NCBI GenBank assembly: GCA_031371785.1
Contig: JANMKC010000018.1
Coordinates: 4,266 to 68,265, forward strand
DNA from: Flavobacteriales bacterium
GTDB taxonomy: Bacteria > Bacteroidota > Bacteroidia > Flavobacteriales_F > PHOS-HE28
Direction: 5' to 3'
Length of the DNA: 64,000 nucleotides
Shown here: positions 1 through 64,000 of the stretch, piece after piece
Layout: every line of letters begins with the position of its first letter
Numbering within the stretch: position 1 is the first letter of the stretch
The notes under the pieces: model-generated
Seen by the model: the letters and a program-made list of their open reading frames with translations, nothing else
Database searches by the model: none
What the model was told of the DNA's origin: nothing
Program-made: the position numbers and the translations under genes

Positions 1-229
1 CCTCGAACTAGGTGAACTGATGTGCATGGATGCACTGGAGCGCAACGAAAGTTGCGGCGGTCACTTCCGCGAGGAGTTCCAAACCCCGGATGGTGAAGCG
101 CTGCGGGATGATGCGAAATACGCGCACGTCTCCGCATGGGAATGGACGGGAGATGCTGGTACTGCGAACCTGCACAAAGAGCCCTTGCAATTCGATGTGG
201 TGAAACTGACGCAACGCAGCTATAAGTAA
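1..229 (+). CDS. sdhA: succinate dehydrogenase/fumarate reductase flavoprotein subunit, C-terminal fragment (5' end outside window)
   Basis: C-terminal motif ...[24 protein letters not shown]... is typical of SdhA/FrdA; the gene is followed by an sdhB-like gene. Confidence 0.85.
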
Positions 230-240
230 TTAGGGTGATG

Positions 241-312
241 GAAGGGATAGAGGTAAGGGAGGTAAGGGAAGTAAGGGAGGCAATGGAGGTAAGGGAAGAA
301 ATGGATGTCAAG
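241..312. repeat. purine-rich GGTAAGGGA(A/G)G repeat block; left arm of an inverted repeat flanking the 330-794 gene
   Basis: gtaagggaagaaatggatgt at 286-308 matches the reverse complement of 808-830 at 21 of 22 positions; GGTAAGGGA units are reiterated. Confidence 0.7.
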
Positions 313-329
313 TACCAAGCACGGCGACC

Positions 330-794
330 ATGAACACAACCAACGATCCGACGGTCAGGGATTGGAACATCGAAGGCTATTTCGAAATGGGTGAGACGAT
401 TTCGGTTGTGGCCGAACCGGATGGCCGAAAGGTGAATGGTTTCAAGGATCTATGGGTGTGGCAGCAAGGCATGGTGCTGACGAACAAAGTCTATTCGCCC
501 ACGCGGAAATTTCCCAAAGAGGAGATGTACGGCCTAACATCGCAGTTGCGCCGAGCTTCTGTATCCGTTCCTTCCAATGTTGCTGAAGGCTGGGCGCGCA
601 ATCGAGTCGGCTTCTTTCAAATGGGACTGACCTATGCGCGCGGCTCTATCGCCGAGATCGAAACGCAACTCCTGATCGCCATCGATCAGCAATTCATCAC
701 CCCAGAAGAAACGAAGCCGGTCATCGATCTCTTGAACGGCCTCAGTTCGGCCTTGCTCAAATTCATCACCAAGCTGGATGTGAAGAGGCGATGA
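330..794 (+). CDS. four-helix-bundle protein (23S rRNA intervening-sequence protein family, PF05635-like)
   Basis: KDLWVWQQGMVL...KFPKEEMYGLTSQLRRASVSVPSNVAEG...ARGSIAEIETQLLIAIDQQFI matches the family signature; the first ~40 codons may not be translated. Confidence 0.85.
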   Translation: MNTTNDPTVRDWNIEGYFEMGETISVVAEPDGRKVNGFKDLWVWQQGMVLTNKVYSPTRKFPKEEMYGLTSQLRRASVSVPSNVAEGWARNRVGFFQMGLTYARGSIAEIETQLLIAIDQQFITPEETKPVIDLLNGLSSALLKFITKLDVKRR

Positions 795-799
795 GGGCG

Positions 800-839
800 C
801 TCCTCCCTTACATCCATCTCTTCCCTTACTTCCCTTACC
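800..839. repeat. right arm of the inverted repeat (CTTCCCTTAC units) flanking the four-helix-bundle gene
   Basis: reverse complement ggtaagggaagtaagggaagagatggatgt matches the left arm. Confidence 0.7.
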
Positions 840-1589
840 ATGAAACTGAATCTGAAGATCTGGCGCCAGAAAGGTCCGAACGACAAGGGCCAGATGAAGG
901 ACTATCCCGTGAGCAACGTGTCCGAGGACATGTCCTTCCTCGAGATGCTCGACGTGCTGAACGACGAGATCATTAGAAAGGGTGACGATCCGATCGCCTT
1001 CGATCACGATTGCCGCGAAGGCATCTGCGGAAGTTGCAGCCTCTTCATCAATGGCGAAGCGCATGGTCCGGGTCGCGGGATCACCACTTGCCAGTTGCAC
1101 ATGCGCAGGTTCACGGATGGCGACACCATCCATGTGGAACCTTGGCGCGCCAAGGCGTTCCCGGTGATCAAGGATCTTGCGGTGGATCGTGGCGCCTTCG
1201 ATCGTATTCAAGCGGCCGGCGGTTTCGTGAGCGTGAACACGAGCGGCAACCTCGTCGATGGCAATGCGGTGCCGATCCCGAAGGATGATGCTGATAAGGC
1301 CTTTGATGCTGCTACATGCATTGGCTGCGGCGCTTGCGTCGCGACTTGCCCGAACGGATCAGCGATGTTGTTCGTTGCGGCGAAAGTCTCACAATTCGCA
1401 TTGTTGCCCCAAGGCCGTCCTGAAGCCAAGTCGCGCGCGCTGGCGATGGTGGAGCAGATGGACAAGGAAGGCTTCGGCAATTGCAGCAACACAGGCGCGT
1501 GCGAGATCGAGTGCCCGAAGAACATCAGCTTGGAGCACATTGCGCGGATGAACAGGGAGTACTTGGCAGCGACGTTGACGAAGGAGTGA
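840..1589 (+). CDS. sdhB: succinate dehydrogenase/fumarate reductase iron-sulfur subunit
   Basis: 2Fe-2S and 4Fe-4S cysteine clusters: [37 protein letters not shown]. Confidence 0.9.
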
Positions 1590-1657
1590 GCGATGGCCTT
1601 GGACGTTTGTTCCCGATCGGGGCCCGGCTATCTTTCGCACGAGCAACATCCTCTCCC

Positions 1658-3085
1658 GTGAAGCGGTATTCCCATCTTTTCATTCTCTGGCTTTTGCAAG
1701 GAACAGGTTCCGCGCAGACGCCCGAGCTATGGGGCATGACCTCTGGCGGAGGCACCAACCACCTCGGCAGCATATTCAGGATCTTCGGTGATGGCAGCGG
1801 GTACGAGACCATCTTCTCCTTCGACTCGCTCTCCGGCTACGGGCCGGAAGGCAGCTTGTGCCTGGCGAACGACGGGCTGCTCTACGGGATGACACGCTTC
1901 GGTGGGTTGTCCGACAGCGGCGCGGTATTCCGGATCGATCCAACCACAGGCGTGTACGACAAACTGCTCGACCTCCACGACACCATCGGCGCACATCCGT
2001 ACGGCGACCTGATGCAGGCGAGTGATGGTCTGCTTTATGGCATGACCTACGAGGGCGGGAATTGGCATCAAGGCACCTTCTTCAGCTATGAGATCGCCAC
2101 GGGCATGCATACTCGGCTGATCGACTTCACGGGCTACCTCGGCGCTTATCCGTTCCAGAGCGTGGTGCAGTCACCGGGGAACGGCAAACTCTACGGGATC
2201 ACCCGGTCGGGTGGCTACTTCAACAAGGGTTGCGTATTCAGCTATGACCTGGCAACCGGTCACGCGGAGCACGAGTTCTACGGCTTCGATGACCTGGTGG
2301 GAAAGTATCCCACGGGCAACCTGTGCATGGCCCCCAACGGATACTACTACGGCACTACCTCACAAGGCGGCCCTTGGCTCCAGGGGAACGTGTTCCGGTT
2401 CGATTCCACGGCGAACGAATGTGTGAACACCTACACGTTCCATGGCGTGTACGGCTCGGATCCGGAGGGAAGTCTGGTCGTTGGTGCGGATGGCAAACTA
2501 TACGGAACCACCGGTGGCGGCGGCGATCATGGCTATGGTACGCTATTCCGTTTCGCCACGTCGAGCAACGTGTTCGAGATCCTCCATGATTTCGGCGACG
2601 GCGGTACGGACGGTCTCGGGCCAAAAGGCAGCCTGCTGCTCGCAAGCGATGGGAACATGTACGGCACGACTTCGACCGGGTACGTCGGAGTGTCCGGTTC
2701 GGTCTTCAAATACGATCCAGGCGCGAACGCTTACTCCGTCATCCATCTTTTTGATGAGCCGGAAACAGCCCGGCCAGAAGGCAGCCTGATCGAAGTGAAC
2801 GCGCCGAACAGCATGGATGAAGCGGGCAGAGAACAAGCCGGGCTCGAAGTGTACCCGGATCCTACATCCGGGCCAGTGGTGGTGCGTTCCTCGAACGATG
2901 CCGGACGGATCCGGAACGTGCGGCTTTTCGACCTGCTCGGAATAGAGTTGATCGTTCCGGGAACCCGGGTGGTGATCGCACGGGCCTCCTTGGAACTGGA
3001 CCTCACAGGACTTGCGTCGGGCCAATACGTGGTGAAGGCGATTGTGGACGATGGTATCCGAAGATGCAAGGTGATGAAGGAGTAA
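1658..3085 (+). CDS. secreted repeat protein (GloVer-type G..LYGTT..GG repeats) with a T9SS type A C-terminal sorting domain
   Basis: GTG start gives a signal peptide KRYSHLFILWLLQGTGSAQ; at least 7 reiterated ...G(K/L)LYG(T/M)T..GG..G.G..F... units; C-terminus VYPDPTSG...VRLFDLLG...VVKAIVDDG is typical of a T9SS type A domain. Confidence 0.7.
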   Translation: MKRYSHLFILWLLQGTGSAQTPELWGMTSGGGTNHLGSIFRIFGDGSGYETIFSFDSLSGYGPEGSLCLANDGLLYGMTRFGGLSDSGAVFRIDPTTGVYDKLLDLHDTIGAHPYGDLMQASDGLLYGMTYEGGNWHQGTFFSYEIATGMHTRLIDFTGYLGAYPFQSVVQSPGNGKLYGITRSGGYFNKGCVFSYDLATGHAEHEFYGFDDLVGKYPTGNLCMAPNGYYYGTTSQGGPWLQGNVFRFDSTANECVNTYTFHGVYGSDPEGSLVVGADGKLYGTTGGGGDHGYGTLFRFATSSNVFEILHDFGDGGTDGLGPKGSLLLASDGNMYGTTSTGYVGVSGSVFKYDPGANAYSVIHLFDEPETARPEGSLIEVNAPNSMDEAGREQAGLEVYPDPTSGPVVVRSSNDAGRIRNVRLFDLLGIELIVPGTRVVIARASLELDLTGLASGQYVVKAIVDDGIRRCKVMKE

Positions 3086-3210
3086 GACCTTCGTCCGGCA
3101 ACAACGGGAACGTGGCGCACGTCATTTCGATCATCGGAACATGGATGGCGGAAGCCGGTCGGCTTAGTTTCGGCCCAAATGTCCTCCATCACATCGGGCC
3201 GACCGATCCA

Positions 3211-3260
3211 GAGCAAACTCCCCCACGTTCGCACCACCCTCTTCACGGTGATGAGCAAGC
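3211..3260. repeat. degenerate upstream copy of the aminotransferase 5' coding end (direct repeat, copy 1)
   Basis: 47 of 50 nt identical to 3995-4044 (gagcaaactcccccacg...cttcacggtgatgagcaagc). Confidence 0.8.
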
Positions 3261-3299
3261 CGGTCGGCAACGGCGCAGCGGTCGCTCATACCTTTGAAC

Positions 3300-3755
3300 A
3301 TGCGCTTGTACTTGGACACTTCGGTTTACGGCGGCTACTTCGAGCCTGAGTTCGAGAAGTGGACGAAGCCGCTTTTCCAAAAGATCATGGACGGCGATCA
3401 CAAGTTGCTGCGTTCGCCATTGGTGGATATTGAATTGCAGGGTGCGCCAGTCCATGTCCGGAACCTCTTGACGGTGATACCTCAACGTTGTGTGGAACAT
3501 ATAGAAACCGGCAAGCAAGTGGATGACCTTGCCTTGGAATACGTCAAGGCCAAGGTTGTCGGAGAGACCAGTTTCACCGACTGCCAACACATCGCGTTGG
3601 CCACGCTCGTTCACGCGGATGTCCTCATCAGCTGGAACTTCAAGCACATCGTGAACGTGCCGCGTATCCGTGGTTACAACTCCGTGAACATGCGGCTTGG
3701 ACTTGGCCTGTTGGAGATGCGCACACCCATTGAACTTTTTGCACATGGCAGCTAA
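3300..3755 (+). CDS. PIN-like domain protein, possible toxin
   Basis: N-terminal LYLDTSVYGG (first PIN acidic residue), later acidic positions LVDIEL, TDCQHIALA, and a C-terminal WNFKHIV motif; TTG at 3294 or ATG at 3300. Confidence 0.5.
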   Translation: MRLYLDTSVYGGYFEPEFEKWTKPLFQKIMDGDHKLLRSPLVDIELQGAPVHVRNLLTVIPQRCVEHIETGKQVDDLALEYVKAKVVGETSFTDCQHIALATLVHADVLISWNFKHIVNVPRIRGYNSVNMRLGLGLLEMRTPIELFAHGS

Positions 3756-3963
3756 ACCGAACATCCAAGGGTCCATGATGGAAGATCTGCGATCTCTCCG
3801 CGACGTGCTGAACAAGAAGCTTCTGGCAATGTCGCCGGAAGAGCGCATCGCCTACATCAATTCCCTCGGCGCGATCGACCCGACGAAGAAAAAGCCCCGC
3901 GTGGTGAAGCGAGCAAGGCCCGTGGTCAAGCGCAGGCGTACCGCAGCCAAGCAACGCGCATGA
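3745..3963 (+). CDS. small protein with a basic C-terminal tail, possible antitoxin or partner of the PIN protein
   Basis: MAAKPNIQGSMMEDLRSLRDVLNKKLLAMSPEERIAYINSLG...KRARPVVKRRRTAAKQRA; overlaps the 3' end of the PIN gene by 11 nt. Confidence 0.4.
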   Translation: MAAKPNIQGSMMEDLRSLRDVLNKKLLAMSPEERIAYINSLGAIDPTKKKPRVVKRARPVVKRRRTAAKQRA

Positions 3964-5126
3964 TCGTTCGTTCTTCTGCTTTGCCCGTCGTGAAGAGCAA
4001 ACTCCCCCACGTCGGCACCACCATCTTCACGGTGATGAGCAAGCTGGCGCAGGAGTGCGACGCCATCAATCTGAGCCAGGGCTTTCCGGATTTTCCGATC
4101 GACGAGAAACTGAGCGACCTCGTGCATGCCGCTATGAACGCGGGTCACAACCAGTACGCGCCCATGCCGGGCCTGCCCGCGTTGCGCGAGGCGATCGCTG
4201 CGAAAGTGGAACGGCTCTATGGCTTCAGCTATGATGTGGAGACGGAAGTCACGGTGACGGCCGGTGGAACGCAAGCCATTTTCACGGCGATCGGTGCGGT
4301 GGTGCAACGCGGTGATGAAGTGATCATCGTGGACCCTGCGTACGACTGCTATGCACCGACGGTGGAACTCTTCGGAGGAACGCCCGTGCATGTGCGGCTT
4401 GGTGGCAATATGAAGTTCGATGCCGATGCGGTGCAACGGGCCATCACACCGAAGACGCGCGTGCTGATGATCAACACGCCGCACAATCCGGCTGGTACGA
4501 TCCTGCGCGACGCGGACATGAAGCGCATCGCCGATATGCTGCGCGGCACGGACATCATCCTGTTGAGCGATGAAGTGTACGAGCATCTCATCTTCGAGAA
4601 CGAGGAGCACGCTTCGGTGATCCGCTATCCGGAGCTGCGCGAACGCGCCTTCGTGATCTTCAGCTTCGGCAAGGTGTTCCACGCCACCGGCTGGAAAATG
4701 GGCTATGCGCTCGCGCCGAAAGAGTTGATGACGGAGTTCCGGAAAGTGCACCAGTTCAATGTGTTCAGCGTGAACACCCCGATACAGCACGCGCTCGCCG
4801 AATACCTCAAGGACCCGATGAACTACGAGGGCGTGTCCAGCTTCTACGCCGACAAGCGCGACCGCTTCCTGATCGGTCTGCGCGTATCGCGCTTCACGCC
4901 ACTGGCCTGCGAAGGCAGTTACTTCCAACTGGCCGACTACAGCCGCATCAGCGATGAACCTGATATCGATTTCGCGAAGCGCTTGACGAAGGAGTTCGGT
5001 GTCGCCGCGATCCCGATCAGTGTGTTCTACAAGGATCCACCGAAGGACCAACGCATCCTGCGCTTCTGTTTCGCGAAAGAGGGTGAAACGCTGGACAACG
5101 CCATCGAGAAGCTATGCGCGATCTGA
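3960..5126 (+). CDS. ybdL: PLP-dependent aminotransferase, class I/II (YbdL-like methionine aminotransferase)
   Basis: TTIFTVMSKLAQE...NLSQGFPDFP...YAPMPGLPALREAIA...SFGKVFHATGWKMGY (PLP-binding lysine context). Confidence 0.85.
   Translation: MIVRSSALPVVKSKLPHVGTTIFTVMSKLAQECDAINLSQGFPDFPIDEKLSDLVHAAMNAGHNQYAPMPGLPALREAIAAKVERLYGFSYDVETEVTVTAGGTQAIFTAIGAVVQRGDEVIIVDPAYDCYAPTVELFGGTPVHVRLGGNMKFDADAVQRAITPKTRVLMINTPHNPAGTILRDADMKRIADMLRGTDIILLSDEVYEHLIFENEEHASVIRYPELRERAFVIFSFGKVFHATGWKMGYALAPKELMTEFRKVHQFNVFSVNTPIQHALAEYLKDPMNYEGVSSFYADKRDRFLIGLRVSRFTPLACEGSYFQLADYSRISDEPDIDFAKRLTKEFGVAAIPISVFYKDPPKDQRILRFCFAKEGETLDNAIEKLCAI
3995..4044. repeat. direct repeat copy 2 (the functional 5' coding end of the aminotransferase gene)
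   Basis: see 3211-3260. Confidence 0.8.
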
Positions 5127-5908
5127 GGGTGACGCTCGTGCAGAACATGCTGCACTGGGAAGATGCGGCAACGAACCGTGCCATGTTCGCGGAGAAGCTC
5201 GCCGCATTGAAGGGCACCACGGACCTCATCGTGCTACCGGAAATGTTCACGACCGGTTTCAGCATGCGCAGCAGGGAACTCGCGGAGACAATGGATGGCG
5301 TTACCGTGAAGTGGATGATTGAGCAGGCGCTTGCATTGAACGCCGCGATCTATGGCAGTGTGATCATCGCCGACGGCGGCAACCATTTCAATCGCGGGCT
5401 GTTCGTTACGCCGTCAGGACAAGTCACAGCATACGACAAGCGCCACCTCTTCCGCATGGCGGAGGAGAAGGACAACTATGCGCGCGGCGACAAACGTGTG
5501 ATCGTGGAACTGAACGGCTGGCGGATCCTCTTGCAAGTGTGCTACGACCTTCGCTTTCCCGTCTTCGCACGCTCCCGCAGTATTGCGGGACGCAGCGACT
5601 ATGACGCGATCATCTACGCGGCCAACTGGCCGGAGGCTCGGCGTTACCCATGGAGCCAATTGCTGATCGCCCGCGCGATCGAGAACCAGTGCTGTGTGAT
5701 CGGCGTGAACCGCGTGGGCATGGATGGAAAAGGACACCACTACACAGGCGATTCCGTGGCGATCGATGCGAAAGGACAGGTGTTCGCTTCGTGCGATGCG
5801 GGCCAGGAACGTATCATCACTTGCTTGCTCGATCGCGCTGCGCTCGACGACTTCCGTGAGAAGTTCCCGGTGGAAAAAGACGCTGACGATTTCGAACTGC
5901 GCCTTTAG
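5114..5908 (+). CDS. yafV: carbon-nitrogen hydrolase family amidohydrolase (YafV-like omega-amidase)
   Basis: nitrilase-superfamily E-K-C catalytic triad contexts (PEMFTTGF..., KRHLF, CYDLRFP); 13-nt overlap with the upstream aminotransferase gene. Confidence 0.85.
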   Translation: MRDLRVTLVQNMLHWEDAATNRAMFAEKLAALKGTTDLIVLPEMFTTGFSMRSRELAETMDGVTVKWMIEQALALNAAIYGSVIIADGGNHFNRGLFVTPSGQVTAYDKRHLFRMAEEKDNYARGDKRVIVELNGWRILLQVCYDLRFPVFARSRSIAGRSDYDAIIYAANWPEARRYPWSQLLIARAIENQCCVIGVNRVGMDGKGHHYTGDSVAIDAKGQVFASCDAGQERIITCLLDRAALDDFREKFPVEKDADDFELRL

Positions 5909-8900
5909 CGCATGATCGTGACGTGGCCCATCTGGTTCTGCTCGAACCCTTCGGTGCCGTCCCGCTTCTCGATGAACTTGTAGCCCATCCGCCATACATA
6001 CACATCGTTGGGCGCTTCGGCACCGTTCACCTTCCCATCCCAACCCAGCGCAGGGTTGTCGGTATGGAAGATGACCGCGCCCCAGCGATCGAATACGTTG
6101 ATCTCGAACTGGCCGATGCTCTTTCCGACAACGTACCACACGTCGTTGATGCCGTCACCATTCGGTGTGAATGTGTTAGGCACATAAATGCTCGGCGGAC
6201 AGAACTCGTTGACCACCGCTGAATCCTGCTGGCTGCAATCGAACTGGTTGGTGATGCTGACATAGTACCAACCGTATGCTCCCGCAAGGATCACTTGCGT
6301 GTTCTCACCGGTGCTCCAATCGTAGTCGCTGCCATTGTTGCCCCCGCTGATCACCACGTAGTGCGGCTCTTCATCCAGACAGGTGAAGTACGCATGTGTG
6401 CTGAGACGTGAAGGTCGTGGATTGAACGTGGCGAAGAGGCTGTCCGCGCCAGTACAGAAACCGTTGTTCACCTGCACACTGTACGTTCCGGTATGCGCGA
6501 CGGAAATGCCTTGGGTATGCTCGCCGGTGCTCCAACTGAAAGCAGCACCGGGATTCCCGGCGTCGATGTCAAGGATGTCCCCTTGGCACAATACGGTATC
6601 GCGTCCGAGGTCCACCAACGGATAGCCAACGAGGGTTATGACCGCATCAAAACTGCTGCTGCAATGAGCGCTGTTGGTAACAACCACCGTGTATGTACCT
6701 GATGCATTGGCCAGGATCTGCTGCGTCGCCGCATTCGTATTCCACAGGTAGGTGCAACCCGCGTTGCCCGCGTCGAGCGTTACGGGTTGATCGATGCAGG
6801 AGGTGTGGTCGGCAAGCACATCCAGGGGAGAAGCGATCACCGCCAGCGTGATGGAATCACTGGCCGAACATCCGCCATTGCTGGCTTGCACGCTGTATGT
6901 GCCGCCGGTGGTCGCACTGATCGATTGGGTGTGCGCGCCGGTATTCCATGAATAACTGAGGCCGGGCACGCCTGCATCGAGCAGCAGTGACTGGCCTTGG
7001 CAAAGCGTGGTGTCCGGGCCGAGATCAAGGACGAGTACGGGCAGAAGCAGCACGTTCGCATCGAAGGTGGTGCTGCATTGTTGTGGTGTAGTGACGGTGA
7101 CACCATAGGTTCCGCTCTCCTGGACGATGATGCTCTGCGACATCGCTCCTGTGCTCCACAAGTAGGTGCAACCGGCATTGCCCGCATCCAGCGTCGGTGG
7201 TGCACTGACGCAGGTGGTCACATCCTGCAACACATCGATCGGCATCGCATTGAAGGCCACATGCACGGAGTCGGCACGATGACATCCTTGTGCGCTCGTC
7301 GCCGTCACACTGTAGGTGTTCGTCTGCGCCACGGTGATCTGTTGCGTGTTCTCGCTGGTGCTCCATAGCACGCCATTGCCGGGGCTGTTGGCGTCGAGCA
7401 CGAACGAATTCGCGCCGCACAGCGACGTATCAGGACCCAGCTCAAGGGCTGGCAGTGGGTGGATCGTGACGAAATAACTCTTCACCGCTTGGCAGCCCTG
7501 CTGATCGGTGATGGTGCAGATGTAGTTGCCCGATGTGGAGACCACGATGGTCTGCGACGTTTCATTGGTGTTCCAGTCATAGCTCGAACCGGGGAATTCG
7601 GCATCGAGGACGAGGCTTTGATCCGCGCAAGCGGAAAGGGTGATCGGAGTGATCATCGTGTCGAACGCATCGTTCACGCTCACCGAATCGCTCACGCCGC
7701 AGCCGAACGCATCGGTCACGGACACATGGTAGGTGGCTGTGGTATCGAAGAGGATCGTCGGGGACTGGATGTTCCCGGCGTTGAGCAAAGCGGCATCCGT
7801 CCACGTGATCGTCGGCGAGGGCACGTTGTTGATCACGTTCAACTGGAAGCCGTTCGTGTTGCAAAGGGTCTGGTCGTTACCGGCATCGATGGTATAGGCC
7901 GGGCTCACATCGATCGTGATCGCATCGCTGAGCGAGCAGCCGCTGGCGGTTTCGGTGGCGGTAGCGGTATAGGTCGTGTTCGCGGCAGGTGTCGCTGTGG
8001 TGTTCGGTGCGGTAAGGCTGCTGAGCGTGCTGTTGTTCGGTGTCCAAACGAGGCTGTATGGCGAACCACCGATCACGGTGGCTGTGAGCTGGCTGTGTTC
8101 GCCTTGGCAGAGATGCGGGTCGGTCGCGGCGACATCGATGCTTTGCAGCTGTCCCACGGTGATCGTCACTTGTGCATTGTCAGTGCAACCATGGTCCGTT
8201 GTGGCGTTCACCGTGTAAGTGGTGGTGGCCGCAGGTGTCGCGATGGGGTTGGCGATGGCCGCATTGTTCAGGCTGCCGTTGTTCGGGGTCCATGCATAGG
8301 TGACCCCGGTTCCCGAAGTCGGTGTGGCCTGCAATTGCACAGGTGTTCCTGCGGTGCAGATGGTGCTGTTCCCGCCCGTTACCACATCGAAGGCCGGAGC
8401 GACATTGATCGCGATCGAAGCGCTGAACTGGCAACCGCTCGCGTTCGTGGCGACTGCCGTGTAGGTCGTATTGCTCAACGGGGTTGCCAACGGCGTCGCC
8501 GATGTGCTGTTGTTCAACCCTGTTGTTGGCGACCAAGAGAAAGAGATCCCCGTATTGTCATAACGCGTGATCATCACGTTGTCGAGCGCCCAGTTGTCGG
8601 TGCCCGCGCCGGAGTTGTTCAGTTGCGTCCATCGGAAGCGGGTGCTCGTGGTCTGCGCGGCGGAAGGCACAGCCACGGTCACGTTGGTCCAGTTGGGAAA
8701 GGCCGCTTCGTTGAGCGTGGTGATCGGCGACCACGCCACACCGTCCGGACTGTACTCGATAAGCACATCGTCCCCCGGCTCGGCATCATCGCATGGCGGA
8801 GCGCCTGCCGCGATCCGCAGGCCGAAATGCAGGAACGCACCAGTGCTCATGTTCAAGGGACCTGTCAGCGCGCGACGCGTTCCGGCACCATCGAAGCGCA

Positions 8901-10896
8901 ACGCGGTACCGCTGATGGATCCACAGATCGCGCTGAGCGAGCAGCCTTGCACGGAAGACCAGAGCGCAGTGAGCGAGCCATCGAACGGATCGTAAGCCGC
9001 GACCCGTTCGGCGCGAGCGGTGAGCGTGTTGTTCTCGCCGGAGCAAAGGGCGCTGTCCGATGCGGTCACGCTGATCCCGACCAGGTCGCTCGCGTCCACG
9101 TTCACGAACACGCTGTCGCTCACCTGGCCGCAGCCTACGGGACTCACGATGTCCAAGCGGTACCAAGTGTCGGTGCTCGGGTACGCGATGGGGTTCGGGA
9201 TGGTCGCGTCGCTCAATCCGGACGTCGGTGTCCAAGTGAGATCGAACACATTGGGATCGGGGGCGGGAACAGCGTTCAATTGCACGCCGTTGTATTGGCA
9301 GATGCTTCCCGATGGGAGTCCGTTCGCGGTAACATCCAACGTCGGTTGCGCAGGCACGCCGACCTGCCACTCGTAATGTTCGGGACAACCACTGACCGGC
9401 AGTTCGCCATTGAGGATGTAGGTGTCGTTCTGCTGTGGTGTGAACGTGTACGAACTGCCTGTATGGATCACCGTAGCGGGATCGCTGGCCGTTGTCCACT
9501 CGGCGTTCACAAGTACATCGGGCGAGCTGAGTGTGACCGGATCGGAACTGCAGATGATCGTTGGAGGCGGGGTCGCTGGGATCGCCACGCTGCTGATGCC
9601 GTAAGCATAGCTCTCACCCGTGCCGGTGCCGCTCGCATACGCGACGAAACCTCCGCTGGCCGTGAGCCGGTGCGTGCCGGCGGTCAATGTGATCTTCGCC
9701 ATGGACCAACCCGCGCAACCGGTGTATGTCTGGAACAGGGCCGCGTTCACGGTGGCCCCGTCGATGGCGAGTTGTGCGATGTTGGCGGTCGGCATCAGCA
9801 CGCTCAACGAATGTGCGGTGATCTGTGGCGAAACGATCGTGGCGAAGGTGGCTGCGGTGCTGCGGCGTTCATCCGGTACCAGTTCCACCATTGACGGATC
9901 GCCGTTGCCCGCGCAATTGAAACCCTCCATCAGTTCGACCACGCTGATCGGAAGGTTCGCTGTGATGCAAGTCGCCGCGGTTGCCCCGTTCACTTCGATG
10001 CGTTGGCCCGCGTTGAGGAGGATCGGTGCCCCGCCATCGACGGAAACCTGCGTACCGGCCTGATCGGCGAGGATGCGATAGGTGTAACTGGTTGTCGCGT
10101 TGAAGGTGACCGTGTGGAACGAAGTGCCCCACTGGTCCGTGGGCACCATCTCTTCGAACACGTGATCGCAAGCGGGGCAGCCCACCGGAACGTTCGCGCA
10201 CATGCTTCCGCTGAAGACGGCGAACGGGCGGCATGGCCCGCTCTGTGCGGTGCCCGCGACGGAAGTGCCCGTGACATCCAACGCGGCCAACGCGCCTTGC
10301 ATCTGGTAGGTCTCGCCCCTGTTCAACGATACATTGAACGGAACGCCTGCGGGATGTCCACCGACCGTGTTCACACTCGGTGTGATCGTGATCTGCGTTC
10401 CGTCCTGAGTGGCGACCACGACCAGTTCGCTCTTGTAGAAATCGGTGAAGCCCGGTAGTCCACGGTATGCTTCCGCGCGGTAGGTGGTACCGAGCGACTG
10501 CAGCGGCAGTACTTGCGCCGCGTCCGTGGTGAAGCTCTGGAAACTTATGGCCGTTACCGTCACGCTGTCCATACTCTGCACAAGTACACCCTTGTTCGCG
10601 ATCGCTTCGCTGCCTACATGTTCGGCGGTGTTCGGGACGATGACGGTCGTAAGCCCGTTCGCGCTCACATTGAATGGCGTGCTCCATCCCGTGAGCGGCA
10701 TGCTCACCGTGCCGGAGGTAGCATTCTGTGAAGCGATGTTCAATCGCAGGCTTTGAGCGCCATAAGCGTTCTGCAAGTAAGCCACCCAGAACTCCTTGCC
10801 GCGCGTAGCGAGCGGAGCGGTCTGTGCGAAGATCGTCGTGCCCATAACGAGGCCGACGAGAGCTGCGGAAATGCGCGGTTGTGTCGTTGTAGCCAC
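5905..10896 (-). CDS. very large secreted adhesin-like protein with a T9SS type B (gliding-motility-associated, CHU_C) C-terminal domain
   Basis: GTG start gives the signal peptide MATTTQPRISAALVGLVMGTTIFAQ; internal ~80-aa tandem repeats (...SYSWNTGAHTQSISATTGGTYSV...); C-terminus VPNTFTPNGDGINDVWYV...VFDRWGAVIF is typical of CHU_C. Confidence 0.8.
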   Translation of the reverse strand: MATTTQPRISAALVGLVMGTTIFAQTAPLATRGKEFWVAYLQNAYGAQSLRLNIASQNATSGTVSMPLTGWSTPFNVSANGLTTVIVPNTAEHVGSEAIANKGVLVQSMDSVTVTAISFQSFTTDAAQVLPLQSLGTTYRAEAYRGLPGFTDFYKSELVVVATQDGTQITITPSVNTVGGHPAGVPFNVSLNRGETYQMQGALAALDVTGTSVAGTAQSGPCRPFAVFSGSMCANVPVGCPACDHVFEEMVPTDQWGTSFHTVTFNATTSYTYRILADQAGTQVSVDGGAPILLNAGQRIEVNGATAATCITANLPISVVELMEGFNCAGNGDPSMVELVPDERRSTAATFATIVSPQITAHSLSVLMPTANIAQLAIDGATVNAALFQTYTGCAGWSMAKITLTAGTHRLTASGGFVAYASGTGTGESYAYGISSVAIPATPPPTIICSSDPVTLSSPDVLVNAEWTTASDPATVIHTGSSYTFTPQQNDTYILNGELPVSGCPEHYEWQVGVPAQPTLDVTANGLPSGSICQYNGVQLNAVPAPDPNVFDLTWTPTSGLSDATIPNPIAYPSTDTWYRLDIVSPVGCGQVSDSVFVNVDASDLVGISVTASDSALCSGENNTLTARAERVAAYDPFDGSLTALWSSVQGCSLSAICGSISGTALRFDGAGTRRALTGPLNMSTGAFLHFGLRIAAGAPPCDDAEPGDDVLIEYSPDGVAWSPITTLNEAAFPNWTNVTVAVPSAAQTTSTRFRWTQLNNSGAGTDNWALDNVMITRYDNTGISFSWSPTTGLNNSTSATPLATPLSNTTYTAVATNASGCQFSASIAINVAPAFDVVTGGNSTICTAGTPVQLQATPTSGTGVTYAWTPNNGSLNNAAIANPIATPAATTTYTVNATTDHGCTDNAQVTITVGQLQSIDVAATDPHLCQGEHSQLTATVIGGSPYSLVWTPNNSTLSSLTAPNTTATPAANTTYTATATETASGCSLSDAITIDVSPAYTIDAGNDQTLCNTNGFQLNVINNVPSPTITWTDAALLNAGNIQSPTILFDTTATYHVSVTDAFGCGVSDSVSVNDAFDTMITPITLSACADQSLVLDAEFPGSSYDWNTNETSQTIVVSTSGNYICTITDQQGCQAVKSYFVTIHPLPALELGPDTSLCGANSFVLDANSPGNGVLWSTSENTQQITVAQTNTYSVTATSAQGCHRADSVHVAFNAMPIDVLQDVTTCVSAPPTLDAGNAGCTYLWSTGAMSQSIIVQESGTYGVTVTTPQQCSTTFDANVLLLPVLVLDLGPDTTLCQGQSLLLDAGVPGLSYSWNTGAHTQSISATTGGTYSVQASNGGCSASDSITLAVIASPLDVLADHTSCIDQPVTLDAGNAGCTYLWNTNAATQQILANASGTYTVVVTNSAHCSSSFDAVITLVGYPLVDLGRDTVLCQGDILDIDAGNPGAAFSWSTGEHTQGISVAHTGTYSVQVNNGFCTGADSLFATFNPRPSRLSTHAYFTCLDEEPHYVVISGGNNGSDYDWSTGENTQVILAGAYGWYYVSITNQFDCSQQDSAVVNEFCPPSIYVPNTFTPNGDGINDVWYVVGKSIGQFEINVFDRWGAVIFHTDNPALGWDGKVNGAEAPNDVYVWRMGYKFIEKRDGTEGFEQNQMGHVTIMR

Positions 10897-11047
10897 CGAA
10901 GAGTTCGCATCCCGGAACCAACAGGCCGGGTTTGATGCGGCCCTTGCTACGGAGATCCATGGGCAAGGTTCCTCGTCGAACAGGAACTCTGGGGCGACCG
11001 GCCCGGAATTTCGGCCGACCGATGATCACCCTCTTCGTTGCCAGTGA

Positions 11048-12643
11048 TCAGCGATCCTTCACGACCCAGTCCACCACTACCTCCCACCCGGCGCGCACGT
11101 TCACTTGGTCCGCTTGCCGGAAAACGCGTTCGGGCTGGCGGTGCGCTCGCAAGGATCCTGTGGACCACCGACCATCATCATTGTTGTCCGCGATGAGTTT
11201 GAGTGTGTAAACCCCAGCGGTCGTTCCGGGCCGTTCGAAGCGGTGCGGCAACGAGGTGAACCGATCCGAGAACACCACGCCTCCTTGGGCGTTGATCAGT
11301 TGAAGGATGAAAGGCCCCTGGACCACTGTCGAGCTATCAACGGAAAGGTCCACTTTCAGATCACCGACCTGCGCGGCGGCTTGTGCGCCGAGGGCGATAC
11401 GCAGTGTGTCGTTGCCGCTTCCATAAATGTCTTGGATCGCACCGGGCAGCAGTTCGAGGGCGGCGCTGTGGCCTTCCGGCAGCTTGGCGCGCAACAGCAA
11501 TTTGCGAGGCATCAGGGTGTCGATCACCAGGTCGAAAGGAAGGGTCATTGAATCGCTCCGTAAGGTGATCCGTTCAGGATGTATCCGTGCGATGGGCCGC
11601 GTGGCAATAAGCAACTGATCACCGCTCGCGGAAATGCCCCCGCTCTTCGCATCCACATAGAACGGCATCTTCCGCAGGACCCGGTATGTGAGCGTGTCGA
11701 TCACCCCGCTGCTGTCCGAAACGGCGAAGTGCTGGTCGGCGAGCAGGGTGGTATCGGAAGGCCACAGCAGCACCGTGTCGCGTGTCGCGTTCCATTCGGG
11801 CCACCAAGTGAGCGAGCCGCCAGTGCGGTCGAGCGCGCGGAGATCGAGCCGTTCCTCATATCGTGCGAGCACTGCCCGACATCCGCGATCAGGTTGCACG
11901 ATGGCCTCGATCACTTGCTGCGTCGGAGCCGGTTCACGGAACATCCGAAGCGCCTGCGGTAGGCTGTCGCGCGGATCGATCACATCATCAATGAAGGCGA
12001 TGTCCTCGTTCGGCAGGTCGTAGCGGTAGTTCGCGTTCTGGTCGCGCAACGCATGCAAGCGATAGTGGCCGCCGCGCAAATGCCGCAGTTCGAAATGGCC
12101 AGCCTTGTCTGTGCGAGTGAAATAGGCAGGGCGTCCTGCGGTGAAGCCCAGCGGGTCGGTATCCTCGTGCAGGACCACGAGCACGCTCGCTTCGGGTTCC
12201 GCTGTGAACGCATCGCTCACGGAACCGGTCACGCGCAGGCTATCGAGCACGTCACCCGTGGACATCACATAGCTCAGCCCGGAAGCCGCGTTGCCTTCAG
12301 TAAGGTCTACCACCGCTTCGCCAATATTGAAGGTGTAGGTGGTGTTGGCACGCAGTGGCGCTTTCAATGTGATCACCACATCGCGGCCACCGCTCACGAG
12401 CACATCCGGTACGTGGTCCAGCGGGGGTGAAACGAGCAGGCGCTCACGTATGCGGTCGAGCTTCACGCGTTCGTTGAAACGCAGCACGATGCGATCACCT
12501 GTGAAGCGCACGGTCCTGTCCGGTGGATCAGCACTGAGCAGTATGGGAGCTGTGATGTCCTTCGCTCCGCCTTCCGGTTCGCGCACCTGTGCGCAGGCGG
12601 CCAACAGGCAAATACAGAGGACCGTGGCGGCCTTTCGCGTCAT
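11048..12643 (-). CDS. lipoprotein, probably with Ig-like domains (hypothetical)
   Basis: start MTRKAATVLCICLLAAC is a lipobox; the ATG overlaps the stop of the upstream GAF gene (ATGA). Confidence 0.55.
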   Translation of the reverse strand: MTRKAATVLCICLLAACAQVREPEGGAKDITAPILLSADPPDRTVRFTGDRIVLRFNERVKLDRIRERLLVSPPLDHVPDVLVSGGRDVVITLKAPLRANTTYTFNIGEAVVDLTEGNAASGLSYVMSTGDVLDSLRVTGSVSDAFTAEPEASVLVVLHEDTDPLGFTAGRPAYFTRTDKAGHFELRHLRGGHYRLHALRDQNANYRYDLPNEDIAFIDDVIDPRDSLPQALRMFREPAPTQQVIEAIVQPDRGCRAVLARYEERLDLRALDRTGGSLTWWPEWNATRDTVLLWPSDTTLLADQHFAVSDSSGVIDTLTYRVLRKMPFYVDAKSGGISASGDQLLIATRPIARIHPERITLRSDSMTLPFDLVIDTLMPRKLLLRAKLPEGHSAALELLPGAIQDIYGSGNDTLRIALGAQAAAQVGDLKVDLSVDSSTVVQGPFILQLINAQGGVVFSDRFTSLPHRFERPGTTAGVYTLKLIADNNDDGRWSTGSLRAHRQPERVFRQADQVNVRAGWEVVVDWVVKDR

Positions 12644-13128
12644 TCGAACAAGGGCTCCAGCAGGTCGCACAGGCGTTGGAGGGCATGCGCGTCCACATCG
12701 CTGAAATCATTGGGCGTGATGCTGTCGATATCGAGCACGGCGGCAATACGGCCATTGCTGTCGCGCACGGGCACCACGATCTCGCTGCGGGTCCGCGCGC
12801 TGCACGCGATGTGCCCGGGGAACTGGTCCACGTCTGGCACCACCATCACCTTCTCTTCCGCCCAAGCGGTGCCACAAACGCCTTTGCCATGCGCGATGCG
12901 GCTGCACGCCACCGGCCCTTGGAAGGGCCCCAGGACCAATTCGGCACCAAGCACGCGATAGAAGCCGACCCAGTGCCAATTGAACGCTTCGCGCAAGGCC
13001 GCGCTCATGTTCGCCATCGCGGCAATGAGGTCGCGCTCTTCCTCCAATAGCGCCATTACCTGCGGCGCAAGGGCTGAATAGATCGTTACGCGATCACCCG
13101 TGGAGGGAAGGATCAACTGCTCGGTCAT
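12640..13128 (-). CDS. GAF domain protein (free methionine-R-sulfoxide reductase-like)
   Basis: PFQGPVACSRIAHGKGVCG...VVPDVDQFPGHIACSARTRSEIVVP matches the fRMsr/YebR family. Confidence 0.8.
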   Translation of the reverse strand: MTEQLILPSTGDRVTIYSALAPQVMALLEEERDLIAAMANMSAALREAFNWHWVGFYRVLGAELVLGPFQGPVACSRIAHGKGVCGTAWAEEKVMVVPDVDQFPGHIACSARTRSEIVVPVRDSNGRIAAVLDIDSITPNDFSDVDAHALQRLCDLLEPLFE

Positions 13129-13177
13129 GGTTCTTCAACGCTGGATGTTCCGGCGACGGGGCTGCGAAAGTACCGGC

Positions 13178-13924
13178 TCACGCGCAAGCGCAGGTGAACA
13201 CGCTGAGCTTGATGCCCGGCACCGCGGACAAGGCCATCGCGCATGCTTCGATCGTTGCGCCGGTGGTGATCACGTCGTCCACGAGAAGCACATGCGCGTT
13301 CCGCAATGCATCCGGATCGGCAACGTGGAACGCCTCCTTCACATTGCTCCATCGTTCCAAGCGGCCGCGTTTGGTCTGCGTCCGGGTACTCACCACACGC
13401 AGCAGTTCATCGCCGAGGTTCTTCAACGGCCATACCTCGCGCATGCCGTCCACCAGCACTTGTGCTTGATTGAAACCGCGCTGGTGCAGCTTGCGCGGAT
13501 GCAGTGGCACAGCGAGGGCCGTATCCACATCAGCGAAGCGGCGCGAGGACATCGTTTCGCGGGCCATGCGTCGGCCGAGTTCAAGGCCCACCTCGCGATC
13601 GCCCTTGTACTTCAGCCGGTGGAGCATGTGCTGTACCATGCCGTCGCGCGCGAATTGCAACATGGCGCTCGCGGCCATGAGCGGGAGTTTGCCCCAGAAC
13701 AACTGCTCCACCTTGTTGCGCGCATCGTCGTGGAAACGCGTGAGCGGCAGATCCTCCGCACAACGCAGGCAGATACTCTCCTCGAAGCGCATCAAGGCAC
13801 CGTCGCAGGCCGCGCATCGCCGGGGCAGAAAGAGGCCAACGAAATCGTAGAGTGCGTTATGTGAGGGCTGTTCCACGGGTTCAATACTTTGTTGAAAACG
13901 GCGGTGGGGCCGAAAAGTGCCCAT
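13178..13924 (-). CDS. comF: ComF family protein (phosphoribosyltransferase domain)
   Basis: N-terminal zinc-finger-like CAACDG...CLRC; C-terminal PRTase motif VLLVDDVITTGATI; the exact start is uncertain. Confidence 0.75.
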   Translation of the reverse strand: MGTFRPHRRFQQSIEPVEQPSHNALYDFVGLFLPRRCAACDGALMRFEESICLRCAEDLPLTRFHDDARNKVEQLFWGKLPLMAASAMLQFARDGMVQHMLHRLKYKGDREVGLELGRRMARETMSSRRFADVDTALAVPLHPRKLHQRGFNQAQVLVDGMREVWPLKNLGDELLRVVSTRTQTKRGRLERWSNVKEAFHVADPDALRNAHVLLVDDVITTGATIEACAMALSAVPGIKLSVFTCACA

Positions 13925-13980
13925 CAGCGCCCAAGGTAACTTCGCCGCGCCGGTACCGCAGGGGTGCCGGAACATTCCCT

Positions 13981-14898
13981 ATGATGGACCAACCCACACC
14001 TGTTCCGCAGGAACGCAAGAACCGATCGAACGCACTGCTGCTCGCACTGGTAGTGCTGCTGCTCATCAGCAACGTCGTGCTCCTTTATCTATGGTCGCAA
14101 CGGGGCGATGAGAAGGTCGCACTGGAGAAACAGGTGACCCAGGGCACGGAGAAGACCGACAACGTTACCAAGATGCTCGAAGACATGCTCGCGCAGTACG
14201 ACACGCTGAGCACGAAGAACGAATCGTTGACCGCTGAGATGGAAGGGCAGAAGCAGCAGATCGAATCGCTGATGCAGAAGGTGAAGAACGGCCACTACGA
14301 CCTAGTGAAGGCGAAGCGGGAAGCGGAAACCCTGCGCAGCATCATGAAGGGGTACATCGTTACCATTGATTCGCTGAACCACCTGAACCAGGAACTCACC
14401 TCGGAGAACCTGAACACCAAGCAACAGCTTGGGGAAGTGACCGGGCAGAAGCAAGCGCTCGAAACACAGAGCGCCGAACAGAAAGCGATCATCGCCCGTG
14501 GATCGGTGCTGCGCAGCACCGTGATGACAGCCGGCGGGTTCTTCGAGCGTGGTAGCGGCAAGCAGGTGGACACCCAGCGGGCCAGCAAGGCCGATCAGAT
14601 CAAGTGCTGTTTCACCTTGGGCGAGAACCTCACGGCTACGGCGGGCAACAAGATCCTCTATTTGCGCATCATCAGCCCCGATGGCTCGGTGCTGCCCTCC
14701 AGTGAACCGGACAACCGGTTCAAGTTCAATGGTGTGGAAGGCGAGTTCAGCGCGAAGCGGGAAGAGGACTACCAGAACCAGCCTCTCAGTACATGCATCT
14801 ATTGGAAGGCGACCGGCAAACTGACGAGCGGGCAGTATGTGGTGGAGGTATATGAGAGCGGGGGAACCGTGGGCACCACGTCGTTCAATCTGAAATAG
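13981..14898 (+). CDS. membrane-anchored coiled-coil protein (hypothetical)
   Basis: N-terminal TM helix ALLLALVVLLLISNVVLLYLW followed by a long heptad-rich region. Confidence 0.5.
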   Translation: MMDQPTPVPQERKNRSNALLLALVVLLLISNVVLLYLWSQRGDEKVALEKQVTQGTEKTDNVTKMLEDMLAQYDTLSTKNESLTAEMEGQKQQIESLMQKVKNGHYDLVKAKREAETLRSIMKGYIVTIDSLNHLNQELTSENLNTKQQLGEVTGQKQALETQSAEQKAIIARGSVLRSTVMTAGGFFERGSGKQVDTQRASKADQIKCCFTLGENLTATAGNKILYLRIISPDGSVLPSSEPDNRFKFNGVEGEFSAKREEDYQNQPLSTCIYWKATGKLTSGQYVVEVYESGGTVGTTSFNLK

Positions 14899-15132
14899 TC
14901 CTCCTCAGAACCTGTTTTCAAAGTCCCTTCCAACGCAGCCCCGATGTACATCGGGGCGCAGAGGCAGGGTTGAAAAGGAAGATCGGGCGCGCGGAGGATC
15001 CCGACGAGTCGGGACTCTGCGTTCTCAAAAGCTCTTGTCGCGATCCAACTCTGCGTCCTTCGCGCCCCGATGTACATCGGGGCTGCGTTTGAATATGGAC
15101 CACGCCATCCACGACCTGTTGCGAACAGGTTC
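14899..15132. repeat. nested palindromic intergenic element between convergent genes
   Basis: two copies of the perfect 18-nt palindrome CCCCGATGTACATCGGGG (14939-14956, 15065-15082) in mutually inverted flanks; a central hairpin cccgac-ga-gtcggg (15000-15013); outer arms cagaacctgtt (14906-14916) / acctgtt-gcg-aacaggt (15114-15130). Confidence 0.75.
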
Positions 15133-18100
15133 TCAGAAGAACGCGCGCACCTGTACGCCTCCGACATGGATCACGGGCGTGCCTTCGCTATGCCGTCCGT
15201 TGTAGGTGAGATCCAGCTGTAAGTGATCGCTGATGCGTCGCTGTATGCTGACGCTCCATGTGGCGTTGGCACCGGGCTTCAGGCCGCCGAGCATCTCGTT
15301 CCCAAGTGAAGATGAGGCCACACCATCGTATGAGATGTTCACGATATTGGTGTTCACTTGTATGGATCCCTTGCCCGCATTGTTGTAGCGCATCTCGACA
15401 CCACTGTCACGGATCGTCGCCTTTTCACCTCCAAGCTCCAAGCGGTTCTTTTTCTCGATGTACTTGAACTGGGCCGAAATGCGGAAGCTGGTACCGGGTT
15501 GCCACGTGAGTTTGGGCCGGGTGGCTTGTTGATCGATGGCGAAGGTGCGACCGCTGAGCAGATCGCTGTTGCTGTTGCTGCGGCCTTTTTCCCCTTCCAC
15601 TTCCAGCGTCCAGTGCGGCGTGGTGTTCCAGCGCACATGCACGATGTCGCTTTCCCGCAGCCGCGTCTCGAAGCCATTGAGCAGAAGACTCTTGTTGCGA
15701 TCGCTCTGGTGGCTGTGATCGATGCTCCATGTTTGGCTGCTGCGATCATAGTACACGGTGTTGCGCAACGATCCGGTGAAAGAGGTGAGCGCGGTGTCGG
15801 CGGGATCGAGCCGGAAGGGATCCAGCGCTTCCTCCACGCGATCGGCCCCTGTTTTTCGTTCGGTACGGAAGCTGGCCATGTCGCTCCATTTCCCGAGGAA
15901 TCCCTTGACCCCCTTCGCATCGGACCATACCGCATTGGGGCGAAGTTCAGCGGATGTGCTGAGCTGGTTGTTGAAGGTGCGCACGTACTGGTTCGTTTGC
16001 GTGTAAGCGCGGATGTAGTCCGCTTCGTAGCCGAAGTTCGCCACCTCGAATTCATTGAGCTCTTTGATGCCGTTGGCGTTGTAATCGATCCACACATACG
16101 TGCCCTGCCCGGCGGGCACCTGCACATAAATGAACTCGCGCCGTTGTTCGAGCCCGCTGCCGAGCTCATAGAACACATGCCAGTTGAACGCTCCTTTCCA
16201 GAGTGTGAGATCGTGTTCGATACGTGCAAGCCACGTGTCTTCCGGTTTTTGCGACACGATCGTGGTGTCGATGATGCGCAGGCTGCGATAGGTGAAGGTG
16301 AGCCCCAACCTCCTGCGCGGATCGGAACGCAGCGCCAGATCCGCTGAGTACGTGGTGGCTTCGGTGCTGCGGGCGAGCGCCCCGCCTCTCAACGCCTGCT
16401 CGTAGCGCTGACCACCGCTCAGGCCATAGTGTGTTTTCGCCGAATCGCTGTTCTGCGCGAAGGCGGTCCAATCGAAGAACTGGTAACTCCCCGCGATGAG
16501 CGCACCGCTCGTGTCGCTGCGGAAGCGGTTGCGCTCCTGCTCATCGCGTACGCCGATGGAGATCCATTTCATGTGCCGCGCGAAGCGTGCCTTGTGCCGG
16601 AGAAAATCGCTCACTACCGAGTTCGCCGAAGTGCTGAGCGCGCTACCGTCGACCGCCACGTCGTACTTGCCAGGATGCATATCGCATTCGAGCGACTGTC
16701 GGTATCCGGTGTAGCGCTGGGAGATCCGGAAGGTGGAAGAGGACAACTTCGCCACACCGCGCTTTCCTGCTCGCAGCGCCAGGCTCAGGCTCGCGAGCAT
16801 CTGGTCATTGTCCTGCGGAACGAGCAATGCGTTCCAATTGCGTTCGAACTCCACCGGGCGGAATCGCTCCACCGGACGGAAGGTTCGCGCGATCCACTCG
16901 TTGTCCGTGCCGAGCACCAATCGCAGCGTCGTATCCGAAGTGCTCAGCGGGAAAGCCTGTTCCGCCCCCGCGCGCAACGCCACACCCTGGTTGTCGCCAT
17001 CATCCGTCGAGCTGAACGTGTTGCGATCATCATTGCTCCAGGCCAGTTGTGTCCATGCCTTCGTGCGGTCCCCGAACCGGTGGGCAGCTCCTATCTCAAT
17101 AACCTGCTGCGCGCGTGGCGGCACCAATACACGCACAGGGGCATAGTTGCCGCGATGCACGATCGCCCCCCCCACCGTATCCGGCCCCAGCCATTGGAAC
17201 ACGCGCCCGTTCGGGGTGAACTCTTGCTGGACATAATCGCCTTTGCCCGCGCCCACCACACTGAACGATACGCGGTAGTGCGCGCTGTCGGTGTTCGTGT
17301 TGTATACATAGACCGGATCGTAGCCGAGCGAATCGCGCTTCAGGTAGAGCACTTCGTCCACGCTGAACGCGACACTGTCAACACCGGGTGTGGTAGCTGC
17401 GAGCGGATCATCACCCGCCGCCGTTAGCGCGCGCTTGTCCGCATCGGAAAGTGTTTGCTGCAACGGTTGGTTCTTGCTGTCCTGTTCGGTGTACACATCG
17501 GCATGCAGTTCGGTACGGCCGAGTACCCATGCGTTGGAAAGTCGCACCAACGAGCGTGCGTAGTTCTTGTCGCTGTACTGGAACTCCACCGTGATGCGCC
17601 GGTCCTTCGTGATCAGGCGCTTGGTGGTGAAGGTGACCTCCGCCGTGTTGTAGTCGATCACGTAATCATTCTCCTGCCCACGTGACAAGAGCTGACCATC
17701 CACGAAGACGCGCTCGGTACCGCTGAGCACGATGATGAAGAGTCCACCGTCCTCGGAGTTCAACCGGTACGGGCCTTGAACGCCTTCGATCCCCTGGATG
17801 ATGTTGCGCGCGAACTTGCCTTTGCTGATCGCCGCGCTGATGGCCAGCGAACCGTGCGCGCCGTCCTCCTTTCCGAGCAACGTGGAATAACCGATGCCTT
17901 TCGTTTTTTTGAGGTACGTGAGGAAGTGGCTCTTGGGGCGTTCAAGCACGAAGTCGCCCGCGATCAGTTCCTGCCGCTCGTCATAGAGCTTGATGAACAC
18001 GCGATCGAAATCCTGCAGTTCCGCCGTATTGCCCCCCGCCTGTATCGGGATGTTGTTGTCGGTGACCGAAGCGAGCACGCTGATGTGCTCGGTGAGTTTC

Positions 18101-18627
18101 CCGCTCAGTTCCAAGTTCAGTGCGCTGTTCACGCTCAGGTCCTGGTTATTGCCGAAGAGTATGCCGCGTGAAATGCTGCCGCTCTTGTTCAGGCCATGTA
18201 TGCCGAGCGGGTCCTGGTCCTGTTTCGTGGGAACGTATTTGAAGGGATCCGCACGATCGGGCGAGGTGTTCAGCAAGCGGTCCGGGTCTTTGTGGCGAAC
18301 TGGCCCGGCGAGCAACATCGGCAGTACGCGATAGCGGGCGATGAGCGTATCGGCGGGGGCACCCTTGCGCCGTATCAGTGCGCCGTGCCAAGGGTCCAGG
18401 CGGTAGAACGCGGTGTCGATCGCCAAGCTATCGCGCCAAAGGCTGAACGAACCCGGCGCAACGCTCATCGAGTCCACTTGCACCGTATCGCGATCGAGAA
18501 CGATCGGATGTGATCGCAGGTTGCGCAGGTCTTGGGCGATCATCGAAAGCCACACCACCTGCGCCGCAAGCAACAGACCCGCTCTGCGAGCAGCGCGTTC
18601 TGCATGACGATGGCGGAAGGGGATCAA
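15133..18627 (-). CDS. large outer-membrane beta-barrel protein, ~1160 aa (hypothetical)
   Basis: C-terminal ...VQVRAFF has an aromatic terminus typical of OMPs; TTG start gives the signal-like N-terminus ...RRAGLLLAAQVVWLSMIAQD; the family was not recognised. Confidence 0.55.
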   Translation of the reverse strand: MIPFRHRHAERAARRAGLLLAAQVVWLSMIAQDLRNLRSHPIVLDRDTVQVDSMSVAPGSFSLWRDSLAIDTAFYRLDPWHGALIRRKGAPADTLIARYRVLPMLLAGPVRHKDPDRLLNTSPDRADPFKYVPTKQDQDPLGIHGLNKSGSISRGILFGNNQDLSVNSALNLELSGKLTEHISVLASVTDNNIPIQAGGNTAELQDFDRVFIKLYDERQELIAGDFVLERPKSHFLTYLKKTKGIGYSTLLGKEDGAHGSLAISAAISKGKFARNIIQGIEGVQGPYRLNSEDGGLFIIVLSGTERVFVDGQLLSRGQENDYVIDYNTAEVTFTTKRLITKDRRITVEFQYSDKNYARSLVRLSNAWVLGRTELHADVYTEQDSKNQPLQQTLSDADKRALTAAGDDPLAATTPGVDSVAFSVDEVLYLKRDSLGYDPVYVYNTNTDSAHYRVSFSVVGAGKGDYVQQEFTPNGRVFQWLGPDTVGGAIVHRGNYAPVRVLVPPRAQQVIEIGAAHRFGDRTKAWTQLAWSNDDRNTFSSTDDGDNQGVALRAGAEQAFPLSTSDTTLRLVLGTDNEWIARTFRPVERFRPVEFERNWNALLVPQDNDQMLASLSLALRAGKRGVAKLSSSTFRISQRYTGYRQSLECDMHPGKYDVAVDGSALSTSANSVVSDFLRHKARFARHMKWISIGVRDEQERNRFRSDTSGALIAGSYQFFDWTAFAQNSDSAKTHYGLSGGQRYEQALRGGALARSTEATTYSADLALRSDPRRRLGLTFTYRSLRIIDTTIVSQKPEDTWLARIEHDLTLWKGAFNWHVFYELGSGLEQRREFIYVQVPAGQGTYVWIDYNANGIKELNEFEVANFGYEADYIRAYTQTNQYVRTFNNQLSTSAELRPNAVWSDAKGVKGFLGKWSDMASFRTERKTGADRVEEALDPFRLDPADTALTSFTGSLRNTVYYDRSSQTWSIDHSHQSDRNKSLLLNGFETRLRESDIVHVRWNTTPHWTLEVEGEKGRSNSNSDLLSGRTFAIDQQATRPKLTWQPGTSFRISAQFKYIEKKNRLELGGEKATIRDSGVEMRYNNAGKGSIQVNTNIVNISYDGVASSSLGNEMLGGLKPGANATWSVSIQRRISDHLQLDLTYNGRHSEGTPVIHVGGVQVRAFF

Positions 18628-18772
18628 CGGAGGGGGCACTGAGGGCGCGGGCTGGAAATTATCCCGGATCGCTGGGGCGGCCGGGGATCGTCCATCAAGA
18701 AACGCATGTTGGTAACGCCGTTCCGGGCCGGTCGTTGCCCGGAGAGGGTCCGGATACATTTGATCTTCTCCT

Positions 18773-20512
18773 ATGCACGCCGGCTTTCCCACGCCTTCCA
18801 GCCGAACGGCATGGCTCTTCCCTTTGGCATTGCTCGCGGCATGTGGTGGCCCGCCCGGACCGCAGCGCACGAACGGAACCCGGTTCGGTGGGGTGTTCAA
18901 CATGAACGAGACCGAGGCACTGCGGAGCATTTTCCCGCCCACGCTCACCCAATCCTCGGCATTCCGGATCATGTCCCAAGTGTATCAGGGACTGGTGGCC
19001 TTCGATCCGAGCGACCTCCACATCATCCCCTGCCTGGCTGAACGTTGGGACGTGGACGCCACGGCAACACAGTACACCTTCCATTTGCGGCCGGGCGTGC
19101 GGTTCCACGATGATCCAGCGTTCGCTGATGGCATTGGTCGCGAACTCAATGCGGATGATGTGCTGCGATGCTTCACACTGCTCTGCACACAAGGCCCCGG
19201 CGATGAGATGTTCTGGCTTTTCCAGGACCGTGTGGAGGGTGCGAACGCCTTTTATGAAGGCTCCGCCCATGGTCGTCCTCCGGATGGTGGGGTGAAGGGG
19301 ATCACACGGATCGACGAGCGGACCATACGGGTCTCGTTGACGCATCCTTCACCGAATTTCCTGCAGATCATCGCACACCAAGGTTGCTGGATATGGCCGG
19401 AAGAACTCACTCGCGCATACGGGGATGACCTGAACGCGCATGCCATCGGGACCGGACCGTTCCAACTGCATGGGGTGCATCCGGGCGAAGCGATGGTGCT
19501 GGAGCGCAACCCGCACTATTGGGGACGCGATGCGCGGAACGATGCCTTGCCCTACCTCGATGCCATACGCGTCACCTTCGCCGAGGACAAGAACATGGAG
19601 TTCGAGGAATTCCTCAAAGGCCGTGTGACCGTGCTCGTGGAATTACCGGTCGAGCGGTTGGGGGACCTGAAGGATTCGGTGGACGCCACCACGGGGCGAC
19701 AACGCTTCGCAATGCGGGCCATGCCAGCGCTCATCACACAGTTCTATGGCTTCGATGCCCACCACGCCCCCTTCAAGGACCCCTTGGTGCGGAAGGCGTT
19801 CGCCATGGCGATCGACCGGCGCTACCTGGTGGATTCCGTCCTGAACGGGATGGCCATCCCCGCATTGCACGGTCTGGTGGCACCGGGCCTTGCGGAATAT
19901 CCGTATGACCAGGTGCCCGGCGTGCGTTTCGCGCCGGACAGCGCGCGGAAGCTGCTGGCCGAAGCCGGTTACCCGGAGGGCAAAGGCTTTCCTTCGATCC
20001 AGTTGCAGGTGAACGCGGACGGTTTCGGTTACGTGCGCGTGGCGGAAGCTGTTCAGGATATGCTCCAGCGCGTGCTGCATGTGCCCATTTCGATCAGTGT
20101 GCTCCCTGCTGACAAGCACTACGATCATGTGGACCGCGGCAAGGTCCGCTTATGGCGTGAGGGCTGGACCGCGGACCATCCCGACCCGGAGAATTTTCTC
20201 GCCCTGCTGTACGGGAAGAACGCCGTACTGGACACTTTGCTGCCAGCCTCCATCAATAAAACACGCTATCACAGCAGCGCGTTCGACGAGCACTTCGCCC
20301 GTTCGCTCCAGACCGAGGACAAGAACGAGCGCATGAAGGAACTGGCCGCGGCCGAAAGCATAGCGATGTCCGACATGCCATTGGTTCCGCTTTACCACGA
20401 GCGTGCAGTGTTCCTGCTGCAACCCTGGGTGCGCAACCTGCACATCAACGCCATTGAATACCTCGATCTGGAAGCGGTGTGGTTCGACCACCCGCAGATG
20501 CCGACGCGCTAA
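18773..20512 (+). CDS. ABC transporter substrate-binding protein, family 5 (peptide/nickel type), lipoprotein
   Basis: lipobox LALLAACGG; overall SBP_bac_5-like sequence. Confidence 0.8.
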   Translation: MHAGFPTPSSRTAWLFPLALLAACGGPPGPQRTNGTRFGGVFNMNETEALRSIFPPTLTQSSAFRIMSQVYQGLVAFDPSDLHIIPCLAERWDVDATATQYTFHLRPGVRFHDDPAFADGIGRELNADDVLRCFTLLCTQGPGDEMFWLFQDRVEGANAFYEGSAHGRPPDGGVKGITRIDERTIRVSLTHPSPNFLQIIAHQGCWIWPEELTRAYGDDLNAHAIGTGPFQLHGVHPGEAMVLERNPHYWGRDARNDALPYLDAIRVTFAEDKNMEFEEFLKGRVTVLVELPVERLGDLKDSVDATTGRQRFAMRAMPALITQFYGFDAHHAPFKDPLVRKAFAMAIDRRYLVDSVLNGMAIPALHGLVAPGLAEYPYDQVPGVRFAPDSARKLLAEAGYPEGKGFPSIQLQVNADGFGYVRVAEAVQDMLQRVLHVPISISVLPADKHYDHVDRGKVRLWREGWTADHPDPENFLALLYGKNAVLDTLLPASINKTRYHSSAFDEHFARSLQTEDKNERMKELAAAESIAMSDMPLVPLYHERAVFLLQPWVRNLHINAIEYLDLEAVWFDHPQMPTR

Positions 20513-21285
20513 GTCCTGCGCGTAGCGATCATTTCGTAGACCAATTGCTTGGCCAGCGGAACGAAGGTCTCGATCGCGGGCAAGGACAGGTCCGAAGTGA
20601 AAGCGAACACCGCCGGATTGGGCAGATCCGTGCAGCGCTTTACCAGATCCGCCTTCACATGTTCATAGGTGCAAGAGAAATCAAGCACGTAGCGGGTCAT
20701 ATAATGTGTGCGCAGGATCTGGCGATGGAGAGGACCCGCGCGATGGCCGAGCGCGGAAAGCGCATAGGCATAGACACGAGCCTCGCGACCTTGATGCAGA
20801 AGCAAGTAGCCCTCGTCCGTCCACAGCGGCAGCACGCCGACGGGTTCGAACCGGATGCGCCCGGCCAACTGCTCCCGTAGTTCGGCACCACGATCCAAGG
20901 CATTGTGAAGTTCGGGCATCGCTTTGCTGATCATGGCATCGATGGAACGAAGCAATTCGTCGTCCTGCACCGCAGCGCGCAGCACTTCGCCTGAGCGAAG
21001 ATCCAGTCCCGTGATGCCTCGCGGCATACCTGCGAGAAGTTCTTCTTTGCGCGCTCGCAGTTGCCCCAGTTGTTCCAAGCGGATGCGCAATTCATCCATG
21101 TGCGGATAGAGCTTGTGTTCCCGGTAGCGCGCCTCCACACGCTGCAGGTAGGCGAGCAGCCGATAGCGATCAAGCTCCTCGTCCACGGGGATCGATATCA
21201 GCCCGTCAGCAGGAAGGCCGGTACAGCTCAGGAGTTCCATCGCAACAGGGAAAACGGTGTGTTCATAAAAAAGTTTCGCCCTCAC
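20509..21285 (-). CDS. hypothetical protein
   Basis: long ORF with high GC3; no recognisable motif. Confidence 0.45.
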   Translation of the reverse strand: MRAKLFYEHTVFPVAMELLSCTGLPADGLISIPVDEELDRYRLLAYLQRVEARYREHKLYPHMDELRIRLEQLGQLRARKEELLAGMPRGITGLDLRSGEVLRAAVQDDELLRSIDAMISKAMPELHNALDRGAELREQLAGRIRFEPVGVLPLWTDEGYLLLHQGREARVYAYALSALGHRAGPLHRQILRTHYMTRYVLDFSCTYEHVKADLVKRCTDLPNPAVFAFTSDLSLPAIETFVPLAKQLVYEMIATRRT

Positions 21286-21344
21286 GGACGATCCGAGGAT
21301 GACTTGGGGCGATTTTCGCCGTTCACCGGAAAGCTACGAACCCC

Positions 21345-22295
21345 ATGACCCGCCCACACACAGGAGCGATCCTGTTCATGCTCATTGTCCTGTTCACGGC
21401 CTGCGTGCCCGCTCGCAAGTACGAGGAACTGCAGAGCCGGTACAAAAGCACACAGGAGAGCGAAGCGGCAGCATTGACCAAGGCGCAACAGAGCGAGGCA
21501 GCGATGAAGGAACAGGGTGCCACGCTCGAAGACCTCCGCTCACGGAGCGAACTTCTGCAGCGCGACACGCTCACCATGGGCACCAGCCTGCGCCACATGA
21601 CCACGCAGTATGACAAGATCAATGCGCTGAACAATGAACTGCTCGACAAGTACAACACGCTGATGGCCGGTGATCGCAGCGAGAACCGCAAGCTGCTTAC
21701 GGATCTGGAGACCACGCGCTTGAAACTGCAGGGGCGAGAGGATTCGCTGAACTCCTTGGGCAAGTCACTCGCCGACCGCGAAGCGAAGCTGGCCGACCTT
21801 CAGGCGGAACTCGCGAAAAAGGACGCTGCGATGAAAGGGCTCAAGGACCGATTGAGCGCGGCGCTTACCGGTTTCGAGGGCAAGGGCCTTACCGTGGTGC
21901 AGAAGAACGGGAAGATCTATGTGAGCCTCGACAACAAGCTGCTCTTCCCTAGCGGAAGCACCGTAGTGGATGCCAAAGGGCGCGAGGCATTGGTGAGCCT
22001 TTCCAAAGCGATCGAGAGCGAAAAGGACCTCGGCATCCTGGTAGAAGGGCACACGGACACCGACAAGATCCTGCCCGGCGGGAGCATGAAGGACAATTGG
22101 GACCTGAGCGTTCTGCGCGCAACAAGCGTGGTGCGGATCCTCCAGGAAGGCAGCAAGGTGGATCCCACGCGGATCACCGCTGGCGGGCGAGGAGAGTATG
22201 TGCCGGTGGACCCGAACGACAAGGCGAAGAACCGTCGCATCGAAGTGATCCTTTCACCGAACCTCGAGGCATTGTACAACCTGGTGAAGGAGTAG
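21345..22295 (+). CDS. OmpA family protein with a coiled-coil region, lipoprotein
   Basis: lipobox LFTAC; C-terminal OmpA/MotB motif ...LSVLRATSVVRIL...GRGE..P...........NRRIEV. Confidence 0.8.
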   Translation: MTRPHTGAILFMLIVLFTACVPARKYEELQSRYKSTQESEAAALTKAQQSEAAMKEQGATLEDLRSRSELLQRDTLTMGTSLRHMTTQYDKINALNNELLDKYNTLMAGDRSENRKLLTDLETTRLKLQGREDSLNSLGKSLADREAKLADLQAELAKKDAAMKGLKDRLSAALTGFEGKGLTVVQKNGKIYVSLDNKLLFPSGSTVVDAKGREALVSLSKAIESEKDLGILVEGHTDTDKILPGGSMKDNWDLSVLRATSVVRILQEGSKVDPTRITAGGRGEYVPVDPNDKAKNRRIEVILSPNLEALYNLVKE

Positions 22296-22348
22296 AACGG
22301 TACGAGCGCACGGAAAGGAACGGCCGCTCGCGCTTCCTTCCGGATGAG

Positions 22349-23710
22349 CTATCCGAACAACTGCGCGAGCACTTCATCCACGCGCCCTACAGCGAGAATT
22401 CCAATTCCGCTGTTCTTCGGAAGCCCTTTCGTTCCGCGTGGCACGAAGATCCGCGTGAAACCGAGCTTCTCCGCTTCAGCGATACGTTGCTCAGTGCGTG
22501 TCACTGGTCGGACCTCCCCAGTGAGTCCTATTTCGCCGGTGAAGCAGACATCCATCGGCACGGCCATGTCCTCGCTGCTGCTGAGCACCGCGACAACAAC
22601 AGATAGGTCGATCGCGGGTTCTTCCACACGAAACCCTCCCGCGAGATTCAGGAACACATCCTTCTGCCCGAGCCGGAAGCCGCAGCGCTTTTCCATCACG
22701 GCGAGCAGCATGTTCATGCGCCGCAGATCGAAGCCGGTAGCACTGCGTTGCGGCGTTCCATACACGGCGGAACTCACCAAGGCCTGCACTTCGATGAGCA
22801 ACGGACGCATGCCTTCGAGCGTGGCGGCCACGCATACTCCGCTGGGGCGCGCACCGCGATCGCCCAGCAGCACCTGGCTGGGATCCTCCACGATGGCCAA
22901 TCCGCTGCCCTGCATTTCATAGATGCCCAGTTCGTTCGTGCTGCCGAACCGGTTCTTCAATGGACGCAACAGGCGGTACGCATGGTCGCGATCCCCTTCG
23001 AACTGGAGAACACAATCGACCATGTGCTCCAGCACTTTCGGTCCCGCGATCGCACCATCCTTCGTGATATGGCCGATAAGCACCATGGGGATGTTCGTCG
23101 CTTTCGCGAAGCGCATCAATTCGCTGGTACACTCGCGCACCTGTCCTACGCTGCCGGGGCCCGCATCGAGAGCCGCAGTGTGCAATGTCTGTATGCTATC
23201 GATGATGACGAGACCGGGACCAAGCGCCTCGATCTGCTTGAAGATGTTCTGCGTGTTGGTTTCCGTGAGGACATAACAGCCCTTCGCACCCGGCTCCAAA
23301 CGCTCAGCACGCATGCGCACCTGCTGTTCGCTTTCTTCTCCGCTCACATACAGCGTCCGTAACAATTTGCTGCGTAGCGCGGTTTGCAGCATCAACGTGC
23401 TCTTGCCTATCCCGGGATCGCCGCCAATGAGGATCAACGATCCGGGCACCACGCCGCCACCGAGCACACGGTCCAGCTCGCGATCGCCCAGCGAAAGGCG
23501 CGGGCCGCTGTCGGCACTGATGTCCTCGATAGCGATCGGTTTCGGCCTGCGGTCGCGGATGCTTTCGGGCGTGCTGCGCTTCTCCTGAACGCGGTCCTGC
23601 ACTTCCTCAACGAGCGTGTTCCATTCCTTGCAGGTGGAGCATTGTCCGAGCCACTGGGCGAAGGATGAGCCGCAGTTCTGGCAGACATATGCGGAGCGGA
23701 CCTTGGCCAT
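22349..23710 (-). CDS. radA: DNA repair protein RadA
   Basis: C4 zinc finger CQNCG...CSTC; Walker A GGDPGIGKSTL; KNRFG motif; Lon-like C-terminal domain. Confidence 0.95.
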   Translation of the reverse strand: MAKVRSAYVCQNCGSSFAQWLGQCSTCKEWNTLVEEVQDRVQEKRSTPESIRDRRPKPIAIEDISADSGPRLSLGDRELDRVLGGGVVPGSLILIGGDPGIGKSTLMLQTALRSKLLRTLYVSGEESEQQVRMRAERLEPGAKGCYVLTETNTQNIFKQIEALGPGLVIIDSIQTLHTAALDAGPGSVGQVRECTSELMRFAKATNIPMVLIGHITKDGAIAGPKVLEHMVDCVLQFEGDRDHAYRLLRPLKNRFGSTNELGIYEMQGSGLAIVEDPSQVLLGDRGARPSGVCVAATLEGMRPLLIEVQALVSSAVYGTPQRSATGFDLRRMNMLLAVMEKRCGFRLGQKDVFLNLAGGFRVEEPAIDLSVVVAVLSSSEDMAVPMDVCFTGEIGLTGEVRPVTRTEQRIAEAEKLGFTRIFVPRGTKGLPKNSGIGILAVGRVDEVLAQLFG

Positions 23711-23722
23711 CTTGGGCGGTTC

Positions 23723-24235
23723 TCAGTTCTCCCCTGAACGAAGCGTTCGATCGAAGCGGCGAAGGATCTCGTCGGGCGCGGGAGGGAACGCGTGGGTCAG
23801 ACGATCGATCGCCCGGTTCAGGAAACCTATGCGCGTTTCGAGTTCATCCCGGTCATTGGTGTCCCAATATCCGCCTTCATCCAACACCTTCAGGTCCGCG
23901 AACAGCGGTTTGATCGCACGAAGAAGGTCTATCACCTCCATATGTATTTCCACAGGTGCGAACTGCGTTTTGCAGCAATCCGCCAGATACAGTCCATCGT
24001 CGAAGGTGAATCTCAGCATTTCGCACTCCGCATGGGGCTGGAGCTGGAAGCCATGCAACGGCCCTGCATACTCTTCGAGCCTACCATGGCGCACCCGTGA
24101 TACCATGGTTTTTGCGACATCGACTTCGATCAGGTCCACGCGCCAACGTTCCGCCCATGCCAGCAGCACCAGTTGCATACGCAATGCATGCGCTGGGGAG
24201 CGAAGGGTGCCGTTATAGTGGATCGTGACGCCCAA
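23723..24235 (-). CDS. hypothetical protein
   Basis: conserved-looking ORF with high GC3; immediately downstream of radA. Confidence 0.45.
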   Translation of the reverse strand: MGVTIHYNGTLRSPAHALRMQLVLLAWAERWRVDLIEVDVAKTMVSRVRHGRLEEYAGPLHGFQLQPHAECEMLRFTFDDGLYLADCCKTQFAPVEIHMEVIDLLRAIKPLFADLKVLDEGGYWDTNDRDELETRIGFLNRAIDRLTHAFPPAPDEILRRFDRTLRSGEN

Positions 24236-24269
24236 GGTTCCGCTGTCTTTTCCTGATCCTGATCGTCAC

Positions 24270-24776
24270 TCATCCGCCATGGCGGATGCGTTCCACCAAG
24301 TTCGTTGTTGAGAAGCCGTCCACCAGTTTCAGTGAACGCACTTCGCCGCCATTGGCTTTCACGATATCGCTCCCAACGATCTGCTCGGCTTTCCAGTCGC
24401 CGCCCTTCACCAGCACATCCGGTTTCACAGCGGTGATCAGATCGAGCGGCGTGCTCTCCTCGAAGATGATCACAGCATCCACGCAGCGCAACGCGGTCAA
24501 TACAAGTGCACGGCTATCCTGATCATTGATGGGGCGGTCCGGTCCCTTACCGAGGCGTTGCACCGAGCTGTCGCTGTTGAGACCGATGACCAAACGATCG
24601 CCGAGCGCGGCGGCTTCTTCGAGGTACTCGACATGTCCACGATGCAGGATGTCGAACACGCCATTGGTGAACACGACGCGATCGCTTTTCAAACGCCACA
24701 CGTTCACCATGCGCACCAGCGTGATGCGATCCATGATGCGCGGGTTGGCGGGTGCTTGTGCGACTTCGGAAGTCAT
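24270..24776 (-). CDS. rfaE: D-glycero-beta-D-manno-heptose 1-phosphate adenylyltransferase (RfaE domain II-like)
   Basis: VFTNGVFDILHRGHVEYL...GLNSDSS cytidylyltransferase signature; the start overlaps the upstream stop. Confidence 0.8.
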   Translation of the reverse strand: MTSEVAQAPANPRIMDRITLVRMVNVWRLKSDRVVFTNGVFDILHRGHVEYLEEAAALGDRLVIGLNSDSSVQRLGKGPDRPINDQDSRALVLTALRCVDAVIIFEESTPLDLITAVKPDVLVKGGDWKAEQIVGSDIVKANGGEVRSLKLVDGFSTTNLVERIRHGG

Positions 24777-25789
24777 GCTGCCGGTTTTTTCAAGGCCGTC
24801 AAAAGTAGCGACAGGCCACCGAGCACGATGATCATGAGGGTTTGGGCGAGCCAGAGCAGCCAGCCCAAGGCGAGTGCGTCCGGCCTCAACAGATCGGCAC
24901 CGGGGGAGGAAGGCATGTACATCCCGACGGTCAAGGCGACCAATGCTGGATAGAGGCCGATGCCGCCTTGCACCAGCACAATGCCGATAGCGCCCGCTAT
25001 GAACGCGGCAAGGATCCCCGCAAATGGCACATTCACCATGGTAGGCAGACAATAGAACCCCGCCTTGAACATGCCGAGGTAGGCTGCCCAGATGAGGAGT
25101 GTATGCACGATGAACGCGCCCTTCTTCTTAGTGCGCAGCACGGCGCGCAGTCCTTCGCCGAAGCCACGCAGCAGGCCCATCGCACGGGCGCGCAGGACCG
25201 GGCGTGTGAGGACCAGGTAGATGCCAAAAATGGCGGTGATACCGATGGAGATCACGATGACAACAAGCCAAGGGAATCCACTCGCCTGCGCCGGGTCTTG
25301 TGAAGCGCGATAGTCGACGATGCGCGCCTTGAAGATGTCGATCTTGTCCACTTGGAAGAGTACCGTGATGATCCCGATACCGGCCAGCATCGCCGTGTCC
25401 ACCACACGTTCGGCCAGCACGGTACCGAAGCCCTGTTCGAAGGGCACCTTCTCGGTGCGATAGAGGGATACAGCCCGGCTGGCTTCACCTGCCCGTTGGA
25501 TGAACATGTTCATGAAGTAGCCGATCATCACCGCGTGGTAGCAGTTCCAGAAACCGGGTTTGTGGCCCAGCGGCTCCAGCAGGTAACGCCATCGCCAACC
25601 ACGGCCCACATGCGCGAGCCAGCCGATCACTGTTGCCAATGCGAGCCACCGCATATCGGCTTGTTCGAAGGCGGCGAAAAGCTGCTCGCGCTGTTCATGC
25701 TCAAGTGCGTTGTAGAAGTAGTACACCAGCCACACCCCGATGCCGAGCGGCAAAGCGACCTTCAGCACGTTTATCAGGACCTTCTTCAC
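24773..25789 (-). CDS. UPF0104 / lysylphosphatidylglycerol-synthase-like transmembrane protein
   Basis: polytopic membrane protein with a typical N-terminus MKKVLINVLKVALPLGIGVWL. Confidence 0.7.
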   Translation of the reverse strand: MKKVLINVLKVALPLGIGVWLVYYFYNALEHEQREQLFAAFEQADMRWLALATVIGWLAHVGRGWRWRYLLEPLGHKPGFWNCYHAVMIGYFMNMFIQRAGEASRAVSLYRTEKVPFEQGFGTVLAERVVDTAMLAGIGIITVLFQVDKIDIFKARIVDYRASQDPAQASGFPWLVVIVISIGITAIFGIYLVLTRPVLRARAMGLLRGFGEGLRAVLRTKKKGAFIVHTLLIWAAYLGMFKAGFYCLPTMVNVPFAGILAAFIAGAIGIVLVQGGIGLYPALVALTVGMYMPSSPGADLLRPDALALGWLLWLAQTLMIIVLGGLSLLLTALKKPAA

Positions 25790-26139
25790 CCCTTCAGTGT
25801 GTTGGTGCGTTCATCGGGGAAGATGATGGTGGGGCGGAATTTCTTCGCTTCTTCGATGGTCATGTGCGCGTACGCCACAACGATGATCACATCGCCCACG
25901 GCGACCAATAGCGCAGCAGGGCCGTTCATGCCAACGGTCCTGCTGCCACGTTTGCCCTTGATCACATAGGTCTCCAATCGATTGCCGTTGCTCACGTTCA
26001 ACACTTGGACCTTTTCTCCCTCCACCATTCCGCTCGCATCCATGAGGTCTTCATCCAGCGTGATGCTGCCGATATAGTCGACGTTCGCTTCGGTGACCGA
26101 AATGCGGTGGATCTTGGAACGAAGAACTTCAATGGTCAT
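25786..26139 (-). CDS. panD: aspartate 1-decarboxylase
   Basis: KIHRISVTEANVDYIGSITLD...GSRTVGMNGPAA; the Gly-Ser self-processing site is in the expected context. Confidence 0.9.
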   Translation of the reverse strand: MTIEVLRSKIHRISVTEANVDYIGSITLDEDLMDASGMVEGEKVQVLNVSNGNRLETYVIKGKRGSRTVGMNGPAALLVAVGDVIIVVAYAHMTIEEAKKFRPTIIFPDERTNTLKG

Positions 26140-26161
26140 GGCGTGGAGGGTATCCGCGAAC

Positions 26162-27019
26162 TTACCGGCGCAAGATGATGTTATCGATCAAGCGGACCTC
26201 GCCGAGCCGGATCGCGGCCAAGGCTATGGCCTCGTTCAATGAGCCCCACGAATGCAGCGGTCGCAGGGTGACCGGGTCAACGATCTCCAGATAATCCGTT
26301 CGCAACGCGGGTTCGGCGTCCAGCCATCGCCTGCCGGCACTTAGCGTTTCTGCGACCGGAGTATTGAACGCATGGGCCTCTATCACCTTCAGGCTTTGGA
26401 ACAGGATGGGGGCCTTTCGGCGTTCTTCAGTGGTCAATCGCTGATTGCGCGAACTGAGCGCCAATCCATCCGAAGCGCGCACCGTGGCGCACGGCACGAT
26501 CTCTTCGGGCCAATGAAGTTCCCGCGCCACATGGCGGATCACAGCGAGTTGTTGGCGGTCCTTTTCACCGAAGTACGCGCGATCAGGACGCACATGATGG
26601 AACAAGCGCTCCACAACATTCACCACCCCTTGGAAATGCCCCGGACGCGATGCTCCTTCAAGCACCTTGTCCAGACCGGCCAGATCGTAGGACCCCACAG
26701 CATGTTCCTTGAAGACCTCCGTCTCCGTGGGGATGAACACCATCCGGCATCCGACCTTCTCCAGCATCCGCTGGTCCGCTTCCACTTGTCTTGGATAGAG
26801 GCGCAGATCGTCCAGGTCGTTGAACTGCAGCGGATTCACGAAGATGCTGGCGGCTACAGCACCACAACCTTCCAACGCACGTTGCACCAGAACAAGATGC
26901 CCTTCATGCAAAGCCCCCATAGTAGGCACCAAGCCAACAGAGCGGCCTCGGCGACGTTGTTCGGCGGACCACGCCGCAGCGGCCTTGGGGTCGTTGATCA
27001 ATTCCATGGCACAAGGCAC
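26162..27019 (-). CDS. panC: pantoate--beta-alanine ligase
   Basis: VPTMGALHEGHLVLV (HIGH-like motif); similar to PanC over its full length. Confidence 0.9.
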   Translation of the reverse strand: MPCAMELINDPKAAAAWSAEQRRRGRSVGLVPTMGALHEGHLVLVQRALEGCGAVAASIFVNPLQFNDLDDLRLYPRQVEADQRMLEKVGCRMVFIPTETEVFKEHAVGSYDLAGLDKVLEGASRPGHFQGVVNVVERLFHHVRPDRAYFGEKDRQQLAVIRHVARELHWPEEIVPCATVRASDGLALSSRNQRLTTEERRKAPILFQSLKVIEAHAFNTPVAETLSAGRRWLDAEPALRTDYLEIVDPVTLRPLHSWGSLNEAIALAAIRLGEVRLIDNIILRR

Positions 27020-27118
27020 CGTAGACGCGGGACTTTCACAAGAAACGGCTACTGTTCTGTTGAAACAGGGGCCGAATGTCTATACTTTTGTGGTCCCATT
27101 CCCTACCCCCTTCCCGCG

Positions 27119-27940
27119 ATGAGTTTGAAGAAAGCCAAGGTGCTCACCATCTCCCAGTTCATCCAGCCCTTTACGGACGGAAGTGAGATGGCGAAGGCCG
27201 CCCGCCAGTTGCCGCAAGGCATGCTGGACCGTGGCAACGAGATCCGGGTATTCATGCCAAAGTTCGGGAGCATCAACGAACGTCGGCACCAGTTGCATGA
27301 GGTGATCCGCCTGAGTGGAATGAACCTCATCATCAATGATACGGACCACGCGCTGTTGATCAAAGTGGCCAGCGTGCCCAGTGCCCGCATGCAGGTGTAC
27401 TTCATCGACAATGAGGAGTACTTCAAGCGGAAAGCGCTCACGCACGATGCTGTCGGCAATTTCTTCGCTGACAATGATGAGCGCGCGCTGTTCTTCTGTC
27501 GTGGCGTGCTGGAAACCGTGCGCAAGCTCGGATGGAAGCCGGACATCATTCACTGCCACGGCTGGATGACCGCTTTCATTCCGCTCTACGTGAAACATTT
27601 TTTCAGTGACGACCCGCATTTCGAGGACGCGAAACTTGTCTACTCCGTATACGATGACCAACCAGAAACACTTGACAAGGACCTGGCGAGGAAACTTGGC
27701 CTGGAAGGGTTCAACAAGGATCTGCTGAAAAGTCTGGCCAAGCCGACCACCGATGATCTGAACAAGTTCGCCCTCAACCTTTGCGACGCCGTGGTGAAGG
27801 GCAGCCCCAAGCTTTCCCGCACGATGGAGAGCGCCATCAAAGCCAGCGAAAAACCCGTGCTCGCATACGCCGAGGACGACGTGCGCGTTGATGTGCATGC
27901 GGAGTTCTATCACAACGTGTTGGAGGAAGCGCTGGTTTGA
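27119..27940 (+). CDS. glycogen/starch synthase N-terminal-domain-like protein (GT5 N-domain only)
   Basis: KVLTISQ...PF..G..A.....LP......GNEIRVFMPKFGSIN...MQVYFIDNEEYFKR...HCHGWMTAFIPLY; the C-terminal GT-B half is absent. Confidence 0.7.
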   Translation: MSLKKAKVLTISQFIQPFTDGSEMAKAARQLPQGMLDRGNEIRVFMPKFGSINERRHQLHEVIRLSGMNLIINDTDHALLIKVASVPSARMQVYFIDNEEYFKRKALTHDAVGNFFADNDERALFFCRGVLETVRKLGWKPDIIHCHGWMTAFIPLYVKHFFSDDPHFEDAKLVYSVYDDQPETLDKDLARKLGLEGFNKDLLKSLAKPTTDDLNKFALNLCDAVVKGSPKLSRTMESAIKASEKPVLAYAEDDVRVDVHAEFYHNVLEEALV

Positions 27941-29286
27941 GGGTGACAGCATACAATGTTCGTTCTAGCGCACGGCCCGCGATCGGGGCCGTGTTGCTTT
28001 TTGCCCTGCTCGCAAGCCCCGGATGCAAAAAGCCGGAGGACGGCTTGGGACTGGACGTGCTTGATCCAGACAAGGCGTTGGGAACGCAGGTCACCGATTC
28101 CACGAGCATAGTAGCTTGGACCAAGGTGCCGGATGCGTCGCGCACCAGCGGGCTCAGCCGCAATGTGCTCGGATCATACCTGGATGCCGACTTCGGGCGG
28201 GTGAGCACTGGCATCGTGGCGCAGGTGCGCCTGAGCTCGAACAACGTGATCTTCGGGACTGACGTGGTATGCGACTCGTTGATACTGGCACTGGCTTACG
28301 ACCCCACCGCGTATGGCTATGGGAGTCCGGATCCCCAGTCCTTCAAGGTGTTCCGGTTGAGCGAAGATCTTTCACTTGATTCGGTGTACAAGAACGACCA
28401 CGTTCCCGCTGCGGACCTGGAAGATCTGTTGGACGGGACAAGGGACCAATACACCATCGATCCCACCACTCGCCCGTACATCGATGGAGATTCGCTGAGT
28501 CCCCAATTACGTCTCCCACTGAAGCGCTTGCTGGGCCAAGAGATCCTCCAGCTAGGATCTTTGACCCTTTCGAACAGCACCGAGTTCCTCCAATGGTTCA
28601 AAGGGTTCATGATATTGCCGGGCGATGAGCCATCAATACCGTTCCAACGGGCGGCCCTTTATTTCAATCTTCTGAACGCGGACAGCAAGCTCACTTTGTA
28701 CTACCACCATACGGGAGCCGGTGACTCGCTCAAATTCGACTTCAACATCAACACCAGCTGCGTGCGATACACGCTATCGAGCTTCGACCACGGAAGCGCT
28801 CTTCAGCCAGGGCTGCCGTTGGCGTTGCAGGATAGTACAGAGGGACAGCGACACATCTACATTCAGGCGCTCAACGGTCTGCGGGGTGAATTGCGTTTCC
28901 CCTTTCTGGACACGTACGCTGCACAAGGGCTGAAGGCCGTAGCAAAAGCGGAGCTTATCATTCCGCTGGAAGGGTCCTATTTCCCCACCTATGTTCCTCC
29001 CGAGCAGATCTTCGCCTTTCGCAAGGATGCGAGCGGCAAGGATGCGGTACTGCCCGACCAGGTGAACGCTTCGAACCAAGTGGGTGGCCTCTTCGATGCG
29101 AACACGCATGAATATCGATTGGTGATCACCCAATGGGTCCAGAAGGTCATCAACGGCGATCTCCCGAACACGGGTCTTTCCATCATTCCCGGTGCCAGCG
29201 GGGTGACCGTCAATCGAGCTGTTCTTGCGGGACCCATGAATTCCACAGGACCAATGAAGTTGCGGTTAACTTTCACCACCTATTGA
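27937..29286 (+). CDS. DUF4270-like lipoprotein
   Basis: lipoprotein signal ...LLFALLASPGC; position immediately after the glgA-like gene is the usual Bacteroidota arrangement; TTG or GTG start. Confidence 0.6.
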   Translation: MRVTAYNVRSSARPAIGAVLLFALLASPGCKKPEDGLGLDVLDPDKALGTQVTDSTSIVAWTKVPDASRTSGLSRNVLGSYLDADFGRVSTGIVAQVRLSSNNVIFGTDVVCDSLILALAYDPTAYGYGSPDPQSFKVFRLSEDLSLDSVYKNDHVPAADLEDLLDGTRDQYTIDPTTRPYIDGDSLSPQLRLPLKRLLGQEILQLGSLTLSNSTEFLQWFKGFMILPGDEPSIPFQRAALYFNLLNADSKLTLYYHHTGAGDSLKFDFNINTSCVRYTLSSFDHGSALQPGLPLALQDSTEGQRHIYIQALNGLRGELRFPFLDTYAAQGLKAVAKAELIIPLEGSYFPTYVPPEQIFAFRKDASGKDAVLPDQVNASNQVGGLFDANTHEYRLVITQWVQKVINGDLPNTGLSIIPGASGVTVNRAVLAGPMNSTGPMKLRLTFTTY

Positions 29287-29293
29287 CCTCTCC

Positions 29294-31138
29294 ATGTGCG
29301 GCATCGTTGGATACATGGGCGACAAGAACGCCTACCCGATCCTGATCAATGGGTTGAGGCGGCTGGAATACCGCGGCTATGACAGCGCAGGTGTGGCGCT
29401 GCTGGACGGCAATGCACTTCTGATCCACAAGTGCCAAGGCAAAGTGAGTGACCTGGAGACCCATGTGAACGGGAAGAACCTGAAAGGTACCGTCGGCATC
29501 GGTCATACACGTTGGGCCACGCATGGTCCACCGAACGATGTGAACGCGCACCCCCACCAGAGCACCAGTGGTGATCTGGCGCTGATCCACAATGGGATCA
29601 TCGAGAACTATGAGCCGATCAAGGAGGAACTGAAGCACCGCGGCCATGTGTTCAAGAGCGACACGGACACGGAGGTACTGGTACACCTGATCGATGACGT
29701 ACAACGCACCGAAGGCGTCGATCTGCCAGAGGCCGTTCGCCTTGCCCTCGAAAGCGCGGTAGGCGCGTACGCCATCGTGGTTATCGATCGCAAGCATCCC
29801 GACCTGATGGTCGCAGCCCGCAGGAGCAGTCCACTGGTGATCGGAATCGGCAACGACGGTGATCATTTCATCGCCAGCGATGCCACTCCCATCGTGGAGC
29901 ACACAAAGAACGTGGTGTACCTCGAGGACGGGGAGATCGCCGTGATCGAGCGGAACAAGGGCTTGAAGATCCGCAACGTGAAGAACCAGGAGAAGACGCC
30001 CTTCATCACGGAACTCGAGATGCACCTCGAAGCACTCGAGAAAGGCGGCTACGATCACTTCATGTTGAAAGAGATCCATGAGCAACCGCGCAGTATCCGC
30101 GACTCCATGCGGGGTCGCCTCAACCTGGCCCAAGGCGAGGTGGTGCTCGGTGGCATCAAGGACTACGAACAGAAATTCGTTAATGCGAAACGCATCATCA
30201 TCGTGGGCTGCGGCACGAGCTGGCATGCCGGACTGGTGGGTGAGTACCTGTTCGAAGAACTCGCACGGATCCCGGTGGAGGTGGAATACGCCAGCGAGTT
30301 CCGCTACCGCAACCCGATCATCAGCGAAGAGGACATCGTGATCGCCATAAGCCAGAGCGGGGAAACCGCGGACACGATGGCGGCGATCGAGCTGGCCAAA
30401 GGGCGTGGGGCCACCATTTTCGGGGTTTGCAATGTGGTAGGCAGCAGCATCGCGCGCATTACTCACGGCGGGGCATATACGCATGCTGGACCCGAGATCG
30501 GCGTAGCCAGCACCAAGGCCTTCACCGCACAGGTCACTGTGCTCACCCTCATGGCCTTGATGATCGGGCAAAAGAAAGGGACGATCACCGGCAGCCGCTT
30601 CCAGCGCCTGATCAACGAGCTGGACGCGATACCGGGCAAGGTCGAACAGGTGCTCAAGAACGAAGCGCAGATGAAGTACATCGCCGACATCTACAAGGAT
30701 ACGCGCAACGTACTTTACCTCGGCCGTGGCTTCACGTTCCCGGTCGCGCTCGAAGGCGCATTGAAATTGAAGGAGATCAGTTACATCCACGCGGAAGGAT
30801 ACCCGGCCGCCGAAATGAAACATGGCCCTATCGCGTTGATCGATGAGGAGATGCCCGTGTTCGTGATCGCGACGAAGGGAGCCAGCTACGAAAAAGTGGT
30901 GAGCAACATACAGGAGGTGAAGGCGCGCAAGGGCAAGATCATAGCGATCGTGACGGAGGGCGACACCGTGGTGAAGGGCCTCGCCGATCACGTGATCGAG
31001 ATCCCTGAAACACCTGATGCGTTGGCTCCGCTGCTTACTGTTATCCCGTACCAACTATTGAGCTACCACATTGCGGTGATGCGCGGATGCAACGTCGATC
31101 AGCCACGGAATCTGGCGAAGAGCGTTACGGTGGAATAG
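29294..31138 (+). CDS. glmS: glutamine--fructose-6-phosphate aminotransferase
   Basis: MCGIVGY N-terminal nucleophile; two SIS domains; C-terminal ...NLAKSVTVE. Confidence 0.95.
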   Translation: MCGIVGYMGDKNAYPILINGLRRLEYRGYDSAGVALLDGNALLIHKCQGKVSDLETHVNGKNLKGTVGIGHTRWATHGPPNDVNAHPHQSTSGDLALIHNGIIENYEPIKEELKHRGHVFKSDTDTEVLVHLIDDVQRTEGVDLPEAVRLALESAVGAYAIVVIDRKHPDLMVAARRSSPLVIGIGNDGDHFIASDATPIVEHTKNVVYLEDGEIAVIERNKGLKIRNVKNQEKTPFITELEMHLEALEKGGYDHFMLKEIHEQPRSIRDSMRGRLNLAQGEVVLGGIKDYEQKFVNAKRIIIVGCGTSWHAGLVGEYLFEELARIPVEVEYASEFRYRNPIISEEDIVIAISQSGETADTMAAIELAKGRGATIFGVCNVVGSSIARITHGGAYTHAGPEIGVASTKAFTAQVTVLTLMALMIGQKKGTITGSRFQRLINELDAIPGKVEQVLKNEAQMKYIADIYKDTRNVLYLGRGFTFPVALEGALKLKEISYIHAEGYPAAEMKHGPIALIDEEMPVFVIATKGASYEKVVSNIQEVKARKGKIIAIVTEGDTVVKGLADHVIEIPETPDALAPLLTVIPYQLLSYHIAVMRGCNVDQPRNLAKSVTVE

Positions 31139-31514
31139 GCTCTTGGGACCGTGGTCGCGCCCACATGAATACGCGCCGGCTGTTCTGGTACGCGGACAGA
31201 TCATCCGTGAACAGGATGTGCCCTATGTCGATCAGGACCAGGATCCCGAAACCGCCGAAGGTGACCGCATAGATCAGTGGCATTACGGGCGATGTTCCGA
31301 GGTACAATCGGTGCCCCCCGAAAGGTCCGACGGTGATGGCTAGTGCGGCGGCCAGCGCACGGCTGATATGCGCGTCAGATGCACTTGACGCTGAGCTGTC
31401 CGTAGCGGCACACTCCTCCGATAGCACGTTGGCGTTCACCCGGAAGAACGGACCGGCGGCGGAAACCCCGACCCGAAGGAACAGCAGCGTGAAGAGGGTC
31501 AGAACAGCGCGCAT
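31125..31514 (-). CDS. TM2 domain-containing membrane protein
   Basis: GGHRLYLG...AVTFGGFGILVLIDIGHIL. Confidence 0.65.
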   Translation of the reverse strand: MRAVLTLFTLLFLRVGVSAAGPFFRVNANVLSEECAATDSSASSASDAHISRALAAALAITVGPFGGHRLYLGTSPVMPLIYAVTFGGFGILVLIDIGHILFTDDLSAYQNSRRVFMWARPRSQEPIPP

Positions 31515-31575
31515 GGGCCGAAAAGGTAGCGGGGCACCCGACCCACAGCACTTTCGTGGAAGGGCCAAGGCTCCA

Positions 31576-32184
31576 CTACCGGCCTGTGTCGTAGCGCCCG
31601 GCTACCACGTTCCAATCCACCACGTTCCACCAAGCGGTGATGTAATCCGGACGGCGGTTCTGGTAGTTCAAATAGTAGGCGTGTTCCCATACGTCCAAGC
31701 CAAGGACTGGTGTTCCCCCGCACCCCGTGCCGGGCATGAGCGGATTGTCCTGGTTCGGTGTGGAGCAGATCTCGACGTTGCCCCCTTTATGCACACAGAG
31801 CCACGCCCAGCCGCTGCCGAAGCGCGTGGTAGCGGCTTGCGCGAACTTCTCTTTGAAGGCGTCAAAGGAACCGAAGGCCGAGTCGATGGCCGAGGCCAGG
31901 TCCCCTGCGGGTTTGCCGCCAACGTTGGCGGCCATGATATTCCAGAAGAGCGTGTGGTTGTAGTGGCCACCACCATTGTTGCGCACCGCCATATTGCCCA
32001 TGTCCAGACTGCGCAAGAGGTCTTCGATCGACAAGCTGTCCAGAGGCGTGCCGTCAATGGCCTTGTTCAGGTTGGTCACATAGGCATTGTGGTGCTTGCC
32101 GTGGTGGATCTCCATGGTACGGGCATCAATATGTGGCTCCAACGCATTGAATGCGTAGGGCAATGGGGGCAGTTGGAAAGGCAT
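31576..32184 (-). CDS. sodA: superoxide dismutase (Fe/Mn family)
   Basis: [29 protein letters not shown]...DVWEHAYYL. Confidence 0.9.
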
Positions 32185-32315
32185 GTAGGTGTTGGGGTTG
32201 AACAGGGTCCGGGCAGGCCGGGGCGAAAGATAGATGCAGCATGGATGGGCAACTCCTTGACGGATAGCCGAAATGATTACTTTCGCCCGCACTTTCACCA
32301 AAACAGAACACGGAA

Positions 32316-32561
32316 ATGATCAGGAAGTTCGCAGTGCTCGCCACCACGGCGGCTCTCATGGTTGGCTGCGGCGGCGCCAGCGAGGAGAACATGCAAGACA
32401 AGATGAAGGCCGCTCAGGACAGTGTCAACAAGATGATGGAGCAGGCCGCAGCCGATATGAAGGCCGCGACCGACGCCGCTGCTGACAGCGCCAGCAAAAT
32501 GATGAACGCCGCCGGTGACAGCGCTTCCAAAATGATGGAGGACGCCAAGACGACCAAGTAG
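32316..32561 (+). CDS. small lipoprotein with reiterated (D/A)SASKMM motifs
   Basis: lipobox LMVGCGG; three ...AAxDSASKMM(N/E)... repeats. Confidence 0.5.
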
Positions 32562-32586
32562 GTCGGCATCATTTACGAGAACGAGC

Positions 32587-32614
32587 AAGGGGCCGCGAGG
32601 CCCCTTCTCATTTT
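32587..32614. terminator. bidirectional rho-independent terminator between convergent genes
   Basis: aaggggcc-gcga-ggcccctt followed by ctcatttt. Confidence 0.7.
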
Positions 32615-32620
32615 AATGAC

Positions 32621-34252
32621 CTATCGCAGGTTGTCCGCGTGTTCAGCGATAGCCGAGCGGGCCTTCGCATACAGACTATCCCCTTGGATGAGGATGCGGT
32701 AGTAGCCCGCATCTCCCCAGATGTTGCGCGCGATGGCCGCCTTCAGCCGTTCGGCGATCAGGTGCTGCGAACGCTGCATGCCGGAAGCGTCCTGCCGAAC
32801 ACCTTGGGCCGCCGCCTCTTTGGCCAATTCCATTAGTTGCAGTGCTGTTACATGGTACCCAATGGCGAAGGATGCCGGCTGGCCGAAGGCTTTGATCCGG
32901 TCGCGATGACGATCGGCGATATCGAAAGCGAAGTCATTGAGCGCACCGCTGAAGAAAAGCTCGCTCAGGTATGCGGAACGCTCCGACGTGTCCGCAGGGA
33001 CGAAGATGTCCGGCATGATACCTCCGCCGCCGAAGACGGTCCGGCCCTTCAACGTGGTGAATTTCTGCGACGTGTCCAAGTGTATGCTGTCGGCGTGGAG
33101 GAGTTCGCCGTGGTCGAAACGATGGCTCATGTCCTCGTCATAGTCGATCCCGTTCCCATATGGTCGCTGGATGCAGCGGCCACTGGGTGTGTAGTAGCGT
33201 GCGGTAGTGATCCGCACCGCGCTGTGGTCCTCCAGTTCCACGTGCTCCTGCACGAGACCCTTCCCGAACGATCGACGACCGATGATGAGGCCACGATCAT
33301 TGTCCTGGATCGCACCCGAAACGATCTCACTGGCCGAGGCGGAACCTTCATCGATCAGGATCGCCAGTGGCATATCCACGAGCAGTCCGTGACCCTCGGA
33401 GAGGTAGTCTTTTCTGGGCGCGGTGCGTCCTTGCGTGTACAGGATCTTCCTTCCGGCTGGAAGTAGCTGATCGCAAATGCCCGTAGCGGCGATCAGGTAG
33501 CCGCCGCCATTCCCACGCAGGTCAAGCACGAGCCGCTTCATGCCTTGGCCGATCAATTCCTTCGAGGCCTTCACGAACTCTTCCTCAGTGGTGCGCGCGA
33601 AACGGTTCAGCTTGATGTAGCCCGTACCATCGGGATCGATGATAGCCACTGCCACACTATTGATCGGGATCTCACCCCGTTCGATCGTCACATCGAAAGG
33701 CTTCCTGCCGCTTCGCATAAGACTCACGGTCACCTTGCTTCCTCCTGGCCCGCGCAACGCCTTCATCACCTCCTCGTTCGAGACCTTCACCCCTGCGAGT
33801 TTCTTCCCGTCCGCACTTACGATGCGATCACCCGCCCGGATACCCAGCGCCGCGCTCGGTCCACCTTCCACCGGGCTGATCACCACGATGGTATCGCGTT
33901 GTATCGCGAATTCCACACCGATGCCCATGAAGCTGCCTTCGAGCGGTTCCTGCGCGGCCTGCAGATCCGCAGCGCTGATGTAGTAGCTGTGCGGGTCCAA
34001 TTTCTGCAACATGTCCTGCAGCACTTCATCAACCAACTTGTCCTCATGCACGGTATCCACATAGTTGCGATCGATCAATTCGAGGACCTGGTCCACCTTG
34101 TCGCTCGGACGTTCTCGATGGAACGAGAACAAACCATGGTCGGCCACGTGGGGCTTGCCGAAGCGTTCACCGACGAGGAAACCCGCGGCGATCGCGAGCC
34201 CCAGCAATAGCGGGAACAGCACGACCGTCCAAGACCTCGACCTTTCATTCAT
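32621..34252 (-). CDS. S41 family carboxy-terminal processing peptidase (with PDZ domain)
   Basis: ...IRAGDRIVSADGKKL...; catalytic Ser/Lys region ...GSASASEIVSGAIQD...GRRSFGKGLVQ. Confidence 0.85.
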   Translation of the reverse strand: MNERSRSWTVVLFPLLLGLAIAAGFLVGERFGKPHVADHGLFSFHRERPSDKVDQVLELIDRNYVDTVHEDKLVDEVLQDMLQKLDPHSYYISAADLQAAQEPLEGSFMGIGVEFAIQRDTIVVISPVEGGPSAALGIRAGDRIVSADGKKLAGVKVSNEEVMKALRGPGGSKVTVSLMRSGRKPFDVTIERGEIPINSVAVAIIDPDGTGYIKLNRFARTTEEEFVKASKELIGQGMKRLVLDLRGNGGGYLIAATGICDQLLPAGRKILYTQGRTAPRKDYLSEGHGLLVDMPLAILIDEGSASASEIVSGAIQDNDRGLIIGRRSFGKGLVQEHVELEDHSAVRITTARYYTPSGRCIQRPYGNGIDYDEDMSHRFDHGELLHADSIHLDTSQKFTTLKGRTVFGGGGIMPDIFVPADTSERSAYLSELFFSGALNDFAFDIADRHRDRIKAFGQPASFAIGYHVTALQLMELAKEAAAQGVRQDASGMQRSQHLIAERLKAAIARNIWGDAGYYRILIQGDSLYAKARSAIAEHADNLR

Positions 34253-34256
34253 GATC

Positions 34257-34736
34257 TCACAGGTCGCTCAGTTGGTGTATGAGCACGTGGCCGTCCCTCA
34301 ACAGTTCGAGCCCCGCCGGGTCCTTGTACGCATCGAGGTAGACAAGCCGCTTGATGCCAGCCTGCAGGATCAACTTGCTGCATTCCCTGCATGGTGAGTG
34401 TGTCAAGTAGAGCGTCGCTTCCCGTGCGTTGTTCGTGCTGCGTGCCACCTTCATGATCGCATTGGCTTCGGCGTGAAGAACGTACCAGTGCGTGTTCCCG
34501 TTGGCGTCTTCACAATCGTTGGGAAAGCCCGTGGGCGTACCGTTGTAGCCATCGCTGATGATCATGCCTTCCTTCACGATCAGCGCACCGACCTGCTTCC
34601 GCGTGCAATGGCTGAGCTTGCTCCACTCGAGCGCCATCTTCATGTAGGCGCGGTCGTAGCGCTCCTGTTTGGAGGGGTCGGAGTAGGTAAGCGAATCCTT
34701 CTGCATCGGCTCGATCGGCGCGCATTGCACGGTCAC
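34257..34736 (-). CDS. dCMP deaminase (CMP/dCMP deaminase zinc-binding family)
   Basis: HAEANAI...SPCRECSKLI zinc-binding motifs. Confidence 0.85.
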   Translation of the reverse strand: MTVQCAPIEPMQKDSLTYSDPSKQERYDRAYMKMALEWSKLSHCTRKQVGALIVKEGMIISDGYNGTPTGFPNDCEDANGNTHWYVLHAEANAIMKVARSTNNAREATLYLTHSPCRECSKLILQAGIKRLVYLDAYKDPAGLELLRDGHVLIHQLSDL

Positions 34737-34778
34737 CGATCATCTGATCATCCGATCGTCCGATCATCTGATCACTTG
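34737..34778. repeat. tandem GATC(A/G)TC-type heptamer repeats adjacent to the tRNA
   Basis: catctgatcatccgatcgtccgatcatctgatca. Confidence 0.6.
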
Positions 34779-34780
34779 TG

Positions 34781-34862
34781 TACCCAGGGCGGGAGTCGAA
34801 CCCGCACGATTTGCATCACTGGTGTTTGAGACCAGCGCGTCTACCAATTCCGCCACCTGGGT
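34781..34862 (-). tRNA. tRNA-Leu, anticodon CAA
   Basis: ACCCAGG/CCTGGGT acceptor stem; GGCGGAATTGGTAGACGC D-arm; CT-CAA-AC anticodon loop; long variable arm; GGTTCGACTCC T-arm; aligns closely with E. coli tRNA-Leu(CAA). Confidence 0.9.
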
Positions 34863-34904
34863 AGGTGCCTTCCTACGAAGGGCGGCGAAGATAGAATGAT
34901 GGCG

Positions 34905-36698
34905 CTACTGCTTTACGAAACGCCCGCGCCATTGCCGAGCAGCCGATGTAATGCTCACTTCATACACGCCCGATGCGAGCGCTGCGACGTCGATCGTGCT
35001 CCGCTCACCCGCGATCGCATGGCTCAACACCAACTTGCCTGTGGCATCGTGGATCATGAGGTCGCCGCGCGTGACCAGTCCCGGAACGCGCACTTGCAGT
35101 TGATCCGTCACGGGCACGGGATAGAGTTGCAATGGGGCCACATCATTCGTGTACTCCGCTACGCCGGTGGCGATAAGACCGCAAGGCAATGGATCACCCC
35201 GGAAGCCATCAGGAAACGTATTCGCGAATGCGCGCACGCTATCAACTCGTGAACGCAGCGCATCAGCGCTCGCGTTCGGGCCACCGCTGCTTGCACGCGC
35301 ATACACGAAGGCGACGAGGACATCATTGTACTGTCCGGGTTCCATCGTGAACGGTCCCATTGAGCCAAGTGCTTTGCGATCGCCGGGCATATTGCCTGCG
35401 CCACCTTCGGTCCACGCGGGTTCGATCTGGCCATTGGTTCCAACGCCTGTGGGGTCGCTGTTTCCAGGGAACATGAAGTGCGCGGGCATTGCGTTCGGAT
35501 CCGTTGAGTAACCAGTGCTGCCATAGGATTGCGGTGTGCCATCCTTCCAGACCCCTTGCAGCGCGTTCATGAATTCGGCGGGTGTGCCGGGTTCACCTTG
35601 CGCTCCGCCACTGGTCAGCAAGTAGTGGAAGTAGGAGAGTCCGTAGCGTTCGTTGTCGGCAACGCCGTCGTTGAAATGTGTTCCGTTGAGAGCGGGGATC
35701 GCCAGTGTCGTGGTGTTGTCGATCCCATCATAGTCCAGATAGGGACCTCTCAGGATGGCAGCGCCGAACGCGGGCGGCTGCGTGCCGTAGCCCAGTTCTC
35801 CAGCGCAATCCTCGTCGTTGTTGTCACCGTTCACCACGTAGAAGAGGCTGCGCGCCGCGTCGCATTGCACGTAGTCGTCCTGTCCGCAACCGAGATCGAA
35901 GTCTGCGAAAAGCCCGACGTATGCATTGTGCAGCGTGAGTGTACCCTGATTGATGATGCGGTAGAAGACGAAGACCGTTTGGTTCAGCGCAGCATTTCCG
36001 GAGGAATAGGCGAACGGGTTCATCTGCACCTCAATGCCGATCTGTTGCCCGCCGGTGTGCGCGTGTGTGTTCAGCTTGTCGTTGAAGACGAGCCACAGGC
36101 TTTGGTCGCCGAGCAGACACGGGTAATCGCCATCACTTGGGTTGTAATCACCATCGCCATTGAAGTCGTGAAATGGTGCTTGATAGAGATCCTGACCTGC
36201 GCCAACGTCACCGATCGCTGGCCATGAGAAAAAGCTTGGCGGTATCGTGTAGTCCGGAAACTCCACGTTCACATCGCAGCCGGGCGTTGTAAGGCATCGG
36301 TAGTACGCGTCTTGTTCGGCGGACTGGGAATGCAGCACCGACCACACTTGATCATACAGCTGCGAGACCGCCGGAGTGATCGATGCGCCACCGGTGTTCG
36401 TCAGCGGCCCGGGCCAGAAGTCGCCGGTAGCAAGTGTCTCATACTCTTGCGCTGCGATGTGGACCTGGTTGCTCGTGTCCAGTCCGCCGATCCACAAACC
36501 GGCCGAGAACAACGGACTCGCGCTTTGCCCAGCGGGAACGATGTAGTCCGGTGTTTGGTTGCCGAGATCCATGCCGATCAACCCGTTGGAGTAGATGCGC
36601 GTGTGAACATCGTTGATGTTCAACACGCCGTGGTTCTGTGCGTGCAACGTGGTGGTGATCGCGATCGCGAAGGCTAATGCGTAGTGCTTCAGGTTCAT
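34905..36698 (-). CDS. secreted protein with a T9SS type A C-terminal sorting domain (hypothetical function)
   Basis: signal peptide MNLKHYALAFAIAITTTLHAQ; C-terminus ...LQLYPVPVTDQLQVRV...LVLSHAI...GVYEVSI. Confidence 0.7.
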   Translation of the reverse strand: MNLKHYALAFAIAITTTLHAQNHGVLNINDVHTRIYSNGLIGMDLGNQTPDYIVPAGQSASPLFSAGLWIGGLDTSNQVHIAAQEYETLATGDFWPGPLTNTGGASITPAVSQLYDQVWSVLHSQSAEQDAYYRCLTTPGCDVNVEFPDYTIPPSFFSWPAIGDVGAGQDLYQAPFHDFNGDGDYNPSDGDYPCLLGDQSLWLVFNDKLNTHAHTGGQQIGIEVQMNPFAYSSGNAALNQTVFVFYRIINQGTLTLHNAYVGLFADFDLGCGQDDYVQCDAARSLFYVVNGDNNDEDCAGELGYGTQPPAFGAAILRGPYLDYDGIDNTTTLAIPALNGTHFNDGVADNERYGLSYFHYLLTSGGAQGEPGTPAEFMNALQGVWKDGTPQSYGSTGYSTDPNAMPAHFMFPGNSDPTGVGTNGQIEPAWTEGGAGNMPGDRKALGSMGPFTMEPGQYNDVLVAFVYARASSGGPNASADALRSRVDSVRAFANTFPDGFRGDPLPCGLIATGVAEYTNDVAPLQLYPVPVTDQLQVRVPGLVTRGDLMIHDATGKLVLSHAIAGERSTIDVAALASGVYEVSITSAARQWRGRFVKQ

Positions 36699-36817
36699 GG
36701 TGATCGGGTTTTGAAAGTGAACGAACGCAGCGACAGGATGAAGCTATCGGCTTCGCACCAATATTTACCAGCGTGATCGGGCAACGGCTCGATCCGCACA
36801 GCGAACGGTGATGTTGA

Positions 36818-38035
36818 TCACAACGAAATGAAACCCCAGAAGAATCCTGCGACCAGCAGCACGATGAACATGACCATATACGGTATGCTCATCAACAGGA
36901 AGCGCAAGAACGTGGGGATCCAGCGCTTGCCATACACATGGCGCAGCGAGAGCAGCAAATAGACCAGGCAGATCAGCGCCACCGGCACGGTGGTCCAGTC
37001 AGGCCATTCGCCAGGGATCAGCAGTGCGATCACGAGCAGCATGCTGAAGAAGAGGAAGAAGATGGTATGGATGTGTACTGAAAAAATGAAGTGCTCCCAG
37101 TAATAACGTTTGGGGTAGAAGATCCAGAGCAGCAACACGGCCGTGAAGGGCATCAACAGGAACATGATCAACGACACGCTCTTCACCACCAGATGCGCGA
37201 GGCGATGCGCGCCTTGGAGCGATCCGACCTGCAGGCGCCCCAAGGATCGTAGCGCGCGGCGCTTGATCCAGCTGGAAGTGGTGTCCTGTCCGTCCCTCAG
37301 GATCGAATCCGCCTGTAAGTCGGTCATGTTCGCTCCTATCCTCATGAAGTGGGCCTGCTCCGCCTTGTTCGAGAACGTGATGCTCTCGCTTTCGAAGAAC
37401 CTCACATGCCGTAGCACATCAAGTGATGAGGTGTCGGGCAAGTGGCGCAACGCTTCCAACAGCCTGCTCCTCGCACCGGTCAGCGTATCCGCGTCCGCCG
37501 CATCGATCAGGCTGTCCAGCAAGAGCGCATCACCACCTTGCAACCGTTTTCGTGCGACCTGATACCAAGGTGGATCGATCGGCAGATAGAAATGTTTGAC
37601 AAGTGCAGAATCGTTCAGCAGGGGCTCCATGATACTGTCAGGCAGTATGTGCCCCAATGTGGATACAGCGGATTCCTGGCCGTGTACGGGCGCGTTCTGC
37701 ACTTCGATCCCACGGTCCACCCACCACGTGAGCAACGCGAAGAAGATCACGCTGACGAAGAAGTAGAAGCGCGCCGGGTTGATGTGCCGCGCGCGCCGTC
37801 CTTCCACAAAGTCTTTGGTCAACTGGCCCGGCCGCGTGAAGATGGCCTTCAGCGTGTTCCACAGTTTCGTGTCGAAATGTGTGAGGCTCTCCACGAACTC
37901 GTATGCGAAGCGCCTGAACGGAACGCGCAGGTCGTGGTTCTCCTGTCCGCAATGCGGGCAATATTCGAAGTCAGCTTGAAGCCCGGTGCCGCAATTGGGG
38001 CAGGCCAGTCCTTTCTTGCGGTGCTTGCGGGCCAT
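36818..38035 (-). CDS. DUF3667-like membrane protein with an N-terminal zinc ribbon
   Basis: CPNCG...CPHCG zinc ribbon followed by multiple TM helices. Confidence 0.65.
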   Translation of the reverse strand: MARKHRKKGLACPNCGTGLQADFEYCPHCGQENHDLRVPFRRFAYEFVESLTHFDTKLWNTLKAIFTRPGQLTKDFVEGRRARHINPARFYFFVSVIFFALLTWWVDRGIEVQNAPVHGQESAVSTLGHILPDSIMEPLLNDSALVKHFYLPIDPPWYQVARKRLQGGDALLLDSLIDAADADTLTGARSRLLEALRHLPDTSSLDVLRHVRFFESESITFSNKAEQAHFMRIGANMTDLQADSILRDGQDTTSSWIKRRALRSLGRLQVGSLQGAHRLAHLVVKSVSLIMFLLMPFTAVLLLWIFYPKRYYWEHFIFSVHIHTIFFLFFSMLLVIALLIPGEWPDWTTVPVALICLVYLLLSLRHVYGKRWIPTFLRFLLMSIPYMVMFIVLLVAGFFWGFISL

Positions 38036-38096
38036 GTGTTCAATATCCGTTCTGCTTAACGCCCTCGGCGGCTTTGCGTCTCTGCGGTGAATGGAT

Positions 38097-39638
38097 TCAC
38101 AACTCCTTCAACAACTTCCGCAGATCCACCTTTTCGCTCACGATACGATCGAGATCGGCAATGGCCACGCGTTCCTGCAACATCGTGTCGCGGTCGCGGA
38201 TGGTCACCGTATCGTTCGTCATTGTGTCGTAGTCCACGGTGATGCAATACGGCGTACCGATCGCGTCCTGGCGACGGTAGCGCTTGCCGATGCTGTCCTT
38301 CTCGTCGTACTGGCAGTTGTGCGAAAGCTTCAGGCTGTCGATGATCGCACGCGCTCTCTCCGGCAGACCGTCCTTCTTCACCAGCGGCATCACCGTGACT
38401 TTCACCGGGGCGAGCGGAGCGGGAATGCGAAGCACCACGCGGTCTTCTCCGTTCTCCAGTTTCTCTTCCGTGAATGCGGAACTCAGCACCGCGAGGAACA
38501 TGCGATCAAGCCCGATCGATGTTTCCACCACATACGGCACGTAGCTCTCGTTCGTCTCCGGATCGAAGTATTGCAGCTTCTTGCCACTGAACTCCTCGTG
38601 CTTTTTCAGATCGAAGTCAGTGCGAGAGTGGATGCCTTCGAGCTCCTTGAAGCCGAAGGAGAACTTGAACTCGATGTCGCACGCGGCGTTGGCGTAGTGC
38701 GCCAATTTGATGTGATCATGGAAGCGGTAGTTCTCGACAGGCATTCCGATCGCGCGGTGCCATGCGATGCGCTTCTCCTTCCACGTGTTGTACCACTCCA
38801 TCTCGGTGCCGGGGCGCACGAAGAACTGCATCTCCATCTGCTCGAACTCGCGCATGCGGAAGATGAATTGCCGCGCTACGATCTCGTTGCGGAAGGCCTT
38901 GCCCGTTTGCGCGATGCCGAAGGGGATCTTCATGCGCGCGCTCTTCTGCACGTTCAGGAAGTTGACAAAGATGCCCTGCGCCGTTTCCGGACGCAGGTAG
39001 ATCGTGCTGCTCTCGCCACTCACTGAACCCAGTTCAGTGGCGAACATCAAATTGAACTGTCGCACTTCCGTCCAGTTGGCCGTGCCGCTCACCGGGCACT
39101 TGATCTCCTCGTCGATGATGATCTGGCGGATCGCTTCCAGATCGTTCGCTTCCAACGCCGTCTTCATGCGGCCTTCTACCGCGTTGATCCGCTCTTGCGC
39201 GCGCAGCACGTTCGGGTTGGTCGCGCGGAACTGTTCTTCGTTGAATCCTTCAGCGAAGCGCTTCTTCCCCTTCTCTACTTCCTTCTCGATCTTGTCCTGG
39301 TACTTCGCCAAGTGCTCTTCGAGAAGCACATCCGCGCGGTAACGCTTCTTGCTGTCCTTGTTGTCGATGAGCGGATCGTTGAAGGCGTCCACGTGGCCGC
39401 TGGCCTTCCACACCGTGGGGTGCATGAAGATGGCCGCATCGAGGCCCACGATGTTCTCGTTGAGCTTGGTCATGGCGGCCCACCAGTATTGGCGGATGTT
39501 GTTCTTCAGCTCCGCGCCATAGGGACCGTAGTCGTAAGTGGCGCTCAGGCCATCGTAGATCTCGCTGCTCTGGAAAACGAATCCGTATTCCTTGGCGTGC
39601 CCGATCAGGGTCTTCAGTCTGTCTTCTCCGGTGCTCAT
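38097..39638 (-). CDS. glyQS: glycine--tRNA ligase (homodimeric type)
   Basis: EIYDGLSATYDYGPYGAELK...; class II synthetase motifs; C-terminal anticodon-binding domain. Confidence 0.9.
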   Translation of the reverse strand: MSTGEDRLKTLIGHAKEYGFVFQSSEIYDGLSATYDYGPYGAELKNNIRQYWWAAMTKLNENIVGLDAAIFMHPTVWKASGHVDAFNDPLIDNKDSKKRYRADVLLEEHLAKYQDKIEKEVEKGKKRFAEGFNEEQFRATNPNVLRAQERINAVEGRMKTALEANDLEAIRQIIIDEEIKCPVSGTANWTEVRQFNLMFATELGSVSGESSTIYLRPETAQGIFVNFLNVQKSARMKIPFGIAQTGKAFRNEIVARQFIFRMREFEQMEMQFFVRPGTEMEWYNTWKEKRIAWHRAIGMPVENYRFHDHIKLAHYANAACDIEFKFSFGFKELEGIHSRTDFDLKKHEEFSGKKLQYFDPETNESYVPYVVETSIGLDRMFLAVLSSAFTEEKLENGEDRVVLRIPAPLAPVKVTVMPLVKKDGLPERARAIIDSLKLSHNCQYDEKDSIGKRYRRQDAIGTPYCITVDYDTMTNDTVTIRDRDTMLQERVAIADLDRIVSEKVDLRKLLKEL

Positions 39639-39737
39639 GCTTCGGTCGCCGTAGCTCTTAGCGAAGGCGATGTGTTGTGCGTGCGCCCTGGAAACCTGCG
39701 GCGACGCGGGGCGCAAAGATGCGTGGTGGGGGATCAC

Positions 39738-39980
39738 CTATTGCGGTCGCCCCAGCATGTAGAGCGTGTCAGGGCTGAGATCCTGCTCGTTCGGCCATGC
39801 CACACCATCGTATCGCACGGCGACCGTCCGGAAGTATTGCTCGTCGCGAAGCTCCTTGAAAATGCCCTTGTCCAGATAGGGCGTCACATCGAAGTAGCGG
39901 GTCTCGTAGTTGTCGAAGACCAACTTCAAGCGGAATCCCGGACAGGGATGTACTTCGGTGACTTTGCGCGTGTCGTTCAT
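39738..39980 (-). CDS. DUF2442 domain protein
   Basis: family-typical ~80-aa protein; translationally coupled (ATGA) to the upstream DUF4160 gene. Confidence 0.7.
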   Translation of the reverse strand: MNDTRKVTEVHPCPGFRLKLVFDNYETRYFDVTPYLDKGIFKELRDEQYFRTVAVRYDGVAWPNEQDLSPDTLYMLGRPQ

Positions 39981-40246
39981 TTCAATGGTTCGATCTTGAA
40001 GAGCGGTTCGCCGTTCGCCGCAAGTTCCCAGTTGGCCATGAGTTCATCGCGGTGGATCTCCATCCATGCGAGAGCAAGCCTCATCTTGTTGGAAGGAAGT
40101 TCGCCATGCAGGATCTCGAGCGAGCTGATCGCGATCACCGCCGTGAATTCGCCATACTTCACATGCACATGCGGAAGATGATGACGGTCCGTGTCGAAGA
40201 AGTACATCATCACGATGACCCCGTAGAACATGGAGATGACAGGCAT
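39977..40246 (-). CDS. DUF4160 domain protein
   Basis: MPVISMFYGVIVMMYFFD...HHLPHVHVKYGEF... is typical of DUF4160. Confidence 0.7.
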   Translation of the reverse strand: MPVISMFYGVIVMMYFFDTDRHHLPHVHVKYGEFTAVIAISSLEILHGELPSNKMRLALAWMEIHRDELMANWELAANGEPLFKIEPLK

Positions 40247-40324
40247 GGGTCGAAATTAGCCAACGGCCAACAAGCCATAGCTCTAGATCACTCGACGCGC
40301 TAAGATGCCACCTACTTTTGCGGC

Positions 40325-40627
40325 ATGCCTGTCAAGCCACAGCCCGTCCTTGCCCGCCGCATCTTCTGGGATGTAGACTTCGACAAGTTGGACTACGACG
40401 CCAAGGCGAGCTTCGTTATCGAGCGCGTGTTCGAGCGTGGGGATGTGGAGGACATCCGGAACTGCCGCAGGTACTATGGCGATGAGCGCGTGAAGCGAGT
40501 TCTGCTCGAAGCCAAGTTCCTGCCCCTTCACAGAACCTATCTGGCCAGCGCAGTGATCGGGGAACCGCTCGATGCCTTCCGATGTTATCGCCTCCGCATG
40601 ACTTCAGGAGTGTACCTGCCATATTGA
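40325..40627 (+). CDS. hypothetical small protein
   Basis: 100-aa ORF with high GC3; ...FWDVDFDKLDYDAKASFVIERVFERGDVEDIRNCRRYYG... Confidence 0.45.
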   Translation: MPVKPQPVLARRIFWDVDFDKLDYDAKASFVIERVFERGDVEDIRNCRRYYGDERVKRVLLEAKFLPLHRTYLASAVIGEPLDAFRCYRLRMTSGVYLPY

Positions 40628-40636
40628 GGTCGGCCG

Positions 40637-40924
40637 ATGAGCACTGAGGAAGAACTCGCGGTTCAAGCGATCGATGGTATTGTGCGTCAAGCGTCGAAAC
40701 AGCACTATGTCACGTTGCATGAGTTGCTGGAACGACATTCTGTCCAATGGCTCGTTGACACCTATCGGAACCGCTATCCCAATGTCATGGCGATCAGCAT
40801 TCCTTCGCTGTTATCGACCTATCCAGAGATCCGGCCTGAGCAAGACCCGATCGATATGCGCGGTAATTCGTGGGAGCGGATCGAACGATCGCTCCAGCGG
40901 ACGATCAGCGATTATCTCCGTTGA
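40637..40924 (+). CDS. hypothetical small protein
   Basis: 95-aa ORF 10 nt downstream of the previous gene. Confidence 0.4.
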   Translation: MSTEEELAVQAIDGIVRQASKQHYVTLHELLERHSVQWLVDTYRNRYPNVMAISIPSLLSTYPEIRPEQDPIDMRGNSWERIERSLQRTISDYLR

Positions 40925-41010
40925 TCGGGCCATGCACGATATTCTCAAGCTGCGACCACTCATCCTCCAAGAACACTGCACGGCTTTGCGTCCTTCGCGC
41001 CCTTTGCGGT

Positions 41011-41658
41011 ATGATCCACCGCATCCCTGATAGCTTCCCCCCGAAGATGATCGAACACCGCGGCACCCTCATCAGCGAAGAGCTATTCGAGAAGCGTTTC
41101 GTGTGCGATCTGAGCGCATGCAAGGGCGCCTGTTGCGAAGCGGGCGACAGTGGCGCACCGATCACCGTGGACGAAGCGGCGGCGATCAAGAAGCACTACG
41201 AAGCGATCAGGCCGTACATGACCTCGCGCGGGAAAAAAGCCGTGGAGCAACAAGGCGTGAGCGTGGTGGATTCGGACGGAGAACTCGTGACCCCGCTCAT
41301 CGATGAGTTCCAGGAGTGCGCCTTCGCGAAGAAGGATGTGGCGGGTATATGGAAGTGCGGCATCGAGAACGCGTGGCGCGATGGGAAGATCCCCGTGCGC
41401 AAGCCGCTGAGCTGCCACCTCTATCCGATACGCGTGGAGAAGCTGAAGTTCCACGACGGCCTCAACTATAGCCAGTGGGAGATCTGCAAGCCCGCCTGCT
41501 CGTGCGGTGCGAAGCTGGACGTGCCCGTGTTCCGCTTTTTGAAGGAGTCGCTCACCCGCGCTTATGGTGCGGACTGGTACGAAGAGTTGGAGGTGATCTA
41601 CGCGGAGTGGTCGAAGACCATGCCTGCGGGAAATCCCTCATCGAAGAGGAAGCGCTGA
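41011..41658 (+). CDS. DUF3109 family protein
   Basis: Cys-rich C..CKGACCE...C.....C...C.C; family-typical ~215 aa. Confidence 0.65.
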   Translation: MIHRIPDSFPPKMIEHRGTLISEELFEKRFVCDLSACKGACCEAGDSGAPITVDEAAAIKKHYEAIRPYMTSRGKKAVEQQGVSVVDSDGELVTPLIDEFQECAFAKKDVAGIWKCGIENAWRDGKIPVRKPLSCHLYPIRVEKLKFHDGLNYSQWEICKPACSCGAKLDVPVFRFLKESLTRAYGADWYEELEVIYAEWSKTMPAGNPSSKRKR

Positions 41659-42124
41659 TCGTAAGCGCCCCCGTCGCGACTTTCCGATCATCGCGCTCCG
41701 ATCATCCGTGCGACAGCAAGCCATTGCGGAGCAGCGACGGGATCATCGTCACGCTATCACGCGGATGAGCATTGACAACAACGCCACATCGCTTCACGAG
41801 CGGGCCTTCCGATCCGCGTCGAACACACATTTCCCCGCGCAGCGCAACGTTGCGGCGTTGTTAGGTGATCGTGAAGAAAAAACACTTGCGAGTGTCGGGA
41901 TCCGATCAACGTCACGATCCACGCGGTGAACCGGGGCGTGTTGAAAAGATCGGAAAGTTGAGCATCCTTTTCTCTTGTCGATGGGCCGTTCGTCGTCCAC
42001 ATTTGTAACCCGACGACGACACCGCTATTGTCCTCGTTCGGAACCAACACAACGCCGGAATTTTTCGAAAAAGGGGGCCGCCCCCCTTAGAGACTTCGTC
42101 ACCCCTAACGAGACCAGATAGCCG

Positions 42125-43162
42125 ATGCAAGCCACCAGAACCGATGTCCAGATGAGCCTGGAAGATGTGCTTCCCGCCAACACGGAAGACAGCAACGAGC
42201 CGCTCCTGCGCGAGAACAAGGACCGCTTCGTCATCTTCCCGATACAGCACAACGACATCTGGTCTTTCTATAAAAAGCACGAGGCCAGCTTCTGGACCGC
42301 AGAGGAGATCGACCTGCACGCCGACCTGGTGGATTGGAACAGCAAGCTGAACGATGACGAACGCTACTTCATCAAGCACGTGCTCGCCTTTTTCGCTGCA
42401 AGCGACGGCATCGTGAACGAGAACCTCGCGGAGAACTTCCTGCATGAGGTGCAGTACACGGAGGCCCGCTTCTTCTATGGTTTCCAGATCGCCGTGGAGA
42501 ACATCCACAGCGAGACATACAGTCTCTTGATCGATACCTACATCAAGGACACCTTCGAGAAGGACAAGCTCTTCCACGCCGTCGACACGATGGACTGCGT
42601 GAAGAAGAAAGCGGACTGGGCATTGAATTGGATCAGCAAAGGGAATTTCGCGGAGCGGCTGGTCGCCTTCGCCGCGGTGGAAGGCATCTTCTTCAGCGGC
42701 AGCTTCTGCAGCATCTTCTGGTTGAAGAAACGCGGCCTGATGCCGGGCCTCAGTTTCAGCAACGAGCTCATCAGCCGCGACGAAGGATTGCACTGCGACT
42801 TCGCCTGCCTGCTCTATACCAAGCACCTCATCAATAAGCTGCCGCGCAAGACCGTCGAGAAGATCATCACCGACGCCGTGGAGATCGAGAAGGAGTTCGT
42901 GACAGACGCCTTGCCGGTGAACCTGATCGGCATGAACGCCAAGTTGATGCAGCAATACATCGAGTTCGTGGCCGACCGCCTGCTGGTGGAGCTGGGCAAT
43001 GAGAAGGTGTACAACGCCACCAACCCGTTCGACTTCATGGACATGATCAGCCTCCAGGGCAAGACCAACTTCTTCGAGAAGCGCGTGGGCGAATACCAGA
43101 AGGCGGGCGTGATGAACACCAACAAGGAAGGCAACAAGTTCGCGCTGGATGCGGACTTCTGA
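42125..43162 (+). CDS. nrdB: ribonucleoside-diphosphate reductase subunit beta (class Ia, eukaryote-like R2)
   Basis: diiron ligand motifs (...EAVHSETYS-like, [10 protein letters not shown]), radical Tyr context, C-terminal ...FALDADF. Confidence 0.95.
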
Positions 43163-43470
43163 ACCCCCTCTAACTCCCCCGGTGGGGGAGGACCTGAAAA
43201 CCGATCAAGACAACTCCGAGAGAAAGTAGACACGGTTCCAACATGGTCGGCCCCTTCCCCACCGGGGAAGGTTTGGGATGGGGTCGCATTGAACACTTGC
43301 CCGTTGATGATCTGCTGAAGACGACCGACGAAAACGAAGAGACCGAAGACCACCTTTCCGATCCCGCTCGCAACCACTTTGTCAGTTCGAGCGAAGTCGA
43401 GAACCCACATAAACCACTACCCCGAAGGCGAAGCGGGAGCCGAGCCGAAGGACCAAAACCAACACGAAGC

Positions 43471-46035
43471 ATGTATGTAGTCAAACGCGACGGACGCCGG
43501 GAGGCGGTGAAATTCGACAAGATCACTGCCCGTGTGAAGAAGCTCTGCTATGGGCTCGATCCCATGGTGGATGCCACACAGGTCACACTGAAAGTGATCG
43601 ACGGCATCTTCGACGGTGTCACCACCACGGAGCTCGATAACCTCACGGCGGAAGTCGCGGCCACCATGACGGTGAAGCACCCGGACTACGCACAGCTCGC
43701 CAGCCGCATCGCGGTGAGCAACCTGCACAAGAACACCAAGAAGTCCTTCAGCGAGGTGATGAAGGACCTCTACGAATACCTCGACCCGAAGACCGGTGCG
43801 CGCGCCAGCCTTCTCGCTGATGATGTCTATACCATCATCAAGGAGAACGCGGATCATCTGGACAGCTCCATCATCTACGACCGCGACTTCACCTACGACT
43901 ACTTCGGTTTCAAGACGCTCGAGCGCAGTTATCTCTTGCGTCTGCACGGCAAAGTGGCCGAGCGTCCGCAGCACATGCTGATGCGCGTGGCCATCGGCAT
44001 CCACAAGAACGATCTCGACAGCGCGATCGAGACCTACAACCAATTGAGCGAAGGCTGGTACACGCACGCCACGCCCACGCTCTTCAACGCGGGTTCGCCG
44101 AAGCCGCAGATGAGCAGCTGCTTCCTCTTGCAGTTGAAGGACGACAGCATCAGCGGCATCTACGACACGCTGAAGCAATGCACGCAGATCAGCCAGAGCG
44201 CCGGCGGCATCGGCCTCAGCATCCACAACCTTAGGGCGAAGGGCAGCTACATCAAAGGCACCAACGGTACCAGCAACGGCATCGTACCGATGTTGCGCGT
44301 GTTCAACGACACCGCGCGTTACGTCGATCAAGGCGGTGGAAAGCGCAAGGGCTCGTTCGCCATCTACATGGAGCCGTGGCATGCGGACATCGAAGATTTC
44401 CTGGAGCTGAAGAAGAACCACGGCAAGGAGGAAATGCGCGCGCGCGACCTCTTCTATGCGCTGTGGATCCCGGACCTCTTCATGAAGCGCGTGGAGCAGA
44501 ACGCCGACTGGACACTGATGTGCCCGAACGAGTGCCCCGGCCTCGCGGACACCTGGGGAGAGAAGTTCGAAGAGCTGTACGAGAAGTACGAGCAGGAAGG
44601 ACGCGGTCGCAAGACGATGAAGGCGCAGGACCTCTGGTTCCACGTGCTGGAAAGCCAGATCGAAACGGGCACGCCCTATATCCTCTTCAAGGACGCTGCC
44701 AACCGCAAGAGCAACCAGCAGAACCTCGGCACCATCAAGAGCAGCAACCTCTGCACGGAGATCATCGAGTACACCAGCGCGGATGAAGTGGCGGTGTGCA
44801 ACCTCGGTTCCATCGCCTTGCCGAAGTTAGTGGAGCGTGGATCCTTCAATCACAACAAGCTCTTCGAAGTGACGCTGCAGTTGACGAAGAACCTCAACCG
44901 CGTCATCGACGAGAATTTCTATCCGATACCCGAAGCGCGCCGCAGCAACATGCGCCACCGCCCCATCGGCATCGGCGTGCAGGGCCTGGCGGATGCTTTC
45001 ATCCTGATGCGCTACGCCTTCGACAGCGTGGAAGCGAAGGTGCTGAACCGCGAGATCTTCGAAACCATCTACTACGCCGCGCTCACCGCGAGCAAGGATC
45101 TCGCGAAAGAACACGGCGCGTACGAGACCTATGAGGGGAGCCCGATGAGCAAGGGCGTGCTGCAGTTCGACATGTGGGAAGGCGTGAAGCCATCCGATCG
45201 CTGGGAGTGGGACATCCTGCGCGAGGAGATCAAGAAGTACGGCATACGCAACAGTCTGCTGCTCGCCCCGATGCCCACGGCGAGCACCGCGCAGATACTC
45301 GGCAACAACGAGTGCTTCGAGCCTTACACCAGCAACCTCTACACGCGGCGCGTGCTGAGCGGCGAGTTCATCGTGGTGAACAAGTACCTGCTGCGCGACC
45401 TGGTGAAGCTCGGCCTGTGGAGCGAGGAGATCAAGAACAAGATCATCGCCGCGAACGGCAGCGTCGCACATATCCCGGAGATCCCGCAGAACCTGAAGGA
45501 CCTCTACAAGACCGCCTGGGAGATCAGCCAGAAGACCATCATCGACATGGCGGCGGACCGCGGCGCGTACATCTGCCAGAGCCAGAGCCTGAACATCTTC
45601 ATGGAGAACGTGAACTTCGCCAAACTCACCAGCATGCACTTCTACAGCTGGAAGGCCGGCCTGAAGACGGGCATGTACTACCTGCGCACCAAGGCCGCCA
45701 CCGACGCCATCAAGTTCACGCTGGACAAGGCAACCATACAGAAATCAGCCGCTGCGGAAGTGGCCTCGAAGGCCCACGCGAACGGTGTTGCTGTGGGTAC
45801 AACCGTGATGCTCGACCCCGTGATGAGTGGACCCGTGATCGCTTCACGCAATGGCCTGTACGCAACTGCGGAGCAGCACGAAACCGAAACCCTGGTGGAA
45901 GAAGCGGGCGAACGCAACGGACCTGTGGAGAACGGCATGGCTGCGCACCGTGTGGCTGCTATGAGCGCAGATGCGCAAGCGCAAATTGCTTGCTCGCTGG
46001 ATGATCCCGATAGTTGTGAGATGTGTAGCGGGTAG
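43471..46035 (+). CDS. nrdA: ribonucleoside-diphosphate reductase subunit alpha (class Ia)
   Basis: ATP-cone N-terminus [18 protein letters not shown]; active-site ...SNLCTEI...; C-terminal cysteine tail ...CEMCSG. Confidence 0.95.
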
Positions 46036-46080
46036 AGGAATCGATTGAGGGCATTGTGAAAAAATGAGCCAACAGCTATC

Positions 46081-46515
46081 ATGCTTGGCGGAGTATTTGA
46101 CAGTTGGAAATTGAAGGTCTACTATACGCAGGCGTTGAGCGAGTATTCCGTTCTTCGACGAAGAGGATTTTCAGACTTGGATGCAAAGATTCACCTACTG
46201 AAGCTGGATCTTGAATTGAACAGCAGCATCGGAATTAGCTCGGCCATCAAGCAACGAGTTGAGGAACTAGATGTGCTGGGCGAAATCCAATTCATGGTCT
46301 GGTTCAATGCCTCACTGAAAACGAAGTGCCCTCGCATACCCATAGTCAAAAACATTAATGAGTTCGTTCGTGAAAGAAGTGTGTTGAGCGACATTGCGTT
46401 TCACTCTGGTGATTGGTGGGTGATCAAAGCGGACCTCAAGGATGACAGCCTTCCATCAGAAAGGGAATTCAATGATCTCGGCAAGGAACTAGCTGAACGA
46501 TTCCTCCTTGCGTAG
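46081..46515 (+). CDS. hypothetical protein A (low-GC island gene)
   Basis: 144-aa ORF at ~42% GC; its stop TAG is immediately followed by the ATG of the next gene. Confidence 0.5.
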   Translation: MLGGVFDSWKLKVYYTQALSEYSVLRRRGFSDLDAKIHLLKLDLELNSSIGISSAIKQRVEELDVLGEIQFMVWFNASLKTKCPRIPIVKNINEFVRERSVLSDIAFHSGDWWVIKADLKDDSLPSEREFNDLGKELAERFLLA

Positions 46516-47046
46516 ATGAATACCGCACCGCTCTCCTATGTATCGAAATTCGACTACTATGCTGTTCGTGACTCCCTTGGCCAAGAGGCGAGTCGGTCCG
46601 GTTTGAACACGGACATCATCAAGTCGATCCACGAAGTGTTCAAAGAGATTGAAGATGTTCACTATCTCAATGCGGTCCGTACCGACGCGACCCGATTGCG
46701 CGCAAGTCTGTTCCATTTGAAAGGTATGCGCTTGCTGCTGGATTTGAAAGCCATGGACTGCCCTGAGCAAATTTTGTCTCGGACTTCCGATCTCTTCATT
46801 GACCACTTTCTCAAGCTCACGGTTGCGTCTGTGAACACGGCGACGACAGCCAACCAACAGCTAAAGAACTTCACTGCCCTGGTGTCTATTCAGGCTGGGA
46901 TGAACGGAATAGAAGAATTGCTTCAATTGCGCCCGTCTGTTGAAGCAGCTTTGGCCATGGCGGCGATCGATCAAGACCTAAGGAAGCTTTTCATCGTTGT
47001 TCACCCGGTTGCACAACAGGAGATAGCGAATAGAGGTAAGCAATAA
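46516..47046 (+). CDS. hypothetical protein B (low-GC island gene); alpha-helical with an Rx4H HEPN-like motif
   Basis: 176 aa; RASLFH (Rx4H) is embedded in a helical context. Confidence 0.5.
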   Translation: MNTAPLSYVSKFDYYAVRDSLGQEASRSGLNTDIIKSIHEVFKEIEDVHYLNAVRTDATRLRASLFHLKGMRLLLDLKAMDCPEQILSRTSDLFIDHFLKLTVASVNTATTANQQLKNFTALVSIQAGMNGIEELLQLRPSVEAALAMAAIDQDLRKLFIVVHPVAQQEIANRGKQ

Positions 47047-47110
47047 CAGCATCCATCATAGACAAGCATGCACGCTCGTGTGCTTGCTGAACGACGCAAT
47101 GAGAGGGGGC

Positions 47111-47803
47111 CTATGTCGTGAAGGAGAGGTTTGTCTTGTCCTCCACAATTAACCTGTAGCCGGGAGTTCTCCCTCGTCGCTCAATCTCAAGCTTCCCGGT
47201 CGCTTTGACTGTTCCGCTATACTGGCCAGACACGAACTTTTTGACGAAGGCCAGCGTCATGCCGGACATGTCCAGTACTTCAACTGGAACGCTACAGCCC
47301 AAGAAGGTGAAGCCATTGGAAAGCTCCATGATCGCCCCCTGCTCCTTGATCTGGCCGGTAAGTGTCACGACTTGATTCTCGTAGCGCCCGGACTGAACAT
47401 CCGCACTTGTCAATGCAGAAGCATTGATCTCAATTGGCTTAGGCTTTGATTCACCTCCCCACATGCTCATGGGCCTTTTGCCAGCCGCCTGTCTCAATTG
47501 ATCTCGAACCTTATCAACACGATAAGAAAGAATCAGGCTTCGGTACTGAATGGCGACCAAGATATGCTGGCATGCCTGGATGTCGCCGCTCTTCTCCAAA
47601 TCCACCAAAAGAACCGCCAGTTCCTGAACCCGATGCGCATCGATCAACTTGCGCATTTCGTTCGAGAGCATCTGATAGCTCGCCTTGTTCTCGCGCTGTC
47701 GGAATGAATTGAAGCGCCAGAGCACAATGACGACTATGATCAGGACTATCCAGAGCATGCGAGTCGGAAGTGGTTGGAACAAGTGTAGCGAACTTTCCTC
47801 CAT
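47111..47803 (-). CDS. membrane-anchored protein with a C-terminal OB-fold (tRNA_anti-like) domain
   Basis: N-terminal TM helix MLWIVLIIVVIVLW; C-terminus ...YENQVVTLTGQI...GQYSGTVKATGKL... is OB-fold-like. Confidence 0.55.
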   Translation of the reverse strand: MEESSLHLFQPLPTRMLWIVLIIVVIVLWRFNSFRQRENKASYQMLSNEMRKLIDAHRVQELAVLLVDLEKSGDIQACQHILVAIQYRSLILSYRVDKVRDQLRQAAGKRPMSMWGGESKPKPIEINASALTSADVQSGRYENQVVTLTGQIKEQGAIMELSNGFTFLGCSVPVEVLDMSGMTLAFVKKFVSGQYSGTVKATGKLEIERRGRTPGYRLIVEDKTNLSFTT

Positions 47804-48139
47804 GCCATGGCTCTCCCAGCGGACACCTGTTCTATGCCGCGACTCGATCAACGACAGTGAATACGGGCAAAAACGAAGAGCATGAAATCCTAACTTCGAA
47901 GCAAACTTGCGGAAGCATGCGTAGCCGGAGTGTTGAACGCGAAGTTTGCGAAGACAAGCTGTGGGAAGTTCAGAAGGCATTGATCAGGGTCAACGGCATT
48001 CTTGACCAACCAAGCTTGGAAAACAGAGCGGTGTACATGAGCCAAAAGAAGGGCTTGGAAGAACAACGCGAAACATTGTCTGTGGAGATCGATCGACTCA
48101 CCGTCGGCATGTGACAATCTCGAAGTACCCGACCATAGC

Positions 48140-48421
48140 ATGGGGCGCGCACACAAGCTTTCCTGTCCGTCCTGCGGCTATGGTGAACGCTTCATCAGTG
48201 ATGGCCGTACGCGAGGAATGATTGCCGAACTACAGTCCATCCACTGCTTGGACTGCGCACGACTGTACAATGCGAATGTTGGCTCTTTCGAACCTCGGAA
48301 GACGTACCCCATCACGTGTCCAAAGAGCATTGTCCACATAGTTGTTGAGTGGCAACATCCGGGTCCTTGCCCCAAGTGCGGCACCACGCTTACTGACAGC
48401 GGAGTCATTTTGTGGGACTAG
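48140..48421 (+). CDS. small zinc-ribbon protein
   Basis: CPSCG ... CLDC ... CPKCG cysteine pairs. Confidence 0.5.
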   Translation: MGRAHKLSCPSCGYGERFISDGRTRGMIAELQSIHCLDCARLYNANVGSFEPRKTYPITCPKSIVHIVVEWQHPGPCPKCGTTLTDSGVILWD

Positions 48422-48484
48422 ACCCCATCTGCGCGAGTCTGCCAGACTTGTCCAGTTGGCCCCCAATCTCGCGCGAGTGTTAGG

Positions 48485-48549
48485 CCTCTGGCGGTGAACA
48501 AGTCTCGCGAACAGATGGCCAGAGGCAAAGAACGACCTTGCCGATCGGC
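48485..48549. repeat. 65-nt direct repeat H, copy 1, with an internal 9-bp-stem hairpin
   Basis: 63 of 65 nt identical to 49863-49927; stem gcctctggc (48484-48492) / gccagaggc (48518-48526), loop 25 nt. Confidence 0.85.
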
Positions 48550-48575
48550 TTGAGCAAGGCGAGCGACGGGATGGA

Positions 48576-48848
48576 TCAATACACCTCGTCGTGCGTTCCG
48601 ATGTCGATCAGCAGCACCTTGCTCTGGCCCTTGAGGAAAACGAATACCACGCGGCAGTCGTGGTCCACGCTGAACGCCCAGCAATGGCTGAGCTTCCCGG
48701 TGAGCTTGTGCGTCATAAGCCCGGCGGCGAAAGGGTCCGATGCGAAGAGCTGTAGTGCGTCCCAGAACCGTTGCTTCAGCAACGCATCAGGGCTGATGCG
48801 CTTATTATAGGAACGCTTGAAGCCTGCATCCCAAACCAGCTCGATCAT
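48576..48848 (-). CDS. type II toxin-antitoxin system RelE/YafQ-family toxin
   Basis: ...KLTGKLSHCWAFSVDHDCRVVFVFL...LLIDIGTHDEVY. Confidence 0.8.
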   Translation of the reverse strand: MIELVWDAGFKRSYNKRISPDALLKQRFWDALQLFASDPFAAGLMTHKLTGKLSHCWAFSVDHDCRVVFVFLKGQSKVLLIDIGTHDEVY

Positions 48849-49057
48849 GCTTCCAGGTCCTTGCGCAGGTCGGAGACCTTGCCCTTGCGCACCTTGCGCG
48901 CCTTGAGGTTCCGAGCGGCCATCTTCACGCGGATAACCAGCGCCTCCCGCGCGGCCTCCGCATAAGCCTTACGAATGATGCCAGCGGCGTACTCCTTCTC
49001 CTCCATGGGCAGGGCATCGAACTGCTCGATCACCGTATTGATGTCCTGGGTTCTCAT
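48845..49057 (-). CDS. antitoxin (RelB/DinJ-like) paired with the RelE-family toxin
   Basis: 70-aa gene overlapping the toxin start by 4 nt; TATCTTTG promoter-like motif ~20 nt upstream. Confidence 0.6.
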   Translation of the reverse strand: MRTQDINTVIEQFDALPMEEKEYAAGIIRKAYAEAAREALVIRVKMAARNLKARKVRKGKVSDLRKDLEA

Positions 49058-49090
49058 GGAGTTGGAAGTATGCTTCAAAGATAGGAGGCC

Positions 49091-49182
49091 GATACCCCCG
49101 ATCTCCCCCCCGAACACACGCTCGGGTGCGGCGCATCTCCGCCGCTCGGCTTATCCGCAAGCAACAAAGTCTGCCGATCGGC
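49091..49182. promoter_or_regulatory. ~93-nt repeat U, copy A (shared upstream element of the antitoxin genes)
   Basis: ~87% identical to 49754-49846; lies 34 nt upstream of the antitoxin ATG, next to a TAnnTTTG-like motif. Confidence 0.6.
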
Positions 49183-49200
49183 GGGATCGAAGTTGCCGCA

Positions 49201-49500
49201 CTATTTCTTCCGCTTGAACTTCTTCTTGGGGTCTTGGCTGGTGTGGAAGATGCGGTACACGACGATGGCATCGTCGAACACTTCGTAGATGATCACGAAC
49301 GGAAAGCCGTCCAACGGTGCTTGCCGGAAACGCTTGTACACGACCTGGAACCCTTTCGGGAACTGCACGATGTACTTCGCACAGTTCTCCACTTCAGCAA
49401 GGAAACGTTCATCAAGCCCAATCTGTCGTTGCCGATACCACCACATGGACTCCGCGATGTCCGTGTCGGCATCATCGCGGTAGATGAGCTTGCGGTTCAT
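49201..49500 (-). CDS. type II toxin-antitoxin system ParE/RelE-family toxin
   Basis: ...ESMWWYRQRQ...LDERFLAEVE...FPFVIIYEVFDDAIVVYRIFHTSQDP. Confidence 0.8.
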   Translation of the reverse strand: MNRKLIYRDDADTDIAESMWWYRQRQIGLDERFLAEVENCAKYIVQFPKGFQVVYKRFRQAPLDGFPFVIIYEVFDDAIVVYRIFHTSQDPKKKFKRKK

Positions 49501-49727
49501 CCACGCGCTGCTTTGCGTGCGCGTCGTCTCATTTGTTCCGGCGTGTAGCTCTTCCCTTCGCCGCGCAGGTAGCGTTTGCGCGCTTCATCCAATTCGGCTT
49601 TTTGCTCATCGCTCAGTTCGAAGCGGGTGCCGTGGTTCATGATCATATCCACGGAGCGCAACTGCGATTCGCTTTCGGTATCGAGGATCTGCTTGGCCAG
49701 CGCGACTTTCAGTTCAGTGAGCTTCAT
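49497..49727 (-). CDS. antitoxin (putative addiction-module component) paired with the ParE-family toxin
   Basis: MKLTELKVALAKQILDTESESQLRSV...SDEQKAELDEARKRY; 4-nt overlap with the toxin; TAGTTTTG motif upstream. Confidence 0.65.
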   Translation of the reverse strand: MKLTELKVALAKQILDTESESQLRSVDMIMNHGTRFELSDEQKAELDEARKRYLRGEGKSYTPEQMRRRARKAARG

Positions 49728-49753
49728 GCGGGTCGTTGTTGCCCCAAAACTAC

Positions 49754-49846
49754 GATGCCCCGATCGCACCACCTCCGAACCCACGCTCGGGTGCGGTGCA
49801 TCTCCGCCACTCGGCTTGACCGCGAGCAACAACGTCTGCCGCTCGG
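49754..49846. promoter_or_regulatory. ~93-nt repeat U, copy B
   Basis: see 49091-49182. Confidence 0.6.
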
Positions 49847-49862
49847 TGTGCGGTGCGTTCCG

Positions 49863-49927
49863 CCTCTGGCGGTCAACAAGTCTCACGAACAGATGGCCAG
49901 AGGCAAAGAACGACCTTGCCGATCGGC
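49863..49927. repeat. 65-nt direct repeat H, copy 2
   Basis: see 48485-48549; stem 49862-49870 / 49896-49904. Confidence 0.85.
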
Positions 49928-49971
49928 CTCATCACAGATAGGAAAAGCCCAGCGGCAGGATGGAGAAGAGT

Positions 49972-50173
49972 TCAGAAATGGATCGATAGCACAGCAGCGA
50001 GCCCTTCGCGGATCGGTTCCATCACCGTTGCGCTCACAACGCCAACTCGTTCGGTAAAGCGGTGCTCGCTGATCGAGCGCACTTGGAAACAGTCCGCCGC
50101 TGAAACCTTGCTGAGTTTGTTCTTCGCGTCCGGCGTGATGCGCACTTTCCAAGGAACTTGGGCATAGTGCATC
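49972..50173 (-). CDS. small hypothetical protein (67 aa)
   Basis: high-GC3 ORF MHYAQVPWKVRITPDAKNKLSKVS...; family not recognised. Confidence 0.3.
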
Positions 50174-50327
50174 GCAGGTTCAGGCAGGTTCGATCCCTTG
50201 TTTTCATCCCCGGTAGTGAGCGACACGTTCGACCTGCACTTATGAACTTGCGATAGAGGCAAAACTCTTTCTAGAATGCATGAGTCAGGAACAGGGATTG
50301 CTGCGGTAGCTGCATAACCTGAACACC

Positions 50328-50477
50328 ATGAGCCAGAAGAAAAGAACAGTCGCACCCCACGCCAAGCCTCCCGGCCTCGGTCGCAGCGCCATTACCGGCC
50401 GCTTCATGAGCGTGGCCGCTGCCAAGGCGCATAAGAAGACTGCCATCGTGATGGGCGGGAGGAGCGGAAAGAAATAG
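50328..50477 (+). CDS. small basic hypothetical protein (49 aa)
   Basis: MSQKKRTVAPHAKPPGLGRSAITGRFMSVAAAKAHKKTAIVMGGRSGKK; below the ORF-track length cut-off; speculative. Confidence 0.25.
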   Translation: MSQKKRTVAPHAKPPGLGRSAITGRFMSVAAAKAHKKTAIVMGGRSGKK

Positions 50478-50898
50478 GTCTACTTGCTCCGCCTGCCTTC
50501 CGGCTCGTCCGGTTTTGCCCACCGCATGTATGGGCGCTTGCTTTGTGGGCGATCTTCTACCGCGCCCTGCTCAGAGCAGACCGACACATTGGGTCCCGCC
50601 TCCAACTCGAACAGCCAGCTGAGCGCGCTGCACAAGTATTCTGCCTGAGCCGCTGTAAGGTCGGGTTGTGCAAGGCTTCCATCAGTTCCGCATGGCAACG
50701 TTCCGATCCCGCAGGAATCTCGATCTGTTCTACAGTCGGTAATTCTTGGAGGGATACAGGCGAGGTCATGGCAAAGGGATCTATCGATGCTTGATGCCGG
50801 ATCGGGCACCGATCCCCCGGATATTCACAGATGGTCTTCTTGCACTACCCGTGCGGATCCGAGATGCCGGTTCCGGAGGATCTTCTCGGAAGGAGGAC

Positions 50899-51240
50899 TT
50901 ACCTCAGCAGCAGGATGAGCAGCAGGATGATGATCACCGTGCCAGCCGAGATGTAGATCACCTCACCACCACGGTTGTAGGTGGCCGCTTCACGCTTCAG
51001 GTCTCTTACCTCGGTACGCAACGCCTTCCGTTCTTCATGTGTAAGCGTTGAGCGATCAATGGTGCTGATCGTCTCCAAGCGATCGACGATCTGGAGCACG
51101 CATTGTTGATCAGCGCTGTTCAACTTCTGGAAGTTCTCCTGGTTGATGCGTATGGGACTCGAAGGCTCACTGGCCAATGTCGTATTGGCGAAGAGGCCGA
51201 AGCCGAAGCTGACCAACAGGAGGTGTTTCATGTTCTTCAT
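50899..51240 (-). CDS. small secreted/membrane protein (signal peptide plus C-terminal TM helix)
   Basis: MKNMKHLLLVSFGFGLFANTTLA signal; C-terminal VIYISAGTVIIILLLILLL. Confidence 0.5.
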   Translation of the reverse strand: MKNMKHLLLVSFGFGLFANTTLASEPSSPIRINQENFQKLNSADQQCVLQIVDRLETISTIDRSTLTHEERKALRTEVRDLKREAATYNRGGEVIYISAGTVIIILLLILLLR

Positions 51241-51550
51241 GATCATGGGTTTGGCGCATCGCAGCCGAAGAAGCATGCCGCAAGGCTGCGCGGGCCTCGA
51301 ACGGTGCAATATCAGGCACGACCGCGCGAACGCCGGAAGAAAGAAGCTTGGTGTTGCGCGTAGCATATGGGGATATTCCTCCACAACATCTGCGGTGAAA
51401 AGTCCTCCGTATCCACAAATGCGGCACATGTTCGTACGGTCCCTGCTAGGGCATGCTTCCCATCGAGCAGGGATCGCTCATCCGGGCCAGAGGCTTTCGG
51501 ATCACCGATATTCGCCTGTTCCGCTTCTCTTTGCAGCACGCACAACCGAT

Positions 51551-52231
51551 ATGGCCATGACCAACGAACCTCGCACGATCGTGAAAAAAGCGAACAGGAT
51601 CGAGAACTACGAGAAGATCGAATGCAGCTTGATACTGATCGACCTGAGCGGTTTCACGCAGTTGCTCTATCACGCCAGCTACTCGGAGAAGATCATGCGC
51701 ACGGTGGTGCTGGCGATGAAGAAGATGTTCCAGGACGCGATGCTCTCGGCTTCAGCCGCGCGGGACATCCAGATCATCAATACGACAGGCGACGGCTTCA
51801 TCGCGATCGCCATCGGCGACACACCATCGCGTACGGCGGTGAAATACGTGGAGCAGGTGCGCATCCATTTCGTGCAGTACGTGAGTTCGATCGTCAACTC
51901 CGTCCCGTTCCGGCAGAAGGTGGACCTGCGGATCGCGCTGCACCACGGGAGCGTGTACCGGATGGAGATCGCCGATCCTTCGGGCGCTGCCTATCCCCTC
52001 TACCTTGGCGACGACATCAACCTGATCGCGCGCGTGATCAATGGCCAGGTGGCGCGCCGCTATGGGGTGGCCATCACCAAGCACTTCCTCCGGCGACTGA
52101 TGTTGCAGGACAAGAGCACGACCCCGGACGAGGTGATCGTGGACCGCAATCGCTATCCGGAGCAGATCGACATCTACCGGCTGCCGGACCGCATTCCCGA
52201 ATACGTTCCGGCGAAGAAGCGCAAAGCATAG
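51551..52231 (+). CDS. standalone class III nucleotidyl cyclase domain protein (adenylate/guanylate-cyclase-like catalytic domain only)
   Basis: metal-binding Asp motifs LILIDLSGFT and INTTGDGFIAIAIGD; LRIALHHGSVY; transition-state motif GDDINLIARV (N...R); the canonical K/D (ATP) or E/C (GTP) specificity positions are occupied by T/N and L. Confidence 0.7.
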   Translation: MAMTNEPRTIVKKANRIENYEKIECSLILIDLSGFTQLLYHASYSEKIMRTVVLAMKKMFQDAMLSASAARDIQIINTTGDGFIAIAIGDTPSRTAVKYVEQVRIHFVQYVSSIVNSVPFRQKVDLRIALHHGSVYRMEIADPSGAAYPLYLGDDINLIARVINGQVARRYGVAITKHFLRRLMLQDKSTTPDEVIVDRNRYPEQIDIYRLPDRIPEYVPAKKRKA

Positions 52232-52265
52232 GATCCATGCCTTGCGTGACATGCGCCGGCCGCCG

Positions 52266-52541
52266 TCACTTCCTCAGCACGCGCCAGATCCACCGCGCCA
52301 GGAAAAAGAGCAACACACCGCTCAGAAGCGCACCAAGAAGAACTCCGGCGACGTATCCCCCTTGATAGGCCGCGTTGCCATCGCTCGTTCGGGAGAAGGC
52401 GACCATCGCACCATGGACGACCGCCCATGCGAGCAGCAAGCAAGGCCCGATGCAGACAACGGCGAGGAATTTCCTGAGCACGCGCAAAGATGTCGGCACG
52501 ATCGATCCCCTTGACCAGCGCCGTAAACGTCGGTCGAGCAT
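52266..52541 (-). CDS. small two-TM membrane protein (hypothetical)
   Basis: 91 aa; two hydrophobic helices. Confidence 0.45.
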   Translation of the reverse strand: MLDRRLRRWSRGSIVPTSLRVLRKFLAVVCIGPCLLLAWAVVHGAMVAFSRTSDGNAAYQGGYVAGVLLGALLSGVLLFFLARWIWRVLRK

Positions 52542-52691
52542 CGGCCCCCGCTTTCCCTATGCTCACGCAGGGTCTCAGCAAGAGCGGTGTGCGTTCCAAC
52601 AGATCACTGGACCCTGCGGGGTCTTGGTGGCTCAGGGTCCCGAATTGGAGACCCTGAGCGAGGGAAGTTCATCATCGTTGGAACGATCAGA

Positions 52692-53114
52692 CTACGACGT
52701 GAGCGATGCACCCGTATCGAGCATCGACCCAGCAATTGTCCGCTGAGGAATGCGAATGCTCGTGATGGTTGGTCGGCCGATATCGAAGGCAACGGTCTTG
52801 CGCCAGAGAAAGCTGCGTTGCTTGATCCCGTGGATCTCCGACCACGGGATCAGCAAAGGCGGATGACCGATGGAGAACAGGAACAATACCGAAAGGTGAA
52901 GTCCGAACCCGTCATGTCCGACGAACAGGATGTTCCGGTAAGAAACAATGCCGACGTGTCCGGAACACCAACTCGTTTCCATCGGGGATACTGATGGTGC
53001 ACGGAAATTCTTCGCGAGACCCTTCCACCCACTGAACCAGGCCAGGAAATGGAACAGCAGGAGGACGAAGCCTGCGACCAAGGGCACAGCGAGCCAGCCG
53101 CTCATCGCATCCAT
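52692..53114 (-). CDS. membrane protein (hypothetical)
   Basis: 140 aa; N-terminal TM helices WLAVPLVAGFVLLLFHFLAWF. Confidence 0.45.
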   Translation of the reverse strand: MDAMSGWLAVPLVAGFVLLLFHFLAWFSGWKGLAKNFRAPSVSPMETSWCSGHVGIVSYRNILFVGHDGFGLHLSVLFLFSIGHPPLLIPWSEIHGIKQRSFLWRKTVAFDIGRPTITSIRIPQRTIAGSMLDTGASLTS

Positions 53115-53125
53115 CCGATCCGCAT

Positions 53126-54340
53126 CTACTTGAACGCCGCCAGCCCCGTCACCTCCTGCCCGGTGATGAGCAGGTGGATGTCGTGCGTGCCTTCGTAGGT
53201 GACCACGCTTTCGAGGTTCATCATGTGGCGCATGATCGGATACTCGTTGGTGATGCCCATGCCGCCGAGGATCTGTCGGGCTTCGCGGGCCACGGTAAGG
53301 GCGAGCATCACGTTGTTGCGCTTGGCCATGCTGATCTGCGCGGTGGTGGCGCGGCCTTCATTGCGCAGGGTGCCGAGGCGCCACGTGAGCAGTTGCGCCT
53401 TGGTGATCTCGGTGATCATCTCGGCGAGCTTCTTCTGCGTGAGCTGGAACTGGCCGATGGGCTTGTCGAACTGGATGCGCTGCTTCGCATAGCGTAACGC
53501 CGTGTCGTAGCATTCCATCGCCACGCCGAGCGTACCCCACGCGATGCCGTAGCGCGCGCTGTCCAAGCAGCCAAGCGGTGCACCGAGACCGCTCTTGTTC
53601 GGCAGCAGGTTGGTCTTCGGGACCTTCACGTTGTCGAACACGAGTTCACCGGTGGGTGATGCGCGCAGTGAAAGTTTGCCATGTGTCGTCGGTGTGGTGA
53701 AGCCCTCCATGCCGCGCTCCACGATGAGGCCATGGATGCGGCCGCTCTCGTCCTTCGCCCACACCACCGCGATGTCCGCGATGGGGCTGTTGCTGATCCA
53801 CATCTTCGCGCCGTTCAGCAAGTAGTGGTCGCCCTTGTCGATGAAGTGGGTGGTCATGCCACCGGGGTTGCTGCCGTGGTCCGGCTCGGTGAGACCGAAG
53901 CAGCCGATCTTCTTGCCCGCGGCGAGTTGTGGCAGCCACTTTTTCTTCTGCTCCTCGTTGCCGTATTTCCAGATCGGGTACATCACCAATGATCCCTGCA
54001 CGCTGCACAGGGAGCGCAGTCCGCTGTCGCAACGTTCGATCTCCTGCATGATCACGCCATAGCTGATCTGGTCCAGGCCCATGCCGCCGTATTCGATGGG
54101 CACCATCGGCCCGAACGCACCTATCTCCGCCAGACCGGGAATGATCTCCGGATGGAATTCCGCCTTCTCGAAGCTCTCTTCGATGATCGGCTTCAGGTAC
54201 TTGCTTACATGCTTGCGCGCCGTTTCACGGATCAACTTCTGCTCCTCGGTGAGCAGTTCATCCACCAGGTAGTGGTCGTGGAACTGGAAGAGGTCGGTAG
54301 CGGTGGACTTCTTTGCCGGAGTGGTCGCGGTGGAATTCAT
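53126..54340 (-). CDS. acyl-CoA dehydrogenase, glutaryl-CoA dehydrogenase-like
   Basis: ...CFGLTEPDHGSNPGGM...; C-terminal YEGTHDIH...; full-length ACAD architecture. Confidence 0.9.
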   Translation of the reverse strand: MNSTATTPAKKSTATDLFQFHDHYLVDELLTEEQKLIRETARKHVSKYLKPIIEESFEKAEFHPEIIPGLAEIGAFGPMVPIEYGGMGLDQISYGVIMQEIERCDSGLRSLCSVQGSLVMYPIWKYGNEEQKKKWLPQLAAGKKIGCFGLTEPDHGSNPGGMTTHFIDKGDHYLLNGAKMWISNSPIADIAVVWAKDESGRIHGLIVERGMEGFTTPTTHGKLSLRASPTGELVFDNVKVPKTNLLPNKSGLGAPLGCLDSARYGIAWGTLGVAMECYDTALRYAKQRIQFDKPIGQFQLTQKKLAEMITEITKAQLLTWRLGTLRNEGRATTAQISMAKRNNVMLALTVAREARQILGGMGITNEYPIMRHMMNLESVVTYEGTHDIHLLITGQEVTGLAAFK

Positions 54341-54435
54341 GTGGATGTGTGGAGCCTGTTCAACAGTGGGTGCAAAAGTAGGACGGCCCATCGCGCCCTT
54401 TCCCGCAGGAGCGGTCCACCTTTGCACCCTTGGGA

Positions 54436-55122
54436 ATGGACAAGCTCCGCGCGATCGATCCCCTGGGTGCTGACTGGACCCTGCTCATCCTGCTGGTGGC
54501 GCTGGGCACCTTGGGGTGGATCAATCTGGTATCGCCGAAGAAGTGGCGTCTGCTTGTGCGCTCGTTCTTCAGCTACCGGCTAGGCCGCCAAACGCTGCGC
54601 GATGAACTCGATCTGCAGGATCGCACATTGATCGGCCTGGCGATCATGGCCTGCGGTACGATAGCGCTCTTCCTCTACCAGGTCGCCGTGCTGCGCGGCG
54701 GACTTGTGGCGGGCTTCGGGCCATGGTCGCGCCTCTTTGGTGTGTGTCTTGGTGTGCAGGTGGCGCAAGTCCTTGTCGTGCGCTTGGTCGGTCTGCTGGT
54801 GGAAGCGGACAGCGGTCTGTCGGAATACCTCTTTACCCTGCTGCTTTTCCATGTGGCCTTGGGCATTGTGCTGTTACCGATCGCTGGCGTAATGGCGTTC
54901 CCACATGTGTTCTCATGGCGCGCATGGCTGCCATGGGCGGGCGGGCTGTTGGTGGCTGTGGTGGTAGGCTTCCGGTGGGTGCGGGCGGCCGTGGTCGGGC
55001 TGGGTGAGGGGGTACCTCTCCGCTACATTTTCATTTACCTTTGCGCCCTTGAAATTCTGCCTGCCGCATTGGCATTCCAGCACGTGAGGCAACTCGTTCC
55101 TACACCGTCCCACACCCTCTAA
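54436..55122 (+). CDS. DUF4271-like membrane protein
   Basis: polytopic membrane protein directly upstream of hemD, the conserved Bacteroidota arrangement. Confidence 0.65.
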   Translation: MDKLRAIDPLGADWTLLILLVALGTLGWINLVSPKKWRLLVRSFFSYRLGRQTLRDELDLQDRTLIGLAIMACGTIALFLYQVAVLRGGLVAGFGPWSRLFGVCLGVQVAQVLVVRLVGLLVEADSGLSEYLFTLLLFHVALGIVLLPIAGVMAFPHVFSWRAWLPWAGGLLVAVVVGFRWVRAAVVGLGEGVPLRYIFIYLCALEILPAALAFQHVRQLVPTPSHTL

Positions 55123-55136
55123 GCTGAGCGGCCTTG

Positions 55137-55895
55137 ATGAAGACCAAGTCCATCCTCGTTACCCAGCCTGAGCCTACGGACGACAAGAACCCTTATGCCG
55201 ATCTGGCCAAGAAGTTCAGTTTGAAGATCGACTTCCGGGCCTTCATCAAGATCGAAGCGGTGCCGGGACAGGAGTTCCGCCAGGAACGGATCAACGTACT
55301 GGACCACTCGGCCATCGTGCTCACCAGCCGCAATGCGGTGGACCACTTCTTCCGCATGTGCAAGGAGTTGCGCCTCACCGTGCCGGAAAGCATGAAGTAT
55401 TTCTGCGTAAGCGAAAGCGTCGCCTACTATGTGCAGAAGTACATCGTGTACCGCAAGCGGAAAGTGTTCATCGGCAAGCAGAGCTTCGGCGACCTGATGG
55501 ATGTGATCAAGAAGCACAAGGAGGAGCGCTACCTCGTACCGTGCAGCGATATCCAGAAGCAGGAGATCCCCGCTTTGCTGGACAAGGCTGGCGTGCAGTA
55601 CACCAACGCGGTCTTCTATCGCACAGTGGCCAGCGACCTTAGCGATATGAAGGACCTGGCGCACGACATGCTCGTGTTCTTCAGCCCCGGTGGCATCGAG
55701 AGCCTGCGAAGGAACTTCCCGAAATTCAAGCAGAACGGCACCGTGATCGCCGCTTTCGGGCCTACCACCGCAAAGGCCGTGAAGGACGCGGGGTTCCGTT
55801 TGGACATCGAAGCGCCCATGCCCGAAGCACCCAGCATGACCGGTGCCATCGAACTGTACATGAAGAAGGCTGCCAAGGAGGCGAAGAAGAAATAG
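55137..55895 (+). CDS. hemD: uroporphyrinogen-III synthase
   Basis: KSILVTQPEP...; HemD fold-typical ~250 aa. Confidence 0.8.
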   Translation: MKTKSILVTQPEPTDDKNPYADLAKKFSLKIDFRAFIKIEAVPGQEFRQERINVLDHSAIVLTSRNAVDHFFRMCKELRLTVPESMKYFCVSESVAYYVQKYIVYRKRKVFIGKQSFGDLMDVIKKHKEERYLVPCSDIQKQEIPALLDKAGVQYTNAVFYRTVASDLSDMKDLAHDMLVFFSPGGIESLRRNFPKFKQNGTVIAAFGPTTAKAVKDAGFRLDIEAPMPEAPSMTGAIELYMKKAAKEAKKK

Positions 55896-55902
55896 GTCTC
55901 GA

Positions 55903-55999
55903 CTGCGCTCGACCTGACAAATACGGCTGCGCTCGACCTGACAAATACGGCTCCGCTCGACTTGACAAATACGGCTCCGCTCGGCTTGACAGATGATCG
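55903..55999. repeat. tandem 24-bp direct repeats (about 4 units), each containing a (T/C)TGACA motif
   Basis: ctgcgctcgacctgacaaatacgg twice exactly, then ctccgctcgacttgacaaatacgg, then a degenerate fourth unit. Confidence 0.85.
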
Positions 56000-56067
56000 A
56001 CCGTGCCAAGGGTGCTTGATCCGCGAAGCCCGGTCCACAACACGGATAACCGCTGAACACGCGTTCC

Positions 56068-56469
56068 ATGCCAGCCGCACGACCTCGCGCTACCTTCCGC
56101 AAGAACGAACGCCTCACTGGCCGCGACGCCATCAACGCGGTAGTGAAGAACGGATGCGCCATGAACGAAGCACCTTTCCGCATTGTGGGCCTCATCACCT
56201 CCCTTGATTCCACATCTCCGACGCAAGTGGCCTTCGCCATACCGAAGCGCTATGTGCATGACGCCGTGGACCGGAACCTGATCCGCCGCCGGATACGCGA
56301 GGCTTACCGCATGGACAAGGAGCGCTGGTACGCGCCGCTGCGCGCCGCGGATAAACAATGCGCCTGGCTGCTCATCTACCAGTCTTCACATTCGTTGGCG
56401 TTCACCGAAACGCGCAGCAGACTTTCCAGCGTTCTGGACCGTTGGCTCAAACAGCATCTTGCCCCATGA
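56068..56469 (+). CDS. rnpA: ribonuclease P protein component
   Basis: basic protein [16 protein letters not shown]...AFAIPKR...[13 protein letters not shown]. Confidence 0.85.
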
Positions 56470-56678
56470 TCGCCAAGTTCCTCATCGGCCTCGTGCGTGT
56501 GTACCAGTACACGCTCTCGCCGCTGCTGCCCGGTGCCTGCCGCTTCACCCCCAGTTGCAGTGAGTACGGTGTACAGGCCCTGCGCAAGCATGGCACGTGG
56601 CGCGGTGGTCTGCTTACCCTGAAGCGCTTTCTATCTTGCCATCCGTGGGGCGGCCACGGTTATGATCCGGTCCCTTAG
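56466..56678 (+). CDS. yidD: membrane protein insertion efficiency factor YidD
   Basis: [38 protein letters not shown]...GGHGYDPVP. Confidence 0.85.
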
Positions 56679-56712
56679 CACATACAACTCAGCCGATATT
56701 CCGGCACTACGC

Positions 56713-58386
56713 ATGAAGCGCTCCCTTTTCACTTGGAAGAAATTCGCCCTCGCTGGCGTCATCGCCGGAGGTGCTGGGCTGGGCCTCGCCGCTGGCGACA
56801 ACTACTTCGAGCTCGGCAAGAACCTCGAGATCTTCAACGAACTCTACAAGGAGCTCAACATCTATTACGTGGATGAGACGAATCCCGGCGAGCTGATCAC
56901 CACGGGCATCGACGCCATGTTGGAGAGCCTCGACCCCTACACGCAGTACATCGCCGAGAGCGACATGGAGGATTACCGCTTCCAGACCACCGGCCAGTAC
57001 GGCGGCATCGGCGCGATGATCCGCACGAAGGACAAGGGCATCCTGGTGAGCGAGCCGTACGAGGGATCGCCCGCCTTGAAAAGCGGGATCCGCGCAGGCG
57101 ATGCGATCCTGGAAGTGGACGGTAAGAGCACGCAGAACCTGAACACCGAGGACGTGAGCAAGATGCTGAAGGGCCAAGCAGGCACACAGGTGAAGGTGGT
57201 TACCAGTCGCAACGGCGGCACGCCCGAAACGCACAACATCATGCGCGAGGAGATCAAGATCCCTGATGTGCCCTACAAGGGTTTCGTGGACGAACCGAAC
57301 AAGGTGGGATACTTGAAATTGAACGCGTTCACCCAGACAGCCGGACAGGAAGTGCGCAACGCGGTGAAGGAACTGAAGGACCAGGGCGCGCAGAAGATCA
57401 TCTTCGATCTGCGTGGCAATGGCGGTGGCCTGTTGCGCGAAGCGGTGAACATCGTGAACCTCTTCGTTCCGAAAGGCGAGACGGTTGTGGAGACCAAGGG
57501 CAAAATGGCCGATTGGGACAAGACCTACAAGACGCTCAGCGAGCCATTGGACGCCACTATGCCCATAGTGATCCTCACCGACACCGGCAGCGCCAGCGCC
57601 AGCGAGATCGTGACAGGGGCGCTCCAGGACCTGGACCGCGCAGTGGTGGTGGGTCAGCGCACTTACGGCAAAGGGCTCGTTCAGCAAACGCGGGATCTCT
57701 TCTACAACAGCAAGCTGAAGGTGACCGTGGCCAAGTACTACATACCCAGTGGCCGCTGCATCCAGAAGGTGGACTACGCGCTGCATGACAGCACCGGCCA
57801 TGCCGTGATAAAGGCCGACTCGCTGATCCGTGATTTCAAGACGCGCAGTGGCCGACCCGTGATCGATGGCCGCGGGATCACTCCAGATGTGCTGGTGCCG
57901 CAGCAGGATCTGCCAAAAGTGGTCGGTGGCCTCTACGTGGCCGACGCGTTCTTCGATTTCGCCAACCACTACTACTGGTCGCACGACAGCATTCCGGCGG
58001 CGGACAAGTTCACCATCACCGATGGCATCTGGAACGACTTCATGGCCTTCGTGAAGGACAAGAAGCTGGAGTACCGCACCGAGAGCAACGATGAGCTCAA
58101 GAAGTTGGAAGCGGCGGCGAAAAAGGAACGGTACTACGAGCACGCCAAGGATGCCATCGATGCGTTGCGCGCCGATCTGAACCCCGATCGCAGCGAGGAG
58201 CTCCAGCGCTTCCGCACGGATATCGAAGACGTGCTCAGGAGCGAGATCGTTAGCCGCTACTACCACACCAGCGGCCGCGCGAAAGCGATGCTCGCCAGCG
58301 ACCCCTTTGTAAAACGTGCGCTCCAAGTGCTCAACGGTCCTGACTACGCGGGCATCCTCAATGGCACGGTGAAGCCGGGCAATTGA
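56713..58386 (+). CDS. S41 family carboxy-terminal processing peptidase (second copy)
   Basis: PDZ ...IRAGDAILEVDGKST...; catalytic ...GSASASEIVTGALQD...GQRTYGKGLVQ. Confidence 0.85.
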   Translation: MKRSLFTWKKFALAGVIAGGAGLGLAAGDNYFELGKNLEIFNELYKELNIYYVDETNPGELITTGIDAMLESLDPYTQYIAESDMEDYRFQTTGQYGGIGAMIRTKDKGILVSEPYEGSPALKSGIRAGDAILEVDGKSTQNLNTEDVSKMLKGQAGTQVKVVTSRNGGTPETHNIMREEIKIPDVPYKGFVDEPNKVGYLKLNAFTQTAGQEVRNAVKELKDQGAQKIIFDLRGNGGGLLREAVNIVNLFVPKGETVVETKGKMADWDKTYKTLSEPLDATMPIVILTDTGSASASEIVTGALQDLDRAVVVGQRTYGKGLVQQTRDLFYNSKLKVTVAKYYIPSGRCIQKVDYALHDSTGHAVIKADSLIRDFKTRSGRPVIDGRGITPDVLVPQQDLPKVVGGLYVADAFFDFANHYYWSHDSIPAADKFTITDGIWNDFMAFVKDKKLEYRTESNDELKKLEAAAKKERYYEHAKDAIDALRADLNPDRSEELQRFRTDIEDVLRSEIVSRYYHTSGRAKAMLASDPFVKRALQVLNGPDYAGILNGTVKPGN

Positions 58387-58428
58387 TCGCGGTGAAAGCA
58401 CGTTGAACGGTCCGATATCCATCGGACG

Positions 58429-60012
58429 ATGATCGGCAGCGGCGACAGGTTCAGGCAGGTGCATGTCGGCGCGCTCGCGCTGGCGGCCATCATGCTGCCG
58501 TGGAGCGAATTCCTGCTCAGCATCGCGCAGTTCCTTCTTATTGGTAACTGGCTCGTGGAGGGCATCGTTCGCAAGGATCTCGCGGGACGGTTCAAGCGTG
58601 CGTTCACGAGCCCAGCATGCCTCGTGTTCATTTCGTTCTTCGCAATGCACGTGATGGGCCTGCTCTGGACCACGGATATGGAATGGGGACTCGACCTGTG
58701 CCGGATCCTGTTGCCGGTCATCGCCTTCGCCCCGGTGCTCACCTCCACCCCACGACTGTCAGAAAAGGAATTGCGCACCGTGCTGTTGCTGGGCGCATGG
58801 AGCACGGTCGCCAGCACATTGGTCTGTCTGGCCTTGCGCTACCAGGTGATCGGTCAGGGCGGCTATCGTGAACTGGCCATTTTCATCAGCCACATCCGCC
58901 TGGCGCTGATGCTCTGCTTCAGTGCGGCGGTGTTCGTATTCTACTTCCCGCGCACAGGGTGGTGGCGTGCGGCGCATCTTCTCGGCAGCGGGTGGTGCCT
59001 GTTCTTTCTCGACCGCTTGAGCAGTTTGCTCGGCTTCGTGATCCTCGCGTTGATGGCGGTATACGCGCTTTGGCGCTGGAGCAAAAGCTTGCGGAACGGA
59101 TGGCGATGGATCCTGCGAACATCGCTGCTGCTGTTCCCGCTCATCGCGCTCGGCTACGGCCGATGGTGCGTGCGTGCCTACTACCATGATGATGCGATGG
59201 ATCTCGCGCACCTCGCTGAGCGGACGGCTGGTGGGGAGGTGTACTATCACGACATCCGGACGCCTCAACGCGAGAACGGCCACTACGTGTGGGTGTATGT
59301 GGCCGACAAAGAGCTGGGGCGCACTTGGAACCGGCGAAGCACCGTAGGGTTCAATGGCAAGGATGCGAAGGGCCAACCTTTGCGGGCGACGCTCGTGCGC
59401 TATCTCGCCAGCATGGGGCTGCGGAAGGATTCGGTCGGCGTGTCGGCGCTCAACGAGCAGGATGTGGAGAGGATCGGGAAGGGCGTGGCAAGTGTGGTTC
59501 TGGGCCATCGTGATCCGATCCATGCCCGCATCGACCAAGTGCTCTATGAACTCGAACAGTACCGCGCCACCAGCGATGCCAGTGGCTACTCGGTGGCCAT
59601 GCGCATCGAATTCCTGCGTGCGGGATGGACCATCGCCCGGGGGAAATGGCTCACGGGCGTTGGCACGGGCGATACCCGGCTTGCGTTCGCTGAGGAATAT
59701 GTCCGCATGCAGAGCACGCTCGCGGAGAAATGGCGCCTGCGCGCGCACAATGAATACCTCACCTTGTTGATCAGCTTCGGTGTGTTCGGACTTTTGTGGT
59801 CCGTGTTCTCATGGACCTGGCCCGCGCAGCGGCTCGGCGCGTTCAAGCATCCGTTGTTCGTTTGTTGGGCCATCACGTTCGCTGTCTCGTGCGTCAGTGA
59901 AGACACGATCGAAACACAGATGGGCGCGACCTTCTTCGCATTCTTCTATGCGCTGCTGGTCTTCGCCCGGCCGGTCAATTCTCCAGCAGTTCGATCACCC
60001 GCTGCGGGCTGA
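58429..60012 (+). CDS. O-antigen ligase family membrane protein
   Basis: polytopic membrane protein with the ...RAHNEYLTLLISFGVFGLLW Wzy_C-like motif. Confidence 0.7.
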   Translation: MIGSGDRFRQVHVGALALAAIMLPWSEFLLSIAQFLLIGNWLVEGIVRKDLAGRFKRAFTSPACLVFISFFAMHVMGLLWTTDMEWGLDLCRILLPVIAFAPVLTSTPRLSEKELRTVLLLGAWSTVASTLVCLALRYQVIGQGGYRELAIFISHIRLALMLCFSAAVFVFYFPRTGWWRAAHLLGSGWCLFFLDRLSSLLGFVILALMAVYALWRWSKSLRNGWRWILRTSLLLFPLIALGYGRWCVRAYYHDDAMDLAHLAERTAGGEVYYHDIRTPQRENGHYVWVYVADKELGRTWNRRSTVGFNGKDAKGQPLRATLVRYLASMGLRKDSVGVSALNEQDVERIGKGVASVVLGHRDPIHARIDQVLYELEQYRATSDASGYSVAMRIEFLRAGWTIARGKWLTGVGTGDTRLAFAEEYVRMQSTLAEKWRLRAHNEYLTLLISFGVFGLLWSVFSWTWPAQRLGAFKHPLFVCWAITFAVSCVSEDTIETQMGATFFAFFYALLVFARPVNSPAVRSPAAG

Positions 60013-60973
60013 TCCGCTGAATGCAGTCGCAGTCTTCGCCGCGCGCGCAACGGGGACATGTGGGATCGCTCACCAACGCGTGCGCATAGCGGCCGATCGG
60101 TGCCCAACGCGCAGGGAATATCGGGCGGCGCATGCTGAACAGACCGATGGCGCGGATACCGATCGCGGCCGCCAAGTGCAATGGTCCGGTGCTCGCGGCC
60201 ACCAATGTGTCACTGGCCCCGATCAGCTCCATCAGCTTGTCCAGTGGGAGCTTGCCACCCGTATCGGTGACATGCACCGCGTTCAGTGGAAGTTCGTTCC
60301 GGTAGCGTTCCGCTTCGTTGGCTGAACCCGTGATCAAGCAGTGGTAGCGCGCTGGATCCAAGGCATTGATCAACGCCTTGAAGTTGTGCAGGCCCCAGCC
60401 CACACCGCTTCCCAACAATGGATGCAGGATCACATTGCGGCGATCGGAGCGCAGGAGCGCGCGAACTTCAACTGATGCCGCAGGCACCTTGAGGCCGATG
60501 TGCGGCACCAGTTCAGAGATGCTGCCCGGCACGCTGATACCGAACGGTGCCAGCAGTTTGATGTTGAGCTGTGCCTCGTGCAGGTCGCTGCGCTTCCGGC
60601 TGAAATGCACACGCTCATTGCACATGGTCCAATGCCACCATCGATGGCTCGTTCCGATACGACGGGCGATGCCGGCGCCCTTCGCCCAGCGTGCTGCTTC
60701 AGGATGCGGGAACAAATGCACGATCGCATCTGCGTTCAACGCGGCGATCGCGCGCGCGGCACCCGCAGCACCCGCCGCTCCAAGTTCTTCCAGCGTGATC
60801 GTACCGTCGATGTTCGTGCAATTGGTCCAGACCGGAAGCGTGTAGTTCTTCACCAGGGCGATGATCCGCGTGCCGGGCGCATGATGCTTGATCCACCCGG
60901 CGGTCGTCAGTGCAACCACCGCATCACCGAGCGCGTCCGGTCGGGAAAGGATGATAGTGCGGGGAATGTTCAT
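59975..60973 (-). CDS. glycosyltransferase family 9 (LPS heptosyltransferase-like)
   Basis: ...ILSRPDALGDAVV...; C-terminal ...GPLHLAAAIGIRAIGLF. Confidence 0.85.
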   Translation of the reverse strand: MNIPRTIILSRPDALGDAVVALTTAGWIKHHAPGTRIIALVKNYTLPVWTNCTNIDGTITLEELGAAGAAGAARAIAALNADAIVHLFPHPEAARWAKGAGIARRIGTSHRWWHWTMCNERVHFSRKRSDLHEAQLNIKLLAPFGISVPGSISELVPHIGLKVPAASVEVRALLRSDRRNVILHPLLGSGVGWGLHNFKALINALDPARYHCLITGSANEAERYRNELPLNAVHVTDTGGKLPLDKLMELIGASDTLVAASTGPLHLAAAIGIRAIGLFSMRRPIFPARWAPIGRYAHALVSDPTCPRCARGEDCDCIQRISPQRVIELLEN

Positions 60974-61725
60974 GCGCGTACACGGCGCAACTGGCGCAGC
61001 TTGGCATATTTCAGGAACGTGGCATACGCGCTGATGCGCGCGATGACGAGCCCCTGATAACCATCAAGAAATCCGAGACGGAAGATGTAGTCGCCGATGA
61101 ACTTCACTACAGGGCTGAGCACCAACTTTCCGAACGGCGCGCGCTTGCCGCGATCGAAGTACGACTTCGCGGCGATGGTGGTGAAGTAATCGACCTGTCG
61201 GTGGTGGTCATCTATACTGTTGTAACTATAGTGCAGCAGGTCGCCTTCGAGGTGAACGATGCGCGCGCCCGCTTCCAGCTCATAGCGATCGTGCGGATCG
61301 ATCCCTGTCCAGCGGCCTTTGCGGCTGTCCCACATCCGGAGCTTCGTGTCAGGATACCAGCCACCGTGGCGTATCCATGTACCGCAGTAGTTGGTGAGGC
61401 GGTTCATCGTGAAGCCGTCGGCATCGGTCCGCATTTTCGCTCGGGCAATGGATCGCGTGAGCTTCTCGTCCAAGGCTTCATCAGCATCCAGCGAGAGCAC
61501 CCACGGATGTGCCGCATGGGTGATCGCGCGGTTCTTCTGCTCAATGTGGCCGGCGAACACGTGCTGGAAAAAACGCGCACCGTGCTCTTTCGCGATGGCC
61601 TCTGTGCGATCGGTACTGAACGAATCCAGCACCACGATATCATCCGCAACATCTTTCACGGAAGCGAGACAGCGCGCGAGGTTGCGCTCCTCGTTGAAGG
61701 TGATGATGACGACCGATAGCTCCAT
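60970..61725 (-). CDS. glycosyltransferase family 2
   Basis: LSVVIITFNEERNLARCL...VLDSFSTDRT...SLDADE (DxD). Confidence 0.85.
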   Translation of the reverse strand: MELSVVIITFNEERNLARCLASVKDVADDIVVLDSFSTDRTEAIAKEHGARFFQHVFAGHIEQKNRAITHAAHPWVLSLDADEALDEKLTRSIARAKMRTDADGFTMNRLTNYCGTWIRHGGWYPDTKLRMWDSRKGRWTGIDPHDRYELEAGARIVHLEGDLLHYSYNSIDDHHRQVDYFTTIAAKSYFDRGKRAPFGKLVLSPVVKFIGDYIFRLGFLDGYQGLVIARISAYATFLKYAKLRQLRRVRA

Positions 61726-61779
61726 GCGATCCGGCCGAAGGTAGGCCCGCCGTTCGGCTCACGAAGGATGCGGCGATGC

Positions 61780-64000
61780 TCAGTGCGCCACTTCGAACCG
61801 GCCGCGCGCGATCCCCGTTCCATCGCGCAGGACGCGGAAGAAATAAAGCCCGCTCGGAAATGACGATGTGTGCAGTTCCGCCTTTCCACCCGACATCGGT
61901 CCGCGTGCAACGATCTTGCCGGTGACGTCGGTCGCGAGGATCTCCACTGTGCTGGACGTGATCAAGGCCGGGATCGTGATGAACACCTCGTGGTCCGCAG
62001 GGACCGGAAAGCAAAGCGCGGCGTGATCGACCAGCTCTTCGATCCCCTGGAAAGGCTCCAACGTGACGCAGTAATCCTCGGTCTCGCCATAGCCGTAGTT
62101 GGTCTCACAGCCATCCGCCGCAGGGTCTTGGAATTTCATGACCACGCGCATCCGGGTCGAGACCGGCGTAGTGCCAACAGGAACAACAAGCGTTCCCAAC
62201 ACCGGTGTGCCCGACGCGGATCCGGGATCGAAGATCAGTTCGCCGGGCGACTCGAACAGGCCGTTGCCGTTCAGGTCCAACCACACGGTGAAGTACTCCG
62301 TGAAATTGAAATTGGCATAGCCCTGTGTGAGCGTGATGTCGTAAGCCTGGCCGATAACCAGCGAAGTGCCTTGCTCCGTGAAGGCAGCATAGCCACCGTT
62401 GGTGCCGCTCTCATTGTCGATAGTGTTCAGTTGCACGCGCTGGATCCATTCCGTGGATGCGTTCGCTGAGACACTGGGGCAGAAGGTCCCTTCCGCGCAT
62501 TGGCCGCAGCCAGGGGTGTTGAACACCGTTGAGGCGCCCCAGTCGGTCGTTGTGGAACCATCGCACGAAGTACGCATCTGCACTTCGTAGGTGGTGCATC
62601 CGGCGAGACCGGACAGTTCCGTGCTTCCACCGGTAAGGGCGACCACCGAGGTCCAATTGCCCGTACCCTGCACGCGGTATTGCAGGTCATAGGTGTTCGC
62701 GGCGAGCACGTTGCTCCAGGCCACGGTGGCGTGCGCGGAGTCGGTTGCCATAACGGTGATGGTCAAGGGAACGGTGCAGCATCCTTCGCTCGTGAACATC
62801 AAGGAGGAACTGTATCCACTGGTGTCGATATCGCATGCGGCTTGCACTTGGAATTCGTATGGTGTGCAGGCGGCGATCCCGGTTATCGCGAGCTCGGTCG
62901 CGTTGATCCCGGTTGTTGTGTTCCATGCCGGGCTGCCCACCACGCGGTAGCGCACATTGAAGACACTGGCCGATGGGCTACTCCAATGAAGGTCGGCAGC
63001 GCCGATCACCACCATGGAGGCACCGAGGTTGTACGGGATCGGGCAAGCACCGCACGCGTTCATGATCCAGAGCAGGCTGTTGTTGCTGTTGATCCTGCCG
63101 CCGGTGACCGTATTGCCCGGTAGGTTGCCTACTTGCTCCACGCCGTTGAACAAGGCTTGGCGCACGTAAAGCGCTCCGGCCATCGGGTCGCTGTGTACGA
63201 GGTCCATCAGGTTGGCGCATGGCGCGCTGTAAAGCAATCCGATCACGCCTGCGGTGAGCGGGCTTGCGAACGAGGTACCACTCGCCAAGCCCGTTCCGCC
63301 GCCGATCTGCGTGGTAAAGACCGCCGCACCCGGCGCGCCCACGTCGATCGTGGTGAGGCCCCATCCGGAAAAAGTGCGTTGATCGTCAACGTCCGTTGCG
63401 GTTACGCTGATCATGAAATCGCTCTCGCAACCCGTGGGCATATCGTCGTTCACATCTATATCCACGCTGTTGTTCGCAGTGGCACCGCAGTTGAGGATGC
63501 CCGCCGTGCCGAGCGTGTCATACATCGCGCACCAGATCGGGTACTGCGTGTGGTCCGCATTGTCAATTCCCCAACTAGCATTGGTGGCCACCACGAAAGC
63601 GCCCAGCGCGCCGTTGCTCGCATTGTAGGCACGGCGCATAACCAAGGGGTAGGTGTAGGAGGACACCACTGCGTCCTCGGCGACGCCCGCGCGTGTCACC
63701 ACCATCAGCTTCACGTTCCAGTTCGCACCAGCTACCTGGCTGCCATTGTTGCCCTTCGCCCCGATCATGCCGGCCACCTCGGTACCATGGCTTCCGCCGT
63801 AGGCCACGTCATTGTTCCCGGCGGGGTTCCAGCCAAGGAAATCGTCCACATAGCCATTGCCATCATCGTCGTTGCCGTTGCCGGGGATCTCGTGATAGTT
63901 GTGCCACGCATTGCCGATCAGGTCAGGGTGCGGCAGATCGGCCTGCTCCACGATGCACACCACGATGGTGTCGCCGGTTGCGGTTACTCCGCCCGTGGTG
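61780..64000 (-). CDS. S8 family (subtilisin-like) peptidase with a T9SS type A C-terminal sorting domain; N-terminal part lies outside the window
   Basis: catalytic His HGTEVAGMIG and Ser GTSFASPLTAG; C-terminus ...LYFFRVLRDG...GRFEV. Confidence 0.8.
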   Translation of the reverse strand, partial: TTGGVTATGDTIVVCIVEQADLPHPDLIGNAWHNYHEIPGNGNDDDGNGYVDDFLGWNPAGNNDVAYGGSHGTEVAGMIGAKGNNGSQVAGANWNVKLMVVTRAGVAEDAVVSSYTYPLVMRRAYNASNGALGAFVVATNASWGIDNADHTQYPIWCAMYDTLGTAGILNCGATANNSVDIDVNDDMPTGCESDFMISVTATDVDDQRTFSGWGLTTIDVGAPGAAVFTTQIGGGTGLASGTSFASPLTAGVIGLLYSAPCANLMDLVHSDPMAGALYVRQALFNGVEQVGNLPGNTVTGGRINSNNSLLWIMNACGACPIPYNLGASMVVIGAADLHWSSPSASVFNVRYRVVGSPAWNTTTGINATELAITGIAACTPYEFQVQAACDIDTSGYSSSLMFTSEGCCTVPLTITVMATDSAHATVAWSNVLAANTYDLQYRVQGTGNWTSVVALTGGSTELSGLAGCTTYEVQMRTSCDGSTTTDWGASTVFNTPGCGQCAEGTFCPSVSANASTEWIQRVQLNTIDNESGTNGGYAAFTEQGTSLVIGQAYDITLTQGYANFNFTEYFTVWLDLNGNGLFESPGELIFDPGSASGTPVLGTLVVPVGTTPVSTRMRVVMKFQDPAADGCETNYGYGETEDYCVTLEPFQGIEELVDHAALCFPVPADHEVFITIPALITSSTVEILATDVTGKIVARGPMSGGKAELHTSSFPSGLYFFRVLRDGTGIARGRFEVAH

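Follow-up and report, generated by a model that had tools for sequence, protein, structure and literature searches.

A four-helix-bundle gene between sdhA and sdhB of a Flavobacteriales bacterium, flanked by complementary tandem-repeat arms in a possible analogue of the rRNA intervening sequence

We analyzed a stretch of 64,000 nucleotides from a Flavobacteriales bacterium (the window), in which sdhA and sdhB are separated by a cassette that consists of a small four-helix-bundle protein gene placed between two complementary arrays of short tandem repeats (Table 1). The packaging of this cassette follows a rule that holds for most members of a very large gene family. The best explanation that we can offer, drawn by analogy, is an operon-embedded cassette with the design of the ORF-carrying intervening sequences (IVSs) of 23S rRNA, looped out by an RNA stem that is probably cut by RNase III; we give it about an even chance of being right. 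An earlier note on the window had placed a four-helix-bundle gene between sdhA and sdhB, in agreement with the Pfam assignment of all three genes, and had described a unit of about 600 bp splitting sdhA from sdhB, which is indeed found, with a length of 610 bp (230-839).

Table 1. Features at the sdhA-sdhB junction of the window
Feature	Coordinates	Strand	Details
sdhA 3' end, flavoprotein subunit	2..229	+	PF02910 Succ_DH_flav_C, E 2.5e-18; stop TAA at 227-229
Whole inserted cassette	230..839	+	610 bp; occupies the entire sdhA-sdhB spacer
5' arm, purine-rich tandem array	235..306	+	~8 units of 9 nt, GGTAAGGGA and variants; TRF, inverted/direct repeat search
Four-helix-bundle protein gene	330..794	+	154 aa, PF05635 / TIGR02436, Avd-like fold
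3' arm, pyrimidine-rich array	801..839	+	~4 units, TCCCTTACC and variants; complement of the 5' arm
sdhB, iron-sulfur subunit	840..1589	+	PF13085 and PF13183 (Fer2_3/Fer4); orthologues at 79-92% identity

The ATG of sdhB directly abuts the 3' arm, whose last base is position 839. The GC content of the cassette is 52.6%, compared to 58.8% for the window (the earlier note had put the genome above 60%), and that of the arrays is 49%, with purines making up 85% of the upstream array (235-306), which had correctly been called purine-rich, and 13% of the downstream array. The arrays are not an assembly artefact, because an independent public assembly (Logan) is identical to the window over positions 1-829. 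The best inverted pair found by a repeat search of the window joins 261-299 with 801-839 (39 nt with 87% complementarity), and direct repeats of a 9-nt family extend over 226-306; TRF detected period-9 arrays at 250-305 (5.2 copies) and 804-838 (3.9 copies). The unit GGTAAGGGA was observed five times in the window versus 0.13 expected, and four of the five occurrences flank the cassette gene. The inverted repeats reported earlier (286-308 with 808-830, 21 of 22 matching) are real, but the partner lies at 810-832, with 21 of 23 matches, and the arms are longer than claimed.

Pairing of both arms in RNAduplex yielded 40 pairs at -64.3 kcal/mol (z = -5.8 compared to shuffles), including a perfect 20-bp helix between 261-280 and 820-839. 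When the region was folded as RNA, as the earlier note had proposed, the MFE structure of 215-860 paired the arms with each other (z = -4.4). The 5' array also holds four GGG tracts, spaced 10, 6, and 6 nt. Translation of the arrays is ruled out by a stop codon between the array and the ATG at 330, and the periods of 7 or 8 found elsewhere exclude coding as well. A role of the arrays as translation stops in three frames was also considered and rejected: stop trinucleotides show only modest enrichment (0.073 versus 0.054 per nt), and every frame is closed by a stop in only 34% of 5' arms, so that this is not a defining property.

The ORF at 330-794 is a member of the PF05635/TIGR02436 family, with matches to PF05635 (23S_rRNA_IVP; E 9e-30, 103.4 bits, cutoff 33.8) and to the NCBIfam model TIGR02436, "four helix bundle protein" (E 3.7e-28, 97.9 bits, cutoff 24). 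By sequence, its sole solved relative is Xcc0516 (PDB 2GSC, E 4.9e-19). The AlphaFold (AF2) monomer model of the 154-aa protein has a pLDDT of 81.6, with low confidence for the N-terminal 35 residues, and contains helices at residues 42-58, 63-89, 95-119, and 125-153. Using Foldseek, this model was matched to 2GSC (TM 0.92, rmsd 1.0), and it also superposes on BT_0352 (2RLD); against the DGR protein Avd (4DWL and 8UB*, the latter being DGR ribonucleoprotein structures), TM values of 0.81-0.87 were obtained. The N-terminal extension of ~38 aa is clade-specific and conserved (23 homologues). The family motif is GxxRxxxSxxxNxxE (Zhang & Ye 2013, PMC3936711); R75, S79, N83, and E86, which are invariant in 23 of 23 homologues, match the part RxxxSxxxNxxE, and the leading G of the motif corresponds to Q72 in the clade of the window. 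No match of the cassette protein to the PADLOC defence-system models was found at E <= 0.01.

To compare the locus with its relatives, sdhB homologues were located and their contigs were inspected at the sdhA-sdhB junction. This comparison, which the earlier note had suggested, recovered both occupied and empty sites. Three loci (L008, L009, and L092) have the cassette of the window at the same junction, with proteins 82-90% identical and homologous arms. The junction is empty in L090 (sdhB 83-84% identical; 7-nt spacer) and in L091 (sdhB 79-80% identical; 70-nt spacer), which supports the earlier view of an insertion between the two genes; no hairpin of the arm type is present at either empty site, and the cassette takes the place of the whole spacer present in L090. 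The 70-nt spacer of L091 was considered as a possible cassette remnant; it contains just a 7-bp GTCGACC hairpin and is unconvincing. Two further loci have other genes at this position. In L088 (sdhB 88% identical), the junction is occupied by another member of the same protein family, 39% identical to the window protein and provided with its own arm unit, GGTGAATGG / CCATTCRCC, and in L089 (sdhB 86% identical), by a SAM-methyltransferase without arms.

In a neighbor-joining tree of sdhB (8 taxa, no support values), the four cassette carriers, i.e., the window, L008, L009, and L092, group together in a single clade, with the empty sites at the base. The dN/dS of the cassette gene between carriers is 0.03-0.08, with a dS of ~1-3, which is saturated; therefore, the gene is functional and the insertion is old. 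Despite the saturated synonymous sites, 32 of 39 positions of the 3' arm are identical between the window and L008 (manual count on the alignment), and the length of the upstream array varies at the sdh site, from ~8 units in the window to ~24 in L092. No target-site duplication was seen at the cassette junctions, where TAA|TTAGGGTG and CCTTACC|ATG have no common direct repeat. Neither the gene nor the arms recur elsewhere in the 64-kb window. Taken together, the junctions, the tree, and the substitution rates show that the cassette entered a short sdhA-sdhB spacer in an ancestor of a Flavobacteriales group and that it has since been passed on vertically under strong purifying selection.

The clade of the 154-aa protein occupies four classes of sites, which track protein similarity: sdhA|sdhB (82-100% protein identity to the window), RND membrane-fusion protein (MFP)|RND pump (77-79%), beta-lactamase-family|PolB-type exonuclease (62-71%), and sufS|sufE (50-61%); none of the suf, RND, and beta-lactamase/exonuclease loci lies within the 64-kb window. 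In all four classes, the upstream arms are purine-rich with a period of 8-9 nt (GGTRA-type units) and have their complement downstream, and the arm units are related yet distinct (GGTAAGGGA, GGTGAAGGAGG, GGTGAAAGT, and GTGATAAAG). Since purine arms of 8-9 nt occur in all four classes, and a period of 9 is rare in the family as a whole, the arm type has been inherited with the gene as it changed site. In addition, the arm unit of the window itself is found at a different locus (L010), and both observations speak against an origin of the arms in the target sequence or in a host hairpin that was already there. These patterns show that gene and arms move as one unit, rarely and on long time scales. 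At the same time, arm units differ between cassettes even in single genomes (L027, L043/L084, and L045), with complementarity kept; variable sequence with conserved complementarity marks a stem under selection rather than ends bound by a transposase.

The layout was studied across the family in two sets of loci. The first set included 80 family loci from species-representative genomes (Acidobacteriota, Planctomycetota, Chloroflexota, Verrucomicrobiota, Nitrospirota, Bacteroidota, and others), and the second set, of 65 non-redundant metagenome loci, served as an independent replication. Flank complementarity was defined as the Smith-Waterman score between 300 nt upstream and 250 nt downstream of the gene, and pseudo-genes of the same length set elsewhere in the same loci were used as the control. 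For the 80 loci, the median score was 46, compared to 22 for the control (Mann-Whitney p = 6e-38), and 90% and 80% of the loci were above the 95th and 99th percentiles of the control, respectively; the corresponding values for the metagenome loci were 86% and 72%. Arms were significantly periodic in 106 of 117 cases (91%), with a best period of 7 in 65 arms, 14 in 20, 8 in 18, and 9 in 11. The G-rich arm is upstream on the sense strand of the gene in 85-91% of loci, whatever the orientation of the neighbors, and arm pairs of the G:C and C:G types number 1045 and 390, respectively. The arms fill the spacer closely: the 5' arm starts at a median of -3 nt from the stop codon of the upstream gene, and the 3' arm starts at a median of 7 nt past the stop of the cassette gene and ends at a median of 15 nt short of the start codon that follows, the latter distance being 0 nt at the sdh FHB-a and FHB-b sites and at the suf site of L003. 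Across phyla, these comparisons show the layout of stem plus gene to be the family norm.

Within 420 nt of family genes, the density of short-period arrays is 7.7 times that found elsewhere in the same loci. In a blind search of the rest of the loci for inverted arrays with matching units, all three pairs with loops of ~390-510 nt enclosed further family genes, and 11 more inverted array pairs, with loops of 26-214 nt, are gene-less hairpins. Both neighbors are on one strand in only 67% of cassettes, according to a crude ORF heuristic, and none of the 12 loci without clear ORF neighbors lies inside rRNA. Co-orientation was considered as proof of operon dependence and rejected, the values of 86% and 75% being modestly above those of usual adjacent bacterial genes. 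Cyanobacterial plasmids provide several examples of the layout: in Nostoc edaphicum, a cassette with TAGGGAG/GGGGAGT heptamers lies between two RNR genes, antisense to both; cassettes of N. punctiforme and Calothrix have GGGTGTA arms; and in Anabaena 90, a cassette with GGTGACA arms is located between cas6 and cas4. Two family copies of PCC 7120 are found beside transposases, without arms. Viral contigs, considered as a source or as a control, gave only five family matches.

How could such an insertion be tolerated? A scan of 1-1700 for sigma-70-type promoters and intrinsic terminators, which does not cover Bacteroidota promoters, found none, and no Bacteroidota-type TAnnTTTG motif was seen by eye in 230-329; since none of these signals is evident, the cassette is probably read within the sdh operon mRNA. 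In the transcript, the G-rich 5' array and the C-rich 3' array would pair as a double-stranded RNA stem of ~40 bp, which would loop the gene out and bring the stop codon of sdhA near the start of sdhB. In a single-stranded transcript, a stem that closes a 500-nt loop forms readily; as a DNA cruciform, it does not. The stem (20 bp perfect, 40 bp in total) would, in principle, be long enough to be a substrate for RNase III, and cleavage, as in the IVSs of Coxiella and Leptospira, would free the mRNA of the cassette and keep the messages of the host genes usable. Cleavage of this kind would make the insertion tolerable and would explain its long residence inside essential operons. The periodicity of the arms may result from slippage under selection for any long stem, because arrays that have gained or lost units can still pair, whatever the register. 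We speculate that having the G-rich array first might keep a C-rich, untranslated site for Rho loading from being exposed while its partner has yet to be transcribed. We thus infer, by analogy, that the arms act at the RNA level.

If selection acted on an RNA stem of the sense strand, an excess of G·U pairs would be expected; however, mismatches in the arms of the 80 loci showed no enrichment, with 131 of the G·U type versus 138 of the A·C type, so that complementarity may be maintained in the DNA itself, or selection on individual base pairs may be too weak to be seen. Two other observations are counterpoints to the RNA reading. The stem would bury the start region of sdhB, possibly hindering its translation. 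At least one cassette, that of L182 (Nostoc RNR genes), is clearly antisense to its neighbors, and a third of cassettes are without two neighbors on the same strand.

The mismatch counts are what would be expected without filtering by RNA pairing, and they bear on an explanation in which the cassette is an element acting as DNA. The inverted arrays would then function as single-stranded DNA hairpins or as G-quadruplex/i-motif structures in replication or recombination, like integron attC sites, the ends of IS200/IS605, or REP sequences, which we consider unlikely, although worth keeping in view; that template-switch (quasi-palindrome) correction, rather than selection on RNA, keeps the arms complementary is unlikely to the same degree. 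The strong strand polarity of the arms would fit a strand-specific mechanism on single-stranded DNA, and similar G-rich heptamer arrays form G-quadruplexes in vitro (PMC4692102), the four GGG tracts of the 5' array of the window being of relevance here. Nevertheless, extrusion of a cruciform is implausible with a loop of ~500 nt, the cassette has no associated recombinase or transposase, its neighbors being sdhA and sdhB, cassettes stay in place at a site over evolutionary time, as the saturated dS indicates, and the one relative that has been studied experimentally is processed as RNA (PMC4990558). The arms could instead be arrays of binding sites for the encoded, putatively pentameric four-helix-bundle protein, serving autoregulation or the formation of a ribonucleoprotein, as Avd does with DGR RNA. 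The periodicity of the arrays would suit multimeric binding, and gene and arms were inherited together as sites changed. The working form of Avd is a pentamer that binds RNA and reverse transcriptase, and it is Avd in the DGR ribonucleoprotein structures that the AF2 model matches at TM 0.81-0.87. On the other hand, units differ widely among cassettes whose proteins share the same conserved core motif, which argues against sequence-specific recognition, and we regard binding by the encoded protein as a rather remote prospect; it is compatible both with the RNA stem and with a DNA-level role, and does not exclude either.

The earlier note had described the cassette as a small mobile or MITE-like insertion. 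The part of this claim that stands is mobility in a wider sense, as gene and arms have changed site together into other operons; the cassette is neither a recent nor a MITE/TIR element. A recently mobile element, with the inverted repeats serving as terminal repeats for transposition, would account for the empty sites in L090 and L091, for the different family member in L088 and the methyltransferase in L089 at the same junction, and for related cassettes in four different operons. However, four genomes keep the cassette at the same site with saturated dS and a dN/dS of 0.03-0.08, so that orthologous cassettes are old; neither a target-site duplication nor a second copy in 64 kb was seen; the arms are slippage-prone arrays of variable length (~8 units in the window, ~24 in L092); and arm sequences are not conserved across cassettes, differing even within one genome (L027, L043/L084, and L045). 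Recent transposition is thus already disfavored and very improbable. It is also conceivable that a spacer hairpin of the STRR type existed before and was later invaded by the gene, the arms belonging to the host locus. The 11 gene-less inverted arrays, with loops of 26-214 nt, are in the same genomic neighborhoods, ORF-less rRNA IVSs exist, and such arrays are abundant in Xanthomonas, with 70 convergent pairs (PMC4692102). Yet the empty sdh sites are without such a hairpin, the rare purine-rich arm type of 8-9 nt follows the protein clade into four unrelated operons, and different cassettes of one genome carry different units; we therefore find this origin the least credible of the alternatives, with hardly any weight.

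If a gene placed in a stem can live in essential operons without breaking them, as the looped-out cassette would, this would be a general rule of bacterial genome architecture, and would also lend itself naturally to the insulation of inserted genes. In annotation, cassette boundaries are marked by the arrays, which also explain the presence of family genes inside sdh, suf, RND, RNR, and cas operons. A broader and decidedly doubtful conjecture is that Avd-like four-helix-bundle proteins may be partners of one widespread class of repeat hairpins, which would comprise the ORF-bearing rRNA IVSs, the STRR hairpins of cyanobacteria, and the G-rich heptamer inverted arrays of Xanthomonas. The gene cassettes would be the complete form and the gene-less hairpins derived or dependent forms, and the protein would act on the RNA or DNA of the arms (processing, protection, or spread of a retro-type or by template switching). 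Three old puzzles, namely the role of the very common S23/IVS/four-helix-bundle proteins, the origin of rRNA IVSs, and the nature of the abundant 7-9-nt tandem repeat hairpins between operon genes, become one testable question.

It should be noted that family genes were noticed before between cas genes (PMC3936711) and in rRNA insertions of CPR bacteria. We found no paper linking the protein family to heptamer repeat hairpins (STRR, GGGNATC), and none on the cassette layout outside rRNA, in the full-text literature, most subscription journals being outside the scope of this search; an earlier description of the link or of the layout is possible.

Among known systems, MITEs and other small elements with terminal inverted repeats (TIRs) share with the cassette the small size, the inverted termini, and the intergenic position. 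The cassette differs from them in having a conserved gene and termini that are tandem arrays without family-wide sequence conservation, in the absence of a visible target-site duplication and of multiple copies in the window, and in its long life at one site; it is not a TIR transposon. Avd shares the four-helix-bundle fold (TM 0.81-0.87) and belongs to a related family (PMC10053308); unlike in DGRs, there is neither a reverse transcriptase nor a template/variable repeat pair next to the gene of the window, whose neighbors are sdhA and sdhB.

The arms themselves are most similar to tandem arrays described without a gene. Heptamer arrays of the types GGGNATC and GGGGAYT are found between co-oriented ORFs in Xanthomonas and Nostoc, often as convergent pairs, the G-rich strand following a stop codon and the C-rich strand preceding the next ORF; they are known to be transcribed, and G-quadruplex formation by them is possible in vitro (PMC4692102). 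For STRR hairpins between hupS and hupL, stabilization of the transcript or coupling of translation was suggested (PMC2670836). Both kinds of arrays share with the cassette the tandem units between co-oriented ORFs, their convergence, the capacity to form a stem-loop, the varying number of units, and the position of the G-rich strand past a stop codon and of the C-rich strand ahead of the next ORF; in contrast, they were described without a gene in the loop and without reference to the PF05635 family. Their unit has 7 nt, compared to 9 nt in the window; across the family, however, 85 of 117 arms fit best to a period of 7 or 14, and family genes on cyanobacterial plasmids are flanked by exactly such STRR-like heptamer arrays.

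The IVS of Coxiella has a 28-bp stem, an S23p ORF, and two to three tandem GACAGAT heptamers upstream of the ORF, which differ in number from strain to strain, with the RNase III cleavage site at the first repeat (PMC4990558). The cassette shares with the ORF-bearing IVSs of 23S rRNA (Leptospira; S23p of Coxiella burnetii) the PF05635 ORF and complementary termini that form a long stem, with the Coxiella IVS the short tandem repeats of variable copy number in the 5' part (PMC4990558), and with 23S rRNA IVSs in general the co-linear position in the host transcript, with no evident promoter of its own. The differences are that the host is here the spacer of an mRNA operon, and not helix 25 or 45 of rRNA, and that the arms are arrays of 9-nt units and are longer (39-75 nt). 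The Coxiella ORF is decaying, whereas the cassette gene is under strong purifying selection, and RNase III cleavage was demonstrated for the Coxiella IVS and is a prediction for the cassette. The flanks of the cassette are sdhA and sdhB, with no Rfam match above E = 0.7 in 1-1600, which places it outside rRNA. By analogy, the cassette would work like a 23S rRNA IVS, but by its location it is not one, and the IVS is a closer analogue than the MITE.

The sdhA-sdhB junction looks like a recurrent insertion point, because a methyltransferase gene and two different four-helix-bundle cassettes were found there. In a relative (L089; sdhB 86% identical), the junction is occupied by a SAM-methyltransferase gene, the start of which overlaps the sdhA stop and around which the repeat arms are absent.

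The four-helix-bundle protein encoded in the window carries an N-terminal extension that is conserved in this Flavobacteriales clade (motif TNDPxxRDWNxEGYxExGxxISVVAEPDGR) and is missing from the family core; the AlphaFold confidence for this extension is low. Other tandem repeats were also detected in the window (see the table), including an 8-nt array located between tRNA-Leu(CAA) and the point where an ORF on the minus strand begins, with no complementary partner array nearby.

Coordinates of features in the window and in loci from other genomes
Feature	Locus	Position	Details
N-terminal extension	window	330-443	residues 1-38
8-nt tandem array	window	34736-34774	CCGATCAT/CTGATCAT, 4.9 copies
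tRNA-Leu(CAA)	window	34780-34862	minus strand
ORF	window	34257-34736	minus strand
24-nt tandem repeat	window	55906-55991	x3.6, 95% identity
33-nt tandem repeat	window	32473-32537	x2
SAM-methyltransferase gene	L089	2239-2991	250 aa
Hairpin without gene	L082	3055-3291	GGGCTTGT / CAAGCCCA, ~9 units each; loop 87 nt
Second purine-rich array	L001	4447-4755	
Second purine-rich array	L092	1441-1617	
Second purine-rich array	L010	3455-3535	
Cassettes	L027 (Omnitrophica MAG)	130-657, 3001-3351, 5106-5555	
Cassette	L182 (Nostoc edaphicum plasmid pNe_5)	1409-1897	arms TAGGGAG/GGGGAGT heptamers
Acido-Lenti-1 sRNA (RF01687), x2	L086 (KSB1 MAG)	3995-4040, 4568-4613	

Cassettes of this family were observed in other genomes as well. 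The Omnitrophica MAG has three inside 6 kb, each with a different arm unit and one of them on the opposite strand, and the Nostoc plasmid has one that separates the beta and alpha genes of ribonucleotide reductase and runs antisense to both. In the KSB1 MAG, the two sRNA copies lie close to a cassette.

The hairpin without a gene lies ~1.4 kb from a cassette with a near-identical arm unit, GGCTTGT, and may be derived from this neighbor. The window's cassette is without a second purine-rich array after the stop codon; such an additional array is found in some relatives, including a carrier of the same cassette at sdhA-sdhB (L092) and a locus elsewhere with the same arm unit (L010). In these relatives, the C-rich 3' arm has two possible partners: pairing with the nearby array would produce a local hairpin, and pairing with the far 5' array would enclose the gene. 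These two options could constitute an alternative-structure switch.

Follow-up and report, generated by a model that had tools for sequence, protein, structure and literature searches.

The spacer between sdhB and a methionine aminotransferase gene in related Flavobacteriales is a hotspot into which at least five toxin–antitoxin families have been inserted in the same way, sometimes as arrays whose units are separated by relics of the aminotransferase 5′ end. Toxin–antitoxin modules are regarded as mobile selfish two-gene elements (e.g. PMC2701414). We describe one case of such an insertion in a 64-kb stretch of DNA, hereafter the window, together with its counterparts in related loci (L numbers). 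The explanation towards which we lean, with modest confidence, is that of a selfish cassette of the toxin–antitoxin type that sits in the 5′ end of the aminotransferase gene, regenerated the start of that gene, and has spread by homologous recombination.

To our knowledge, the movement and persistence of chromosomal toxin–antitoxin copies that have no transposase or integrase are poorly documented. The locus described here represents a concrete and repeatedly used route, in which a cassette enters a conserved gene within its first codons, brings a spare start, and leaves the old start behind. The cassette thereby gains a portable homology arm from a block that is among the most conserved of the gene at the nucleotide level, and the dependence of a housekeeping gene on the cassette promoter and on translational coupling would add a second layer of addiction beyond the toxin. 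Successive arrivals each leave a relic, so that the locus holds a readable record of them. Five toxin–antitoxin families are represented at the site, which occurs empty, filled, or arrayed in uncultured Flavobacteriales of activated sludge and constitutes a natural test system, well suited to asking whether RecA alone or a dedicated recombinase is responsible, and whether the reverse-order pair of a PIN gene and a small gene is a working toxin–antitoxin system or not.

A duplicated aminotransferase 5′ end

A repeat search of the window returned a single family, a direct repeat of 54 nt at positions 3210-3263 and 3994-4047 (93% identity, 784-nt spacing), which bears out the near-identical copies that a sequence-only reading of this DNA had placed at 3211-3260 and 3995-4044. 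The concern attached to that reading, namely that the segment might be a common repeat found elsewhere, was checked within the 64-kb window: a 51-nt pattern allowing up to three mismatches matched only two sites, where 100 shuffles gave an expectation of 0, and the repeat is thus not a common one. The identical arrangement is present in an independent assembly, Logan SRR20217206 (L162), with one difference in 1148 aligned nt, which excludes an assembly artefact.

The downstream copy is the in-frame start of the ybdL-like gene, as had been proposed; it lies in frame in the ORF at 3960-5126 (plus strand), an intact methionine aminotransferase that forms the right anchor of the hotspot. This assignment is supported by matches to NCBIfam NF006569 (587.8 bits against a cutoff of 420, E 1e-176; residues 8-388 on profile positions 5-386) and to Pfam Aminotran_1_2 (E 5.8e-55). 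The stop codon of the aminotransferase is overlapped by a CN-hydrolase gene (5114..5908, plus strand; Pfam CN_hydrolase, E 1.8e-33) that is syntenic at this place in nearly all related loci. The conserved left anchor of the hotspot is the ORF of sdhB (840..1589, plus strand), which encodes the Fe-S subunit of succinate dehydrogenase and which in most related loci precedes the aminotransferase (tblastn, 80-92% identity). Between sdhB and the duplication lies the gene of an accessory secreted protein with a T9SS C-terminal sorting domain (1643..3085, plus strand; Pfam Por_Secre_tail, E 5.5e-5, under the curated cutoff). It is present in the window alone among approximately 100 related loci and is a strain-specific left context that stood ahead of the aminotransferase before the cassette arrived.

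The upstream copy is the original 5′ end of the resident gene, with its own ATG and promoter-like box, in a state of decay. It had been described as frame-dead, and in this respect the sequence-only reading has to be corrected: within the relic (3179..3263, plus strand), the repeat copy at 3210-3263 continues the reading frame of an ATG at 3179 and matches NF006569 positions 7-32 (E 0.007). Translation from this ATG begins MSSITSGRPIQSKLPHVRTTLFTVMSK, with an N-terminus similar to the native N-termini of L004 and L128, and the ORF continues to 3349, beyond the aminotransferase sequence. Six nucleotides ahead of the original ATG stands TAGTTTCG (3165..3172, plus strand), a −7 box that resembles a promoter and may have served the native aminotransferase; a TAGTTTCR box is likewise found 6-8 nt ahead of the aminotransferase start in L004, L007, L008, L047, L092, and L128. 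What makes the upstream copy dead is its truncation, together with G->R and I->L substitutions within PHVGTTIF, a motif that does not otherwise vary. The rest of the relic (3257..3288, plus strand) is degenerate and, as read in a by-eye alignment with the relics of L001, L003, and L011, appears to consist of a decayed version of the 16-nt hairpin insert TCCGCCGTTCGGCGGA and a deletion of approximately 35 nt that would have taken away the boundary at Gly41 usual in other relics.

Gene content and probable expression of the cassette

Between the relic and the functional aminotransferase, the first feature is a perfect −7 box of the Bacteroidetes type (TAnnTTTG), TACCTTTG (3289..3296, plus strand), placed 3 nt ahead of the ATG of the PIN gene. 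Boxes of this kind occur nine times on both strands of the 64 kb, eight of them preceding ORF starts, and the same box is found in the same register in all cassettes of the PIN+small and MNT-HEPN types. The left-end sequences of cassettes read TTTACATTTGAGCATG or TGATCACTTC. We take the box to be the cassette's own promoter, and the cassette mRNA is probably leaderless.

The first gene (3300..3755, plus strand) encodes a PIN-domain (VapC-like) protein of 151 aa, a putative toxin according to its homologues, an AF2 model, and Foldseek. Many of its 4705 homologues are named PIN domain-containing protein by NCBI and have precomputed PF01850 matches; in the single homologue consulted, that match was flagged as faint. 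The PIN fold is a Rossmann-like alpha/beta/alpha sandwich. Assignment of the protein to the VapC/PIN fold holds by predicted structure: the AF2 model has a pLDDT of 94, and nearly all of the top 25 Foldseek matches in the PDB are VapC or other PIN-domain proteins (best match 5x3t_B, E 4.4e-5, TM 0.57-0.62). The PIN-like identity given to this ORF earlier is therefore borne out by structure, with VapC toxins among the top matches. Pfam, NCBIfam, and PADLOC returned no match to the window protein, and phmmer and profile searches against PDB sequences returned no meaningful one. Matches suggesting a lactate dehydrogenase, ClpC, or a tail protein were weak and were rejected as noise. Residues D6, E45, D94, and D107 are invariant in 29 sequences. 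An SWNFKH motif is also invariant and, on our reading of the alignment, places Asn at the position expected to hold the final acidic residue of a canonical VapC.

The second gene (3745..3963, plus strand) encodes a small partner protein of 72 aa, a putative antitoxin. An 11-nt overlap connects the start of the gene to the PIN stop, and its TGA shares bases with the aminotransferase ATG (ATGA). AF2 predicts helices at residues 7-28 and 31-40 followed by a disordered Lys/Arg tail, and the protein has no recognisable DNA-binding antitoxin domain. A homologue search gave three close matches only, and the kinship of the window partner to more distant partners rests on synteny and weak alignment. 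The partner gene lies downstream of the PIN gene in L001-L003, L011, L084, L087, and L158-L162, and in every context examined it follows the PIN gene and overlaps its stop; in L010 the PIN ORF has been deleted and the small gene retained. The two-gene module that had been read between the repeat copies thus consists of real genes, the one with thousands of homologues and the other conserved in its place. Given this conserved overlapping operon and the state of L010, a reverse-order toxin–antitoxin pair is plausible.

In canonical VapBC-like type II systems, the antitoxin gene lies upstream of the toxin gene. The window pair is similar to VapBC in the predicted VapC fold with the four conserved residues D6, E45, D94, and D107, in its compact operon of two overlapping genes sited among other toxin–antitoxin modules, and in the existence of one relative (L010) that has no toxin ORF and has kept the partner gene. 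It differs from VapBC in its order, with the PIN gene first and the small partner second, in the lack of a significant match between the window PIN protein and either Pfam PIN models or PDB sequences, in the Asn of the SWNFKH motif in place of the expected last acidic residue, and in a partner made of two predicted helices and a basic tail with no recognisable DNA-binding domain.

The regenerated 5′ end of the aminotransferase (3960..4085, plus strand) comprises the new ATG, a cassette-linked N-terminus, MIVRSSALPVVK, and the repeat copy at 3994-4047, and extends to Gly41/Phe42. In L001, L002, and L159, too, the small gene is followed by this N-terminal leader, including cases in which an intact aminotransferase is missing downstream. 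No plus-strand terminator was found between the relic and the aminotransferase, and for this reason the latter is probably co-transcribed with the cassette, to which it is probably also translationally coupled.

Recurrent insertion in related Flavobacteriales

Approximately 100 related Flavobacteriales loci keep the gene order sdhB, aminotransferase, CN-hydrolase. The spacer between the first two genes is empty in many of them (17-140 bp), which provides the uninterrupted sdhB-to-aminotransferase spacer that the sequence-only reading had suggested looking for in relatives; the largest spacer is approximately 2600 bp. Cassettes at the site in relatives are of the types PIN+small, MNT-HEPN, DUF433-DUF5615, ParE, and a reversed PIN_3 pair, in which Pfam recognised PIN_3, DUF433, DUF5615, MNT (nucleotidyltransferase), HepT (HEPN), and ParE. 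Most of these cassettes are preceded by an aminotransferase 5′ relic, and the duplication architecture recurs in more than 15 independent genomes or assemblies with different cargos. Arrays with relics between the units occur in L009/L108 and in L001. The aminotransferase of L128 is 97% identical to that of the window, yet a different cassette precedes it. A large element was also considered for the loci that lack an upstream sdhB and was rejected, these being rearranged chromosomal contexts (deaminase, C5-methyltransferase, and others) with no integrase. The repeats of a second toxin–antitoxin array were searched for in the fetched related loci, and none were found there.

Two sets of loci that share a left context represent the states before and after insertion: L137, L125, and L030 are empty and L005 and L028 filled, and L107 and L143 are empty and L094 filled. 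In each of these pairs it is the relic that retains the start of the resident gene, and the N-terminus of the functional copy is linked to the cassette. Together, the empty-site relatives and the before/after pairs support the earlier claim that a cassette integrated into, or recombined with, a housekeeping gene at its 5′ end, and that the start of this gene was thereby restored. What had been described as a single insertion event is real as such, but it is one case of a recurrent cassette hotspot rather than a one-off.

These observations weigh heavily against the possibility of an isolated local accident, be it a one-off tandem duplication, homology-facilitated illegitimate recombination, or an assembly chimera. 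The same architecture with different cargos in more than 15 independent genomes or assemblies, the reproduction of the window structure by an independent run, and an N-terminus of the functional copy that is linked to the cassette and not to the genome all contradict it, even though relic boundaries are not all identical, duplications of the sdhB 3′ end point to untidy recombination at the locus, and the relics of the window and of L020 are about as close to their own functional copy as to any other. We regard such an accident as very improbable, and it has largely been refuted already.

Relic boundaries and the mode of spread

Relics end most often after codon Gly41/Phe42. This boundary is common to four cargos (PIN+small, MNT-HEPN, reversed PIN_3, and one that is universal-stress-protein-like, or USP-like) and is seen in approximately eight different left contexts. 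Other relics end near codon 35 (DUF433 cassettes), codon 27 (L007/L096), codons 47-49 (the second relic of L003), and codon 47 (the relic of L051), and the 3′ end of sdhB is duplicated in L008 and L023. Relics beside PIN+small cassettes carry the 16-nt hairpin insert in L001, L003/L158, L011/L093, and the window, and the relic junction ...GGCGCATTGCCC is found beside DUF433 in L005, L028, and L009. Cassette ends are very tight, the first element being either the promoter box or a stop codon. Over approximately 20 nt, comprising the promoter and start, PIN+small and MNT-HEPN cassettes have a common sequence, the L004 junction resembles the remnant of a PIN_3 junction, and the independent junction events may be as few as two. 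A nearest-neighbour Hamming comparison of relics and functional copies did not distinguish which copy is foreign, since the block is too conserved and the relics are too decayed for this analysis to be informative.

Under the explanation that we favour, an addiction cassette carrying a −7 promoter box, a VapC-like PIN gene, and an overlapping partner gene would supply, at its right end, a replacement start codon together with approximately 40 aminotransferase codons. After its insertion, the promoter, ATG, and first codons of the resident gene would persist upstream as a relic in decay, and the aminotransferase would then be read from the new ATG that overlaps the partner stop (ATGA). Because the gene would now depend on the cassette's ATG, loss of the cassette would cost both the antitoxin and the aminotransferase start. 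Further spread would proceed by RecA-type homologous recombination, with a moving unit that extends from the 3′ portion of the relic through the cassette to the new 5′ end. As an ultra-conserved block flanks this unit on both sides, a linear fragment could enter any genome that has the aminotransferase gene, whatever lies upstream of it, and the duplication would be recreated there.

Comparison of L003 with L158 provides the most direct view of such exchange: their flanks are 100% identical, but the PIN-small interior is only 50-75% identical and the breakpoints lie inside the cassette. This allelic swap between otherwise identical flanks demonstrates active homologous recombination. The 3′ parts of relics bear cassette-linked markers in different left contexts, which we also count in favour of homologous recombination. 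An exact 26-mer of the block was found at 69 metagenome loci, in 33 of which the aminotransferase is only 37-61% identical. Homologous recombination accounts for the spread of the junctions, but not for the sharing of the Gly41/Phe42 boundary by unrelated cargos.

One boundary shared by several unrelated cargos in many left contexts is the pattern expected of site-specific crossover. It is thus possible, though in our view unlikely, that the cassettes are integrase-less mini-elements, CIME-like or integron-like, moved by a site-specific recombinase that is encoded elsewhere or by a helper element and crosses over at Gly41/Phe42. A circular unit would then consist of the cargo and aminotransferase codons 1-41, its integration would turn the resident 5′ end into the relic, and further units would join on the gene-proximal side. 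The arrays in L009/L108 and L001 have one relic per cassette, as such a process would produce, and in L001 the second relic has an N-terminus linked to PIN+small, which implies that the reversed PIN_3 cassette entered later and on the gene-proximal side. The very tight cassette ends also fit, and elements without an integrase are known to accrete in tandem at a gene end, as in CIMEs (PMC5704250) and in the ssrA islands of Dehalococcoides (PMC3146451). Several observations argue against a recombinase acting in trans. No integrase was found in approximately 100 related spacers, the 64-kb window showed no tyrosine-recombinase signature (by a crude motif regex), and Pfam, likewise a crude test, found only housekeeping families and no integrase among 10 neighbouring ORFs. 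The cargo side of the junction has neither a conserved sequence nor a dyad; boundaries near codons 35, 27, 47-49, and 47 exist beside the one at codon 41, as do the duplications of the sdhB 3′ end; and left relics contain cassette-linked markers, where a crossover at codon 41 would not place them. An attC-like or otherwise unusual DNA structure of the repeat was considered and rejected, fold z-scores being +0.3 to +1.0 in three contexts; the relics of the window and of L001, both with the hairpin insert, gave −1.1 and −1.7. A phage or mobile-element origin of the repeat was rejected as well: an exact 26-mer scan of IMG/VR returned 0 matches, and no copy of the site was seen in viral or mobile-element DNA.

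More doubtful still is a broader proposal, according to which the sdhB–aminotransferase site would be the platform of an undescribed start-regenerating cassette system whose toxin–antitoxin operons are inserted by a trans-acting recombinase or nuclease specific for Gly41/Phe42, and in which the first 41 codons of a housekeeping gene would be the sole sequence common to the units. Such a system would work in a manner similar to an integron, but with a coding segment instead of attC, and with expression of the host gene captured by each incoming cassette.

Comparison with elements that regenerate gene ends

Elements that regenerate a gene end, with tandem CIMEs, have been described for ICESt1/ICESt3 at fda (PMC5704250) and for the ssrA islands of Dehalococcoides (PMC3146451). 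As in ICEs and CIMEs, the insert lies between direct repeats of a gene end, and sequence borne by the insert restores the interrupted gene; as in CIMEs, there are tandem arrays with repeat copies between the units, no integrase of their own, and empty sites in relatives. In contrast to these elements, units of the window type target a 5′ end and not a 3′ tail, so the insert must supply a start codon together with a promoter or translational coupling. They are also only 0.65-0.9 kb long and contain nothing but a toxin–antitoxin operon, no helper element or integrase was found at the site, relics carry cassette-linked markers, and boundaries are uneven.

This likeness raises the question of whether the cassettes are the last remnants of larger integrase-borne elements (prophage, ICE, or IME) that were deleted down to an addiction module. 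Insertion by an integrase is classically recognised by flanking direct repeats through which a gene end is regenerated, toxin–antitoxin modules are the parts most resistant to loss, and decay to integrase-less remnants is documented (PMC5704250). We nevertheless consider this origin improbable: none of approximately 100 loci has a large element or an integrase at this site (the largest spacer being ~2.6 kb), no phage contig bears the attachment block, and at least five independent elements would be needed, each trimmed to its toxin–antitoxin operon within a few nucleotides of both junctions.

The hotspot units resemble integron cassettes in being small, single-operon units, many of them toxin–antitoxin modules, that are stacked at one chromosomal site, each ending in a shared repeat copy (~90-125 nt), and in that the newest unit appears to enter beside a fixed platform. 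In integrons, attC is an imperfect palindrome that folds as single-stranded DNA and has a GTTRRRY core, and intI sits with attI and the Pc promoter. The hotspot repeat, unlike attC, is a protein-coding segment with no attC-like hairpin, and hotspot cassettes, unlike those of integrons, carry their own promoters. No GTTRRRY core was found at the cassette junctions, and a tyrosine-recombinase motif search found no IntI-like integrase in the window; the genes that flank the window cassette are sdhB, the secreted-protein gene, the aminotransferase, and the CN-hydrolase, with no adjacent intI.

The site is finally comparable to core-gene recombination hotspots, in that a variable spacer, the content of which differs among close relatives, lies between two highly conserved genes, and in that recombination breakpoints are demonstrated (L003/L158). 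It departs from them in that inserts here enter and duplicate a coding 5′ end, as opposed to intergenic replacement, with the consequence that each cassette obtains a portable homology arm and that expression of a housekeeping gene becomes tied to the cassette.

The duplicated gene start

A repeat search of the window recovered a 54-nt direct repeat (3210-3263 and 3994-4047; 93% identical, spacing 784 nt), and a 51-nt pattern allowing up to three mismatches was found at just two sites in the 64 kb, where none is expected by chance; the duplication of the aminotransferase 5′ end that a sequence-only reading had claimed is therefore confirmed. The downstream copy is in frame within an ORF (3960-5126) encoding a methionine aminotransferase, which scores 587.8 bits on NCBIfam NF006569 (cutoff 420) and matches Pfam Aminotran_1_2 at E 5.8e-55. 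The upstream copy, previously taken to be frame-dead, is actually in frame behind an ATG at 3179, and its translation (MSSITSGRPIQSKLPHVRTTLFTVMSK) matches positions 7-32 of NF006569 (E 0.007). It is preceded by a box, TAGTTTCG (3165-3172), that is also found ahead of intact aminotransferase starts in relatives. Because it carries Gly-to-Arg and Ile-to-Leu changes within the otherwise invariant PHVGTTIF motif, the upstream copy is best read as the original start of the gene, truncated and decaying (hereafter, the relic). Chimeric assembly was ruled out by an independently assembled metagenomic locus (L162, Logan SRR20217206), which has an identical structure with a single difference in 1148 nt.

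A recurrent insertion site in related genomes

A scan of reference genomes for the aminotransferase yielded approximately 48 loci in a single clade of uncultured Flavobacteriales, most of them in MAGs from activated sludge, and metagenomes searched with a 26-mer of the repeat yielded 69 further loci (related loci are numbered L001-L162). The reference loci have the gene order sdhB, aminotransferase, and CN-hydrolase in common. The sdhB-aminotransferase spacer reaches about 2.6 kb, and the uninterrupted form that the sequence-only reading had proposed to look for is present in many genomes, at 17-140 bp. Filled spacers contain accessory genes and small toxin-antitoxin operons that adjoin the aminotransferase gene (families assigned by Pfam). 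The cassette of the window, a PIN-like gene with a small partner (PIN+small), is also found in L001-L003, L011/L093, and L158-L162. The other cassette types are MNT-HEPN (L009/L108, L020, L094, L102, L117), DUF433-DUF5615 (L005, L028), DUF433 plus a ParE pair (L009/L108), and a reverse-oriented PIN_3 pair (L001, L002, L010, L038, L047, L092, L128). Of the relatives found, L128 is the closest, with an aminotransferase 97% identical to that of the window, yet it harbors the reversed PIN_3 cassette and lacks PIN+small; turnover is therefore fast.

Extra copies of the nucleotide-conserved 5′ block of the aminotransferase gene were detected with nhmmer in the window and in L001, L003-L005, L007-L009, L011, L020, L028, L047, L051, L093, L094, L096, L108, L117, and L158-L160; a heavily decayed relic in L161 was missed by nhmmer and seen by eye. 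Wherever the left flank of a co-directional toxin-antitoxin cassette can be read, a relic accompanies it, with two exceptions: in L002 the relic is down to a few nucleotides, and in L102 its presence is uncertain. Matched loci provide the decisive evidence. In three empty loci (L137, L125, L030) a membrane-protein gene is followed directly by the aminotransferase, and in two filled loci (L005, L028) the same membrane-protein gene is followed by a relic, DUF433-DUF5615, and the aminotransferase; L107 and L143 (empty) have the equivalent relation to L094 (filled), with MNT-HEPN as cargo. The relics in these pairs preserve the resident stop-to-start spacer and start codon, and the N-terminus of the functional copy is typical of the cassette type (for example, MAIxSKLPH right after the HEPN stop, or M(I/S)VRxx...K after the small-gene stop). 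These comparisons show that the cassettes inserted in the 5′ coding end, bringing a replacement start and leaving the resident one as a relic, and the earlier proposal that the cassette regenerates the aminotransferase start is essentially right. The insertion in the window is a single case of what happens repeatedly in this Flavobacteriales clade, where the site is a hotspot for toxin-antitoxin cassettes that regenerate the gene start.

Arrays of the form relic-cassette-relic-cassette are found in L009/L108 and L001. The second relic of L001 has an N-terminus of the PIN+small-linked type, so the reversed PIN_3 cassette must have been the later arrival, inserting on the side nearer the gene. 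The opposite flank shows mirror-image events: in L008 (1628-1730) an aminotransferase 5′ relic is joined to 18 nt copied from the sdhB 3′ end, and in L023 (5711-5794) a duplicate of the last part of sdhB, 84 nt of its 3′ end, lies 3′ of an accessory gene. Directly 5′ of the aminotransferase gene in L040 (645-1976) and L041 (4620-5951), without sdhB upstream, is a minus-strand 443-aa ORF that we read, from its N-terminal motif, as a candidate cytosine-5 DNA methyltransferase-like protein; if truly so, the site would host a further type of selfish module. The sdhA-sdhB gap may be a second variable spot: in the window, a 23S rRNA-intervening-sequence family gene (PF05635, E 9e-30; 330-794) lies between the sdhA end and sdhB, with a 9-nt tandem repeat, (GTAAGGGAG)n, 5′ of it (226-306). 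Homologues occupy the same position in L017, L018, L020, L021, L025, L028, L032, and L051 and are missing in other relatives.

Junctions and mode of spread

In the PIN+small, MNT-HEPN, and reversed PIN_3 cassettes and in L004, aminotransferase homology stops at ...AACCTCAGCCAGGGC(TTT), with Gly41 or Phe42 as the last codon (corresponding to 4082 or 4085 in the window), and this boundary is common to about eight distinct left contexts. The boundary falls around codon 35 in DUF433 cassettes, around codon 27 in L007/L096, at about codon 47-49 in the second relic of L003, and at about codon 47 in the relic of L051. A deletion of ~35 nt has probably removed the usual boundary from the window, and the relic there retains what looks like a decayed 16-nt hairpin insert, TCCGCCGTTCGGCGGA, which is a marker of the relics beside PIN+small in L001, L003/L158, and L011/L093. 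An exact 12-nt direct repeat, AAGCCGGTCGGC, is located just 5′ of the native aminotransferase promoter box (3152-3163) and in the degenerate hairpin region of the relic (3257-3268); it may be due to chance or be a trace of microhomology-mediated rearrangement.

We favor homologous recombination as the means by which the cassettes spread, on four grounds. First, the metagenome contigs L003 (1065-1604) and L158 (same coordinates minus 104) have flanks that are 100% identical around a PIN-small interior of only 50-75% identity. The breakpoints fall within the cassette, one in the conserved N-terminus of the PIN protein and one in the tail of the small gene; this is an allelic replacement of the toxin-antitoxin core, and it suggests a diversifying turnover of the pair. 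Second, the 3′ parts of relics carry cassette-linked markers (the hairpin, the DUF433-type junction) across different left contexts, a pattern that a left crossover within the block would give and one at codon 41 would not. Third, nucleotide conservation of the block is extreme: the 26-mer GGCACCACCNTCTTCACGGTGATGAG, encoding GTTIFTVMS, is exact in the 69 metagenome loci, in 33 of which the aminotransferase protein is only 37-61% identical to that of the window (L095, L101, L104, L106, L123, L146, and L149 among them), and such a segment would make a good recombination arm across lineages. Lastly, searches for an integrase, an attC-like structure, or a phage copy of the site found none. A linear fragment consisting of the 3′ part of a relic, the cassette, and the new 5′ end would enter an empty site by double crossover, on the left between donor relic and recipient gene and on the right further along the aminotransferase gene, which would reproduce the duplication regardless of upstream content.

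What recombination does not explain is the Gly41/Phe42 boundary common to unrelated cargos. A site-specific recombinase acting in trans to mobilize the cassettes would yield such a boundary, and we consider it a serious rival, possible rather than probable. The marker-bearing 3′ parts of relics are not expected from a crossover at codon 41, however, and the truly independent junction events may be as few as two: PIN+small and MNT-HEPN have ~20 nt of promoter and start in common (nnTAYnTTTGrr(n)ATG past the boundary), and the L004 junction is similar to that of PIN_3. A dedicated site-specific cassette system using the coding segment as its recombination site seems doubtful. That the cassettes are remnants of large integrative elements is unlikely, since none of the ~100 loci has a large element or an integrase at the site.

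Published points of comparison include the integrase-less CIMEs accreted in tandem (PMC5704250) and the ssrA islands of Dehalococcoides (PMC3146451). The insertion architecture resembles that of integrative elements regenerating the end of their target, especially tandem CIMEs, but the cassettes here target the 5′ end, each unit consists of a toxin-antitoxin operon alone (<1 kb), and a helper element is not evident. Integron arrays are likewise built of small cassettes with a shared repeat at the end of each, whereas tests here for attC and IntI, the hallmarks of integrons, were negative. The general notion of a recombination hotspot between core genes also fits, although here the insert also duplicates and captures a gene start.

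The PIN/small pair and its expression

The PIN-like gene (3300-3755, plus strand) encodes 151 aa with no match in Pfam, NCBIfam, PADLOC, or PDB sequences. Its family comprises at least 4705 proteins, many of them named PIN domain-containing and with PF01850 hits, and residues D6, E45, D94, and D107 are invariant in 29 aligned sequences. An AlphaFold model (pLDDT 94, 29 homologues aligned) has VapC toxins as its best PDB fold matches (5x3t_B, E 4.4e-5, TM about 0.6), so the PIN-like identity first suggested from sequence holds by modeled fold and not by curated sequence models. The small partner gene (3745-3963, plus strand; 72 aa) shares its first 11 nt with the end of the PIN gene, and its product is modeled as two helices (7-28 and 31-40) with a disordered tail (pLDDT 70). 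Close relatives have it in this place downstream of the PIN gene (58-82% identity), as do distant Bacteroidota and Kapabacteria, in which the Lys/Arg tail is missing. In L010 (5740-7167, a MAG), the PIN ORF is internally deleted while the left end of the cassette and the small gene are retained, the latter having lost its stop to form an in-frame 475-aa fusion with the aminotransferase; this is the asymmetry expected of a putative toxin and antitoxin. The pair would work like a VapBC-type module, as a non-canonical member that differs in its reversed order, in a PIN-like protein outside curated sequence models, and in a small partner without a recognizable DNA-binding domain.

The Bacteroidetes −7 consensus is TAnnTTTG. 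A perfect box of this type, TACCTTTG (3289-3296), lies 3 nt ahead of the PIN ATG, and eight of the nine such boxes on both strands of the window are directly ahead of ORF starts. The TGA of the small gene overlaps the aminotransferase ATG (ATGA, 3960-3963), and no plus-strand terminator-like sites were found in 2900-5300. The PIN, small, aminotransferase, and CN-hydrolase genes are likely on a single transcript, with the aminotransferase likely translationally coupled to the cassette.

Other repeat-associated modules in the window

A second toxin-antitoxin array lies on the minus strand at 48479-49934. It begins with repeats X2 (49934-49857) and Y2 (49846-49772), a TAGTTTTG box, and an antitoxin gene (ATG 49727) preceding a ParE toxin (49500-49201; PF05016, E 2.5e-8). 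Next come repeat Y1 (49181-49107) and a second antitoxin (about 49063-48845), then a toxin resembling YafQ (48848-48576; its E of 1.7e-5 does not reach the cutoff) and repeat X1 (48556-48479). The X copies are 78 nt long and 91% identical, with a 9-bp stem, and the Y copies are 75 nt long and 88% identical. Modules here are again bracketed by direct repeats, but the X and Y repeats appear to be non-coding. Elsewhere in the window, a 24-nt tandem repeat is present at 55900-55994 in 3-4 copies of 85-94% identity.

Follow-up and report, generated by a model that had tools for sequence, protein, structure and literature searches.

The question raised by this locus is what role is played by two small, unfamiliar genes, A and B, that lie directly behind nrdA, the gene for the large subunit of class I RNR, in a wastewater member of the Flavobacteriales. 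The window, i.e. the whole analysed stretch of 64,000 nt from a contig of this organism, contains the pair within a low-GC island, for which the interval 46036-48430 was examined. The following features are referred to throughout:

43243-46035, plus strand: nrdA (class I RNR large subunit), the conserved left flank (Pfam ATP-cone, Ribonuc_red_lgN and Ribonuc_red_lgC, E = 1.9e-221)
46036-46080, plus strand: spacer of 45 nt from the nrdA stop to the start of A, at the onset of the GC drop and without a terminator-like hairpin
46081-46515, plus strand: gene A, an ORF of 144 aa whose orphan family has A' on contig L009 as its sole other known member; a profile search retrieves only A and A'
46516-47046, plus strand: gene B, an ORF of 176 aa whose orphan family has B' on L009 as its sole other known member; predicted to be all-helical, with a conserved R62-x4-H67
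47063-47086, no strand assigned: hairpin predicted by folding, with a 9-bp stem (47063-47071 / 47078-47086), between the convergent genes B and C
47111-47803, minus strand: gene C, an orphan ORF of 230 aa (215 aa in the NCBI call) with one N-terminal hydrophobic helix
48140-48421, plus strand: gene D, 93 aa, zinc-ribbon-like by its two CxxC pairs, at the right edge of the low-GC stretch; GC recovers across it

The real start of nrdA probably lies near 43470; DNA homology with the related contigs L004-L008 begins at 43467-43470.

Base composition of the locus

The GC content of the window is 58.8%, while the interval 46036-48430 has 50.6% as compared to 59.1% in the remainder, and it constitutes the lowest-GC 2.4 kb anywhere in the window. 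In windows of 300 nt, values of 45-55% are found inside the island, as against a median of 59% and a first percentile of 53% outside. The left edge is abrupt and coincides with the nrdA stop, where the GC fraction of 100-nt segments falls from 0.57 (45936-46035) to 0.44 (46036-46135), and on the right GC rises gradually over about 48100-48400, within gene D. Third codon positions follow the same trend, with GC3 values of 0.54 for A, 0.59 for B, 0.61-0.64 for C and 0.62 for D, compared to 0.82-0.88 for nrdA and nrdB and a window median of 0.73; A' and B' on L009 are likewise low (0.59 and 0.58). The initial annotation had described a low-GC island of ~42-52% in a host of ~62%; the island and its sharp left edge are borne out by these values, although both figures were overstated. 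Since GC as well as GC3 deviate from the host, a compositionally foreign stretch does begin at the nrdA stop, as had been proposed, and the base composition of A-B and of the remainder of the 2.4-kb stretch is foreign.

Contents of the nrdA-3' slot in related genomes

Homology to five relatives stops at 46036, and the DNA homology of L004-L006 runs exactly to this position, the base after the nrdA stop. When the window is aligned to L004, L006, L009 and L012, conservation is seen as far as GGGTAGA and no further. Behind the nrdA stop, four different contents are found, in the window, in L009, in L004-L006 and in L012, respectively: L004-L006 carry a gene that combines a Zn-ribbon with DUF4145 (PF13643, E = 1.8e-11), and L012 carries a GHKL-like and STAS-like pair plus other unannotated ORFs. 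Relatives whose nrdA is ~88% identical at the DNA level are devoid of A-B and harbour unrelated genes in its place. Moreover, L007 and L008 are contigs that terminate at the 3' end of nrdA, L013 breaks off inside the gene, and the nrdA cluster consists mostly of partial members, while in L004 and L006 GC is also lowered downstream of nrdA. From these comparisons, the slot that extends from the nrdA stop onwards is judged to be hypervariable in this clade of wastewater Flavobacteriales, which supports a foreign origin of the A-B stretch.

Horizontal acquisition, which had been suggested at the outset, is thus consistent with the foreign GC and GC3 and with the differing cargo of the relatives, but signatures of mobility were not found: no integrase, transposase or recombinase was detected among the ORFs scanned, no direct repeats flank 46036-48430, and the sole tRNA lies 11 kb from the island. 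Likewise, tblastx of 46-56.5 kb against the relatives revealed no synteny that would set a right-hand boundary, and tblastx of L009 against the window gave no match beyond B. A literature search retrieved no report that connects the flanks of nrdA with hotspots or TA systems.

Conservation and coupling of A and B

At the A/B junction (...GCG TAG ATG AAT...), the stop codon of A is followed by the start codon of B in the same frame and with a gap of 0 nt, which confirms the TAG-ATG fusion of a 144-aa and a 176-aa gene described in the initial annotation. The junction is present in three independent Logan contigs, each at 100% identity, and is genuine rather than an assembly artefact. An exhaustive phmmer search with B over 1.84 billion representatives returned P0020 as the sole match, which led to L009, a wastewater contig that opens with the final 29 nt of nrdA (..CEMCSG and the stop), followed by A', TAG, 6 nt and B'. 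A and A' share 69% identity over 144 of 144 columns without gaps, B and B' share 52% identity, and indels in the two comparisons are in-frame only. The dN/dS ratio is 0.12 for A/A' (31/26/72 differences at the three codon positions) and 0.18 for B/B' (65/40/96), with synonymous sites saturated between the two lineages (dS ~2).

Because ORF length alone is unconvincing, stop-free runs of at least 144 codons occurring in 18% and of at least 176 codons in 4% of island shuffles, the case for A and B derives from the comparison with L009, which shows both to be real protein-coding genes on which purifying selection acts. By the same comparison, A-B is a conserved bicistronic module that has kept its order and frame (gap of 0 nt in the window and of 6 nt in L009). 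Co-occurrence of the two genes elsewhere, on which the earlier proposal hinged, was therefore found in one other lineage, with order, frame and position kept, and it amounts to one comparison, because the family is known in two lineages only. The distance from nrdA to the pair is 41-45 nt in both lineages, on the same strand; as the insertion is perhaps shared by descent, this common position is no independent evidence. The adjacency of both A-B copies to nrdA also fits an RNR-linked role.

Beyond the L009 lineage, A and B are singletons among ~15 billion proteins. No further relatives were retrieved by a word-indexed search of 5.8 billion clusters with A+B and the A profile, and both degenerate-pattern scans for A and B across GTDB genomes, JGI metagenomes and IMG/VR and tblastn against plasmids and phages remained empty.

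Transcriptional context and neighbouring genes

No terminator-like site was found in the spacer between nrdA and A of the window, the RNA fold of which has a z-score of +0.27, and none was seen in the nrdA-A' spacer of L009, while L012 features a strong terminator straight after nrdA (fold z = -3.95). In a sigma-70 scan of the locus the score did not exceed that of shuffles, though such a scan is uninformative in a Bacteroidota host; the Bacteroidota -7 consensus TAnnTTTG has 0 occurrences in 41.6-48.7 kb, which is equally uninformative on promoters. An Rfam scan of 40-54 kb gave no match. The hairpin between B and C may act as a bidirectional terminator; its region is statistically not distinctive (z = -0.35) and has no U-run.

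Gene C matches only itself among 5.8 billion clusters and is absent from L009, and by this distribution it is placed outside the conserved A-B module. Gene D had been called a zinc-ribbon protein, which agrees with its two CxxC pairs, whereas its zinc-ribbon and rubrerythrin-like profile matches are all sub-threshold; tblastn of D against plasmids and phages gave no match.

The toxin-antitoxin genes noted in the neighbourhood at the outset are indeed present: a ParE module scoring above the Pfam cut-off, a YafQ-like module below it and a C-terminal fragment of MazF lie within 3.3 kb. With ParE, the YafQ-like protein and the MazF fragment near A-B, the window thus offers a conflict-type context. 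Repeats of 66-78 nt flank the TA operons, and one of them starts with GTTAGGC; an integron-like cassette array was considered and rejected on account of the mixed gene orientations and of repeats that occur only twice and not at all inside 46036-48430.

Family assignment of A and B

In line with the initial annotation, which had found no recognisable family for either protein, A, A', B and B' belong to no family in Pfam, NCBIfam, PHROGs or PADLOC, and no PADLOC match survived scrutiny. Profile searches recognised no toxin, nuclease, NTase, HTH or RHH domain in A or B, and comparison with PDB sequences gave no family match. Pfam and NCBIfam reveal no resemblance of either protein to NrdI, NrdH, NrdR or ferredoxin-type partners. 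Retron RT models of PADLOC weakly match a segment of 30 residues in A, residues 92-121 (best E = 4e-4). A retron or defence RT was nevertheless rejected, as fusing A to B does not lengthen the match, which is absent in A' and has no counterpart in Pfam RVT_1; the same segment also matches de novo designed TIM-barrel repeats, which points to a generic strand-helix unit. Similarly, a match of the N-terminus of B to an integrase core-binding domain (2kiw, E = 1) is not significant and finds no support in Pfam. The AF2 model of A (pLDDT 43) is unusable. Isoelectric points are 5.7/6.5 for A/B and 8.9/5.7 for A'/B', with no clear acidic/basic pairing. The locus also has traits that speak against a conflict reading, namely no conflict-type domain in A or B, no charge pairing and no mobility genes.

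Interpretation of the A-B module

The explanation favoured here, tentatively and with somewhat less than even confidence, is that A-B is an accessory module of two proteins which was acquired horizontally and probably serves addiction or defence, a reading drawn from its context. The pair would have been gained horizontally with the conserved nrdA as one recombination anchor, and read-through from nrdBA would account for at least part of its expression, since in neither lineage does a terminator separate nrdA from the pair. The two proteins may act jointly as a complex, most likely as a self-maintaining conflict module, be it toxin-antitoxin, abortive-infection or defence, in which one of them would restrain the other until a trigger comes. 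A bolder version of this proposal, which we consider unlikely, holds that A-B founds a new two-protein conflict system with folds unrelated to known toxins, situated between the nrdBA stop and the terminator and so co-expressed with RNR, and that it might even monitor RNR/dNTP status, which is commonly manipulated by phages.

Among the alternatives, the strongest is that A-B is ordinary strain-specific cargo with a niche-specific or structural rather than a conflict role, residing in a recombination-prone slot. In our estimate this is rather unlikely; it is favoured by the abundance of ORFans in variable regions, by the orphan status of C and D, the other genes of the low-GC stretch, and by the lack of conflict-type domains in A and B. 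It is opposed by the tight A-B coupling, kept while the flanks differ, by the TA modules as neighbours and by the HEPN gene in the same slot of the relatives, though none of these points is decisive.

An unlikely alternative to the conflict module would make A and B accessory or regulatory factors of class I RNR, involved for instance in assembly, cofactor maturation or activity control and co-transcribed with nrdB-nrdA. The same-strand position 41-45 nt behind nrdA with no intervening terminator in both lineages would suit such factors, as would the purifying selection on both genes. Conversely, the relatives with an nrdA of ~88% DNA identity manage with unrelated genes instead of A-B, the family is absent from the other genomes and metagenomes searched, and no likeness to known RNR partners emerged; in addition, the gap in GC3 between A-B (0.54-0.59) and nrdAB (0.82-0.88) indicates that the pair has not co-evolved with the operon.

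The initial annotation had regarded B as HEPN-like on the grounds of an Rx4H motif, and in its full form this proposal sees in B a HEPN-fold RNase toxin using R62 and H67, with A as its partner or antitoxin, and thus a new HEPN-based abortive-infection or TA system. The motif is present, as RASLFH (R62-ASLF-H67) in B and R-SSLF-H in B', so that the Rx4-6H pattern is found in both; D96 and H97 of B are conserved as well. B is predicted to be all-helical, HEPN families are notoriously divergent, and a gene with DUF4145, which is a HEPN RNase domain, fills the same slot in relatives (PMC3710099). However, Rx4H occurs in 25% and Rx4-6H in 58% of shuffles of B, which makes the motif non-specific, and the conservation of R62 and H67 carries little weight because 52% of all columns are identical anyway. 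The motif is usually accompanied by a polar N, D or H after the arginine and by a conserved upstream acid, typically in Ex3[KR], and it lies where helix 3 ends and a loop follows (PMC3710099). The residue in question is A in B and S in B', Ex3[KR] upstream of the motif is absent from both as read from their alignment, and a low-confidence model places the motif near the beginning of a long helix (58-79).

Support for a HEPN fold was also sought in profiles, and none was obtained: B and B' match no Pfam model at E <= 1 (HEPN being clan CL0291) and no HEPN model in PADLOC, NCBIfam or PHROGs, phmmer and profile searches against PDB sequences gave no HEPN match, and hhalign of the B profile with the DUF4145 protein of the relatives yielded a probability of 0.06%. 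The single-sequence AF2 model of B has six helices (pLDDT 51, pTM 0.40) and is too poor for a fold test; with this model, Foldseek against the PDB returned nothing below E = 0.33, the matches being generic helical repeats, and Las1 only at E > 1. Moreover, A bears no MNT signature. The identity of B as a HEPN RNase is thus without support, and the HEPN-based system as a whole is decidedly improbable.

Finally, it is highly implausible that A-B is no functional pair at all, i.e. one gene split by a nonsense mutation, a decayed RT remnant or chance ORFs in AT-richer DNA: the two frames are parted by TAG alone, the ORF lengths by themselves are not significant and the RT match in A is on record, but the TAG stop and the start codon of B are kept in the L009 lineage at dS ~2, the dN/dS of 0.12-0.18 spans both halves, the RT match shows the defects described above and B has no YxDD motif, so that a split gene or pseudogene is ruled out by the conserved stop and the selection on both halves and this explanation is largely refuted.

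Comparison with known systems

Type II TA systems, of which ParDE and RelBE/YafQ-DinJ adjoin the locus, resemble A-B in consisting of two small abutting co-directional genes that reside in a variable foreign region, are patchily distributed and stand under purifying selection. An adjacent, co-directional and conserved pair, as is typical of such systems, is found in A-B (TAG-ATG in the window; TAG, 6 nt and ATG in L009), while profile searches revealed no toxin domain and no DNA-binding antitoxin of the HTH, RHH, AbrB or Phd kind. A and B differ further in matching no known family, in being larger than typical (144 and 176 aa) and in lacking charge pairing.

HEPN-MNT and other HEPN RNase systems (Anantharaman et al. 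2013, PMC3710099) are similar inasmuch as B is helical, contains an Rx4H that is conserved and follows a partner gene of ~140 aa, but B is devoid of profile or fold evidence and of the accessory motif features, and A has no nucleotidyltransferase signature. RAZR (PD-T7-4), a proven defence protein, combines a zinc finger with a DUF4145 HEPN RNase (PMC13017515), and the same domain architecture recurs in the slot protein of L004-L006, directly behind nrdA. The link of that protein to RAZR is one of architecture only, because it reached no PADLOC model at E <= 0.01; with this reservation, it indicates that cargo of a defence type can reside in the slot. In contrast to the two-gene A-B, RAZR consists of one protein, and neither A nor B nor D shows similarity to the relatives' protein of this architecture.

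Hotspots of defence and accessory genes that are flanked by conserved core genes have been described for E. coli and Pseudomonas pangenomes. The slot behind nrdA is comparable to these in having a fixed boundary at the nrdA stop, low-GC cargo that differs per relative and assemblies that break at this point, and it differs from them in the absence of an integrase, a tRNA and direct repeats.

Biological significance

Should A-B work as a TA or anti-phage module, the repertoire of conflict systems would grow by two new protein families. The practical weight of the finding is limited; the family is known from two lineages only. If the proposed mechanism is true, lodging behind an essential, highly expressed operon would constitute a simple route to the expression of cargo. 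Since the cargo differs per relative and includes a RAZR-like HEPN protein, the nrdA-3' slot can be used as a marker in the search for accessory and defence genes of uncultured wastewater Flavobacteriales.

A two-gene unit in a low-GC stretch downstream of nrdA

The interval 46036-48430 is the lowest-GC 2.4-kb stretch within the 64-kb window (50.6% GC compared with 59.1% in the remainder and 58.8% overall). Its left edge is sharp and falls at the nrdA stop (46035), where successive 100-nt windows change from 0.61, 0.60 and 0.57 to 0.44, 0.44 and 0.51, while the right edge is gradual and lies at ~48.1-48.4 kb within the last of four open reading frames (ORFs):

46081-46515: gene A, ORF of 144 aa
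46516-47046: gene B, ORF of 176 aa
47111-47803, minus strand: gene C, ORF with one hydrophobic helix
48140-48421: gene D, ORF with two CxxC pairs

The initial annotation had rightly placed the onset of low GC at the nrdA stop, but its figures of 42-52% versus 62% were somewhat exaggerated, since 300-nt windows inside the stretch span 45-55%. Its description of A and B as joined stop-to-start is borne out by the coordinates and the junction sequence (...GCG TAG ATG AAT...). Mis-assembly of the nrdA-A junction can be dismissed because three independent Logan contigs from three runs cross it at 100% identity. GC3 amounts to 0.54 in A, 0.59 in B, 0.61-0.64 in C and 0.62 in D, compared with 0.82-0.88 in nrdA/nrdB and a median of 0.73 for the long ORFs of the window; moreover, GC1 is higher than GC2 in three of the four (A, B and C), a pattern typical for coding sequence. 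ORF length by itself is no proof that A and B are genes: when the island was shuffled, stop-free runs of at least 144 codons arose in 18% and of at least 176 codons in 4% of cases.

A and B each form a singleton cluster among ~15 billion proteins, C is an orphan for which homology search found no relatives, and D matched nothing among the plasmids and phages searched. An Rfam scan likewise found nothing. The long divergent gap of 336 nt between C and D contains a 62-codon ORF rich in E/K/Q/L (47927-48114, plus strand), which has no family hits and a GC content by codon position atypical for coding sequence (0.33/0.60/0.57), and is probably not a gene. In addition, the nrdA ORF (930 aa in the NCBI call) reaches ~76 codons upstream of the start in all relatives (extra part 43243-43469); homology to relatives begins at 43467-43470, and translation probably starts at the Met of MYVVKRDG...

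A second copy of the pair

When B was used to query 1.84 billion representatives exhaustively with phmmer, a single protein was returned as the only informative match, P0020 (54% identity), which is encoded on the 1.5-kb ENA contig L009; two more contigs, one of which derives from a wastewater metagenome, are exact copies of parts of this sequence. L009 opens with the end of an nrdA gene (29 nt, ...CEMCSG*). A' (144 aa, 69% identical to A, gapless) follows after 41 nt and ends in TAG, and B' (172 aa, 52% identical to B) begins 6 nt further on. Hence, order, strand, frame, stop codon and place after nrdA are common to both loci. Nei-Gojobori comparison of A with A' and B with B' gave dN/dS values of 0.12 and 0.18, respectively, with synonymous sites near saturation (pS ~0.7), and differences at codon positions 1/2/3 numbered 31/26/72 in A and 65/40/96 in B. 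Together with the conservation in L009, these values show that A and B are two genuine protein-coding genes kept as a pair, which makes pseudogenes or non-coding sequence very improbable. Failure of A and B to co-occur elsewhere had been named as the main point that would speak against a unit; they do co-occur, though in one other lineage only. As judged from sequence searches, both families are new, with no characterised relatives, nor detectable ones beyond the L009 lineage.

The nrdA 3' flank in relatives

Going by its nrdA cluster, the window belongs to a Flavobacteriales MAG. An initial comparison covered five loci (L004-L006, L007 and L008) whose nrdA is ~87-89% identical to that of the window at the DNA level. 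Shared homology spans the DUF3109 gene, nrdB and nrdA and ends at 46036 with L004-L006 and earlier, at 45731, with L007 and L008, while GGGTAGA is the last conserved stretch in a 3'-flank alignment of the window, L009, L012, L004 and L006. Beyond this point, the window carries A-B, C, D and then toxin-antitoxin (TA) modules, whereas L009 carries A'-B' followed by unrelated sequence in which a C homologue is absent. L004-L006 encode a zinc-ribbon + DUF4145 protein of 163-210 aa (PF13643, E = 1.8e-11), with WG-repeat and peptidase genes next. In L012 (12646-13939), a strong terminator (z = -3.95) precedes a 301-aa GHKL-ATPase-like protein with a domain-level match to a DrmA model (E = 6e-7), a 119-aa STAS-like ORF and several ORFs without families. 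Contig L013 breaks off inside nrdA and contigs L007 and L008 at its 3' end, and the nrdA cluster of the clade in public assemblies consists mostly of partial proteins. Assemblers yield such partials and contig ends where a shared gene is followed by sequence diverging among strains; the pattern is consistent with strain-level heterogeneity from the nrdA stop on. GC is also lowered for ~3.5 kb past nrdA in L004/L006. Since the cargo differs in every type, contigs break at nrdA and GC is lowered in these relatives too, the nrdA 3' flank is a hypervariable slot for foreign cargo in the clade.

No integrase, neighbouring tRNA (the closest is 11 kb away) or flanking direct repeat accompanies 46036-48430, and cargo likely enters via homologous recombination anchored in the conserved nrdA. 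Synteny with the available relatives breaks down, so that no right-hand anchor was found.

Assessment of B as a HEPN protein

DUF4145 is a HEPN family (PMC3710099), and RAZR, a zinc-finger + DUF4145 protein, is an experimentally shown abortive-infection RNase (PMC13017515); hence, in relatives, the slot is able to accommodate HEPN defence genes. The zinc-ribbon + DUF4145 gene of L004-L006 (12578-13210, immediately 3' of nrdA) shares its domain architecture with the defence RNase RAZR/PD-T7-4, and its product matches no PADLOC model at E <= 0.01; calls of 103, 163 and 210 aa in different assemblies suggest start-site or decay differences.

The initial annotation had read B itself as HEPN-like on account of its RASLFH (Rx4H) motif. 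This motif is kept in B', yet half of all B/B' columns are conserved anyway, and shuffled B contains Rx4H in 25% and Rx4-6H in 58% of cases. In HEPN proteins R is typically followed by N, D or H, and the motif closes helix 3 ahead of a loop, commonly with an upstream Ex3[KR] (PMC3710099); B, in contrast, has A/S after R, no Ex3[KR], and the motif early in a long helix of a low-confidence model (all-helical, pLDDT 51, pTM 0.40). With this model Foldseek retrieved designed helical repeats only (E >= 0.33); the model of A is poorer still (pLDDT 43). B and B' had no match in Pfam, PADLOC, NCBIfam or PHROG, B had no PDB sequence match with either single sequence or profile, and aligning the B/B' profile to the relatives' DUF4145 protein with hhalign gave a probability of 0.06%. 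Membership of B in HEPN is unsupported, and the motif that drove the original interest carries no weight. As the HEPN family is divergent, membership of B is improbable rather than impossible.

Two further leads were rejected. Residues 92-121 of A match several PADLOC retron reverse transcriptase models (best E = 4e-4), but the match is not extended in an A+B fusion, is missing in A', has no Pfam RVT counterpart, and the segment also hits the strand-helix repeat of de novo TIM barrels; it is a generic beta-alpha element. The similarity of B at its N-terminus to an integrase core-binding domain was not significant (E = 1).

Neighbouring TA cluster and cyclase locus

The TA neighbours comprise a ParE match (E = 2.5e-8) and a YafQ-like match (E = 1.7e-5, below the Pfam cut-off). 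Further features of this region are:

48479-48556 and 49857-49934: direct repeat D1
49107-49181 and 49772-49846: direct repeat D2
49972-50355, minus strand: ORF whose match to the PemK/MazF toxin model (E = 1.3e-8) is confined to the 60 C-terminal model positions
50899-51429, minus strand: small protein with predicted signal/TM segment and C-terminal hydrophobic tail, divergent from the cyclase gene
51551-52231, plus strand: class III nucleotidyl cyclase protein, stand-alone domain (Guanylate_cyc, E = 6.9e-10)

The PemK/MazF-like ORF is probably a truncated or decayed third toxin of the same cluster. The repeats (66-78 nt, 88-97% identical) bracket the YafQ-like and ParE operons, with D2 upstream of each operon and D1 downstream of the first and, at the second, upstream of D2. 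The first bases of D1 are GTTAGGC, and a 9-bp inverted repeat (GCCTCTGGC...GCCAGAGGC) lies within it. No further copies of D1 and D2 occur in the 64-kb window; they may be cassette boundaries or duplicated UTRs. The cyclase has a match to the Pycsar cyclase PycC that is full-length but weak (E = 0.007), and it could form a Pycsar-like pair with the small protein; the two are situated past the TA cluster and ahead of an acyl-CoA dehydrogenase gene (53126-54427), the first that is clearly of housekeeping type.

Interpretation

A coupled pair under selection, its foreign composition, very narrow distribution and hypervariable slot, as well as the TA neighbours and the HEPN defence-type gene in the relatives' slot, fit best with A-B as an addiction- or defence-type accessory module of two proteins that was gained by horizontal transfer and whose products would act as a complex. 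This overall reading is tentative, falling just short of even chances. Its structural part, namely real genes, a conserved pair, foreign composition and a variable slot, is close to certain, while a function in conflict lies somewhere between well below and about an even chance. The pI values of A and B show no toxin/antitoxin polarity, neither protein contains a DNA-binding antitoxin domain, and nothing marks either as the effector. Expression through read-through from nrdBA is plausible, because the nrdA-A spacer holds no terminator-like hairpin in the window (z +0.27) or L009 (z -0.57), in contrast to L012 with its strong terminator at this place.

Ordinary non-conflict cargo is the strongest competitor of the addiction/defence reading, albeit clearly less probable. 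Accessory factors of ribonucleotide reductase, as the place after nrdA might imply, are unlikely since close relatives do without the pair and its codon usage is unlike that of nrdAB. The HEPN toxin ranks slightly lower, and pseudogenes or non-coding sequence come last.

Taken together, A-B is an object of a familiar kind: a pair of ORFans in an islet that varies between strains, with TA genes alongside. The finding is real yet modest, and the nrdA 3' slot is notable as a cargo site in this clade.
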